Shown in pieces: positions 1-64,000 of a stretch of 64,000 bases of DNA. Position numbers and translations under genes: made by a program. Position 1 is the stretch's first letter, and each line of letters starts with the position of its first letter. The stretch is from Dipteris shenzhenensis (Eukaryota), in the NCBI GenBank assembly GCA_047967505.1, contig CM106538.1; one strand, 5' to 3'. The notes under the pieces are model-generated. The model saw nothing but the letters and a program-made list of their open reading frames with translations, had not been told where the DNA came from and searched no databases.

Positions 1-3000
1 TCAAAGAAAGGGAAATCTAAAGAGAGCTCGAAGTCAAAGAAAAAAGTGAAATCCTCTTCAGGAGATGAGAAGTTAAAGAAAAAGGTCAAACAACATTTGA
101 AAAGCATGGTACTATCAGAAGCCGCTTCATCTGAGAAGCCTAAATGTGAGTTCTATTATTAAAAAAACCATGAGAGTACCAATTGTTGGTATAATCCAAA
201 ATATAGGGGGAGATTGCCTCCTCATATGCAAAATACAGGGGTAGTGACACAACCATCTATAGTTTATCAAGTAGGGGTGGATGATCCTGCTAACCAAGGA
301 AGAAGGCAATCATATCAGAATTGGGGAAATCAACCTTGCGATAATGATGCTCAGAATTGCACATATTGTGGTCAAGACGGACATTAGCAAGGCCCAAGTT
401 GTGAGTTATGGTGCAAACACTGCAATGAGAGGGGTATCCTGATTGTGTAGTACCAAACTCGATCACAAACACAAAATCAACCTCGACAGCCACCAGCTCA
501 AGCCAATGATGTGCTTATTCGGTTGGAACAGAGTTGTTCGAAGGACACACACATGGAGGTGAAGCAACTAGTTGGGCATGAAGAGAATGATTTAGAGTCA
601 ATGATGGCAGAGTCCTATGATTGTATGGGTTGCAATCAAGAAGGGAGGATGCCAGAGAAACAAAGATATCCAAGAGCACTTGCCATTACAAGATAGGGTT
701 CTATCCCGGTTGAAAAGAAATTGCCTGTGGTTGCAGCAAAAGGTAAGCATCCAATTGATTGGAATGAGCAAAATAGAGTTCATCAAGATGTTCTTAAAGC
801 TCTTGGTAAGCTGAAAGCAGGAAAGGAAATTAAGTGGGGAGTGAAAGATACCTCACAATCTCAGCCTGTAGAAAGAACGATTAATGTAGAAATACAGATG
901 ATGGAGGAGAAGATCCTGCCTCCATGTGCAAAGCTAGCAGCAGTGAATAAGGAGGAACAAGTAAAGAAAGGTGACCAAAGTGAAGGATGTACAAAGGATG
1001 TTGTTGTGCTCAAAGAGTAGCATGGAAGCAAAAATATCGAGGTGCTAAAGGAGAAGACTCCTTCCAGAAGGTGTTGTCCGGTTGGTGAAATACGCAACAA
1101 ACCCAAAGTTAGCGATGCAGTAATTGTTTCATAGTTTGCTGAAGGCCCAAATGAATATTACATTAGACTAGCTTCTTAATTTGGTACTAGAATTCAAGGC
1201 GCAGTTCCTAAAGAGTTTGTTGGACGGTGATATGTACTTAATTGATAAGGCAAAAGAGGATGAGGAGGAGGTTTGGGAAGTTGAACTCGAAGTTAATTCA
1301 GCATAAATTGAAGATGTAGATTATATTGCTCCACTAATTCAGGTGGAATATAAATCACAAATCATATCAGAGGTCCTCTTGGATGGTGGGTCTGGTGTGA
1401 ACATACTATCGAAGGATCTTTACAAAAAAAATTGTCCCAATGAGCTAGAGCTAGTCTCTTTTCAGGTCAAAATGGTAGATCAATGGAGGGTCCAACCTCT
1501 TGGGATACTGAGAAACCCGTAGATTGGAGTTTGTGGTCTGACTTTCATGGTTAGTTTTGTTATTGTTCAAATGGAGGGAGATGATAAATCTTATTCCATG
1601 TTACTTGGCAACCTGTGGTTTCGAGTAGCCAAGGTTAATAAGCAGGATTAGGGAGCTGTTGTGATAGGGTTACTTTTCGTAAGGGAAAGAAGAAATTTAA
1701 AATGGCCATGGTTCCAACAAGGAGTGTTCCAAAAAGTGTTCAACCCTTGGTAGCTGAAGGAATTAACAAGGTGGCCAAAGTTGAAGATGATCAGGAAGAG
1801 TATTTTCTCAAAAGAAATCCCTCTTTGGTTCCAATTTTTGAAGTGGATGTGAAGGCCATAGTTGACCAACACAAGAAGAATGAATTGAGCAATTCTTTAT
1901 CAATGAAGTATTGTGGTTCTAAATTCGGAAGGAAATAGTCCGAAAGCAAAACACAGGAAACACAAAGAACATAAGTCAAATGAAGTAACTATAGAACAAT
2001 GGAATGCTAAATGAAGAAAAGGAAGAATTTTATATCAAAACATATATTCAAGCAATCATTGAAGCAAAAATGGCATTTGAAGATCACTTAAGAAGGTGTG
2101 CAAGAGTTTAGGAGAATGACCTCAAAGAGATGAATCTTGAAACAGAACAAGATCCGAAGATGGTACATATTAGTGCTTTGTTGAATGAAAATTTTCATGA
2201 AAATTTGAAACATTTGTTACTAGAATTCAAGGATATATTTGCCTGGCATTACACAGACATGAAGGGTGTTGATCCATCTTTTTATCAACATAGGATCAAC
2301 TTAAGGAAGGATGTTGTCCCAGTGATCCAACAAAGATACACAATGAACCCCAATTATGCTCAAAAGGTGAAGTAAGAAATTGATAAATTGCTCAAGGTGG
2401 GGTTTATTTACCCACAGTGGATAAGGTAACATGGCTTTCACCCATAGTCATAGTACCTAAAAAGAATGGTAAACTCGAGTGTGTGTTGATTATAGAAAGC
2501 TAAATGCAGTAACAATAATAGATCCTTTTCCATTACTTTTTTGTGACATAATGCTTGATGTTGGTTGGTCATGAGATGTATAGATTTCTTGATCATTTTA
2601 GTGGGTATAGTCAAATAAGGATGGTAGCAAAAGGCTTTTGTTTTATTGAAGAAGATGTTAGTTATGGCACTAATTCTTAGACCACCTAACTGGAAGTTAC
2701 CATTTCATATTTTTGCCGATGCTTCATATGTGACCATCGGTGCAGTGTTATTGCATAAATTTGTTAAAAGGTGGTTTCAGCCCATATATTATGCTAGTAG
2801 AAGATTGGCAAAAGCAGAGCATAATCATAGTGTTACTCATAGGGAGGCGTTGGGACTTGTTTATGCTCTCAAAAAATTCAGACACTATTTATTGGGAAAT
2901 AAAGTGATCTTACATGTGTATCATCAAGCTCTTATTTATTTGGTAAACAAGCCACAATTGTGTGGAAGGCTGGCTAAATGGATATTACTCCTCCAATAAT

Positions 3001-4860
3001 ATGATTATGACATTGTTCATACACTTGGTAATCAACATGTTGTTGTAGATTATTTAAGCTGAGTGATGAATGGTGAGGCACCTTTGGGAATTCAGGATGA
3101 TTTACCTAATGCACATTTGTGTTCTGTCAACCTACATGGTGAAATATTTTGTAGACTCGAAATTCCAAAGTTCCATGTCTATAGGTCCATGCTCTGAGAG
3201 ATATCTCAAGCATGCAAGAGGTATGGCACCTTGGAAAAATCAAAAATGTTGTATGCAACGATAATCATGAGTGCATAATAATAATTTTGTGTGGAGGGTG
3301 TAATTGTCTATGCCGAGGTCGGGAGTGTTCTCTTCCTATCAATTCAATCATTTCAACCGACATGCCCACTGCCTCCGATGACATGTCCTTATAAGGGATT
3401 AGTTTAGTGGCAGTTCGCATGTTTGGCATTACACTCTTTTAGCTGTTTCCAGTTCCAGATTACTAAATCTTTTCCAAGCACTTTCGCTTGTTGTTCAATG
3501 TGTCAGAGGATGTCCTTAGCACACAATGATCTCGCTTAAGGTGCAGAGCTTTCATCATCGTGTCTTGAGCTTGATTTACTTTCAACCGCAACCAGTAGAG
3601 AGATGGGTCACAAACCTGCAAGTGCACCGGCTCATTATCCAAAGGGAGATAAAGTCAGCCATAGTGGAAGCTCATGACCTTTCGGAGGATTCGGCCATTG
3701 AGTCAAATCCGTCGAGGAAAAAGTAGTAAATCAATGACAGTCCATCGTTATTCCAAGAATCAAAGGTATCTCTTGATTTGGGATTACATAAGAAATGGTT
3801 AAAAAAGATTAAGTTATATGATTTCACATGTTTGCCATTGTGGAAGGATAACCCAGATGTTCTCAGTCAATTTCAAGTATTACAATGAATGGGGGGAGAA
3901 ATTGCTATGGAAGTGAAAATCACACTGGAATTGGTTGCGAGTGTGTTTTGTTTTCCCTATTATTTAGAAGAGGTTCAAACTGATATATGTGCAAATGAGA
4001 TCATGATGACCAAGTTTGGAAATCTAGTTTCGTCCAAAATTTGTTATATGATTAGTAAAGTACAGGATCCAATCAGAAAGTAGCAGTTGGGTTGGTTTGT
4101 AGAGAGGGTTGTGTTACTGGTTTGGAATGATTATATGGCCAAAGAAAATTATGCTTACTTGTTAGCTACAAAAAAGGGGAAAAGGCATCGTGGGCAATGC
4201 TAGTGTACACAAAGATATGTACACAAAGATAATGTAGGAGATCTCAAGGAAACAATCCCGAACTCTGAATCAGTTTTCTAGAATTGTACCATATATTACA
4301 GCTTTATTTGGTCATGTGGTCTAGAAGAGGGAAAGCAATCCATCTCACAAGGAAAAAGGGAAAAAGGTGTTTGAAGATTCGGATGATATAGTTAAGGATA
4401 CCATTGATCACTTGGTCAAAGCCAAGTACACATATCAACAATCAGTTGAGATGGCTACAGGAAAGTCATTATTTATAGCTTTATGGAATGCACCGATCAT
4501 AGGTAAGGAGAAGAAGGTTCTTTAAGAACCATCATTAAATCTAGATTGAAGATTTCATTGAAGAAGGGGGCAATAGGTGACTTAAAGGCTTTATTGAGAG
4601 AAAATTTCCGTCCCTTTTCCTTGAGAGAATTCCGTTCATTGCATTTCTTCTTGAGAGACTTCTGTTATGTGAAAGAGAGTCCATTCATGAGGTTCCTTCG
4701 ATTGTTTCTTTGAAAGATTCAAAGAGAGTGAAAGTTCTTCATTTTCGTTGAAAGAACTAAATTCTATTCATTCTACAAAGAGATGTTGCCTTCTTTGTTT
4801 TTTGAAGAGAAATTTTAGTTTGGAGCTTGTGAGAGGGAGAAGTTTCTAATCCTATCCTAC
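1..4860 (+). mobile_element. Decayed Ty3/gypsy (Athila/Tat-like) LTR retrotransposon A, internally deleted
   Basis: Protease LLDGGSGVNIL (~1375); RT start (DIFAWHYTDMKGVDP, DPFPL, FSGYSQI; 2130-2630) fused by deletion to RNase H (FADAS, YYASRRL, KKFRHYL; 2646-3000). No integrase seen. Purine tract gaagaagggggcaa at ~4560 precedes a probable 3' LTR remnant. Many stops and frameshifts. Confidence 0.85.
3500..4520 (+). pseudogene. Decayed accessory (ORF2/env-like) region of gypsy element A
   Basis: Broken frames with VKITLELVASVFCFP and WAMLVYTKI, lying between pol and the purine tract; motif pattern parallels the 14300-14640 ORF of element B. Confidence 0.5.
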
Positions 4861-6388
4861 ACCGAGAGAGAGAGAGAGCGCCTATTAGACAACAAACTAC
4901 GAGCTCCTCAGCCAAGCTCTGCAACTACGAGCTCCTCAGCCAAACTCACCCACAACAGCAGCAATGAGGGACGATCAAACGGCACCTAGCAAGCAGTAAC
5001 TACTACAGCCAACTCGACCCAAATAAGCAAGCGCAAGGCAGCCGCCGCAACACAGAAGCAAGCAGCGCTCCACACGTAGCAACAAGCCCATGACTTAGCT
5101 ACGCTCCTATCATCCTGTAGCGATCTCACAACAACGGCACAGCGCCAGCCAACGGATGTCCTTAAGGCTCTTAAGAGCAACGCCCGTGAGAGCCTAATGT
5201 ACAAGACGGTTCACAGGCAAAAATCTCGCCATGCAAGCCAGCAGCAGCTAGTCCAAGCAGCCGCCCATAGACTTTGATCTAATTCTTGACGTGCCAAGAG
5301 CTCGATCTTCTTGACCCAACCATACTCGCAAGTAATGTAGAGATGAGCAGCAGCCAAGTGATCTACAATCATCCCGACTCCAACAAATAGAACGACAGAT
5401 GACTGCGGCTTGCAACAGGCAACACTACGGAGGACAGCTTCTGCAGGAGCTTTAAGTTTTTGTGCCAAGCTCTCTATCACGCTTAATCGACAACTTCAAG
5501 GTTCGAGCAAACCTCCAACGAGCCAGTAAGGGCCCTTCCACAATGCGCTGGACTTCCAAAGGTCCAAAGCTCCTCCAGCGCCTCGGCTGGACTCTACCAA
5601 CCACCGCCATAGCCAACTCCATAGCCAGCGCTACACAACGAGCCACCTCCATAGCCAGCGCTCTACCATCATTCACCGAGCCGCTTCTCCAGCGCCTGCC
5701 TCTCCAGGAGACTACCCAACCAGCTCCCAGCCAACGCCAGACGAGCGCTCAGCCTACAGACAGCCCACGCAAGCTCTTGCTACAGTAGCTCCACAACCTC
5801 TAGTAGCCCTGCGCTCCATCAACGAGAAGCACACAGACAGCGGCTCGTCAGTCTCGCGGAAGAGGCAGTCGGGGAAGACGACAGAATCTGAAAGGTTCCA
5901 TCAGAATCTTCAGAAGATTTCTATCTCCGACACGTGGCGGATAAGGGGCTACCCTTATCCCCTGCTTGACCACATTTGGTTAGAAAATTGACACGTGACA
6001 GCCACATCATCTCATATGACACCTCAGCAACTGCCATGTCAGCAGCCCCTATCATCACCTTATCCACAGTGCCATGTCATCTGCCATGGTGGCAGCCATG
6101 TTAGTAGGCTATGTCATCTTGCCAACTCATCAGCCACGTCATCATTGACACATCAGCTGCCATGTCAGCATTGCCACATCATCATAACGATTCATGGAGG
6201 CTCTCCCTCCGCAGGAGTTCAAGGGTTTAAAAGGGGATTTCAGGGTTTGAAAGGGGGACAAGGTTGAGAGAGCTAACTGGGAGTTCTAGGGTTCAAAGAG
6301 GGTTGCAGGGTTTAGGAGAAGTCCAAGGTTGAGGAGTGGAGAGCTAGTCTCCTTCGCAGATTCAAGGGGTAAGGGTTGAGGAGGAGGG

Positions 6389-6495
6389 ACAAGGAAGGAG
6401 GAGGAAGAGAGAGGAGAGAGGAGAGTGGAGAGAGGAGGAGGAGAAGGAGAAGGAGAAGGAGAAGGAGAAGGAGAAGGAGAAGGGAGGAGGAGGAG
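6389..6495. repeat. Purine-rich simple repeat including (GGAGAA)n
   Basis: Directly visible. Confidence 0.9.
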
Positions 6496-6738
6496 AGTGC
6501 AAGGGTAAGGGCATGCTAGAACACGATAGTGTAAGAGAGCATGGACGCAATGGAGATCAATCGCATGAATACAATAATGAGCTTGAAGACTGAACCCCAA
6601 AGAGTGGGAGCTTCATTCCATTGAGAGATATTTATACATGTTGGTCTCTACACAATCCGTAGGTACCTCCGTGGTGGGACCTCTTTTGTAGGAGACCTTT
6701 TAGACAAGAGTCCCTCCACTTTTGGGGGGGGCCTTATG

Positions 6739-6820
6739 GGTCTCTACACAAAGTGGGGGGACCTTCGAGTCTCTACACAAAGTGGGGGGACCTTTTGGGT
6801 CTCTACGCAAAGTAGGGGGA
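6739..6820. repeat. Three tandem ~29-30 bp units gtctctacacaaagtggggggacctt
   Basis: Directly visible; a further partial copy lies at ~6643. Confidence 0.9.
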
Positions 6821-9800
6821 CGTATGCTCTGGCTGCGGGGTGCACCATCTATACAAGGATTGTCCCAAGAGGAGAGCACCTAGAATGGCTCCCCATCCTA
6901 AAGTCATCATTAACTTGCTAAGTATTCAGAGGGTCCAAGTGTCCTCTATGTCATTAAATGTGATTATGAGAGCCCAAGCTAGAGCCAAGAGTAAAGAGCT
7001 CCACAAGCAAGCTAAGAGGGAAAAAGCAGCCACCTCTCAGTCCAACGGTAAAGGCTGCGCAAGTGCACGTAAAGGTAGGAAAGGGATCGGATCAAGTCAT
7101 CATTTAGAGTGGCTTGGATGAAGAGGCGGTGACGGTCTCTACCTCCACATCATCAGGAACCTGCCCGATTGACCATAGATCCTACTGCACTATGGCATGA
7201 GGAAAAGGATCGGATAAGACAAACATAGCCATGTAGATGAGATGTAAGCCCAGTTGGCCATAACAAATCCCCCAATCCTGCTACCGAGAAACAATACCTT
7301 GCAGAGGCACAACGATTAGTCCGTGAGTGTCAAGAAAGATTCAACCACAGGTTCACGACTAATAAGGGCATGGACACCATCCATCCAAATCATCAAGCCC
7401 TCCCAACTACCCTAGAAAGGTCAATGAGATAGTCTCAAATACCACATCGATGGGAAGGTCACTCTTACATTATAAGATGTTTGAAGAGGATCCTATTTGG
7501 CACCAGGTTGTAGACGAGGACTCTCTATCCTTTTACACGTTCGAAGAATTGCAATTTGAAGGTCGAGAACCAATCAGTTAACCTTGTTATGTGGTAAGGC
7601 TTCATCGCATTCTTATCCACAGAGGTGAAAATGCCCATAGCGGGCCTGTTAAGAGGGGACCGAATCATGGAGAGATCTCTCCCATTGGATGAATGGACAA
7701 ATGGTCACCCCCACTGGAGAGATCACTCCCACTGGATGAATGGACAAATGGTCACCCCCAAGAAAGTGGCCATTGTGGTAGTCAAAGCCCTATAGAAGAG
7801 CTGAATTTGCTATAAGATACCAGTCAATATGTTGGACCAGTACTTCGAGAGTGACGATACAAATGGTGTACTCTTGATTACCTCCCTAAATAAAAAGGCC
7901 ACGGAAATACTAGATGGAAGAGTGGGTGTCAGCATTGTCACTAAGCAATGCTAGATTAAATGGGGAAAGCTTGAGATGAAAGCACCAACTTGATTGTGAA
8001 GCTAGTTGATGGTGCAACAGCTCAGCTAGTGGGAGTCCTAAAAGACATAAAGCTCAAACCTTTGTTTTACTTACCAGGTCTAGTTTGTGATAGATTTCCA
8101 CAGGTAGCCAGATGGTTATGATGTCATCTTAGGGAGACCATTTATGCATGCCGCAGGTCTCTGAGCCTCTAATAAAATTTATTTGCGCAAGGATGAACAA
8201 ATTGTGAGGGTTGACCTACAAACACGAAAAGCTCACCCCATGATCGGCAACTTATTTGCGGCCAAGTCAGACACTACCCAAAGAATTGCCCCCATTAATG
8301 TGTTCCAAGCTTGTAACAAGAAGGAAATAAAGTATAGGAATTCCCTCTAGCTGAGTCCCTACAAAAGACTAAACCAAAATCAAAAGAGCAAGGCCTTGAA
8401 GGCCAAGGATACTAAGGCTTCTCCTAGGGAGAGGGAGAAGCAGCCTACCTCAAAAGCCATGGAGGACGGTGAGGGAGAAGAAATTGATCTACGACAAGTC
8501 CCCAAGCTCTTCGAGGCTTATACGGTACAAGACCACAAGATACTTCTTGAGCAGGCTAAATGGTCAGTATAGCAAGGGGACCAATATGTTTATGACAGTC
8601 CGGCTGAGGTCAAAGGAAGTAGACCTTGCCAGTGAAGGCAAAGACCCTAAACCGGTCTATATAGCCAATGACTTGACCCCTAAGTAAGAGTAGGCCTTAC
8701 TTGCTCTACTGCATGAATTCCAAGTTTTTTTTCTTGGAAGTATATGGACATGAAGGGTGTGCCTCCCAAGGTTGTACAACACACCATTCCCATGATGGAT
8801 GACAAAGCATTTGTGCGATAGAGACCCTACCCGATGAATTTGAAGTATGCGACAATTATACGAGAAGAGATACAGAAACAGGTCAACACATGATTCATCT
8901 ATGAGATTGAGCATACGGACTAGGTATCCCCTACACCTATAGTCCTAAAAAAGAATGGCAAGATTATAGTATGTGTGGATCTTAAAAAAGTAAACGCTAC
9001 AACTCGTAAAGACCACTATCTCGTTGCTCTTTACGGAGCATGTTCTAAAAAGAGTCCGATCCTTTGGATACAACTAGGTGTCTATAGCACCACAGGATCA
9101 ACACAAAACCACCATGGAATGGGGAGTCTATCCTCCAAGCTGATGCTCTTTGGGCTCACAAATGCTCCAGTGACATTCCATAGGTTAATGATCACGGCCT
9201 TCAAGGAGTATCTGAGGGACTTTAGAGGTCTTCTTAGATGACTTGTGCATTCATTCCAATTGGGATGATCACCTTAAGTATCTGAGACTTGTATTCAAAA
9301 GATGTCTCTCTACCATAGCTCCCTCAACCCCTTGGAATGCCAATTATGGGTGAAACATGGGGTTATACTTGGTCATGTAGTGTCCCAAAATGGGATCTCC
9401 ATAGAGTATAACAGGATCAAACTTATCCTGGAATTACCCCCACCCACCAATACAAGAGGACATACAAAGATTCACTAGGCACATGGGCTACTATCATAGG
9501 TTCATCTACAACTATGCCAAGATCGCCTACCCCTTGTACAAACTACTGATCATCTTTCATTAGACATAAGAATGCCAACTTTCCTATGAGACCTAGTCTT
9601 GGCATCAGCCCCGATTTTGTGAGCACCTAACTGGGACTTGATCTTTCATGTCCATATTGATGCTTTGAATTCGCAATAGGGTGCGTGTTGGTGCAGCTAA
9701 GTGAGTTCAATTTGGACTATCTGATAGACTTTGCTCGCCAACTGAACAATGCTAAAATAAATTATACCACAGTTGAGTGAGAAGGACTTGCCATAAACTA

Positions 9801-11535
9801 TGCAGTCAAAAAGTTTAGGCATTACTTATTGGCAAACAAAATTGTCTTCTTTGTAGATCACCAGGCTCTCCTTAAACTGGTCAATAAATTGTGCATGATT
9901 GGATGCATCAGGCGGTGGATGCTCATTCTTTTAGAGTTGGACTTCACCATTGCTTTAAGAAAGGGAAGTACACATTTTATGGCCAATCAAATGCTCCATA
10001 TTCCCAATGGCAAACCAGTGTGACAAGACGATCTTCCAAATGCCCCATTATTCTTGGTTGATCTAATTTTGGAATGAACACAAGATATTGGGCACTTCTT
10101 AGCTAATGGAGTCCCCCAGGACAAGGCCCTTAACAAGGACAGGGCCAAGAAGCTTATCAAAGGATGCGGCCCCATATCAATTAATCACTCGGCAGGACAA
10201 CTTTACCGGATAGGGAAAAATGGTAGAATGCATTGTTGTGTCCAAGAGGATGAGTTCGTGAAGGTTCTGGAAGGCCTGTAAGATATTGCAAGCCAGATTA
10301 TGGTGGCCTATGCTCTTCCTAGATGCTGCCGAGTTTGTTAAGCACTGTGATCCCTACCAAACGAATCTCCATACCCCACATTTAGGACTATATCCCTCTG
10401 ATACGAGTCCTTACATCAACCCTTCGAGAAGTGGTGAATTGATTTTGTAGGTCCAATTAGTCCAACCACAAAAAGTACCCAAGGTTGTTACATTATAGTG
10501 GCCACATAATATTTTACCAAGTGGGTAGAATCCAAGACCACAAGGAAAGCGGATGTGAGAACAACTGCTAAATTCCTATATGAGAACGTAATATCACTTT
10601 GGCCTGCCACTTGAAATCATTAGTGATAGGGGAACACACTTTGTTTTAACGACACGATCGGTATACTAATGAGTGAGTTTCTCATTCATCGAAAGTCCAC
10701 GCTTTACTATCCGAGAGATCAAATAGGATCTTGTGCCACACAATGACAAGCCTATAGTTCAAACAAGATCTTATCACACGATGACGTGCATGGTTGAGGC
10801 CAGTCTCGTAACGACTGGGAGCATAAACTCACCGTAGCACTTTGGGCATACCAAATGTCATATAAGGTCGCTACCAAGTGCATGCTCTTTAGCTTAGTGT
10901 TTGGCGTAAAAGCAAATTATGCATATGGAATTTATTGTTCCAAGACTTAGAGTTGCAGTTAGGGATCAAATATCAGAAGAGGCAATTCCAAAAAGGCTAA
11001 TCAAGCTTGAAAGGCTTGATGAAATAACATTGAGAGTGGTCTATGGCATTAAGGTTGAAAAGCTATGCCACAAAAAGTGGTTCGACTGCAACCTTCAGAA
11101 CAAGGACCTAAAAGAAGGAAACCTTGCACTAACGGATAGCGTAAGGAACACAAAGAGTAAATTGAAATATCAAGGAATGGGTCCATACCAAGTTGTGGAA
11201 ATCACACCTCAAGGGTTATGAAGAATCGCGACCCTTGATGGTATTGAAATGGATGGCTATATCATTGGGAGTAAGCTTAAATGCTACTATGACCCATTAA
11301 CACTTCAAATGTTGTAGGCCATCAATTGGGAAAAGGAGCTAAGAAAATAAGTCCCTCGAATGAAGTGACAAGCGCTAGAGGCTAGGGTACGGCAGGCTAA
11401 GACAAAGAACTTAAGGCTATTAACAATCTGCAAAAGGGTTAAACCCAATGGAATATCTCACCATTGCCCCTACTAGAGTACAAGTGAACTTCTTATTGTG
11501 TAGGAATACTGTGTAGGAATACTATTTGCTCTACA

Positions 11536-11760
11536 AAAGCCTTCATCTATCCTGGTGCAAGTCATAACCTTATTTCTTATGAGATGTGCACCCAGCTGCT
11601 GAAGTTCAAGGTAACCCTGGAACCCATGCCTGTCATGGTAGGTGCTATCAACGGGAAAATCTCGCATGCAATAGGTTGTATATCAGCAGATGCTATGTTA
11701 TGTCCGCACGTACTATGGACGAATAGGTCATCCTCGAGAGGACTCGACATTGGGCGGTTA
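11536..11760 (+). pseudogene. Second retropepsin-like aspartic protease domain downstream of integrase
   Basis: KAFIYPGASHNLISYEMCTQL...VGAINGKISHAIG, then frameshifted VILERT. This matches the AL(I/V)D(S/T)GASHNFIS...ILGRPW pattern, with TAT at 11548-11550 where GAT (catalytic Asp) is expected. Confidence 0.65.
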
Positions 11761-13787
11761 ACTACCAAATCGGCTTGCAAGAATGTACCGTGACTCTAAC
11801 CAAAGAGGGTCATACCTCATTCATATCAATTGACAATAAGGCCTCAAGTCCAATGCTTCCTGTGATCCAGATACCCATGAAGAAGTCCATGAGTCCCTTA
11901 GCATCGATGGAAGCTTCTTCATCTGCTTTGGCTGTTATTCTAGTGATAACAACATCCATGCAACAATGTGATAACTTGGCAACTCTAGATTTATGGCACA
12001 ACAGATCAGCAATCATCTTGTTGATCCTACCAATGGCTAGTATGCTAGCACCCAAAGCATACACTCCTACCCTCAACCTCGCGGTCTATGGAAGATCATA
12101 GCCATTGTGCAACATTGCCTCTCCACCCACTTCCTACATCGACGAAGGTTCAAGCCGCGCAACTGTGGAAATCTAGTACAAGAAGACGCAAAACAACCAA
12201 GGGGAAACAAAAGTACCACCCCATGTGGATACCCAAGAGGTTGCTAGGGGCTCAAGCTTTCTATAAGGGCAACAACTTCATATAGGTGCCCAAAGCTCAA
12301 GCTACAACAACCCCACATCCTGGTAAATCTCCTATTAATGCCAAACAGCTTCTGATGTCATCTACGACAAGGGCCGCAATAGTGCCACAAGAACTTGCCT
12401 CTAAAAATAAGGTGGACACATAAGGACCTATTGTTGGGACCCCAAAGGAAAATTCGGTTAAGATGCAACCACCCTTGTATCCTCGCGTGATAATGCTGAT
12501 TCTACTACAAGAAACAACTATGCTACCAGCCACAACAGTCACGCAAGAACTTGTGCCTCGAAATGGGACATCAACACAAGGACCTACTGGTGCAACAAAG
12601 GGGAAATATGAGACTCGTTGGGTTCCAAAGTATCACCCACCAAGGATGGCCTCTACTTCCACCTCAACATCGACAATGGACATGGTAGACCCACAAGAAC
12701 CTGTTCCTAAAAAGGGGGTAGAGACCTACCATCGCTTCTGTTCCTAAAAAGGGGGTAGACCCATAAGGACCTACCATCGCTTCTGTTCCATAGGCATGAA
12801 ATGCGAGCACCAATCCTCTCATAGGTACAACAAAGACAAGGATTCCTCAAGTCTATGTCAAACTTCAAGCTATCCTCCTATTAATCGACGAGGATGCTCG
12901 ACCTAAGCAATTTGATACCAATGAGCTGGCGATGCCGTTCATGCATACTTCAAGGGCAAAGCTCTCCATGCTCCTTGCAGGTGCTCTGAGAAAGTACACA
13001 ACCTGGAGAGATGCTAGGTAATTCAAGTCCTGAACACTCTAGTCCATCGTCCATGCATTCTACTTAGGTGAGAGTAGGGAGTTGGCATTGTAGGTGAAAA
13101 CAGGGAATGATCAAGTCCAGCTCATCCTTAGGTAAAAATAGAGTCCTTGCTGTAACGAAAAAATCATTTGATCACCTAGAGTCAATATCACTTCAGCTAG
13201 GTGATTACGGTCCACGAGTTCGCAGGGTCACTAGCTCACAAGCATGCGACAAAGTTAATATTTTACTACCGCACTCTCCATATCATGCCATAGGCACTCA
13301 CACTGACCCAGGTGAAGGCTAACAAGGTCAGTCAGTTAATCAAAACTCAAAACAGGGCCCACAAAATCAAGTTGGCCAGCGCAGAGAGACTGATAACGCA
13401 ACGATTGACTCTTTTGCTACTATACACCTAATGCAAGAACTTATTACTTGATGTGCTAAAACTAAAGCCACTCACTGATTTACTGCTAATGGCATGACTG
13501 CTAACAGAGCGACATGCCATCATGCCAATGCCAATCATCATTGTAATAATGATGAGTTGATGCGCTATTAACATTGATCCACTGCTTTATTAACGTTGAG
13601 TCACTATGCTAATCCTTTGCTAACACCAATCCCTACTTTATTAATGCCAGTCAGTGTTACCAGGTTCCCTATATAAACAACCAGTCTCATTGTGCAGGTT
13701 CTCACTTGGCAGTGTATTGAAACTCTTTTAAAATTTTCCTTGAATTTTCAAAGCTTCCAAAATCACTCCAACTCTCCCTCACACTTC

Positions 13788-15590
13788 ATGTCCACTACAT
13801 CTTCATATTCCATTAGCACTCAAGTCCTCTTTTCCATAGAGGAACTCAACCCCACCAATGAAGCCTCATCAGCAGTCCCGCCTTCAATCACTCCCTCATC
13901 TTCCCGCACTATTTCCACCTCCCTCTTGAATCAAGTGGAGCAGGATCCTTCCGCACAACATGCTACTCCTAAGCCTAAAACATCGGCACATCAGTCTACT
14001 ACCCGCACAATCCAAAAGTGACGTATTTTGGATACGGACGATGTGCAAAAAATTTAGAACATGTAATGTAGGTCACTTGGTTTTCTCGACTCGAGCAGGA
14101 ATGGCTAGAGCAGCTCCAAGGCATAGTTATCCATTCCTAGTACAAGTGCACTGCTAAGGACTAGTAGCATATACTACCACAACACTAATGCTTATCAAGC
14201 TCGTCAGGATCCTAATGTGGTACCCTTGATCCAGGCAATCACATTACATATAGTGCCTAGTAGGTTCCCTTGCCATCTTAATCTGCAGAGCAAGGAGTAG
14301 AATTTGCGGACAGGTATAATCATTCACTATCATTTCATAGTGGAAACAGTCCAATGTGCATTCAGGCTCCCCATCATCTCCCAATCATTTGCAAAATTGA
14401 GGAATATGGAGAACCGATTTGCTAGGGTATTCAACCACAATACTAAAGTTCATAGGGGTGGTGTCCCTCCAAAACATACCATTGGAAAAAGCAGCTTGGG
14501 CAGCCACTCTCTCGCCCAAATTCAGTTAACAGAGCATCATAGCGTGGTGCTACCTAATCTATTGGCCCACCTCCACGAACCTGAAGAAACCAATTGGGCA
14601 GACTTCTTTTACAGGGAACTAGTTGACATCTGCACTCATGGGGAGAAAATAGGCAATCCAATGTTCAACACGTCCATCATCCACTTGTCCAATGATTCTA
14701 TTCTAGAAGGATATGGTGATGTAGCAAGAGATGCCAACAGGGCCAAGATGAAGTAGCTGCTAAGAGGTACCAAGATGAAGAAGCTGCCAAGCGACAACAA
14801 GAGGAGGCAGAAGCTAAAAGGCTCTGAGATGAGGAAGCAATAAAAAAGAGGCAGGATGACCTTTTTCAGCACAATAAGAAGAGCTCCAAAGGATCAGAGA
14901 GGAAGAAACCTACAAGAGAGAGGTAGAAATGTATAAAAGCTCCACAGGGAATGCCAGCTAAAAAGGCCCGTTGGGGAACGGAGAGGATATTATTGATCTG
15001 ACACAAGAGCCCTACGAGCCGAATCCTCTACCATAGCCAAGGCAACTAGCACAAAGCCCCGTACAGTAGCCACTACTAGGGCCTTCTTACCGCCCAATGT
15101 CTATCAGCAAGCTCTACAATTTTGTACCTCTAGCTCATACCAATCCGTTGAAGGCTACCATAGATTAATGCTTATAGACAATCAAACGAGCAAAAGGGGC
15201 TTACTTTTCTTGAATCCATTACGGCCATGACAGTAGCTACAAGAAACATCCTAGCAAGGAGGCAAGAGTTTTCAATATGCCAAAACATTACAGTAGTCAA
15301 AGCCAACATCAAGCTCTAGGAATCAGAAAAAGCCCTGCAGAAAGAGAAGGCGGTCCAACTAGTAGTGGAGGCCAATGGATTGAAGGCCATAGAAATTGGA
15401 AAACACTTTGAAAGGGAGCTACTATAGACACAAGAGGAGGTGGCGCTCACCCAAGGATACCCTCGATGTGAATTATGAGGCTCTACAATGCTAGGCGACC
15501 ATGGATCAAGAATAGTATGCCAAGGCCCAAGAGGAGAAGCATGCGCTAGAAGTTAGGCTGGTGCTTACAGGCCTAGTTAATTGAAAGGCT
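13788..15590 (+). pseudogene. Decayed accessory ORF (ORF2/env-like; globular part followed by coiled-coil)
   Basis: TATA box tatataaa at 13670, ATG at 13788, Ser/Thr-rich N-terminus, FIVETVQCAFRLP and TNWADFFYRELV, then E/K/Q/R-rich broken frames. Confidence 0.55.
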
Positions 15591-15599
15591 ACATGTAGT

Positions 15600-17454
15600 C
15601 ATCTAGTAAATGGCAACAATAGATAGTATCCATACAAACGGATCTGCATGTAGCATGGGCATCCACTCCGCCACAGTTGGAGAGCCTGGGAATCTCCATG
15701 AATGGCTACTGGAAGCGTCATCCTGTGCCTCCACACTTTGCTTCACCCCACACATAGTTGAAGACACCTTCAAGAATTTTTCCAAACCATCTTTGCCATT
15801 GCACTACCACACAATATTGATTTTGATGACACACTCACACTACACGACTTAGAAGAAATCTTCAACCGCACGTCTACTCAAGCACACCCACTTATAGACA
15901 TGGCCTACTTCCATAAGAATATAGTCCTTGACGAGGATCCGGACATTCTCACAATTGTCTACTGCCCACTTGTCTAGAATTTTATGGCATGTGTGAGAGT
16001 GCTGCAGGACTCCTTAATCTTCACTAATGATACTCCTATGCTTGAACTTGTCAAGCCACATGCCTTAGAAGACCTACCTTGCAACCTTGAAATTCTATGC
16101 TGAAGCTTAGAATGGATGCAAGGGTATGGCCAGAGTGATGCCAAATTCATTTTCAACCACCTTTTTTGTACTGGTAGCAAACGATATCTCCTACATGCAT
16201 TATAGTTCTATCTCAATTCTATATAATAATATCCTCGAAACCTTGAGGAAAATGATTCAAACCGGGATAAGCCAATTTGACGATTCTCATGTGGCATACC
16301 CCACTAATATAAGGGAAGAGGATATAGATACGGCTTGGACACTCTTCAGCTCCGTAGTGTAGCCAACATCCCCTCATAACCTGACATCACTCCTAGCATT
16401 GACCCCAATTCCACTATCATTGCCACCGGCCAACCATCACAGTCATCTGCCTCACAACACGGCACAACAACAACCGGTCAACTAGAAGGGATCCGAAGAC
16501 ATGGGCACAACTACATCGTACAAGATCATCAAGCCCATTCTCTTCCTAGACATAGGGCCATTTGAGGAGGAAGGCCAAGAAGAGGTTGATGAGCACCACC
16601 ATGAAGAGGAGGACCAACAGCCCCAAGAGATCACTCCCAACCACGATACTTGGTACTTGGCAATCGCGTCTCTTTGCACGGTCGAGGATGTTGCAGACAT
16701 CAATAGGTAGAAAGGCAAGATTTAGAGCTTTCACCTAAGCTGCAAGGACATCATGAAAGTATGAGAAAGAGGAGCTTCCAAAAATGTTGACAACAGAATA
16801 CGTGACAAACAAGGGGTGGTTATAACAGGCCTGATTATAATCAAATTCTCCAAACAGATACAGATGTAGGTCTCTAGACACGATGGAGGGTCCCCTTTTT
16901 TAAACATGCAGCATTTTGGAGGACTTATTGTTGCAGAGGCCTGAAACAACGCATCGATCCTACGTATATGCCTCTACGCAACCGATGGAGCTGGCCAAAT
17001 TTTGAACTGGATGAAGGAAATTGATCCGAATATTGCTTACAGCTTCCCAAAGTTTGATTTTTTGGGAGTTGGGTCATTCTTGGCATTGGCGGCAGCTCAA
17101 ATGGAGGAGTTTAACACTACCTTCACCTCGGTCCCCAATCCTGCAGTCATTGCCTTGATGCACTTTTTTAGGCTACTGATCATTTTGGTTCGGGACATAC
17201 CTACACTAGACCGGCCAGCAAAAGAAAATCATCGACGACTCTGGGCTAAAAATATTTTCAATTTAAATGAGGGGCCCTTATTCCCTCAAGTAATGCGCAT
17301 GTACATCCATGTTCGCGATTTCCACGGTTATCATATTCAGACCGTTGAAGATATGTTTGAGACACATTTTTGGAAGCTGCTCCACCCATTTTGCCGAATC
17401 TCCCACTGGACCTTCGACTGCCAGTACAGAATAATGAACAATGCCCTAAAGTAG
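15600..17454 (+). pseudogene. Further decayed ORF(s) of unknown function before the purine tract
   Basis: Protein-like broken frames, including a 150-aa open segment (17002-17454) and an acidic stretch (16560-16630). No family recognised. Confidence 0.4.
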
Positions 17455-17899
17455 GACATCATGCACCGGACACAATCCATGGATGGAGATTGAACAAGAA
17501 GGGAGGCACGTTAACCACCACAACGGTTAATAGTTCATATGTTGTAGTGACAAAGCATAGATGTAGGAGAGGGTGTGAGGATTAGAATATGCTATTTGCC
17601 TTGGAGTTGTATGGGCCCAAGTGTTTGCAATATGAGAATGAGAGAGGTGCAAGAGAGTATGAGGGTTAGCCCTCCCTTCAAAAGGTGGAATGTATTTAAG
17701 GCCATAAGTTTGTTGACCTCGGTCTTCATTGCAACATTGGGAATAGAAGCTCTCTCTTTCTCTACATTCTCTCGCACTTGAGTCTTCTTGTTTCCATTGC
17801 TAGCTGCCTTGTGATTGCCACTATCCCTCTTCATCATTCCCTCCCTCTCTCTTCACTCTTGTGGAATCTCTTCTCCCATTTCCCTTCTGCTCTCCCTCC

Positions 17900-19390
17900 C
17901 TCTCTCTTCACTCACATGGAATCACTTAAACACAATCTTGTAGATGCTTGCATGACACAAGTGCGAAGCTCGTGCATACAAAGCTCCCACAAGGAGTTGC
18001 TCGGGAGTAGAGACTCCATCGGCATTCTTCATGACATGTGAGTCATTGTTGGACTACACAGTACATGTTGTATAATAATTTCCCTCGTATTCCACCCAAG
18101 AGGAAGACCATGCCAACGTTTAAACTTAGTCTTCAACTTATCAAGGAACCCGTTGAATAGTTGACTCAACATTAAACCCACACCTAGAGGGGCACGCAAG
18201 TATCTGATAAGCTCCCCATGTTTCACCACTCGCATGTGGAGGTCAATTAACCAGCTGGGAGGGGTATTCAAACTAGCTGTGGAGAGCAAAGCTTTTATGA
18301 AGGTTGCATTGCAAATCGGAAGCCAGACAAGAGTCTTTCAGAATATTGAAGCTAGACAAAAGTCCTTCAGAATATTAAAGAGGGTTTCAACATTGCACCG
18401 CGTGTAAACACCACTGTGTCATATGCGAACAGCTAAGAGGCTGCATGTTTCTCGGATGGAATAACCACCCCTTTGAAACTCCCAACCTCTACCACAGACT
18501 TGATCATATGCATGAGAGGGACGGATCTTATAGCAAAAAGGAGCAGGGCCAAAGGAGCGGGGCCAAGGGACATCCTTGACAGATGGACCACTTCAACTCG
18601 AACCTACCCATAGCCCCCCCCATTTAGACAAAGAACTACAATAGCATCCTCGAATAGAGACTCTACTATGCGATAGAACTCATGGCCAAATCCTTGCCTC
18701 TCTAGCACCATTATCAAGAAGTCCCACTGAATCCCATCATATGCCTTACCTAAGTTGAACCCAAACAAAAATACCTTTTGACCCGACTCACAAGCATAAT
18801 CTAGAGCAAGAGAGAGACGTTGAGAGTATTCTCGAATATGTTCCGGCCTTTCACAAAGTCACCTGTCTACCACACTCATGTAGAGATCCCTAACTTTGAT
18901 GGCGATCGCCTTGGCTATAATCTTATAAGAGGTATTCACCATTGTGATTGGCCTATAGTCACCTACCTTATTCGGTTAGGCTTCTTAGGAAAAAGTTTAA
19001 CCAAACCTGTGTTGACGTCTTTAGAGAGGGATCCACAGGCCATAGCTTCGTTGGCCATATTAGCTAGACCTTGACTAATAAGGTTCCATAATTGCTTAAA
19101 GAATTCAAGGGTAAATCCATCTGGTCTTGGAGCTTCATCCGGCTTCATCTCCTCCTCTAGCTCATCCTTGGGAAATGCTCTTGCCAGGCAAGCTTGCTGT
19201 GATAATCTGAGACACGGAACTCTAGGTTTGCAAGGACTCTTTCCATGCATTCATGCCATTCTGCGCTCTGTACAGTGTCTTCCCCCACTATTTTACTTAA
19301 CTCCTGCTGAAACACTTTTTGCCACATGCAAGAATTCCGTCTCCACATTGCCTTGAGCATCCATTATTTTATCAATGCATTCTCTTTCTT
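17900..19390 (-). mobile_element. L1/Tx1-type LINE reverse transcriptase fragment
   Basis: Ordered motifs EAPRPDGFTLEFF, DYRPITMVNTSYKIIAK, QGCPLAP, LFAYDT (FADD-like) and YLRAPLG. Confidence 0.9.
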
Positions 19391-19395
19391 GTTTT

Positions 19396-19481
19396 CATAC
19401 TATATGAAAATGAGAGTACATAATATCAATTGCAAGCTATATTGCGATTGATATTATGTACTCTCATTTTCATATAGTATG
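19396..19481. repeat. 40-bp inverted repeat with 6-nt loop
   Basis: Arms 19396-19435 and 19442-19481 are reverse complements with one difference, which is a G:U pair on the + strand. Confidence 0.97.
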
Positions 19482-20062
19482 CAGGTTCCATCTTACAAAA
19501 ATGCTATCGCAATCTTGCTTCTGAACAATTACTATGATGTCTGCCACATGTCCAAGATCTATACATAAGTTCTTAAATTCTAGCTCCATCTATTTTTTTA
19601 AATAATTAAAGAAAATAATAGGCATATCCTAGTGCCAACTTTGGTATTCACCCCCACAAATTTAATCCGTGCATTGTATTCGAATTTTAAAGCTAGTAAG
19701 GCATCATGAGATACTTTTTCATGATTTCTCTATTTGAATAAAATGCTATTGTCATTGAAAATTATCATGATGTGTTTGGAATGCTCACTTACATATAAGT
19801 ATGTTTTATGATGCTTTTGACATTTTTAATAATGTTTCAAAGGATTCTTTCAGCTCCCTCATCCACTCGAAATTGCTTGCACCATGCACACCCACCTTGC
19901 AAGAGTGTAAGCTCCCCATAAGAGAGTGCAAGCTTGCCCCCCTTCCCCCACCCCACCCTACCCCACCCCCTTCCCCCCCACCTCTTCTCTCTCTCTAGGT
20001 GCACATGAGGCCCATAATAAGGCAAGATACTATATTGTGCTCTCAATTATGATGATTAAGTA

Positions 20063-20153
20063 TCTTACTTTCAAATGATCAATACAAGTTTGTCTTACTT
20101 TTAAATGATCAATACAAGTTTTATCTTCGTTTTTAATGATCAATACAAGTTTT
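20063..20153. repeat. Three tandem ~30-bp units (tcttactttyaaatgatcaatacaagttt)
   Basis: Directly visible. Confidence 0.9.
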
Positions 20154-21123
20154 TGTAACAATAAGACATATAATGATATAGAAACTATTCTTTTGTTGCA
20201 CCAGTTTATCGATTGAGGTCTTCTTGCACATACGAAAAAAATGGTCTAACCACATAAATCTAGGGAATATAGGTTAAAGAAACAAACACATCAACGAATA
20301 TGAAGAAGGATGGTGAACAATGATAATAATGGGTACTTTAAGATCAAGGCACATGAATTTCTATGGAGAAGGGATAATATGTTAGGACAATTTACCCTCT
20401 TAGAAAGAGACAAAGGATTGAATATGGGATTCTAGAAATGTTATGTGAGATACACCTCTTTTTGCTTGAAAGATGCTTAATGTCTTTACGGATGTACATT
20501 GGAAAATGTGTCAAATCTAGAGTCGCTTCATTTGAAAGTATATTTAAAACCTACAACATCTTCAAATCTCACACAATCTTGGTATGAGCATCGGAATGAT
20601 ACGATGAAAACAAGAACATGTGACTCAAATTTTTTTATTTGAGTGGATTAAAAATATTAGTTTGCGATTATAATATGCTGATTCTTTTACTATCCTTTTA
20701 AGAGTGATGTCTTAGAAGGTTGCTCACCAAATATGCCTTCATTTGCTTGATCACTCATGCTAACGTCTGAGACAATTAGCGAATGCTTAAAAGATGCGTG
20801 TTTTATTTCTTGAGGCCATCAAACCATGCTAACTATGAAAACAAGGAGGCACCATAAACATAGATTGGCATGGTAAAGTAAAGAATAGTAATGAAGCTAG
20901 TAAGCTTTTATACACCATTTATTATGGATGTGTCACATTCAAAATGGCTTTACCATTCATGGAAGACCTTTTACCAAAAAGTGTTGTAATAAGAGTCATT
21001 AGATCCTGCTTGTAGACTATTTTGCCCCCACTTCAACGTCATGTTAACAAGACCCCATCAACTACTTTTTTCTCATTTTTAAGAGAAAGAACAAAATTGT
21101 AGCTCCCACATCAAGATGACACT

Positions 21124-21272
21124 CTCTTTTGATGTGTGCATTAAATAGACTTGTAAGAGCATGATACATATGGATAAATCAATTTCACAAAATGATGAAA
21201 GGTTATGTGCTCTTTTTGGTGTGCATCAAACAGACTTGTTAGAGCAAGATACAGATAGATATCAATTTCATA
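21124..21272. repeat. Diverged direct duplication of ~65 bp
   Basis: ctcttttt...gacttgt.agagca.gataca...tcaatttca occurs twice. Confidence 0.8.
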
Positions 21273-21508
21273 GTGGTTGGCAAGGCATGGGAAGAGAGTA
21301 TTTTTAAGGAGACAGGAAAAAACTTGCTATGTGTAAATTTGAGTTATAGAAATGAGGAGGTGAATCATGGGGCTACATGTTCCTTTCACTATCGGGCAAT
21401 TTTAAAATTATTAAATTTAGATAGCATGTTTAATGTTTTTGGAATCATCATGCTCTCTTATTAGCTTGACCGCCAATGTAGCCTCTTAGGAAGGAAAGCT
21501 AGGCTATC

Positions 21509-21509
<1 letters not shown>

Positions 21510-21543
<34 letters not shown>
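21510..21543. repeat. (AG)n microsatellite upstream of CLASP
   Basis: Directly visible. Confidence 0.95.
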
Positions 21544-21546
<3 letters not shown>

Positions 21547-22113
21547 TTTGCAACAGCTATGTGCTCGCTCGTGACTTTTTTGTGCTTGTTCCCATCGGCT
21601 TGATAAGGGTTGTTTGTTTTGTGGTGTGATTAGACCGTGCCTACCCACCGTCGTTGAGACTAGAGAGATTAAAAGGGGTAAAAGGTGGTATGCTATGGAG
21701 GGTTTGAATTAAGGAAAAGGGGGGGGGAGGGGGGGGGGGGAGTGTGTAAGTGGGTGGATGGTGATGGCTACATGGGATGATGATGATGGTGATGATGCAT
21801 GGGATGGCATGGGGGGGTGGTTACATGTAAGGGAAAATTGTAGAGGGGAGGGGAAAAAAAAAAAGCGGAGGTCCGTTTTTTGCATTAAAAAATTTATTTT
21901 TAGGGGGGACGAGGTTGTGTTTTCAATTTGTATAAATTTTAATTGTTAATTTTTTGGAGTTGCACCAACCAACCACCACCACCACCAACAACAACAGCAA
22001 GTTTGCAGTCTTATACAAAGAACAGGAGACGGAGTAAACTTTTGATGAGAGGGGTAAATGATGAGAAATAAAATTTTTGTTATTTCCGGTTCTACTACTT
22101 CTTCTTCGTCGTC

Positions 22114-22455
22114 GTGAGTTTTTTTTTTTTGGGGTGGTGTTGTGGTGTACACTTTGGGGTTCTTATTCTTCACAAACTGCTTTCCTTTTTCCCTAACCTT
22201 CTCTCTGCTTCACTCTGCACTTTTCTTCCCACCCCATCTCCCTTTCCTCCTGCATTGCTCTCCCTCCCCCTCCCTTCCTCGTATCTCTCACCCTTTCCTT
22301 TCCCTCCTCCCCGATCCATCCAGATCGAGCTCCCCCCCCCCCCCCAACCCTACCCCCCTTCCCTCCGATCGCTCCTCTCCCCCCTCCCTCATTCCGACAT
22401 TCCCTCTCTGCCATGATCACCTCCCCTCCTCCCTTCCCCCCCCTTCCCTTCCTAG
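22114..22455 (+). other. Predicted 5'-UTR intron of CLASP (342 nt)
   Basis: Consensus donor GTGAGT at 22114, long pyrimidine tract, acceptor ttcctag ending at 22455, 74 nt before the ATG. Confidence 0.5.
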
Positions 22456-22529
22456 GGTGATGCTCAATTCCCTCCTGCTTGGCCTTTCTTCTTCTCCATT
22501 TATGGTCCTTGTTCTGCTTACCCGCCGCA

Positions 22530-22862
22530 ATGGAGGAAGCTTTAGAACTTCTTCTCTCCAAGGATACCAAGGAACGGATGGCTGGCGTCGAGAGGCTGCA
22601 GACTCTTCTTGAGCAGAGTAGACGCAGCCTCACCGCGACGGAAGTCGGAAGTCTCGTCGATGCGTCGCTGGGACTTCTGAAAGACAACAACTTTAGAGTC
22701 TGTCAGGGCGCTCTGCAGGCTCTTGCTTCCGCAGCAGCTCTGGCCAGCGAGCACTTGAAGCTGCACTTCAACATACTGCTGCCTGCGATCGTGGAGCGGT
22801 TGGGGGATAGCAAGCAACCAGTGCGAGATGCCGGTCGACGCCTTCTTCTGGCTCTGATGGAG
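22530..22862 (+). CDS. CLASP: CLASP coding exon 1
   Basis: MEEALELLLSKDTKERMAGVERL...LKDNNFRVCQGALQ...ERLGDSKQPVRDAGRRLLLALME, then gtagtt; start context gcaATGG. Confidence 0.97.
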
Positions 22863-23464
22863 GTAGTTTCCATTCTTAGTCTGCAAATTTAATCACAGAA
22901 AATATTTGATCAATTAAGGAGACCAATAGCGCTTTATTGGCATTACACAATTCGCCTGGAGCTGGTCGATTGCAGGGCTGTTGAACATCAGTTTAGACAA
23001 ACCAGATATAAAATTCAGTTATTTGTCGGCATGGGAAACGATCGAACTGTTACTTCACCAATCAACAGGGAAATGCGCGTGTCTCCGGCTTAAATTGTCT
23101 TCAGCCAGGAAGTTGTCCTTCGACACGACGCTTCGAACGCGTGAATGCGCTCGTAACGGCTTGAGGGCTCAGTTAAAGGGACAGTATGACTGCATCCGGT
23201 TGTCTCGCCCTTGAGTACAGGCTTCCATTATGCTGAGTTTTCCACAACTAATGTGATGGGGCACCGGACTTGGAGTATGCATATGGCGCGCCGCTGACCT
23301 GATATTGTTCTTTCTTTTGGAGTTCAATCAAACCTTCATGCGTATGAGAACTCTGTTCCTCAACAAACAGGCTGGATCCTGGTTGGCATAGCGTATCCTC
23401 AATAAACGGTCAGTCTGCGAGCAACATAAGGTTGGGATAGCTTTCACATGCAGATTGTAATTAA

Positions 23465-23921
23465 AATGGATCTAACGACTCGATGATGATTCTTATGGAT
23501 GTAAAAATGATATTGGAAGTGCTGCTCCTTTAGGATATCATTTATCCAATTCAAATCGGGAGGATTTCTGCCCGTAAATCACCGAGGCCCTCCCTGTAGT
23601 CTATACGGTTGCCTTTAGATGGGTGGCCATATTTGCATGGCATCAGTTCAAAATATCGTCAGGCGTGGGAGTCTGCTTGTACTATTGTGGGATCGCTGAT
23701 TCAAGAGTCAAAGAGTCGTTAGATCCATTGAAAAAATCAATGGGTCTAAATGATATTGGAAGTGCACCATGTTAATCTAACTAATTTAGATCTGGAGAAT
23801 AGATCACTGAGGCCTTTATACGATTGCTCCTCAATGGGTGGCCATATAGTTCAAGATATCTTCAAGCGTGGATCTTGATGTTGGTACTCTCGTGGGATTG
23901 CTGATTCAAGAGTCAAAGAGT
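23465..23921. repeat. Diverged ~240-bp tandem duplication; first copy bracketed by 17-bp inverted repeats
   Basis: aaatgatattggaagtgc, atgggtggccatat and gctgattcaagagtcaaagagt each occur twice. aatggatctaacgactc (23465-23481) is the reverse complement of 23713-23729. Confidence 0.8.
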
Positions 23922-24128
23922 AACGCAAGGATGAACACGGTCTTAATATGGAGATCAAGGGATCCTCTGAAGTTTTTTTACGATGAGGCAACATAGGGCT
24001 TAGTTGAACGTGTCCGGTAGTACTTGATGCAAGGATGTTCTCTTTTTATGGCACAAGTACAGCTTCACTTGCTATATTTGACAAGGGAGTTGGTGATAAT
24101 AGAACCTTTGTTGAGTTGGCTAACATAC

Positions 24129-24274
24129 GCTCCATAACACATCCCCCAAAGATGACACATGTAGTCATCTTCCACTAATCTACTTTAACGCGATTGTGTC
24201 TGCTCCATAACACATCCCCCAAAGATGACACATGTAGTCATCTCCCACTAATCTACTTTAACGCGATTGTGTCT
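24129..24274. repeat. 73-bp tandem duplication, 1 mismatch
   Basis: Units 24129-24201 and 24202-24274. Confidence 0.95.
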
Positions 24275-25099
24275 AAGTATAACCCCATGAGAGACGTCAG
24301 CCCTCAAGGCTTTCAGCAATTAGTTCCCAAGCGGCATGTATAGGCCTCGGTGTCCTGACCTTAGAACAAAGTCCCCAACCTAGGGTTGTCGTAGGTAACT
24401 CAATTCTACGTTTCGTAACAGCCCCTATGTCATGGGTGCTAATTCTTCCCATTTTGGTTTTTGGCTGTTTCTTGCTCGGTTCAGCCCGTATAAAATTTTC
24501 CTAAGGCTGCATACCTTTTCACCTGAACTTGGAACCTAAAATCCATCTGATTAGGATCCAGAAAATGAATTATCCATGATGGTCAGCCAAAGCAATGACT
24601 GCGTGTATGGTTGCCATTAATGTTGTTGGGGCAAAGGCCTGATTGATTTCTTACCCTCCGTGTGAGCGTATCCTTTGACCATGAGCCTCACCTTGTACTT
24701 ATCTAGACTCCCATCGAATTTGTACTTTGCCTTGTTCACCCACTTGGTACCTATATTTTCTTTTTGATAGGTGTTTCCAACAAGACGCAGGTGTGGTTTT
24801 TCAGAATGGCTTCAATCTCTGCCTTTGTAGCAGCCGGCCATTTTAGTACATCTTGTGTCCTTATAAGACTTGGGCTCTTCATTTTGCCGCTAGAGGGAAG
24901 CTCCAGTGTGGTCCTTTAGCACATGATGGCTCCTCACCTCCGAACTTCTCTTTCTGAAATTTGTCACTCTAAAATCCCAGAGTCTTCAGATATTAGCATG
25001 GACTTAGCGGAAATGTCACCAGCACAAGTGGTCTTCAATGACATAAATTTTCTTTCATTTAGTCTTTGGCCGGCCACCTCTGGCAAAGAAAAGAGACCT

Positions 25100-25700
25100 C
25101 TCAATACTTGGTGCTGAGAAAGAATTCATGTGGGATGGCAAGAGCTAGAAGCTCTTGGACGTTGGGAAGAGCACTAGGCAATGCTAGTCATCTTGACTTT
25201 GGCAAAACAATAGTGAGCAAGTGGGAAAACTATTCAGCACTAAAGAGAATCATGCAAAATCATTACTGAAGCATAGCCTAAAGATGATTAAGAATGAAGA
25301 TCTTGGCATTCATCTTGATGCCTTTAGTCAGTGGTGAAGTAGCTTGAAGAACTCAGTGGGAAAGTAGATGAAGATGACCTGAAAGCAATTCTATGTGCAC
25401 GATGACAGGAAGCACTCTAGAGTTACAAGGAAGGTTTAACATTACATGCCCTATCGTGAAAGAGTGGATTACACGGCAGAGAAGTGTTGGAAAAGAAGGT
25501 ATGGTGAAGACTTGAAGAGGGAAAACGAGTTAAAACCTGATGTTAAGGGCAAGGCTAGCATTGCAATTGAAGACTAACGGATGCGACAGATGTGTTATTA
25601 GCAGTTGAACAATCATCTGCTTTCGAGGATGAAGATGACCAGTATGCTTTAAAGAAATCCTCTTTGTGGGTAATGGGAATTCACTAGTTGATGGTGATAG
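25100..25700 (+). mobile_element. Highly decayed copia-like gag fragment (host of the next insertion)
   Basis: VDEDDLKAIL and a degenerate knuckle (...TAEKCWK) at 25365-25495. Confidence 0.4.
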
Positions 25701-25914
25701 CGTTAGCACTTAGCCCTGGTATGGCCTTGTAGGCTAGTCTTAGGACTTAGTCAACCCTTAGGTTGACTTCGTTGGTCAACCATATGGTTGACTTCACAGC
25801 CATATAGGCCACCCCTTTGTACTTTCTCATTATCCATTTGGAAGTACTTCGTGTTCCTTCAGCTTGTTGTTTGCTCCCTTGCACTCCACTCCCATTCCAT
25901 TGCTTCCCGCACCC
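25701..25914 (+). repeat. 5' LTR of intron-1 copia (initial TG mutated to CG, terminal aaca lost)
   Basis: Aligns with 32351-32566 at roughly 90% identity by eye. Confidence 0.93.
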
Positions 25915-28602
25915 GGTATTAGAGCATGTTCTTTTGCTCCTACTTGCCTCCCCTTGTGCTCTCCCATTGCTCCTACCTGCCAATTTACTCCAGCTCAGTC
26001 TGGTGCCTAATTTCATCGCCAGAAACCTTTTTTTGGAGCAGAAAAAACATTCCAACGACTGTTTTTTGACTTTTGGAGGTCTGATTTCGACGTTTTTTAA
26101 AATTTCTGAGCTGCCCGCATACAATTGACCGTGTCCCACTGACCCTGTCCCGCACTAGTTCAGCCGTTTTTTTTTTTGGGGGTACGTACAGTTGTACGGA
26201 TGTTTGTATGGACACGCGCGCAACGCTGCCAAGAATCTGTATGACTTGTCAAAAGTTGATTTCGAGCATTTCAGCCTCTTTTTTTGAGGTTTTTTGCTCA
26301 GATTGGGAATCTTTTCAGTCATTCGGGCTATCCTCCAGCTGCTCCAACCTACTCTAGCACCATTTGGCTAGGATTTGCTCCCTCTTGACTCAGATCTACC
26401 TAGTACTGTTTTTTGAGGGTTTTTTCTGAGATCTGGACTCTTTTCAGTCATTCGGTCCTTCCTCCAGCTGCTCCAACCTACTCTAGCACCATTTGGTTGG
26501 GATTGCTTCCTCTTGACTCAGATCTACCTAGTACAGTTGGATTTGAAGCATTTCACCCTCTTTTATGTCACATTTGCACACATTGCAGTGACATTGAGGT
26601 GATTTTTCTCTAGAAATTGGGGCTTTTGTGTCACATTTGCGGAAATTTGTAGTGACATTTGCTCCTTTTGGTCACATTTTGGGGCTTTTGCAGTACTTGC
26701 CCTATTTTTGACTCCATTTCAACTCCAACTTGGGGGATTTTGGATCTATTTCTGGTACATTGCGGAATAGTTTCAGATTTGCAAGTTATTTCGTCACATT
26801 TGCTAAAGACATTTGGTTGCTTTGATATGAAATTGGGGGTTTTCAGTGACATTCACAAGAAATTGCAGCAAATTTTGGTCACATTTGCAAAATTACAGCT
26901 TATTTTGGGGCTTTTACCAATTTGGCATAATTGCCCTCTCCAAACTTGGGGCTTTTGCCAAATTTGCTGATTTCTGCAGCATTCTTTACTTGACACAGCC
27001 AAATTTGGGTTCTATTTGCATTTGCCCTTCAATTTGAGCCATTTGTCCTTTGACATTTGTGGCATTCAGCCACTATTTGGGACAGATTCAGCTCGGATTT
27101 GCATTGAACAGATTTGCAGACCTTTGCCCTTTGATTTGGACTGGTCATTTGAAAGACAGCTATTAGCAGGGGGGTCCTGTGATTGCACTTATATTTTCTT
27201 GCGGGTCAATTTTTGGGGACAGCTTGTGCATTTTGCTCAGTGTTTGAGAAGCCATCTTTGTAGACATTTGCTGTCATTTTCATTTGCAGAGCACTTTTGT
27301 TTTCATTTGCAATGGCAAACCATGAATCTTTTGGGATGCTTGTTGCTGAGGACAAGCTTGGTGGCACCAACTTGGTGCGCCACCTGTTGGTTTCCAGAAA
27401 CTTTTGGGGAATTGTATTTGGATCGGAGACTAGACTTGTCTCTTCATCACAAGCCCCTTCTGCCACTTCTGCCACTTCTGCCACTTCTGCCACTACTCCC
27501 TCCGTGCCTGCCGTCGACTCTCCAACACAAGAACAGATTTGTTGGGATCAGTGAGATGGACATGCACATGCAGTGATTGTCATGAATTGCAAGAGAGTTA
27601 TTATACCTCACATTCGGTCTTGCAAAACAGCCAAGGCTGCATGAGACACTTTGGCCAGTCTTTATCATATATGCAATGAGGCCAAAGTTGCTTATTTGCG
27701 CAGACAGCTTGACAATGTTAAGATGAATGAAGGGGGCAGCATGGACGCCTATTTGACACAGGTCAAAGACTTCAAAGAGCAGCTCATCAATGTTGATGAG
27801 ATTGTACCAGACTCATAGGTTGTCTACCACACTTGATGGGCTTCTTGACTCATATCAGGGATTTGCTACAACACTTTGACTAGTGGCCATGGGTAACACC
27901 AACCACTATTCTTTTGATCAACTTGTTTCCCTACTCCTATAGGAGGAGTAGAGTCGCCAAAACATTGCTGCGTTCACTCATGGAGATCAAGCCTTAGCTA
28001 CAGATCACAGGGGCAAAGGAAAAAGGGGAAAAAATGACAGCAAGCCCAAACCTACATCTAGTACCTCATCCTCTTCCTCTCCTGCCAATGGGAAGAAGAA
28101 GAAACGCTGCAATTATTGGAGGAAACCAGGTCATGACATCTTTGAGTGCTGGAAGCGTATTGCTTGCGAGAAGAAGCATGGACAGCCAGGACAGCAAGGT
28201 CTTGTTGTCACAAATACTCCAGCTGCTAATGTCACAAATATAGAGGCATCCAATCTTGCTCATGATGAGTGGGCATTTATTGTGGGGTGTCATTATAATC
28301 CTACTTTGCATGATTCAGCTTTTGCGGCCTCAAATTCTGTCTCAGACTGGTACTTTGATAGTGGTGCTTCCAAGCACATCAGTTCTTGCAAAAATCTCAC
28401 ACTCATTGAGTGGTGTTCCAAAGGGGGGCACAATCACTTGTGCAAATAATGCAGCATTTCCCGTGAAAGGGATTGGTCAAGTGCTTGTCACTGCAGTGTC
28501 AGGTGATACCATTCCACTTGTGGAAGTTTTATATGTTCCAAGTATAAAAAAGAATCTGATTTCTATCCCAGCAATCTCCACACATGGCTTCAGAGTTCTT
28601 TT

Positions 28603-29345
28603 GATTTGGCAAAATATGGAGTCATTTCTTCCCAATTCCATAGATTTTCCCGCCTTTGTACAACTAAGGAGTAAAATAATGATAAAAGTTCGCACATTCT
28701 TAGATATGAAGTCTTTTATCTATGGTGTTTCGGCCTTAGGTTTGTTTAGAATGATTGAACATAAGCTGAAAACAAAAAGCGGGGAGCTGAATAGCCATTT
28801 TTCTTTTAGTTTCAAAAGAGAGTTTGTTTGAGTATACTTGTGCTTTCTAAGTTAGAAACGTATTTTTGCCTCTTTGTAGAAACGATACATAAGTGTAAAG
28901 GGCCATTTAGCTTTTCATGTTTTAAATAAGAGAGAGAGAGAGTTTCTAGTTTTTTGGAAGTTTTTGTTTCTTGACTTGTTTGTTTATTTTTACTGAGTCA
29001 CCTGCTTCGTTTCTTCTTTTTTTCTTGTTTTCATTCTCTTTTGTTTATTTGACGTATTTTAGTAAGCACTGGGTTTGCCCAAGAGACTCCACGGGTCTTT
29101 AGAAACCCAATATAGCTGCTTATGCTTGGGCACTGATGACGACATAAGTGTTGTTTTGCTTGCTAAGTATGTCTTCCTTTTGTTTTTCATAAAAGTTTTT
29201 GTTTACCTCTTTTTTCTTCTCTTTCATTTTCTCTTTTATTTTCTTTGTAGATTTTTGATCTTTAGAACAACAAAAATTCTAAATTTGTATGATTGGACTT
29301 ATTCTAGTCTTACAAAGGTATACACAGCGATAACCATCAAAAAGA
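28603..29345 (+). mobile_element. Putative Penelope-like element (PLE) 3'-end/pLTR fragment nested in the copia element
   Basis: Interrupts copia pol just after the protease. Encodes LAKYGVISSQFHRFSRLCTTKE and, after a frame change, KVRTFLDMKSFIYGVSALGLFRMIE, resembling the PLE RT C-terminal region. Followed by a hammerhead-like fold and a GT-AG intron (29167-29250). Confidence 0.65.
29069..29153 (+). ncRNA. Degenerate type III hammerhead-ribozyme-like motif
   Basis: GUU triplet (29073-29075), then stem I tgcccaag (29076-29083) pairing with cttgggca (29125-29132), immediately followed by CUGAUGA (29133-29139) and a stem II hairpin. The GAAA expected after stem II is absent. Confidence 0.45.
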
Positions 29346-32300
29346 ATGTGGTTAATGATAATCAGTACGACAACTATTTTGTACTTACTGAAACACGTGC
29401 AAGAGGGCTATATCATCTTGACATGTATGCACTGCTAGCAGGCTGCTATAGAAGCTAATGCTGTGGCTGAATCTGTAATTTGTCATACAAATCTATGGCA
29501 TGAGGGATTGGGACATCTCAACTTCAACAGCTTGGTGAAAATGCATTCACATGACGTGGTTGTAGATGTTCCACCCATGCATGCACTTAAAAAACATGTA
29601 TGCGAGGGTTGCTTGTTGGGCAAAATGCATAGGTTTCCATTTCCCAAGGACGGGACCCTTGGTGGATCTAGGTAGTTGCATCTCGTACATAGTGATGTGT
29701 GCGGACCGATGCGGACAGCATCACTTGGGGGGTACTATTACTTTGTTTTTTATAGACGACTTCACCAGGTTCACTTGGATATATCCCATGAAGCTAAAGT
29801 CAGATGTCTTCTCTTGCTTCAAACATCAGATCACCTTGGTAGAGAATGAGAGTGGGGAGAAACTCTTGACCTTCCACACCGATAGGGGGGTAAGTACTTG
29901 TCCCGAGCATTTTCTAAACTGTTAGTAGCCCGGGGTATCATTCATCAGTGCATAGTGGCCTACACTCCGCAACAAAATGGACTTGCCGAGTGCAAGAATA
30001 GAACCGAAATGGAAAATGGGCAGGTGCATGCTTAATGGAAAGTCTTTGCCCAATAAATTCTGGTTGGATGCGATTATGTGTGCCAACTATGTGCTCAATC
30101 GAGCACCCACGCGGGCATTGAAGACCATGACTCCCTATGAAGCATGGACAGGTCGTAAGCCTGTCATTTCTCACATGCAGATGTTTGGGTCTCTTGCGTA
30201 TGTGCATGTACCCTCTCAATTTAGGCATAAGCTTGATGATAAGGCTGTCAAATTCATCTTCATTGGCTACAGCTCACAAAGCAAAGGTTACAAGTTGTTT
30301 CAGCCTAGCATAGGCAAGTTGATTGTCAGTAGGGATGTGGTATTAGATGAGCATGCCCCTTTACCTTGGCTGGACTGTAAAACACAACCTTCGGTGGAAG
30401 CCTTTGATGTGCTTGATTCTATTCCGCCTTTCACATATATAGAAGACACAGTGCAGAGCTCCATGTGGCTCCAAACCTTCTAGCAGCTCCAATCCTCCTC
30501 TCGTTGCTCCTGCTTAGCCTGATTTTTCACCGCCAGATGGCCATGCTATCGAGCAAGCAGTTCAAGAGGATAGGGCTGTCATGAGATAGTAAAAATCAGT
30601 CCCTCATTGGCTTTTGGATACCTTAGGGACAGCAAGCAAGATGCGCCCTTGGTTGCGCGCACTAGAGGGGAACAAAAACAAATGCATGGCAATTTACTTG
30701 AGCTGAATGTTGCTTTGATTGCCACTGCCTGGAATGAGGAGCCTTTATGTCACAAAGATGCATTTTAATGGATGCAGGTCATGAGAGCTGAACTTGATTC
30801 CATTCAAGCAAATGACACATGGGACTTGTGTGATTTGCCTGCAGGCAAGTGTGCCATTGGCACAAAGTGGGTTTACAAATTGAAGCGCAAAGCTGATGGT
30901 AGTGTTGATCGCTACAAAGCTCGCCTTGTTGCAAAAGGTTATGTCCAGCAGCATGGTATTGACTCTGAAGAGACATTTGCTCCCACTTCACGCATCACGA
31001 CCATTCGATGTGTCATCGCTCTTGCATTTGACAGGCATTGGGAGGTCCATCAGTTGGTGATCAAGACCGCCTTCCTTCATGGGGATTTAGTGGAAGAGGT
31101 CTATGTCACTCAGCCTCCAGGATTTGAACTTCTAGGGTCTGAAACTAAGGTATGCCGCTTAAAAGGTTCTTTATGGTTTGCGGGTGTGGTATGCCAAGAT
31201 ACATTCTTTTTTCCTGTGCCTTGGGTTTCAAAACTGCCCTATGGAGGCTACTCTTTATGTCCGGAAGAGTGAATTATAATTTTTGATTTGATTCTATATG
31301 TGGATGACATGCTCATCATTGTTCCAGACTTGCAGAAAATTGCAGATTTCAAGGCAGCTTTGCAAAAATCTTTTGCCATGACAGATATGGGATGGTTGCA
31401 CTATTCCTTGGGCATCAGTTTGCATATGTTGAGTCAGTCCAAGTACATTGGACAGCTCTTAGAATGCTTCCAGTTTGAAGATTGCAAGCCAGTTTCTACA
31501 CCATTGGAGCCTGGCTTTCGTTTCTCCTCTGTGGATGGGAGTGCACCATTTGATGCCACCCTTTATCAGCAGGCTGTGGGCTGAATTATTTATTTAAAAT
31601 ATGTCATACTCGGCCTGATCTTCAATATGCCGTCTCTTAGTTGAGCAGGTACATGCACATGTCTAGTACATAGCATTGGCAAGCAGTGAAGCGGGTCTTC
31701 CATTACTTGAAGGCCACACAAAATTTGGGACTGTTCTATGGTGCTGAGTCTCCAGTGGTCTTGCATGCTTTGATGGATAGTGATTGGGCAGGTTCTTATG
31801 ACACGAGTGTCCCACAGTGGCAACTATTTCATGCTTGGATTTTCATGCATTTCATGGTTCAGCAAGAAGCAACCTACAATTGCTACTTCCAGTTGTGAAG
31901 CTGAATATAGGGCAATCTTCACAGCTACAGTAGAGAGTGTCTGGCTCCGTAAGCCATCCAACTTCAGCCATCCAACTTCTACTACCATCCACACTGACAG
32001 CTAGAGTGCTTTGGCTATTGCGAGAAACCCAGTGTTTCATGCATGCACAGAGCACATTGAGGTTCATTATCATTATGTTTGAGAGCGATTGTCAGCTGGA
32101 GACATACAGTTGTCCTATGTTCCCACGGAGGACAACTTAGTAGGTCTCTTCACGAAGGCTTTACCATGGCCCCAGTTTGAGGCTTTTCGACATGCCTTAC
32201 ACTTGGCACCATTTGTTGCATGATTTTGATCTCCTTGTACTGTCATAGGTTGCTATATCCTTCTTGGACAAATATGTGCAACCATAATATAGTTTCAAGG

Positions 32301-32350
32301 TATACCTGAGATGTATCAAGGATACTTCAGCCATACCATGGAGCGGGGTT

Positions 32351-32566
32351 TGTTAGCACTTAGCCCTGGTATGGCCTTGTAGCTAGTCTTAGGACTCAGT
32401 CAACCCTTAGGTTGACTTTATTTGTCAACCATATGGTTGACTTTGGGGCCATATAGGCCATCCTTCTGTACTTTCTCATTATCCATTTGCAAGTACTTTG
32501 TGTTCCTTCAGCTTGTTGTTTGCTCCCTTGCAACCATTCCCATTCCATTGCTTCCCGCACCCAACA
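32351..32566 (+). repeat. 3' LTR of intron-1 copia
   Basis: TGTT...AACA; preceded by ggagcgggg and followed by TSD GATAG. Confidence 0.95.
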
Positions 32567-33390
32567 GATAGTTTGTTATATTTTGGTCTTGGGCATTTTC
32601 CTGTTGATGGGATGCTTTGCTCAAAGTCTTGTTGATGGATGGACCTCTTGTTGATAGAGGAAGGGCAAGCATATTATAAACAACCTACTTGTTTGGAGGC
32701 GGGATTGAAGGAGTAGTGGTTGTTCTAATTCACATTGAGTTGACTGAAAGTGTAGTAAAGACTTGATGTAACTCTTCAGTTACTGAATCTTCAATTTAGT
32801 AAGCAGATGCAATGTTGTGAGCTAACTGAGAGGTAATGACTAAGGTTGCTATTCTCTCATTGACTCTACCCCGCCAATAAAAGCACTGATTTATTCCAAG
32901 ACGTACATGGGACGTGTCCCCCTTAAACCTGCGGAGATCCTAGAGAAATCCATCCTATGTACATGTTCACTTGGCATGGTGTGCTCACCGGGACTACAAA
33001 TGATGATCTGGTCTCTCTGTAGGGCTTGTGGGTATACCATACAATAGATATTCTCTGCGCTATTGCAATCTTTAGATGAATGCAATCCAATGGCTCAAAC
33101 CCAATGAGATCCCTACATTTGGAACTCATGTACACATAAGGGAATTAGGTATTCAAGGTGTATTTTGAGTTTTTTTTCTGAATTTTGAACAAGATTGAGC
33201 TTCAAAATCTTGCACACGCTTTTAGGTAGGTAGTGCTTTCATAAATGTGAACAAAATTCTTGTAAAATGTATCCTTGATTCATAATTGTTATACTTGCAA
33301 AATTAAATGGGCGTCAAATCTATTCTTTCCTTAAAGGCTGTCATCTATCATCTTGTGAACCTTTTAATGTTTCGTGGTTTGTATTTTCAG

Positions 33391-33546
33391 ATTTCCTCCC
33401 CTACCATCATTGTAGAGCGAGCTGGAAGCTATGCTTGGGTGCACAAAAATTGGAGGGTTCGAGAGGAGTTTGCACGCACAGTGGCATCCGCAATCAATCT
33501 CTTTGCGGCAACAGAGCTTCCTTTTCAACGTTTGCTTCTGCCATCG
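33391..33546 (+). CDS. CLASP: CLASP exon 2
   Basis: tttcag|ISSPTIIVERAGSYAWVHKNWRVREEFARTV...LLLPS|gtaaga. Confidence 0.97.
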
Positions 33547-33691
33547 GTAAGACAATGTAACACTTTAATTATCTGTTTCTGCCACTTGAAAGACATGAGA
33601 GCAACAGAAAACTCTTTTTTCTAGGGAATTCCTTGTTCATTTAATTTCTGATTGGTTCAGAAATGACTTACAATATTTCAACTACTCGCAG

Positions 33692-33754
33692 GTATTGCAG
33701 CTGTTAGAAGACTCCAACAGCAATGCCAGGGAAGCAGCAATGGTCTGTTTAGAG
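33692..33754 (+). CDS. CLASP: CLASP exon 3
   Basis: cgcag|VLQLLEDSNSNAREAAMVCLE|gtatga. Confidence 0.93.
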
Positions 33755-33992
33755 GTATGAAGGAAATGTTGAAAATTCTGGGCGGAGTATCTTCCAATTA
33801 TGTGTCAGGAGTTTTGCTTGAAGATGGCTTCTTGCAAGCGAGCTGTGGTGAAGAGTGTGAAGCTTGTGGGGTGGGGCCTGCCCATTGAGTCGGGCATGGG
33901 CTGGTCAGGGACATTTGTAGAGTGTGTTGGCAAGGCCTTCCAAAGAACAGGATCATGGATAGGACATGGTGATCTATTTTCCAAGAGTTTCC

Positions 33993-34032
<40 letters not shown>

Positions 34033-34888
34033 TGTATTAATGTCCGCATGAGACCCTTTAGGGTCTATGGGACTGGTGATCACTATTAACAAATAGTGGT
34101 CTTTTTACATCTAGTGAAAGGAAACACTACTAATTTGCTATGTAGTGAGTACTTGTCGAGTTAGCCTGTGTGCTAGTCCAAGTACCTTGTTGTGGTGTTC
34201 CAAGACTTTTTAAGTAGCTTCCTAGCTCTTTGGCTGGCTGCTCCCAACAGATTTTTCAGGTTGCTTAAGCTGTCCTCATAGCTTTCCCTAATGTGTGCAT
34301 AAGATCGACACCTTAGGAGTACATGCTGCTCATTTTCTAGCTCTCCGGTGGGGCTGGTTTTGTAGATTCTATCCTCTCCTGGGACCTTGGGTCTTGCCTA
34401 CCTGTCCTTCTCCACCTCTAGATCATGTGAGTGGGTTCTGGTTTTGCAGATTAGATGCCTTTTAAACATTGATATGTCTTCCCCGAGGTGTTTTTGCATT
34501 CCATGGCTGTCCATCGGATTAATTTCCTGTTTGGAAAACTACATTTTTGCCCCCGGTTCTTGCCATAACGTTTGTAGCATTTTCTGCATCACTAACTCCC
34601 TGATTTCGCATGTATCGTCTGGTATATAAGCAGCCGTTATGTCCCATAATCCCATCCATTTCATCCCCTCTATGTCCAGTGATTTCCGTAGCTTCCATTG
34701 CCTTGTGTGGTATGCTACTGGCATCCATCTTCTGAACCTTGTCGAGGTAGGCCATGAATTGGCATAATGCTCTCCCTTCGAGAGATATCATACCTGTCTC
34801 AGCTAGTATGGGGTAAGATGTCTAAATCTTAACCCCTAGCTCCTATGTAAAGTTTCTATTCTTTTTGAGTAGGTCCTAGAGAGCCTGG

Positions 34889-35257
34889 GTGTCAGAGAAA
34901 CAAGGTACGAAACATCCAAACCTCATGTGCGGAATAGTCCAAGAAACCCTGTCCAATCACTCTAGACACACTCCCAAAGAGACAGAGCAGATGGGAGAGA
35001 AGAAGAGAGAGACAACTCAGACTTAATTCATCCACAAAAGTGGGAACAACAGTTCTCAATAGAGCACAAAACTTCCAGCCAAGGTGCTGGGTACAAAACA
35101 GTAATCCTAGATGATTACTATGCTTAGATCTGTACTGTAGAACAGTCCACACCACTCTCTAGTCCGCTGCCTTGCTGAAGGGATTCAATGAATGTGATAA
35201 TGTGTGGAGAGCTAGAGGGGGGTTTATATAGGCTGACAACTCCTTGGAAACAGCCGA
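34889..35257 (-). mobile_element. Partial LTR remnant
   Basis: Begins tgtcag exactly where LINE homology stops; TATA on the minus strand at ~35225. No partner LTR or TSD. Confidence 0.45.
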
Positions 35258-36705
35258 CTAGATGTCAAGCTTTTGCCAAGCTTCTGAAGGAGACTCTAAG
35301 TCAGAGATGTGATGAATATAATCATCTCCTAAAGCAAGAGCAATGATGCCATATGCTTTCTCCTCTCTAGCGGGATCGCTTGCCGGGCGTGTCGGAGCTG
35401 AGGATTCTCCAGCATTGGAGGCTGTTGAAGAAAAAGTTGAAGCCGGTTTGACAAGTCCCCAGAGGTTTTCCCTCATCAATGCAAATTTCACCTTCATCTG
35501 CCATGTGTGGAAGCCCTTACCATTGAACTTATCTATATTCAATATGGTAGCCATGAGAGGGTCTAACCCAGGTATTGGGCAGTGTCTTCTCTCTTACAAG
35601 GCTAGAATAACAACTGAAAAGCTTCAAAATATAAACATTCAATGTAGCAAAGTCTTGTGACCAAATTTCAATCAATGATGCTTTCACTTATATGCTTCAC
35701 AGAGGTGGCTAAATGAAAGCTTTCCAAGCAAATCCAGGTGTAGCAACTCAAAGCAAAGCTGTAGCCATAGTTGTACTGATGCTTTTCAAAACTTCAAAAA
35801 CTCAGAAATGCTAAAGTAGCATCTAATGTAGCATCACTTTCACAACCTTGTCAAAACTGTCAAAAACAGAGGCCTGAACTTGGAGGGCTTGTATCTTACT
35901 CTCCAAAGCAAAGAAAAAGGGGCTTTTTGAAGCAAAAGAAAGCTCTTATACCAGAGAAGATCGACTGAGGAGGAGAGGCGCAATTCTGCGTCAGGTTGCC
36001 ATAGCTCGCTTCTTCAAAGTCGACTAGTTTTTCTCTGTTTTCTCCTTGAATATGCAGCCATTGCTGCTTAGATTTCAGCACAAGATAGCCTAAGGTATGG
36101 AGAAGCTTCTCCTGAAAGGAATTAGAGAAAGAAGGAGTAGGCACAGGGAAAACGTAGAACAGAGATTCGACGATCTGCGTGAAATGGCGACCAGCAGAGA
36201 TGGAGATGCTTCAATTTCTTGCAGCCAAAGGTTCGCCCCTTTGAGAGGTATTTCCAGCAGGAAGGGCTTGGAGAAAGGTGGAGAACTGAGGGAGAACAGG
36301 CTTTAGCAAGATTTGGGAAGGAGGAGGAGAAATGGTGAAGATGAAGAAGAAGAAGAAGAAGAAGAAGATGATGTGGCAGAAATGGGCTCAAGGGGGATCA
36401 AAGGGCTCTGATACCATGTTGGTAAACTGAAAAGAAAGCATGGAGTGGACACAAACTCAGAATTCTTGCTTATGGAATGAAGAAAGATGAGGTCCTTAAG
36501 TAGGTACCTCTTACATGATCACTGACATCACTGATGACCTCTGAGCTCCACAATCATCTCCTCAATCTGCTCCTAGATTCTCTCAATCATCCTATGTGGC
36601 TTCTACCACCACCTAATTGTGCTTATGGGCACCTAACTATGCCTCTAGCACACACACATAGAAACCAAGGTGTGCTTGAGGCATACACCTTGAGATATCC
36701 CAACA
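35258..36705 (-). mobile_element. 5' part of a Ty1/copia element (LTR, PBS, gag start) inserted in gypsy RT
   Basis: LTR 36417-36705 (tgttgg...ccaaca); perfect Met-tRNA PBS (gctctgatacca, 36405-36416); gag MATILNIDKFNGKGFHTWQMKVK. Confidence 0.9.
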
Positions 36706-38690
36706 ATTTTGCCAAATTGGCAGCTCCTCTCAATGATCTTCTAAAAAAGAATGCTTTCCAATGGTTTGACAGTGCCAATAAGAGCTTTCAAGCATTAAAG
36801 GAGGCATTAACTTCAGCACGTATCTTGATATGTCTTGATTTCTCTCAACCTTTTATAATTGAGGCTGATGCTAGTGGAAGGGGTATTGGAGCTGTTCTAA
36901 AGCAGAGTCATGGAGTTATTGCCTTTGAAAGTCGAAAATTGGATGACAAGGAGTCAAGTTTCCACATTTATGACCAAGAGATGTTGGCAATACTTCATGC
37001 AATCAAAAACTGGCACCACTACGTCTATGGAAGCCATTTCAAGGTCAAGACTGATCATAAGACTCTCAGATATTTTCTATCTCAGTCGTCTCTATCACTC
37101 AAGCAAAGAAATGGCTATCCATTGTGCAAAACTTTGACTTTGACATAGATTATAAGATGGGCAAAGAAAATATTGTGGTAGATTCTCCTTCTAGGATATG
37201 GGCTTGTACTTTGTCATCTATATTGGATCCATGGCATTCAAGAAGAGTATCTCAATGATCCTCAAGCAGCTGCTATGTTCCAAGACTTGCAAGATCTTGA
37301 CTGTCAGCAATATCCCAATTCAAGTTGCACAATGGGCTCTTGTGGTATAATGATAGAATATTTCTTACTGGAAATTCCTCCTATAAGATGCTAATCTTGC
37401 AGGAATTTCACTCACCTCTTATGGCTGGGCATATAGGCTTCAACAAGACGTATGATAAGGTAAAACAGAGTTTTTACTGGAAGGGGCTTTGGAAGGATGT
37501 TCTTGCTTATGTACAAAGCTGTAAGCCGTGCCAACAAAATAGGGAGTTGAAGTTGAGGCCAGCTGGTCTACTACAACCTCTGCCTATACCTCAATGTAAA
37601 TGGACACATATCAGCATGGACTTTATTACAGGTCTACCTGTGACCTCTAAGGGTTGGAACAGCATCTTTGTGGTTGTTGATAGACTTACTAAAGCTGCCC
37701 ACTTCATTCCTACTAAGACACAATTTATAGCTTCCAAGGTGGCTAAGCAATTCATGGAGAATGTGTCTAAATTACATGGACTTCCTCAGGAGATTGTGAG
37801 TGATCGTGATGCTAAGTTCATGGGGCATTTTTGGCAAGAGCTTTTCAGTTCTATGGGAACACTTCTTACCCCAAGTATAGCAGATCACCCTCAAACTGAT
37901 GGGCAAACAGAGAGGGTTAACCGCTGGTTGGAAGAGTATCTAAGGCATTTTTGTTTTGAGCCCAAGCATGTTGGGATCAATGGTTGCATCTAGCTGAATT
38001 TTGTTATAATACCACCAAGCACACTTCAATTGGTATGAGCCCTTTTGAAGCCATGTTTGGCTGTAAAGCTTCGGTCCCATCAACCATTATTGATCAAGCA
38101 TTGACCAGCCAGCAAGCCAAGGATGATTTGGCTCACATGACTGCTCTATTACAGCAATGTAAAGATAATATGGTAAGGGCCCAAGCAAGGATGAAGGATT
38201 ATGCTGATGAGCATAGGAGAGATCTTCATTTTGAAGAAGGGGATTATGTGTTTCTCAGATTACATAAGTCCAGGCATGCTTCTTTGAAAGGTAATACCAA
38301 TGTTAAACTTGCTCATAGGTATTATGGACCTTACAAGGTTTTGAGGAAAGTTGGGGAAGTGGGTTATGAGTTGGAGCTTCCATCATCCTCTAGAATACAC
38401 AAAGTATTCCACGTGTTGCTTCTCAAGAAATATTTGGGACCTAAGGAGCAAGTTATGGAAGAGCTACCTCCTATGGATGAAGAGGGCCAGATTGAGTATA
38501 TACTTGAGAAGATCCTTGGATTTAGAGATCATGTGTTGAGGAACATGTCCTACATGGAATATTTTATCAAATGGAGAGGTCTACCTGATGAGGAGTCTTC
38601 ATGGCAGCCATTTACAATTGTGGAGCAGTACCCTCATTTGCTTAGCTGATTTCTATGGCCAAAATTGCATCTTTATGGGCAGATCTGATT
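36706..38690 (+). mobile_element. Ty3/gypsy chromovirus pol fragment (RT end, RNase H, integrase, chromodomain)
   Basis: EADASGRGIGAVL, SMDFITGLP, VVVDRLTK, HPQTDGQTERVN, YYGPYKV, YFIKWRGLPDEESSW. Confidence 0.95.
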
Positions 38691-40280
38691 TTCTTTTGCT
38701 ATATGGCATATATGAATATGTTGCAGCCAGCATTCACTATTTTTTTCAGATCAGCATGTCTCTCACTGGATTATATGATCAGATCTGTTATATTGGACAG
38801 CATAGCTTTTCTAACTTTCCTGCCCTAATCCCATTATGTTCTACCAAATTAGTGGTATTTACCTTCAGTTAGAAGTAGTCCTGTTACATCTAGGGCCTCC
38901 AAGCAATCCGTCTACTGAAGATGATATCAGGATTATTTCATTCACAGATAGTAGTATCTGTCTCACTAGGTCAGGGAGTAGTGATCCCTCGCCTCCTAGG
39001 CGGTCTATAAAGAATGTGATCTCATCCGTGCAGAGCCTGAAGAGAATCGGTGAAAGGGGGCATCCCTGCTTTGCCGCGATCGTGCTCTCAACCCAATCCG
39101 ATAGGCCTCTTGTGGCACGAACTCTCTCTCTGATAGACTCGTATAGGCTCATCACCTCCCAAATCATAATCTTTACATCTCCTGTAACCTCCTATTTAGG
39201 CAGGATCGTTAGATAGTGTCAAAGGTCTTCCGAAAGTCTACAAAGCAAGCGTAGAGTTTCTGGCGTCCCGACCATAGTTCCTAGGGAACAATGTTCCGAC
39301 ATTTGGAATGTTTGGAATGCCATCCCAGGAAGCAAGCTGGAATGGGAACGGCCCCGTGTATCGGTACAATGGTGATAGTTCTCCAAGGAGGTGCGAAGTC
39401 GTGGCATACAGCATAGGCCATGGTTGAACATCTGCGCTAGCACTGGAGCTAGGACCTCTTGCCCATGTGCGAGGTGCTCAGTCCGTAGTCCCTCATGATG
39501 CTGTGCTCTCCGATTACCGATGGAGTGCGGCCGTACATTATGTGCAATGAACAAATGTCAATTAGTGGGCTTGGGCATAGAGGACATATTAGGTGGTGCT
39601 TGCATTGGGACATTATAGAGAGAGGATGCATTGGGATCTGTGATGGGAATAGGTGGCTACCCTTCGATAGAAGCCCACCCAATGGTTTGCCCCTTGAAAT
39701 GATCTAATCACCTCATCCATCTTGTGTGAGGAAAGCCCACTTCTTACGATGTGTCAATTGTCGTGAGATCCCCTGTGCCCCAGGTGATGTCTGATGGCCT
39801 AAGGCTCGCTCACGTATGAGGTGAGCTCTCATCTCTTTGCACTTGTCATCGAACTAAGGGTTTTGAGGCATCTTTCCAATGGGGACATGTGCATATCGAG
39901 TTGTGGGGAAAGATTTGGTGGTGACATTTTGTACCACTCAGGCAATGATGTTTGAGGTGTGGGCGAGGTCTACATCGGCTCCAAGTAGGGCGGGAAGCTC
40001 TCGGGCTAAGTTTCTCACATAGATTGGGTCAAGGGCACAGTCAAAGTGGATCTGGACACGAGTGGGCATCGGAGGGACCCTCCCTGTGACTGGCATAGTA
40101 GCAAAAATGCAAAAGACTAGGTATGAATGGTTAGCATCGAGTGGGGGAGGAGGCACAATAAAGTCACGTATCTGTGAGGCAAAGGCTAAGGGACCCACCA
40201 GGTAGTACGTTGTACTTGCCCCCCCGCCATGTGAGAAGCAAGTGAGCCCACCAGACGATGGCCATCTCTGGAGACCGTTA

Positions 40281-42855
40281 TGTGAAAAGTGCAGCGGAAA
40301 TGAACAGAAGAGAGAGAGAGATAGCATGCCTCACACACACACACTGAGAAGGAGAGAAAGGAGAGAGAGGCACAGGAGAACTGCAAGTGGTCTCTGGAGA
40401 AAACCCTGCTACAACTGGGGAAAACCTCGGAAACAACGGGTTGCTTGAGAGCTCAGAACACACAGCTCAACAACCAAAGGAAGGGAGCACAAGGGAGTGG
40501 ATGAACTGCTCCACTACCTTGCTCCACAGGTGCAAGATTGCGCTGGCTCTACTCCTCTGCCAGGCCCTAGAATGGACTGATCTGCTGCTCCACAAGATGC
40601 AACAAAGAGGGCTGAGGGGGGCATATATATAGCCCCCTGCCCCTCCCTAGTCGGGTAGTGCAGACTGGCCGACCAGCCTGCAAGGTGGCCAACCCTACAG
40701 ACCAGCATGCCGACTCAAAGGGGGGTGGGCTGACCCACCTCTGCCCGGTAGCAGCCCTGCAGGGGGCTGCTCAGGGCCGACCCCTTAGGCGCCTCCATAA
40801 CCGACATCCCTACCTCCTAGGCACCTCTAGCCAACAGCCCTAAGGGAGAGCCTCTCCTCCTGCCCCTCAAGCTGCAGCCTTACAGCACACATGTAGGGAC
40901 GAGCATACCCTAAACTATCCTCACGGGGGGCGGGCACACCCACAGCACAGGCCCTCACTCTCTACATTACCCTCACTCACTATTGGCCACCTAGTTAGTG
41001 GACCCCTGTGCGTTCCTTTGGGGTGATGCCAATAATGACCTTTCTGGCCACGTCGGTTACACATACGGATGCTTGGAGAGCTTCTTGTTCCTTAGGTGTC
41101 AACTGCTTCTACCTTTTTGATCAGCTGTCAAAGCCTCAGGCTGACTGTCGTAGGTATGATCGACGAAGAGCTCCTCTTGGTCAAGCACCATGGGGATCAA
41201 TTCCTCCGAGGTCAACTCATTCACCCTACCACTGGTGATCATGGATGAATAGAAGGCCCCGTATTGAGAGGATAACTGGGACAGAAGAGTTATGGCCATG
41301 TCCTATGATGAAATTTACTTCCTTGCCTGAAGGATCTCCTACTGAAGTTCCTGTAACTTGTTGATGTGTACCCGCATCGATGAAGACTTCTTGGGATCCA
41401 ACAAACTCATTTGGACCTCCAATGAAACCCTCTTCATGGGAGAGGTTCGGTTATACATGGACGCCAAATGCTCCCATATACTTTTGGCCACTATCATGTG
41501 CTTCATGTGATTAATCACCTGAGGAGTACATTTAAGAAAGATATGATCTTACCCTGGCATTAACACGGTCTCACAGCTGGGATAGAGTCTCTGCCTCCTT
41601 CCGAGCGAGGATGCCAAGGTTCTCTGCCAGGGGATCAAGTCGAGCAACACCTATCAAGACGAAATCTGCCATGTCGTATGACTGTAACACAGATTCCATC
41701 ATCACCCGCCAAACTCCGTAATTGAGCCCATCCAACTGCTGGTCAATCGGGAACATGGGCAACACTAGAATTCTAGTCTTGTTTTCTGCCATCTCGGACA
41801 AACTCGCCATGTCGGAGTGAAGAGGACGATGAACTGAAAGAGAAGGTGGATGGGATGGAAGGAACTGAGGGTTGAAGAAAGGAGAAGGTTGAAGATGAGG
41901 ATGAAGGGGCTGACAGCCCAATGTACCTTCACACCTCACTTTCCGTCCCTTGGAAACACCTCTTTTCTGATCTGAAAGCACCCTTCAAAATCATCCTTCA
42001 CTGGTCACCCGAACAGTCCACACCTCACACACGTTCCTTCTCAAAGACACCTCGCTTAACACTCCCTTCGCTCCTCGGGTCTCAAGCCAACCATGGCTTT
42101 GATACCATGTGAGAAGTGCAGCGGAAATGAATGGAAGAGAGAGAGAGAGAGATAGCATGCCTCACACATACACACACTGAGAAGGAGAGAAAGGCACAGG
42201 AGAACTGCAAGTGATCTCTGGAGAAAATCCCACTACAACTGGGGAAAGCCACCTCGGAAACAACGGGCTGCTCAAGAGATCGGAACACACAGTTCAACAA
42301 CAAAGGAAGGGAGCACAAGGGAGTGGATGAACTGCTCCACTGCCCTGCTCCACAGGTGCAAGATTGGGCTGGCTCTGCTCCTCTGCCAGGCCCTGGAATG
42401 GACTGTTCTGCTGCTCCACAAGATGCAGTAAAGAGGGCTGAGGGGGGGCCTATACATAGCCCCCCAGGCCTCCCTAGTCGGGTAGGGCAGACTGGCCGGC
42501 CAGCCTGCAAGGTGGCCGATCCTACAGACCAGCAGGCTGACTCAAAGGGGGGTGGGCCGACCCACCTCTGCCCTATAAAAGGGCCTGGTAGCAGCCCCGC
42601 AGGGGGCTGTGCAGGGCGACCCCCTGGCGCTTCCATAGCCGACAGCCCTAAGGGAGAGCCCTCCTGCCCCTCAACACTGATCAGGCTGCAGCCCTACAGC
42701 ACACACGTAGGGACCAGCATACCCTAGACTATCCTCACGGGGGGGCCGGGCACACCCACAACACAAGCCCTCACTCTCTACACTACCCTCATTCATTGGG
42801 TGGGCACGCCTGCAAACACTGGCCCTCTCTCATCAGGTGATGTTGATTTCTAACA
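40281..42855 (-). mobile_element. Internally deleted copia element: two LTRs plus gag only
   Basis: LTRs 42108-42855 and 40281-~40983 (truncated); PBS gctttgatacca (42096-42107); gag LDGLNYGVWRVMMESVL; TSD CGTTA/TGTTA. LINE endonuclease coding resumes across the insertion. Confidence 0.92.
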
Positions 42856-43735
42856 TGTTATATATCATCAAATCATGGATTGCAACCAACTCAAGTAGAT
42901 GTCGCCCATACCCTATCACATGTGGTTGGGGGGAGGGAAGAGGAGGTATTTTCTTGAATGTATGTGAGTTGAAAGAAAGAAAGAGAAGGTATTCTCTTGA
43001 ATTCGAGTATTAATCTGTCTAACTCCAATGAAGGGCCCTTTTAGAAAAAAATTCAAATGTTTGCTATGCAGTTTAGTCTGCATGATGTTTGAACAGTTTT
43101 TGGTCTTGTCCTGTCTGCTCCTTCCAACTCTATTCTGCATATCTTCTGCGCTTGATCCAGTTTTTGTGGCACAATGTGCACGTTCTGCAGGGTGTGGTAT
43201 TAGGAATCTCTAGTTTCGTATGCCGATCTATTATCATTTTGAAGTATTACTAGCTGGGCTTTAGGAAGCTGACTCCGGCTGTAATGGACTATTTTTCTGT
43301 TATCATAATTTGCCAATGAAAGCAACAAGAAGAGGGGGTAAGAGAAAGCAGGATAGAACTCTAATGGCCTGGATACGCATGTTTATTTTGGCTTATGAGA
43401 CATTTTGTTTCCTCAAATTTGGTGGAGATTCTGGATGCATTAAACAGGTTGAAATCTTCTTTATTGTGGAGATCAGGAATTTTCTTCAGGTTTTGCAATT
43501 GAGAGGAGGTGATCTTAGAAATTTAGTTTGGTTTGTACCACTTGATAAGATCGAAAAGAGGGAGATCCCCCTTTTTGCTGTCAAATTCTTCTACAACAAT
43601 CTAGCTTCAATAAGCTTCTTGGAATAGGAAAGAGCAATAGAACATGTAGAGCTGAGCTCTCGACATACATAGGTTTTGTTATTTCGATTTCCTGCACAAG
43701 AAGTTGGTATTAAATGAAGAAACATTGTTGTTTAG

Positions 43736-43804
43736 GAAATGTATCGGCAAGGAGGCTCACAGCTTCGGGATGAGTTGCAGCAGCATTCTTTACGCACATC
43801 ACAG
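43736..43804 (+). CDS. CLASP: CLASP exon 4
   Basis: tttag|EMYRQGGSQLRDELQQHSLRTSQ|gtttgt. Confidence 0.93.
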
Positions 43805-43976
43805 GTTTGTCTCTTGCGAGAAGGCTTTTTTTGCAAAATACTCATGCAAAGTGAACATACATCGGCGTTTTATGTATGTGTAGTGTGTACTTCATATTTC
43901 TAGATATTTAAGAAGCCTTAAAATAGCCTTTGTGATTAACATGTGCTTGCTGATTCATTGCTCTGTTTACCTGCAG

Positions 43977-44154
43977 TTGAAAGAGATACTTGCCAGATTC
44001 GAGAAGATTGAGCCAAAAACTCCTACATTTGATGGTATCGCAAGTCAATTTGGGATAGCAGAGGTAAAGGCTCCTCCAAATCTCTCAGCAGGAATTGCTC
44101 GCCGAAGCAGCCCAAAGGCCAAGCCTACAGGCACAGAAACAAGTTCAGCTGGAG
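43977..44154 (+). CDS. CLASP: CLASP exon 5
   Basis: ctgcag|LKEILARFEKIEPK...RSSPKAK...SSAG G|gttagt (ends in phase 1). Confidence 0.93.
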
Positions 44155-44908
44155 GTTAGTGTGCATGGAAATGCCTTTTAATTTAGTTGAATATCAAAGT
44201 TAGAGAACCAGAAAAAATGGGTAGCTCTACAAAGTTTTGTGTGCTTCCGAGTATATTGCAGTGTTTGCTGCTTCTTGTTGGCCTGAATTCCCACTTGATG
44301 ATGATTTCAATCTAAATACTAGAGCCGCCTTAAACAAAAAGCTGCATTTTTTGCACATGTATACTTTGGGGTAATGGTTTGGGGGCTCACAAAAAGCTGC
44401 ATTTATGAGCTTCTCTCCTATGTGGATGCCTTCCTCTTAAGTGAGTCTTCCAGGTTCGTTTTGGATGTTGAGGATGGACAGAACTGAACATGTTGGCTTC
44501 TGATCTATCTTCCCGCACTTGCTTGATGGGGTGGTGATTTCAAGTTGAGATGTCATATTGCGTACTCCATGCTATGCATGTTTTAGTTTACATTATGAAG
44601 CTTTTTGAGCGGATTCTTAAAATTTGTAACCACCATTTTGTTTGTAGTTGTCGTGTGGTACTTCGGTACAAACACATGCTTCTCACTGGTGTACACTTGT
44701 TTGTGTGGATGTGCAAGACAATGTCTAGAGATTTTGTGATGACTGTCTTAGGAATCCATGATTTTTGCAAACTTAAACCATTCATTGGCTTGTTTTCTTT
44801 TGGATTTTGGAGTTTTGCTGGCAGCTTCTCCTAATGAAGGTTAAAAGTTTTTAAAGTCACATCACACAGGTTCAGATAACTAAATATTTACTATGCCTTG
44901 TCTTGAAG

Positions 44909-45070
44909 GTGAGAATGATGTTGCAGAAAAGCCAGTGGACCCTATTAGAGTTTATTCTGAGAAGGAGTTGACTAAAGAGCTAGATAAAATTTCCAGTATG
45001 CTTACTCCTGAACAAGATTGGTCAGTGCGGATGGCGGCAATGCAGCGGATAGAAGGTCTTGTTTTCGGAG
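44909..45070 (+). CDS. CLASP: CLASP exon 6
   Basis: gaag|(G)ENDVAEKPVDPIRVYSEKEL...DWSVRMAAMQRIEGLVFG G|gttggt; an in-frame alternative acceptor could start the exon at 44927. Confidence 0.92.
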
Positions 45071-45310
45071 GTTGGTCTCTGAAATCTAGATAAATGTTTT
45101 GGGTGTTTGTACAAAACTAGTCAGGTTTTTGTTGTATCTTTGGATATCATGTGGTCATAGGTAGTGTTTTACTTTGATAACAACAAGAACAGCAACCCCC
45201 CAACGTGCCCCCCTTCCCCCTCCGTTCCTTCTTTCCACACATGGTCTCCGTGTTTCCCTGTGTTTATGTTGGTGTTTCTTTTGTTTTAAGGAATAAGTTA
45301 GTGTACTCTC

Positions 45311-48300
45311 TGTAAGAAATCCTAGATTTACTATATTTAGAAATGTGCTAAGGAACAGAAAGGAGACTGAAATAGCAGAGAACAAGGAATAATTGTATTG
45401 CTTGAGTGTCTATAGTGTATCTGTAGTGTGTCATCCATACAATTGGGCCTCTCTTATATAGAGAGTGAAGAGTCACACATGAAAAGGTGTGTACTCCAAA
45501 GTGTGTGCATCAAGAGGTGTGTACCCCTTGTGAAGGGTGTGACCCTTGATGAGAGGGTACATTACAATAGGAATGTCTCTTCAATAGAATGTCTCTTGTG
45601 AAGGGTTGTGCCTCATAGGAAGTGTCCCGTCGAAAGGGCATACCCTTCCACAAGTGTCCATTCATCAAACCATCCATAAGTCTAGATATAGAGAAAGGAA
45701 TACGTCACAGATCGTGACATCCCCTCCCACTCAAAATAAGACCCTGGTGGAGATAATGAACTGATGTAGAAAATATCACAATAAAATCTGAAAATACTGC
45801 TGTAAAATGTCAGGGTGCTGCTGTAAGTCTTCATCAGATTGCCAAGTAGCGTCGGAGTCGTCCAGATCTCACTAAAGAACAAGGAATTCTGTGATAAGTC
45901 GATGTCGAGTCTCTCGTTGTCGATGGTCCAGAATACGCTCAGGAATAAGGAGAACATAATCGTCTTCGATTTCTGGAACATAATCACCTGCAGGAGGAAT
46001 TGCTTCATTGCCTGGAATGTACGTCTTTAGCCAAGAAATATGAAATGTCGGATGGATTTTACCCCATGATTGTGGTAATTCCAATTTGTAACTTAAAGGT
46101 GAATTTTTCTTGATGATTCGGAAAGGTCCATAGTATCTTGGTCGCAACTTAGGAAACACAGACTTAACCGTCTTATAGCGATGTGGGGCTACAAATAATA
46201 GCACCATGTCACCAGTGTCAAATTTCAGGTGACGTCTATGTTTGTTGGCAGACTGTTGATACCGCTCTTGCGCTTTTCGCATATGATCCCTGACTTGGAG
46301 TAGAATGTCTTGCATTTCTTGAACCAGTTGATCAGCTAGGGCCACTCGATGTTGAAGTATAAAATTCGTTGGTACGATGGGAGTGTGTCCATAAGTTGCT
46401 TGGAATGGAGTCATGCTGATGGCACTATGGAAAGAGTTATTATAAGCAAACTCAAGGAGTGGTAGATACTCTTCCCAAGCTGCTAGGCGTGACTGAATAT
46501 AATGTCGAAGCATTTCTTCCAGAACTTGGTTGACTCTTTCAGTCTGGCCATCTGATGCTGGGTGGTAGGCTGAACTGAACAGTAGAGTTGTTCCCAAAGA
46601 TTCGAAGAGTGAAATCCAAAAGTGACTGGTAAACTTAGGATCTCTGTCGGATATGATATTCTTGGGCAATCCATGGTGTCGGAAGATGTGTTGTATGAAG
46701 AGTTTGGCGATGTCCAGAGCCTGTGCACTGCTTTTGCAAGCAACAAAGTGTGCCATTTTAGACAATCGATCAACAATTACCATAATCTGAGTGTTACCTC
46801 TGGAGGATCGTGGTAGTGTTGTAATGAAATCCATGGAAATACTTTCCCACCTTTCAGTTGGAACTGGAAGAGGCTGAAGAAGTCCTGCTGGAAGTCGTCG
46901 GCTTACTTTCATTTGTTGACAAGATAAGCAAGATGTAACCATTTTGATGATGTCGCTTTTCATCTGAGGCCAGTAGTATGTTGCACTGAGTAACCGATAA
47001 GTCTTGTTGATGCCTGGATGGGCAGCATAAGGAACTACATGATGCTCTTTTAACAAAAGAGGTCGAACATCCTTGTCATGTGGTACACAGACGCGATCTT
47101 GATAATACAGAAGGTCGTCCGTATAAGAATAGAATGAGAAAATCTTCTGTTCGGAAGTCGAAGGTTGATCTTTTGAAAGAACTTGTACTGCTGTGCCGAA
47201 GTCTTTATCATTGAAATACTTCCCTTTGAATGAATTCGGAACATCCATAGATAATGTAGAGATTACCATAGCTGATGCTAGAGTTAACCTACTGAGAGCA
47301 TCTGCAACTACATTGCGTAGTCTTAGAATGTACTCAATGGTCATGTGAAAGTTGGCCAGAAACTCAACCCAGCGTGCTTGTCGAGTGTTCATGACTTGGC
47401 TGAGTAAAGATATACTTTAGAGAGTGATGGTCTGTCTTGACCACCGAGTCGGCTTCCATGAGATAATGTTTCCAAGAGCGATAAGCATGTACAACGGCAA
47501 GAAACTCCTTATCATTAACCGGGTATTGGGTTTGGATATCGGAATGTATGGCTGTCAAAAGCAATAACTCTGCCTTGTTGCATCAAGACTGCTCCTGTAG
47601 CGATGTCGGAAGCGTCGGTCATGACCTCAAATGGAAGGTTTGGGTCAGCAATAGCCATAACTGGTGTGGTAGTGAGTGCTTGCTTGAGTTGTTGGAGACT
47701 ATACTCTGTTTCGGGAAGCCACTGAAAAACTGATGTGCTTTCAATAATTCGGACATAGGAGCTGCGATTTCGGAAAACTGAGACCTTTGTATGGTAGAAG
47801 TTTGCCAATCTGAGAAAAGAGCGGACATCAGGAATATTCTTAGGAGTAGGCGAGTTTCGGATTACCTCGACCTTCTTGGGATCCACAGAGATGCCTTGAG
47901 CTGAAATAACATGTCCCAAATATTCGAGTTGGGTCTTGAAGAACTCACTCTTCTCAATGTTGATGTAGAGAGAATTTGCGCGGAGAACTTCAAAAACTTG
48001 GTGAAGATGTTGTTTGTGCTCATGTAGGGATCTACTGAAAACGAGGATGTCATCGAGGTAAACAATGACGAACTTATCAAGGAAAGGCCTGAAGATGTCG
48101 TTCATTAGTGTCATGAATGTGGTCGGGGCATTGTTTAACCCAAAAGGCATGACCAAACATTCATAGTGTCCATACTTTGTTCGAAAAGCTGTCTTGTACT
48201 CATCGCCTTCTCGTATGCGAATTTGATGATAACCTGAACGAAGATCAATCTTTGAGAATTGTGTTGCGTGTAGAAGTTGATCAAAGAGGTCATCGATGCG

Positions 48301-48365
48301 AGGCAATGGATACTTGTTTTTTATAGTGAGCTTGTTGAGGGCTCGGTAGTCGATGCAGATGCAGA
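45311..48365 (-). mobile_element. Ty3/gypsy chromovirus 3' half in intron 6
   Basis: RT ([15 protein letters not shown]), RNase H, 506-aa integrase ORF, chromodomain remnant (DATW), PPT gggagggga (45720-45728), 3' LTR 45311-45719. Confidence 0.95.
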
Positions 48366-48980
48366 CAGGCGAGGACGATTTGGAAGGGTGTTGCCAGGAT
48401 TCTTTGGATATTTCATAGAGTACCCTTCTTCATGACTTGGGGATTAGTGGCATGGTTGCCCTTAGGTGTTTTTTGAGGGACATGACTCAGACTCATTCTT
48501 CATTATACGACGACACTTTGTGGAGTCATGCTCTCTCTAGGATGTTTCTTTCACTCGTTTCAGAGCTGCTCATGCCTCGGTAGAGACGTCTTGGGAGATT
48601 CTGGCTAGCATTGCAGCTTGGCATATTTGGAGGGCCAGATGTACGGAGGCGATGGAGGGTTCACAGGTTCATCCTTCCCAGTCTATGGCTAGTATATGGA
48701 CTGATACTATACACACACTGATGGCCATCTGGGTGAGCATGCAGAGATCCTCCAGAGCAGCTACAGCCAAGAGAGATACTTTTTTTAGAGTTTGGAGAGG
48801 ATCTCCGTTCTTCTCAGAGTCTTCTTCAAGGTTGAGGTGGTATTTTCAGCCTCCACCTTGGATTTTTGTTAGCTTCTTTTGACTCTCATGCATGACATGA
48901 TGCACTCCCGCATTTGAGCTTGCTCTTGTGGCTTTCATTCATACTTAATGAAGTAATCTTTTTGAAAAAAGAAGAAGAAG
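48366..48980 (+). mobile_element. 3' end of an L1-type LINE with A-rich tail
   Basis: WHIWRARC motif (~48620), stop near 48882, short UTR, then aaaaaagaagaagaag (~48965-48980). Confidence 0.75.
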
Positions 48981-51008
48981 GTCGATCAAGCAAAGGACAA
49001 CCAGTCTAAGCCGCCAGTAATCCCTCAGCATGAGGCACACTTCTTGGTAAGCCCTTAGCATGAGGCACATTCGGTAGTAAGTCCTCAGCACGAAGCATAA
49101 ACCGAGGTGGTAAGAGAAAGCTGTTCTTAGTGACGACACCATGTACCTCTGAGATAGATTTTGTAGACCCAGGAGTGACAATGTACATGAGAGACATTGA
49201 GGAGTGGAGCATAGAGCTTGACTTTGTAGGGGAGGAAGGAAGGTGTTGCTCAGCCATGAGATCTGAGGACTAGTCTTGTACCCTTGGCAAAGATGAAGTG
49301 GCTCTAGGGATGGAGCTTGAAGTCACTGAGGGGAGCAAAGGCACAGACATACAGAGAGGCTAGGATGAAGATGGTACTTTTGGGATGTACCTGGCTTGCT
49401 CCAATATCAAGCAACAGGACGAATCTTCAGGGTATGTTTTTAGTTTTCATTGAAGATTTTAGCAGTATGCTTGTTTATGCAGGAGTTCTCATTTCCTAGG
49501 AGAATGGGGGTAAAACTCTTCCGTATAGACAGAGGGCGAGTCCTCATTGTGGATGCATTTGATGCCTACTACAAGATTTCCATAGTAGTTGGTGACACAA
49601 GCTTTGAGGAGTTCGGAACACTGATTTGTACAAGTGATCATGATGTTTCACTGTGGATACCCAATTGCACTTTGCTGGAAGGACCAGGTGGTGAACCAAT
49701 TGAAACCGTTATTGTGGAGAATGGGGATCCAAAGGACCAAAGGAGGGCGTTTATGCCCATGGAAGATTGTGTGTTGTTTTATGGATGGTGTCAGCTCATT
49801 GACAAGTTGAAATAGACTTAGTGGACTCGATGCTTTGTAGGATTCAAAGAGTTCAGCTTTGGAGGGGGATAATCCGATGGACCCGTTTATAGTACCTGGA
49901 TCAAAAGACAAAGATGACATGTTTGAGTTTAGTGTTACTAGTGACAATATATGCTGCTTGGATGAATCCCACTGGCCACGATGAAGCCGGACCTTATGGA
50001 GAGAGAGCTTTTCCAAATGAGCAGACGGAGCTGTTGCATTGACATGTGGGTGCGGGCCCAATGTGGATTGGTGAGAGGGGTGTTAGAATACGAGGATCAC
50101 CTCCCCACTTGTGAGCTCCCATATACATGGAGGCTGGAGCAGACAGGCAAGACACTGGTTGGCAGTAAGCCGTTCGACATGAGCTGTGGCAGGCTTAAGT
50201 GGACTGGAGCAGGTACGGAGGGAGGGGTAGCCAGCAGGCTGCACAGGAGCAGCAGAGGTCGAGGGCCAGAAAAGGGGCTTGAAGTCAAGCCGATTTATAG
50301 GCAGAATCAGTGGGCTATGGAACAGACCAAGTCAGCTGAACAGATTTGGTTGGCTGGCGGCAGACTTGTTTGCCTGACAGAGTGGGCCGGTCTGTCCGTT
50401 ACGGTTGGCCAGTCTGTAACAGTCTGCCACAGACGGGGGCTGGAGAGTCTATTAAAAGGGCCCACTTCGGCGGGCAGAATCATTCCAGTAGACACTCAGC
50501 CTGCAGTGCAATTCAGGGTGAAGAGCACAGGAAGTTTGAGGAGTCAACATCATCAGTGTTTGCAGGGCAGACGTCTAGAAGTTTTCAGCACATCTAGGTG
50601 CATACCTACACCCTGTAGGAGAGCATAAGGTGATGCAATGGAGGGAGCTTTATCTGCAGTACATATCGGAGCAGAACTCTGCAGGAGTGCTAAGCCTTGA
50701 GCTGCAACTGAAGCCCATACAGAGGCGTGTGGCAGAGATGAAGAGCTCCTACAGAGGTTGCAGCAAAACAAACCCTGTTTGGGACGTAACCTTAGAGGTA
50801 TTTTCTGAAAATACCAGGGCAAGATAGAGACAAAACCCTAGAATGAATGCTAACTGGGGTCAAAAAAAGTGTGGTGACTAACTCACCCACAAACTCAACC
50901 TCTAACTGAGGTTAGGGGTAAGGAACCTTTAATAAAGGGAAAAAGTACCCCTAGCCCCTTATTACATTAGTTGGGCCACTGCCTTAGGAAATATGAATAT
51001 TTCTAACA
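48981..51008 (-). mobile_element. Unclassified LTR-like element with non-canonical decayed ORF
   Basis: Minus strand starts TGTTAG (51008); agggaaaaagt.c.ccta is shared with ~54145; 30-bp tandem repeats at 49023-49096. No gag or pol motif recognised. Confidence 0.4.
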
Positions 51009-51893
51009 CTGTCAGAGAATTGAAGTACGATTTCTCTGAGGAGCTTGAATGAAACACTTGAAATACTAGATTGTCTCCCACAATAGCAAAAAGAGACTTA
51101 AGATTCTTTTAACACTTTTTCATTCCCCTTTTGGGTTGGGTTTGTGGTTTCAAACCATGCATGTGCTTACCATCAGGCTCAGTTAGGTGTGGATGTTCCA
51201 CACGAATGAATGACACACTATCCTGATGCTTCCAGTTGATAGTTTTTAATTTGAATTTCCGCAAAGCATTCTCTTTTCTATGTGAAGGCATTCCTTGCAA
51301 GTGCTTGAAAAGGAGTCAGCATGAAGTTCAGGCCAATTAACTAGTCCTTGATTCGGCTCTGAACTTATTAATGACGAGATACCAGGAGTTGAGTTGTGCA
51401 TAAATGCTTCATGAACTTCAAATGCTGGACTTAACAAAGCTTCTTTTTTCAGCATTTCCTGTGTGTTATTTTTCACATCTCGGCTTGAGAATTTAGAGAT
51501 CAGCTTGTGTAAGTGACCCGAAACACAAAGCATTTTCAACAAGAACATGATAGCCCTAGCTTGCAAAAATATCTCTCTTTCAAATCACACTTTTTTCTTT
51601 ACACAGCGTACCTTCAGTGGAGTCAATGCCAACTAATTTTGTGCATTGTCTGTTTGTGTATGGATATATCTAATAGAGGTTTTGATTTCAGGCTTTGTGA
51701 TTGGATGCTGAGAATTTTAGATGTACTTAGATTAAAAAAAAATGTCAGATTCAAAATTTGGAAATCGATGCCGAGAATTCTTATAGTTGATGTACTTGCA
51801 AACATTGCTCTGCCATTCTTTTGGCTTTTTCTGATTATGCATGGTTTTTGAGTTGTACTTAACAGTAATTCCTTCTTCTTGTGCTATTTTTAG

Positions 51894-51991
51894 GGGCCGC
51901 TGAGTATGCTTGTTTTCCTTCGCTTCTCAAGCATTTGGTCAATCCACTGAGTCTCCAGTTGTCAGATAGAAGGTCAAGCATTGTAAAACAG
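51894..51991 (+). CDS. CLASP: CLASP exon 7
   Basis: tttag|(G)AAEYACFPSLLKHLVNPLSLQLSDRRSSIVKQ|gttggt. Confidence 0.95.
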
Positions 51992-52199
51992 GTTGGTGAA
52001 TGGTTTCAGGGATTTGCTGGAGAAATAAAATTTTTTTTGGGGGTTTTTGAGAGGGGGGGGGTTGATATCTGTGTGCTTTGGAAATAAAATTTCTCCCTTT
52101 TTTTCTGGAGGGGTGAAATTTTGTGGTTTGTTCTGAAAGAAACAAGGTGAAAGTACTTAGGAATTGTTGAAGCATTTGTGGGTGGGATACTCTATCTTC

Positions 52200-52710
52200 T
52201 ATAGATACTTTAGTATCTGCCGATGGCTTGTGAATGATGAGGAAACAAAGGATGAAAAGTCATGCTCATATTTCATCATGATATTACCAAGAGGTGTATC
52301 ACGTGCATTTTCACTAGAGGAGGTGGACATCTTGTTGGGAGAGGCTTGGCGCATGTTTGGAACTTACATGTGACTAATTGTTATACGTGTAGCATAGTCT
52401 AGGCCGGGTATCGTTTTTGTGAGTGGCGCATGGTGGTACGCAGCTTCATTGGTACTGGCCACAAGAGTTATGCAGTCCCCTAGGCTTGGGGTTGATGCTA
52501 GAATAAAGTCAATTCTTGAAGGATGTTCTACACGTTTATATCTTTTTGGTTGTGACGTAGTATTGTCACATATATCCACAAATGGATCAAGGCATGTCAT
52601 GGTTCGGTCAATGCCTAACAAGGTATAGCGTTTAATATTGAACCCACCAGCTGGAAATTTGTATGGATCTGCCTTGCTGGAAAGATAAAGTCCCATGTGG
52701 TGTGACAATG
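52200..52710 (-). mobile_element. LINE AP-endonuclease fragment
   Basis: AGGFN (GDFN-like), SRIDFIL, HHAPL (SDH-like). Confidence 0.75.
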
Positions 52711-52773
52711 TGGCCTTAGGTAGAGATCATATGTGGTCTATAGACACACAATCAAGTACACGTCTGCACCCCC

Positions 52774-52776
<3 letters not shown>

Positions 52777-52816
<40 letters not shown>
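52777..52816. repeat. (CT)n microsatellite
   Basis: Directly visible. Confidence 0.95.
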
Positions 52817-52817
<1 letters not shown>

Positions 52818-53516
52818 GTGCAGTATGTCATCGTTTTTATTGTCCAGTGGAGTATGTGTAGAATTTTATACTTGTCTTTTTTCCAGTCCCATAGATCCTT
52901 GCGGGTCTCCCGTGAAATTTAATACCAGCATTCGATTTGATTTCATCTCTCTCTCTCTCTCTCTAGTGTCTCTCATTTGGGCATTAGGGGAATTCTAAAG
53001 TTTGAAGAGCTATCCTGTCATAGTTGGTATTGTACATCTGATGTCTGTATATATTTTGTATGCACTAGTAATCATGAAAAATCAATTGATAAACATTGAG
53101 CATGCATGTGACATTAACGTCAAGGATCGATGATATTGCAAAGAAGCAATAAAATCTTTGGTTAGGCTTTCGGAGTGCTTTGAGAGTTGAGATTGGAGAA
53201 GCTGATCTCAATGACTCCATGTCTCAATGATAGGTTTAAAGTGTATGGTTGAGGAAGCTGTCTTATTTTTGATTGATTATGTACCTCATCATGTATGTAT
53301 ATTGAAGATACACCTAACCATGAAAGGCACTAATTTTTAATCATTTGATGTTGCCTTGAACATGAATGTGATTTCAATAGAGTCAAGGCTCTACAATTTT
53401 GCAAAGACAACACAAAAAACTTTTGGGGGTCCTTGGGAGTAATGAAAATTGGGATTGGAGAAGATGGACTCTTTAAAAAAAAAGAGAGAAATTGGAGAGA
53501 TGAACTTAAGAATTAC

Positions 53517-53675
53517 ATGTCTCAAACATAGTCTTATGTTGCAAATTATCTTATAAAAAATAAAAATTATCAAAGGCTCAACTTGCCCTTGTTGCGATGT
53601 CTCAAACATAGTCTTATGTTGCAATTTATCTTTAAAGAATGAGAATTATCAAGGGCTCATTGTGCTCCTTGTTGC
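53517..53675. repeat. ~81-bp tandem duplication at a copia breakpoint
   Basis: atgtctcaaacatagtcttatgttgcaa...aattatcaa.ggctca...cttgttgc occurs twice. Confidence 0.88.
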
Positions 53676-54207
53676 AGACGAGTATCAGCAGCTATCGCTA
53701 TAGGATGAACATCAATAAGTGTCACAAAATCCCAGAGAATTTTTGAAACCGGGAGATTTTTAATCATAAAGCTCCAAAGAGAATAGTTGGTGCCATCCAA
53801 CTTGTTCTCTTGAGTGAAGAGTCTGAACACATCACCAGGATTTTGAGCCATCACAAATAATTGCACAAATATATGACCTTTGAAGAATTGACTTGCTGTG
53901 TAAAGGCAAAAGACAGTCGAGATGCAAGTAGAAATGAGACAAAGCTGGGCAGAAAAGTTGCAACCTGTAGAGTATTTAAAAAAAAGCAGTATCCTTCTCA
54001 AAAACAGCTCCCAAACAGCTTGAAGCTGTTCAAGACAGCAGGAGATGTTTTTTCCAGATTAGGGTTTGTTGTAAGAACTTCAAAACAAGAGGCAGCCTAT
54101 ATGAAACTCTAAAATACATATGAAAAACCCTAATGGCCTCAATGAGGGAAAAAGTGCACCTAAACTTATTGCTAACTTAACATTGACAGCTGCCTAATGT
54201 TTCCAAC
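53657..54207 (-). mobile_element. Copia 5' fragment (LTR remnant plus gag N-terminus)
   Basis: MAQNPGDVFRLFTQENKLDGTNYSLWSFMIKN. Confidence 0.8.
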
Positions 54208-54849
54208 TGGTGCAAGAACGGAGAAATAAATGAGAGGCTTTTAGAAAGGGAAGACACTGCAGGCTCAAGGGTTTTAAAGAAGTTTAGAGAATGTGATAGG
54301 ATGATGATGATCTTAAGGTTTTGATTGAGGAAGACGAGCTCACAGATTATGATGACGAGGAATGGGAGAAAAGAGGTTTCCTAGTGCTTAAAGAAGTACA
54401 ACTTCATGACAGGATTTACAAGTTGATGCCATCTGAGGATTTGGATTCTTTGGTGAAACTTGATATCCATTCCAAATGATTTAGATAGGTAGACCGCATC
54501 AAGTTCGGAGCGAGTTCAAATAGCAAAGTTTAATGGTGATCACACATGTGGGATGCTTTGAGGTTGGTTGTAGAGCTTGGACACTCTTTCGCATGTGAGG
54601 AGAGCCAATATGAAATTTGCAAACTTTTACCTAAATGTTTAATGGCGTTATGACATAAAGCGTTCACATGGTATCAAAGACTTAGGACAGGCCATCGCAA
54701 ATGAGACAGCATTTCTTATCTCTTGATTTACGAGTATAATATGTTAGAATGGGAAAGATTTATGGGTTAGTTAGTGAAAAAGTAAAATGATAGGTTTTGG
54801 GCTTTGTTGAAAGTTCAAACGTTTCATGTTGCTATTGTCTGGTTTGACC

Positions 54850-55830
54850 TTCCAACCCATCTATCGTCGCCTTGTATCGAGGACCCATGAGTCGCCATCG
54901 TGTGTTTCGTCTCTTGTGACCATGTGTCACTGCCTTAGTATTGTGTGCAGCTTGTAGCGCCTCGATATTGGGTGTGATCTGCTTCATCAACTATACTTGC
55001 ATACTACCGCCGTGCAGCTCTTTTGTATAGCCATTCCAGCCCACAGCCTGTTCATTATACATGGTTGCTTTGGGGCTTGGCATTCTTGGCGCACAAATTA
55101 TATCTGGAAAGACACAAATCAGTTCCATCAACTGATGATAGCATTATGTTCCCAACTCCTTAGACAAAATAAGAAGCAATGTTGGCAGAAGGCACCTTGT
55201 TACCAAGTGGAGCGAGTTGCAAATAACTCCCTGTGAGACATAATGTGCCTAGCCACCATCAAAGCACCAAACGATATCTGAGGTTTATGCCACATTGAGT
55301 GATGTGATTTCTTGTCTGGCGTCATAATGCACACAAGAAAAGCTCTTTCTTCAGCCACAAAATTGGCTGAAGCATCGTTCTTATTTGTATTGGAATGACT
55401 GAAATATGTAACCAAACTGCTAGACTCTCCCCTCTTCTCCTTTGCAAGTCTTTTCCTGTATTCAACAATGAAATGCCTCTGCTTTTTGGAGCAATGGCAT
55501 TTTCCCTTGTTCTTAGGCTTGCCTGCATCAACCTTTGCTTTACTTGATTACTGTCTTTGACTGAAAACACTTGAATTTCCGTCCTTGTCCTTGTCATGGG
55601 CAACAAATGCCTGATCATTGCCAGGCATGGAGGTAGATTTTCTGCAAATTCTTGCAAATGTCCACTTGTTTGTTTGCAAAAGCAAATTTGATGCAAAAGC
55701 CCCAAATTTTACCAAAAAATATACCTGAAATTGGCAAAAGCCCTGAATTTCACAGTTAATCTGCAAATCTGTTCGAAATCTGCAGAAGCCCAAAATCTGC
55801 ATTAAGAAGATGTGGGATGACAAGTGCATA
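54850..55830 (-). mobile_element. Heavily decayed copia-like fragment
   Basis: DQAFVAHDK and ANFVAEERAF; ggggcttttgc leader repeats like those of the intron-1 copia. Confidence 0.5.
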
Positions 55831-56620
55831 GTAAGGGACCGTGAAAAGGATTATCAAATGGTCACTAGTGGTACTTTGTATGAGGGAGTTACACAAGCTG
55901 GGCAGATTTCTCAGCAGATGCTTGCTTGGCAACCATCTCTAGTCTTGCCATGAGGTGGAGTTATGGCATGCTAGATTTCGACATCTAAACTATACAAGTT
56001 TACAGCTACTGCAGGGAAAAAAAATGGTACTGAATATCCCTTAGCTAGAATAACCTCTAGACATATTTGTGAGAGATGCATTTTGGATAAAATGCATCAG
56101 AATGCATTTCTTAAGGATCGATCAATCAGAGCTGATAGGAAATTACAGCTCATTCACAGCGATGTGTGCTCCCATGAGGAATCATCACTTGGGAAGCATC
56201 TTTATTTTGTGACTTTCATTGATGATTACTCCAGATTTTCTTAAGTGTACCCTTTAAAATCAAAATCTGAATTTTTATTGTTTTCAGCATTTCGTTGTTG
56301 CAAGGTTTGAAAATGAAACAGGTTGCAAAGTGCAAACCCTCTGTAGAGATCAATGGGCGGGAACATATGCTGATGCTGTTAAGACATACTTGGATGAGTA
56401 AGGCATTAAGCATCATGTCGTATGGTGCTATACATACCTCAGGAAAATGTTGGTATTGTGAGAAAGAATAGCTCTTTGATGGAGATGGCTAGATGCAGGA
56501 TCACAGCACACAAGTTGCCACATTTTTGGATGGAGGCGATCATGTGTGTTGTACATGTTTTGAACAAATGCCCCACAAACGCTTTAAAGACCATCACACC
56601 TTTGAGGCATGGTATGCTTA
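55830..56620 (+). mobile_element. Copia GAG-pre-integrase/integrase fragment
   Basis: LWHARFRHLN, QLIHSDVC, YFVTFIDDYSR, MEMARC. Confidence 0.88.
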
Positions 56621-58320
56621 GCCTGAAACCAGCCTCAACAACATAAAGGGTGGTAGGATCCACTTAATCACAGCATACTCAGTAAATTGACAAGTAAATA
56701 TGCACCACAAAACAAATCACAGGGGAGCTAGAGCGCTCCTACTTAGAAACAAGGACACCAATTGGCCGCCAAATGTTGGTGGCCCTTGCGGTATTTATTT
56801 AACATTCATTTGAAGCCAAGCGGCTGATTACAAAGGTCTCTGGGAAGCTGCACCACAGGCAAACCAACGCCCGTAGACTCCCCGTCCAGCCCACCCTGTA
56901 ATTTCCTGCTCAACTTCAAACGGTGACCGGCATCCAATCACTAGTCAATCCTGTATCCTCAGCCAACCAAAGCATGCAACAGAGACCCCAATAGCATCCA
57001 CTGTTTGAACCATTCTTGCAATCGCGCATCCAAGTGCCCAACCAGCCAAACACGGCTGAACAACTGCAAGACAAAGCCCTCAACAACTGAACTTTGGTGC
57101 AATCAAACAACCAAACACTTCCCAGTGGGTTGCCTCAATCTATAGCCTCCCTTGCCACTGCCCAACAGCATAAATCAACCCTTCTTCGCGAGGAAAGAAA
57201 CGCAAACGCAATAACTAGCTAGCAACCAATCAGGGAATGACAAAAGTAGGCAAAGACAAGCCTTCTTCTACTCAGAATCCATAGAAGAAAGGTCACCCTG
57301 GCTGTAAAACCCTAGATCCTGCGGAGATAAGCTGACTCTGCTCTGGCACAGTCCCAAAAACAGCTTAGAGACGAACACCCACGCCTGGAAAGTTTCCAAA
57401 ATCAGCTGCCACAGCCCGGAAGCCTCCAGAATTAAATCGCAATCTTCCTGCACAGCCTGGACAGCCTAGAAACAGAATCGCAATTTCCCTGGGACAGCCT
57501 GGAAACTCCTGAAAACAAATCGCAAATCCTGTAGCAGCCCGGAAATACCTGGAAACAGAACTAGAACAGGACGCAATCACTTGGCACAGCCTAGAGGACT
57601 TGGAAACTGAATCACAATTTGCAGCAGACACCTTGGCAGAAGTTGCAATTTGCAACAGGCATTGGATCTGGTGCGTTTTTCTCTGGCAGGTGCTGGATGC
57701 ACTGGTATAGGCCCTAGCTGGTGACCATTTCTTCTGGCAAGCTCCGGAAGCTCTTGGTAATATGCGATTTTGCTCTAGCAGCACCTGGCAGCTCACAACT
57801 GATGATCTGGCTCCTTCTGGAACTGATTTGGTCAAATAAGAGCTCCGGGCCCTTTTTGTACTTTTGGCCTTTCTTTGTAACACAACTCTTGCATTCTAAT
57901 ACATCTCCACATTTTGATGTTCTCCTCTCACTCCCATTCCGAGTAGGTCGGTTGGTCGAACTTGGTTTGCCAAGGTTATGGCTGGAATGGCCTTGTGCAT
58001 CCAACTGAAGCCCTCTTCACCGATGGCTTGACTTGTTCGTAGGATCAATAGCATTGATTAAGTCACTTTGTTTATAATAGACCAAGTCGGTTGGTCGATT
58101 GAATCTGGCTGGGTAAATGTTGCATCTAATTGAAGCACTCTTTGTTGCCGGTTGTGTCAACATACTTGGTAAGATTGATCTTTTCGCCTATCTTTGGTCG
58201 GCTAGATCTGGTTGCTTGGTCTACCAAACCTTGTTAGCCAAGTTTAGGGTTGGAAGGTTCATATAAGAGGCTCTAGCCTTAGTGTTTGCATCCACCTGAA
58301 GCCCTCTTCACCGAGGCACA
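56621..58320. mobile_element. Unclassified non-coding repetitive (LTR-like) insertion(s)
   Basis: Interrupts the integrase. Internal repeats cagcc(c/t)gga (57400-57600) and three copies of tgcatc...tgaagc.ctctt (~57997, ~58122, ~58288). Confidence 0.4.
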
Positions 58321-58879
58321 CAAGAGCATACATTGAGTAGTAGCAGCCCCCATCTTCCTCATTTTTGTACAACATCCTTGGTTGTATTTTTCCCAACGCT
58401 TATTGGAGACTCTTTTGATAGACCTCAAGCCTTGAAGGAAGGAGCCCCTCACGAGGAAGAGGAGACCCCATTTTTAGCAATGTACAGCTTTGACATCCTT
58501 ATCATGCTCACATGATCCCAAGCTACCCACTCGCTTACGGCAACAAGATTTGACGCCATCACCGATACCCTAGCACCATTCCTTCTGTCATGTGGCTTCA
58601 GCCCTATTCTTGTTGTAATTTCCCAAATCACCCTAACCCCATGTGGCTTGGGACCTTCACCTTTCAAAGTCGGAAGTTTGTGCCATCAAGCTTTCTCGAA
58701 TCCCCAAGTGCATGATGCATGGGCCCTAGCCATAATCATTGGCATGACTTTAGGCTTGATCCACAACATATTCAGCTTGCGTTTCAAACATGGACTATTT
58801 TGTAGGACATATACGAGATCAACAATGCAGATTGTCCTCGGCTTTGAGACCAACTTAACAACATGAAGATGAATTAGGG

Positions 58880-61800
58880 GGCTCAGTACAGGACCACATC
58901 ACAAAGATGAAGATAGTAAGAGACCAGCTCTCAGTAGTTGATCAATAGATGGATTTGTTTCGGGTTGCCAGGCTTCTACTAGGCATGCTGCCCAAGAGCA
59001 ACCAAGTTTTGTAACCACCATGATTGCAGGGAAACGTTTGGCATAAGCTACATTCGAAGAGCTAGTGGGCCTACTCTTGTAGGAAGAAGCTCTAGAGAAG
59101 AAGTTCGATGGAGTCATTGACAAGGCCTTCCTCACCAAAGGGAAGGCAAGGGTAAGCACACCAAGGGTAAGCCCTATCTCATGGAGACTTGAAAGAAGAC
59201 AAGTTGGGAGATTCTAAGAAAAAGTAGTGCTTCTACTGTGAGAAATCATGACACTTCGGAAGGGGTTGTCAAAACCAAAAAAGAAACAATTTTGAGCTGT
59301 CAAAGGGGGAGACTAAATCAGAGGCCACCAACATCATCATAGAGAAACTCTTCCTCCACAAATGCAGCGTTGACTTTTTGGTCAGCGTTGACTTTTGACT
59401 GACCCAGTCAACAGTCGGCATTGACACACCGACCAGGTCAGTGAATCTGCCCAAAAAGGCCTATATAAGGGATTCATTCATCCACTTTGCAGAATGTTTG
59501 GGGCTTTAGTTCCTAGCGCAACCTCAGGGATTAGTAGCAGGTCAGGTCTGGTTCAGGGAGCTGCAGATCTGCCCTATCCTTGGCATCTACAAGTGCTTGT
59601 TCAGCTCCGGACAGCAGCAACAGGGGTTTGCATCATAGCAGCCCCTTTATTCCTCCAATTTACATTTCCTACACTGAGGGTTTTTTTCCTTCTATATCCT
59701 TGGACAGCAGCCACAGGGGTTTGCATCAGAGCAGCCCCTTTATTCCTTCAATTTATAGTTCCTACAGTGAGGGTTTATTTCCTTCTCTGACGCTGATGAC
59801 GTCAGTGGGGATGTCATAGTAGCTAGTCCCTGCTATGCATGATGGAGTTTATGGTTTTCAACCTTGTGAGTGACTATCATGAGATTGAAACTGCACTATG
59901 TTGTGTTTTTAGAGGATGAGTTTGGGAATGTTCCTGGATTCATCTAGGTATATATTTCCTTCTCTAGTCTTTTGTAGTGAGGGTTATCCCTTCCGTACAG
60001 TATTCATTCTTTCAGTTGTACTCAGCCCAATCAAGCATTCATTTATTCAGTTGTTTATTCCTCTCTTTGGACGCCCGTTATATTCCTCTCTCAGACTCTC
60101 ACACTCACTGCACAGTTCCACTTGTGTTTTGAGTGCATTATTCTCTCAGTTCAGGTAGTAGTGAGTAGGAGAGAGAGTGAGTTAGGCTATCTCCCTATTA
60201 CAGACGAAGTGTTCATCAAATCCAAAGTGACATATAAGGGCATTGCTCGTACAAGGAGATGTTTGGCTGAGCACGTAAGATCCATAGCTCTGAAGGAGAT
60301 GTGGAAGGTAGGCATGGTGGAGAGACTTCCACGGCGACAAGAAAACAAGATGTTTGTAGAGCTTGCATGGAAGGAAGCAACACGGAGGAGGTGGGTCTTG
60401 AAGAACTCACAAAGCTTTAATAGTGAACTACACGCTAATGGATTTGATCACGATTCTTCATGAGCTAAAGAGCTTTGAAGAAGCAAAGGATGTTCCTGAG
60501 TGGTGGGAAGCAATGGAGATTAAGATGGTTGGTATTGAAAAGAACCGCACGTGGAATCTGGTGTCAAACGGAAGGTTATTGGGACCAAGTGGATATACAA
60601 AGATAAGTACAAGTCAGATGGTACTCTTATAAGTACAAAGATGTGGCCAAATGCTATTTGAGGACAAAGGGATTAATTTTGATGAGACATTGGCACAGAA
60701 AGCCGCATGGAGGCTATTTGGATAGTGATTGCAATGGTTGCTCACTACAAGTGGCTCATGGGTCAGAGGGACATAAAGTTCGCTTTTTGTAATGGTGACT
60801 TGAAGGTGGAAGTCTATGTGGAGCATATACAACCTTTTAGATGAAGAAGACTATGTTGTGCAGAATGAAGGAGGTGCTCAAGGGCTAAAACAATGCCTTG
60901 AGCTTGGTACCAATGCATCGATGACGACTACTTGTAGATTGGTCTTTTTTTTTGTTAGATTCAAACCTGTACCTACATTTAGAGGGGGGACATGAGAATG
61001 ATTGCCATTCTCTATGCTGATGTTCTTATCTTAACCTAGCGTCTCAAGAAAAAGATAAGGAAGGTAAGGACTTTGTTGGATAAAGAAGTCGATGTGATCA
61101 ACCTTGGTCTTTTGCACTTTTTTTGGGAATTGAGATATAGCAAGAGAAGGAAAGACCATCTCTCAGGAGAAATAGTGCTAGGAAATTCTAGAGTACTAGA
61201 TGGAGGAATGCAAGGGGGTAATGACAGGAATGGGAGTGTGTAACAAACTCAGCAATGAAGACACATATGAGCTGATGGATATGACAAAGTATCGACAACT
61301 GGTGGGAAGTTTACTCTCTTGACTTTGAATTCGCAGTGGGATTACAGTGCCAATTCTCATCAAAGCATTGGGAGAATCATTGGCAAGCTTGCTTGCAGAT
61401 GTTATGCTACTTGAAGGGTGCCATTGGATGTGAGATTACGTATGGACATGGATCGATTTCTTTGGTTATGATGATTGGGATTGGGCCGGAGATGGGGACA
61501 CCTGGCGTTCCACGATAGGCTACTATTTTCTACTGGGTTTGGGGGTCATTTCTTGTCCTAGTAAGAAACTCTCGCTCTTTCATCCATAGAGGTGGAGTAG
61601 AGAGCAGCCTGCATTGCATCATCTAAGTCCTTTTAGCTCAAGTGGATTTTTGAAGACATGGAGGTTGAGGCCGTGGAGATCTACTGCGACAATCAAAGAT
61701 GAATCGTGATTGCAAAGAACCTTGTGAATGAAACACATCGATGTTCACTACCATTCATAAGAGAGCTGAGCTTACCTATTGCCCAACAGAAGGAAACACT

Positions 61801-62362
61801 GCCAACGTATTTACCAAAGCTCTCTCGTGAGCAGATGGAGCATCTCTACCGACGCATGGGGGTAGGCCCATGTTGAGTCAATGAGAGGGGGTCTCAGAGA
61901 TGATCGACCCCACCTGTGAGCCCCTATATGAGGAGGACAAAGGGGCAGCAGATCTTTAGGTTAGGCAGGGTAAGCAGAGAGGTTGAGCAGCTGCAACAGT
62001 CCTCAAACAGAGGCAACAGGCAGCGGATTAGGGTTACATATATGCAACCTCAGGCAGTAGAAGGGCTGCAGCAGGAGAAGCGCTTGGAAAGGCATGCAGG
62101 ACTAACCGCTCAGAGCATGCATGAGCAGTACATGCCTCCATCTCCCTTAGTTTTGGTATAGCATCCTTGGTTGTAACTTTCCCAGCACCCATTGGAGTTT
62201 GTGCTTAATCTGGAGCTACCTGTTTCCCAGTTCTGTGGATGAATATATGGAGTTCTTTTTGAGGTTCTAGTCGCTGTCATATCTTCTGCATATCATTATC
62301 TTATGTGGGTCATTCGCAGTGTACTGTTGAGTGTGTTCTGGAAGAGCACTCGACATCTGACA
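58880..62362 (+). mobile_element. Decayed copia element (gag, RT, RNase H, PPT, 3' LTR 61892-62362)
   Basis: Knuckle CFYCEKS*HFGRGC (~59230); KNRTWNLV, KWIYK, YADV, IYCDNQ; PPT gagaggggg (61883-61891); LTR tctcag...ctgaca. Confidence 0.85.
59363..60202 (+). mobile_element. Solo-LTR-like insertion with 93-bp-period duplication
   Basis: TG...attaCA ends, TATA at 59462, repeats at 59609-59692 and 59702-59787; no TSD found. Confidence 0.5.
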
Positions 62363-62628
62363 TTCTCTCCTAGGCTAAGTTGCGACTCTGAAATAGTCTA
62401 TGATTGCCATATTACATGTATTATAAATGCATATCACATGTTTGATTAGTAGAGGTTACTTCTGGGTCAGTTCCCTTTACCACGTGTCTAATTGTTACTG
62501 TAACGTGTTCCTGCAGTTTTACGTTTGCTGACCTGTGTGATTGTTGCAGCTTTATTGTTTTGGGGTCCTAAACATTTATATTTATTCGGTATTATAGTGA
62601 ATTGATCTAAAAATTTGAATATTTCCAG

Positions 62629-62703
62629 GCCTGCCATTTACTGTGCTTACTATCAAAGGAGCTCTTGGCTGATTTTGAACCATGTGCTGAATCATTCATA
62701 CCT
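62629..62703 (+). CDS. CLASP: CLASP exon 8
   Basis: ttccag|ACHLLCLLSKELLADFEPCAESFIP|gtcagt. Confidence 0.95.
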
Positions 62704-62873
62704 GTCAGTTCCAACTCTACACTACTGAATTGTTTTTCATGTTTACCAAGCTGCTGTGAGTTCTAATGTGATCATTCTCATCAGTGACCTACAAATGCCA
62801 GTCTGGTTTGATTCAAAGAGTCTAGTGAATAGTCTTTGCTGAAGGTAGCCTTCCCCCATGATATCTCTCACAG

Positions 62874-62942
62874 GTGTTGTTTAAGCTGGTTGTAATCACA
62901 GTGTTGGTTATTGCTGAATCTGCAGATACATGCATAAAAACG
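62874..62942 (+). CDS. CLASP: CLASP exon 9
   Basis: cacag|VLFKLVVITVLVIAESADTCIKT|gtaagt. Confidence 0.96.
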
Positions 62943-63074
62943 GTAAGTTGTGCTTTCTTGTATTTGTTATTCTAAGCTTCCTCAGTGACAGATAGACGAT
63001 AGTCTTATTTTGTCCTGCTACCTGTGAGTAGCATTTTAGTTTTCTTATGTCCATCAGTCCTCATTGGTGTGCAG

Positions 63075-63160
63075 ATGCTGCGGAACTGTAGGGTTGCTCG
63101 GGTTCTACCGCGTATTGTGGACAGTGCAAAGAATGATCGTAATTCGGTGCTTCGTGCAAG
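63075..63160 (+). CDS. CLASP: CLASP exon 10
   Basis: tgcag|MLRNCRVARVLPRIVDSAKNDRNSVLRA R|gttgct (ends in phase 2). Confidence 0.95.
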
Positions 63161-63273
63161 GTTGCTGCATGAAAAAAATTTCGGTCATTTTTTTCCACGA
63201 TTGGCAAGTTGTTGTCATATTAGCTAGCTTGTTTTACCTCTTAGTTTGAATAAAAACCAGTCTTCTGTTGCAG

Positions 63274-63391
63274 GTGCTGTGATTATGCACTCTTGGTGTT
63301 GGAGCAGTGGTCTGACTCTCCAGAAATACAGAAGCTGGTGGATCTGTATGAGGACCTTATCAAATGTTGTGTGGGGGATGCCATGAGTGAG
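63274..63391 (+). CDS. CLASP: CLASP exon 11
   Basis: tgcag|(R)CCDYALLVLEQWSDSPEIQKLVDLYEDLIKCCVGDAMSE|gtctga. Confidence 0.96.
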
Positions 63392-64000
63392 GTCTGACTG
63401 AATGCCTCTGTTATACAAAAGAAGTTGTTTTTTTGGTTGATTTCTATTCATATGAGAATTCTTCTCCTTCAGCTGGCCAATATTGGGAAGTCCTAAAAAG
63501 GTGTATCCAATTCAAATTCTGCAAATTCGGTATAAAAGATCCAGGCACACCTGGTCTTATCATTTATGGCCATCGATTCTTGTCTTAATGCCTGTCACTT
63601 CACCCAAACTTGACCATCTGAAAGGATTTTCGAACTTGACCATCTGAAAGGATCCGAAAATTGAAGTTTTCCAAGTAAAAGCCATGACAAATAGAAACTC
63701 AAAGGACTGAACTACAAAGGCTGCAATGTTGCATGTTCTGAACATATTGGAGATGGCATTGAGGATGTGAAAGGGATGTGCTTCATATGGTTTTAAATTT
63801 GTCTGGATGTATCATGTATGTTTGGGGGAAGGAAAGAAGCAGCTCGCTTATTCTTATTTACTTTTATTGAAAGGTGTCCCAAAGCTCCAAGGAGACTTTA
63901 TACTGACCAGGAATTATCATTATGTTATCTGTCCTAGATCATGACCTTTGGGAGGATGCAGCTCCTGTAGTCGCCTATCAAGCGAGAGCAAGGGACAGTG

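Follow-up and report, generated by a model that had tools for sequence, protein, structure and literature searches.

A probable Chlamys-type Penelope-like element, 5'-truncated and dead, nested in a copia retrotransposon of Dipteris shenzhenensis

Within the Penelope-like elements (PLEs), the Naiad/Chlamys group is set apart by a permuted architecture in which the GIY-YIG endonuclease (EN) lies at the N-terminus, ahead of the reverse transcriptase (RT). The features described as diagnostic are CxC, GxKF, DK followed by a variable third residue, and a long spacer from RT3(A) to RT4(B); both statements follow passages of Craig et al. 2021 (PMC8557442). The same passages place Chlamys elements in green algae, Chara, spike mosses and a slime mould, with mosses represented by BlastP matches only. 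On land, the N-terminal-EN PLEs described there so far are EN-minus, rDNA-targeting families of spike mosses, besides those moss matches (PMC8557442). A 'Penelope' row also appears in a liverwort RepeatMasker table.

Here we describe a block at 28603-29322 (+) of a stretch of 64,000 nucleotides from D. shenzhenensis (contig CM106538.1), called the window below. The block is very probably a dead, 5'-truncated Chlamys-type PLE of the Naiad/Chlamys N-terminal-EN group. Its features are collected in table 1.

Table 1. Features of the insert and of its host element (positions in the window).
Feature	Position	Strand	Details
Host Ty1/copia, degenerate	25702..32562	+	LTR pair, Pol_BBD and gag_pre-integrs domains, many frameshifts
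Whole copy of the probable PLE, 5'-truncated	28603..29322	+	720 bp; matched by contigs of four public runs, this block only
ORF piece 1, frame 1, first thumb helix with AKYGVISSQFHRFSRLC motif	28603..28671	+	tblastn of P0001 residues 97-118
Site of 62-nt internal deletion, frame 1 to frame 2	28672..28673	+	62 extra letters there in an X1 contig
ORF piece 2, frame 2, last thumb helices and C-terminus	28673..28828	+	74% identity to P0001
Native TGA stop of the single ORF	28829..28831	+	relatives end at same point
3' UTR	28832..29322	+	491 nt, 46% T; covered piecewise by contigs of other runs
Predicted multi-branched RNA fold	29060..29165	+	MFE -36.1 kcal/mol, z -2.87
GT..AG T-rich stretch, candidate intron	29159..29250	+	92 nt, 61% T
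3' terminus of element, ...TCTTACAAAGGTATA	29288..29322	+	resembles sister terminus ...TCTTATGAAAGATAT

The insert, its copia host and its ORF tail

The foreign block interrupts a degenerate Ty1/copia pol between two Pfam domains, Pol_BBD (28415-28591) and GAG-pre-integrase (29460-29627). When ten frames were scanned with Pfam across the insert, copia domains alone were found, with nothing in between. The two copia LTRs (25702-25914 and 32352-32562) are 92% alike. If 28603-29322 is taken out, the copia reading continues in frame (...GFRVLF/TAITIKKN..., the slash marking the joint), and the insert is therefore 720 bp long. An earlier note on this DNA had seen an insert of about 740 bp splitting copia pol. 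The interruption is real, but the end proposed at 29345 is not, since the true end lies 23 nt earlier, at 29322. The copia element is itself nested, as we presume: a stretch at about 22530-22750 on the + strand, located through a short motif, we take to be a CLASP-like first exon, and its position is consistent with copia lying in intron 1.

To test the boundaries, we aligned contigs of four public runs to 28000-30000. At the right edge, 4 contigs of X1, 21 of X2 and 17 of X3 diverge at 29322, and the 42 contigs extending beyond this point run into mutually dissimilar flanks (consensus agreement 0.44-0.56). The left side is ragged: among the matches listed there are at least 11 entry points (28740, 28743, 28751, 29043, 29086, 29087, 29249, 29261, 29262, 29282 and 29289), there are 279 further loose contig ends besides these, and the match of one X1 contig begins at 28602. 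Summed contig depth increases from 5' to 3' towards 29322, which is only suggestive because contig depth, by the tool's own statement, cannot rank parts of a stretch. A fixed 3' end combined with variable 5' truncation is the signature of a dispersed retroelement, and the insert family has the dispersed copies, frequent 5' truncation and fixed 3' end expected of a PLE family.

The insert is the sole PLE-like piece of the window, in which blastn with the insert as query revealed no second copy. Neither a target-site duplication nor a terminal repeat was seen at the insert, and a solo LTR or a MITE was rejected on these grounds. No empty site was recovered, the contig joints that skip 1070-1314 nt being no clean excisions.

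The coding part of the insert is the end of a single ORF. Two encoded peptides had been reported here, and both are present in the window sequence: LAKYGVISSQFHRFSRLCTTKE in frame 1 at 28606-28671, and ...TFLDMKSFIYGVSALGLFRMIE... in frame 2 within 28673-28828. P0001, of 185 aa, is the single protein matched by the frame-2 peptide (E 7.8e-11, 74% identity), and ORF piece 2 aligns with residues 140-184 of that protein. In P0001 both peptides lie in a single frame, 21 residues apart, and P0001 and P0009 each have 21 residues at this site that are missing from the window copy. The two peptides thus belong to one ORF that is split in this copy by a deletion of 62 nt. Because this loss shifts frame 1 to frame 2 and an X1 contig carries the 62 nt, we conclude that the window copy has suffered an internal deletion.

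A search with P0001 in turn brought up P0002 (583 aa), P0003, P0004 and P0005, with E values from 1e-59 to 1e-62 and identities of 60-62%. The closest named relative among them is P0004, an NCBI hypothetical protein of the fern Ceratopteris richardii. P0001, P0002, P0003 and P0005 each terminate no more than a few residues from the window stop, and in 20 of 20 aligned wider relatives the ORF ends 30-50 aa past the GY region. The claim that the ORF stops at 28831 with no endonuclease after it therefore holds, as Pfam found no match downstream and the relatives end there too. The Naiad/Chlamys group is expected to have just such an ORF, closed behind the RT thumb and lacking a C-terminal endonuclease.

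The thumb itself is recognizable. A motif of the K-x-G-x3-SQ-x2-R-x2-R-x-C type, noticed in the first reading of the sequence, proved to be real and is conserved in 20 aligned relatives of both types. The AKYGVISSQFHRFSRLC motif is kept in alignments A1 and A2 and maps to helix 496-513 of a structural model of P0002. On this model the ORF pieces of the window correspond to the C-terminal four-helix thumb, and the deletion takes away most of the second helix. The window holds only the last ~75 codons; the RT core, the endonuclease, the CxC motif and a pLTR are all absent from this copy.

The 3' region

The 3' UTR is T-rich, as had been claimed (46% T over 28832-29322). It includes a short (GA)n at about 28929-28941 and gave no Pfam match in any frame. 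For comparison we used a sister plant subfamily, represented by P0156, which is 50% identical to P0002. With P0156 alone as query, 225 related stretches were found in metagenome contigs, and 80 loci were kept.

Among 38 pattern matches, 30 are sister 3' ends, and all of them stop at ...TCTTATGAAAGATAT and then pass into unrelated sequence. The last ~35 nt of the window copy align with this sister terminus, and the copy ends in ...GGTATA with no poly(A). The 3' UTR is of similar extent in the two subfamilies (~440 nt in sister locus L003 vs 491 nt in the window copy). Searched with the insert by blastn, the 80 sister loci yielded short T-rich matches only.

One alternative reading takes the 3' region for a functional pLTR module whose ribozyme is hammerhead-like and whose intron is retained and can be spliced. 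We consider this unlikely. In the sister subfamily, pLTRs do arise from the 3' region: in two of nine loci a post-ORF region of ~300-550 bp is repeated upstream of the endonuclease (551-1077 vs 4712-5262, 81% alike, in L037; 3773-4068 vs 7567-7861, 85% alike, in L045). The window, however, has a single truncated copy with no tandem and therefore no pLTR, contrary to the first reading.

The proposed hammerhead fared no better. It comes down to a lone CTGATGA at 29133-29139 that is followed by no GAAA within the next 4-30 nt, and heptamers of this kind occur in the window at chance frequency (15 observed vs 15.4 expected). Rfam searches at E<=10 found no ribozyme in 28000-30000 or in 28800-29340, where only chance rows of lncRNA, snoRNA and miRNA appeared, and none reached the gathering score in 84 kb of sister sequence from seven loci. 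Passages of Craig et al. 2021 (PMC8557442) describe hammerheads as absent from most Naiad and Chlamys elements, which also speaks against the module; for the same reason, the absence of a hammerhead here does not exclude that group. The segment 29060-29165 is predicted to fold better than 198 of 200 shuffles, 2 folding as well, and this is a point in favour of the module; we read it as a weak indication that the 3' UTR contains a structured element.

The intron belongs to the same argument. Introns are tied to the pLTR in Penelope and in Chlamys-3_cRei, according to passages of Craig et al. 2021 (PMC8557442), and a 92-nt T-rich GT..AG stretch does exist where a short U-rich intron had been suggested. 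Its splicing was not borne out: no contig of the four runs joins 29158 to 29251, and several read through. As no contig makes this joint, the stretch is a candidate intron only. A 'truncated open stretch' noted further downstream turned out to be an open frame, 29066-29458, that runs into copia.

Relatives, domain architecture and fold

To see what kind of protein the ORF tail belongs to, we turned to wider relatives. A HMMER search against 1.84 billion representatives gave 1080 matches at E<=1e-3, and a search with P0002 gave 244 proteins at the same threshold; no relative of P0002 was found among viral contigs. In the long matches (760-1190 aa), the P0001 region lies at the extreme C-terminus. 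Pfam detected GIY-YIG at residues 46-201 in eight of a first set of ten long relatives, all above the curated cut-off, and RVT_1 at 540-861 in six of the ten, with no match in two. The second set of ten yielded a weak N-terminal GIY-YIG in two, a weak RVT_1 in one and nothing in seven. P0204 shows the same GIY-YIG/RT domain order as the other long relatives. On P0001-P0005 and on P0156, P0158 and P0160, Pfam gave nothing meaningful; PF26215.1 is listed for P0001, P0158, P0160 and P0204 in precomputed tables, did not appear in a local scan at E<=10 and was left aside.

The motifs of the group are present as well. P0002 has GTKF and DKC, and P0156 has RGTKFR and DKC, so that GxKF and a DKG-type motif were found in both; the consensus of 60 sequences reads KG...R, DKA and CxC. 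P0156 and the L003 ORF have the CxC motif in the form SGCACF, ahead of RGTKFR, while the proteins of the window's own subfamily (P0001-P0005) start too late for it, the longest of them beginning at GxKF. RT3(A) and RT4(B) lie 98-99 aa apart in the plant families; among the two types of relatives compared with them, the distance is 91-100 aa in the Chlamys type and 80-90 aa in the Naiad type.

In sister loci, GIY-YIG is encoded upstream of the RT. Against a Pfam cut-off of 22.6 bits, the domain scores 23.2 in L037 and 21.9 in L050; L060, a copy from which the start of the domain has been lost, gave no match. In the sister endonuclease (L037, L050) the stretch from GIY to YIG is free of C-x2-C, and the domain groups in the alignment with P0029, P0178 and P0151, not with eight relatives that have C-x2-C. 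An endonuclease free of the CCHH and linker Zn-finger cysteines, the feature used to tell Chlamys from Naiad, is thus found in the sister subfamily, with C-x2-C serving as a self-chosen proxy, scored solely over the segment from GIY to YIG.

We then placed these proteins in a tree of 41 sequences (IQ-TREE, short search, unrooted). The fern-like group (support 99) and the sister group (support 100) form a clade with support 100. Thirty rows, including this clade, have no endonuclease C-x2-C, and all 11 rows with C-x2-C lie across a branch of support 100 from them. The phylogeny called for at the outset puts the fern-like and sister clade on the side without C-x2-C, the labels Chlamys and Naiad being set by the endonuclease motif and not by named reference sequences.

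The N-terminal GIY-YIG that the earlier note had proposed to look for is seen in wider relatives and in the sister subfamily. Because P0001-P0005 never reach upstream of GxKF, it is from these two sources that we infer an N-terminal endonuclease for the window's subfamily. A different reading makes the copy the tail of a PLE that has no endonuclease, such as a PLE-X-like element (Selaginella, Chara) or a secondarily EN-minus branch. The start of the window-subfamily proteins at GxKF would agree with this, and EN-minus families do arise inside Chlamys, spike mosses having families of this type (passages of Craig et al. 2021, PMC8557442). We nevertheless regard it as quite improbable: the sister subfamily, which shares a clade of support 100 with that of the window, has an ORF with GIY-YIG upstream, and PLE-X is described in the same source as having canonical hammerheads and a 28S rDNA target, whereas here no hammerhead was found and the copies are dispersed between unlike flanks.

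The predicted fold of the RT points to the same family. An AlphaFold2 model of P0002, built from the alignment of 60 sequences, reached pLDDT 93.7. Foldseek against the PDB returned telomerase RTs (TERTs) at ranks 1-14 (E 2e-10 to 3e-6), and group II intron RTs ranked behind them (1.2e-5). A TERT-first match of the modelled fold is what would be expected of a PLE RT; it was obtained on P0002, a relative of 60-62% identity, and not on the window tail. When the profile of alignment A1 was run with HMMER against PDB sequences, one chance match was all that appeared. Domains, motifs and fold of the relatives together support the idea, first drawn from the DNA letters, that the insert is the 3' end of a PLE whose ORF ends after the RT thumb.

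It is highly improbable that the insert is instead the 3' end of a LINE-type element, a SINE or captured host or organellar DNA: LINEs, too, are typically 5'-truncated and fixed at the 3' end, Pfam is silent on the insert, and several small runs contain part of it, a pattern at first read as high-copy organellar DNA. The ORF tail, however, has its homologues among proteins whose relatives join GIY-YIG to a TERT-like RT, where LINEs have an APE or RLE endonuclease and a LINE-type RT; the poly(A) tail, which like a simple-repeat tail is frequent in LINEs, is missing; and the flanks of the other copies are mutually unlike. A NUPT or NUMT, or a matK-like maturase tail, was rejected in view of these unlike flanks and the PLE thumb ORF.

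Origin of the copy and comparison with known systems

If the block is a Chlamys-type PLE copy, its history could be as follows. The copia element would have entered the CLASP-like intron, and the PLE tail would later have entered copia pol. A full-length master copy elsewhere would have been transcribed first. By analogy with PLEs, the GIY-YIG endonuclease of this master may then have nicked the copia pol sequence, and its telomerase-like RT may have primed on the nick from the 3' end of the RNA, that is, by target-primed reverse transcription. An early stop of the RT would have left only a 3' tail, dead on arrival, with the last ~75 ORF codons, the native stop and the 491-nt T-rich 3' UTR up to a defined terminus. 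The 62 nt would have been lost from the inserted copy afterwards.

The insertion event at this locus is ordinary, and the insert is nested and dead. The fragment itself serves no function and adds a further break to a copia element that had decayed before. What the locus itself means is modest: the nesting orders the two insertions, copia first and the PLE tail later.

The family may mean more, having barely been recorded from land plants. Literature searches found no description of Chlamys-type PLEs in ferns, a plant-genome review likewise describes no such elements, and the whole words 'fern' and 'ferns' occur zero times in Craig et al. 2021 (PMC8557442). Judged by these literature searches, the suggestion that the family is undescribed in this lineage is plausible. 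A dispersed multi-copy family, a sister with an endonuclease and a fern relative suggest that the lineage stayed active well inside land plants, and repeat libraries may list such copies as unknown or as LINEs. We tentatively put forward a broader proposal, which we hold to be possible and somewhat short of probable. It states that an uncurated, EN-bearing Chlamys lineage is native to and abundant in land plants, one subfamily having its nearest named relative in a fern and a sister subfamily having at least 225 related stretches in plant-derived metagenome contigs. The lineage would have been inherited from streptophyte algae and not acquired by recent transfer, its 3' terminus being conserved and its 3' UTR bearing a structured segment for recognition by the telomerase-like RT. 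If so, the range of N-terminal-EN PLEs, so far algae and, for EN-minus families, spike mosses, would come to include euphyllophytes.

Compared with known systems, TERT is the best structural match of the P0002 model, yet identity is only 11-14%, and the insert family is a multi-copy mobile element in which no N-terminal domains of telomerase were seen. Canonical PLEs with a C-terminal endonuclease (Penelope/Poseidon, including the conifer 'Dryad' subclade; Neptune; Nematis) share with the insert family the TERT-like RT, the thumb motif, 5' truncation and, as seen in the sister subfamily, the pLTR habit. They differ in having GIY-YIG after the thumb and hammerheads, whereas the window ORF stops at 28829-28831. 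PLE-X of Selaginella and Chara, an EN-minus branch of Chlamys, is likewise of the green lineage, has CxC and ends its ORF after the RT. As described in passages on this branch, it has no GIY-YIG, carries canonical hammerheads and targets 28S rDNA in spike mosses, in contrast to the GIY-YIG of the sister subfamily here.

Naiad elements of invertebrates have the same permuted order, with an N-terminal endonuclease, CxC, the IFD and a C-terminal RT, and they align with P0002 at ~27-30% identity over >90% of its length. Naiad-type relatives differ in the C-x2-C between GIY and YIG, in DKA and in the shorter RT3-RT4 spacer (80-90 aa).

The closest likeness is to Chlamys PLEs, as characterized in passages of Craig, Yushenova, Rodriguez and Arkhipova 2021 (PMC8557442). 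The family departs from the published elements in that a fern, Ceratopteris richardii, supplies its nearest named relative, and in its insertion site, where neither a (CA)n nor a (C)n target is apparent. In common with Chlamys, the window's family has a single ORF that ends after the RT thumb, and its relatives and sister subfamily have an N-terminal GIY-YIG free of C-x2-C/CCHH-type cysteines. CxC, GxKF, a variable residue after DK (here DKC) and a long RT3-RT4 spacer, a possible insertion at the IFD position, agree as well. So do the lack of a canonical hammerhead, the frequent 5' truncation, the genome-wide dispersal and the formation of pLTRs, here in the sister subfamily.

Genomic setting and age of the host element

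The earlier note placed the insertion in CLASP intron 1, which agrees with an open frame at window positions 22530-22750 (+) that encodes a CLASP-like N-terminus, beginning MEEALELL...KERMAGVERL.... The host copia element (25702..32562, +) is old: its LTRs (25702-25914 and 32352-32562) share only 92% identity over 213 bp, and its internal region carries numerous frameshifts. The truncated Penelope-like (PLE) copy is nested in this element and was inserted later than it.

The window also holds two short tandem duplications and several microsatellites. The duplication with ~129-bp units lies just within the copia 5' region, and a short (GA)n is also present in the PLE 3' UTR, at ~28929-28941.

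Pseudo-LTRs and 3' ends of related copies

In two metagenomic copies of the sister plant subfamily, L037 and L045, the 3' region of the element recurs as a direct repeat on either side of the copy, forming pseudo-LTRs. Identity between the repeats is 81-85%, and the upstream repeat lies ~800 nt from the GIY-YIG ORF.

In some copies, TA repeats were observed beyond the terminal ...GATAT or ...GGTATA, as at ~4926-4990 of L032, another sister-subfamily locus, and in the ends of contigs from X2, a public run, behind 29322. These repeats may be a (TA)n tail that is variable, or they may reflect a preference for TA-rich targets.

Repeats in the window and in sister-subfamily loci
Feature	Sequence	Coordinates	Units and identity
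Pseudo-LTRs	L037	551-1077 / 4712-5262	
Pseudo-LTRs	L045	3773-4068 / 7567-7861	
Short tandem duplication	window	24129-24274	73-bp units, 98.6%
Short tandem duplication	window	26280-26538	~129-bp units, 89%
(GA)n/(TC)n microsatellite	window	21510-21544	
(GA)n/(TC)n microsatellite	window	33995-34036	
(GA)n/(TC)n microsatellite	window	52774-52816	

Database proteins of the family

The 85-aa database protein P0009 initially reads the DNA of the first peptide in the other frame and then enters the correct one, which shows that other copies of the window's PLE family bear independent frameshifts. A single very long protein, P0080 (3597 aa), contains 11 separate stretches matching the thumb region of P0001, a database relative of the PLE ORF, and may be a gene model spanning tandem PLE copies.
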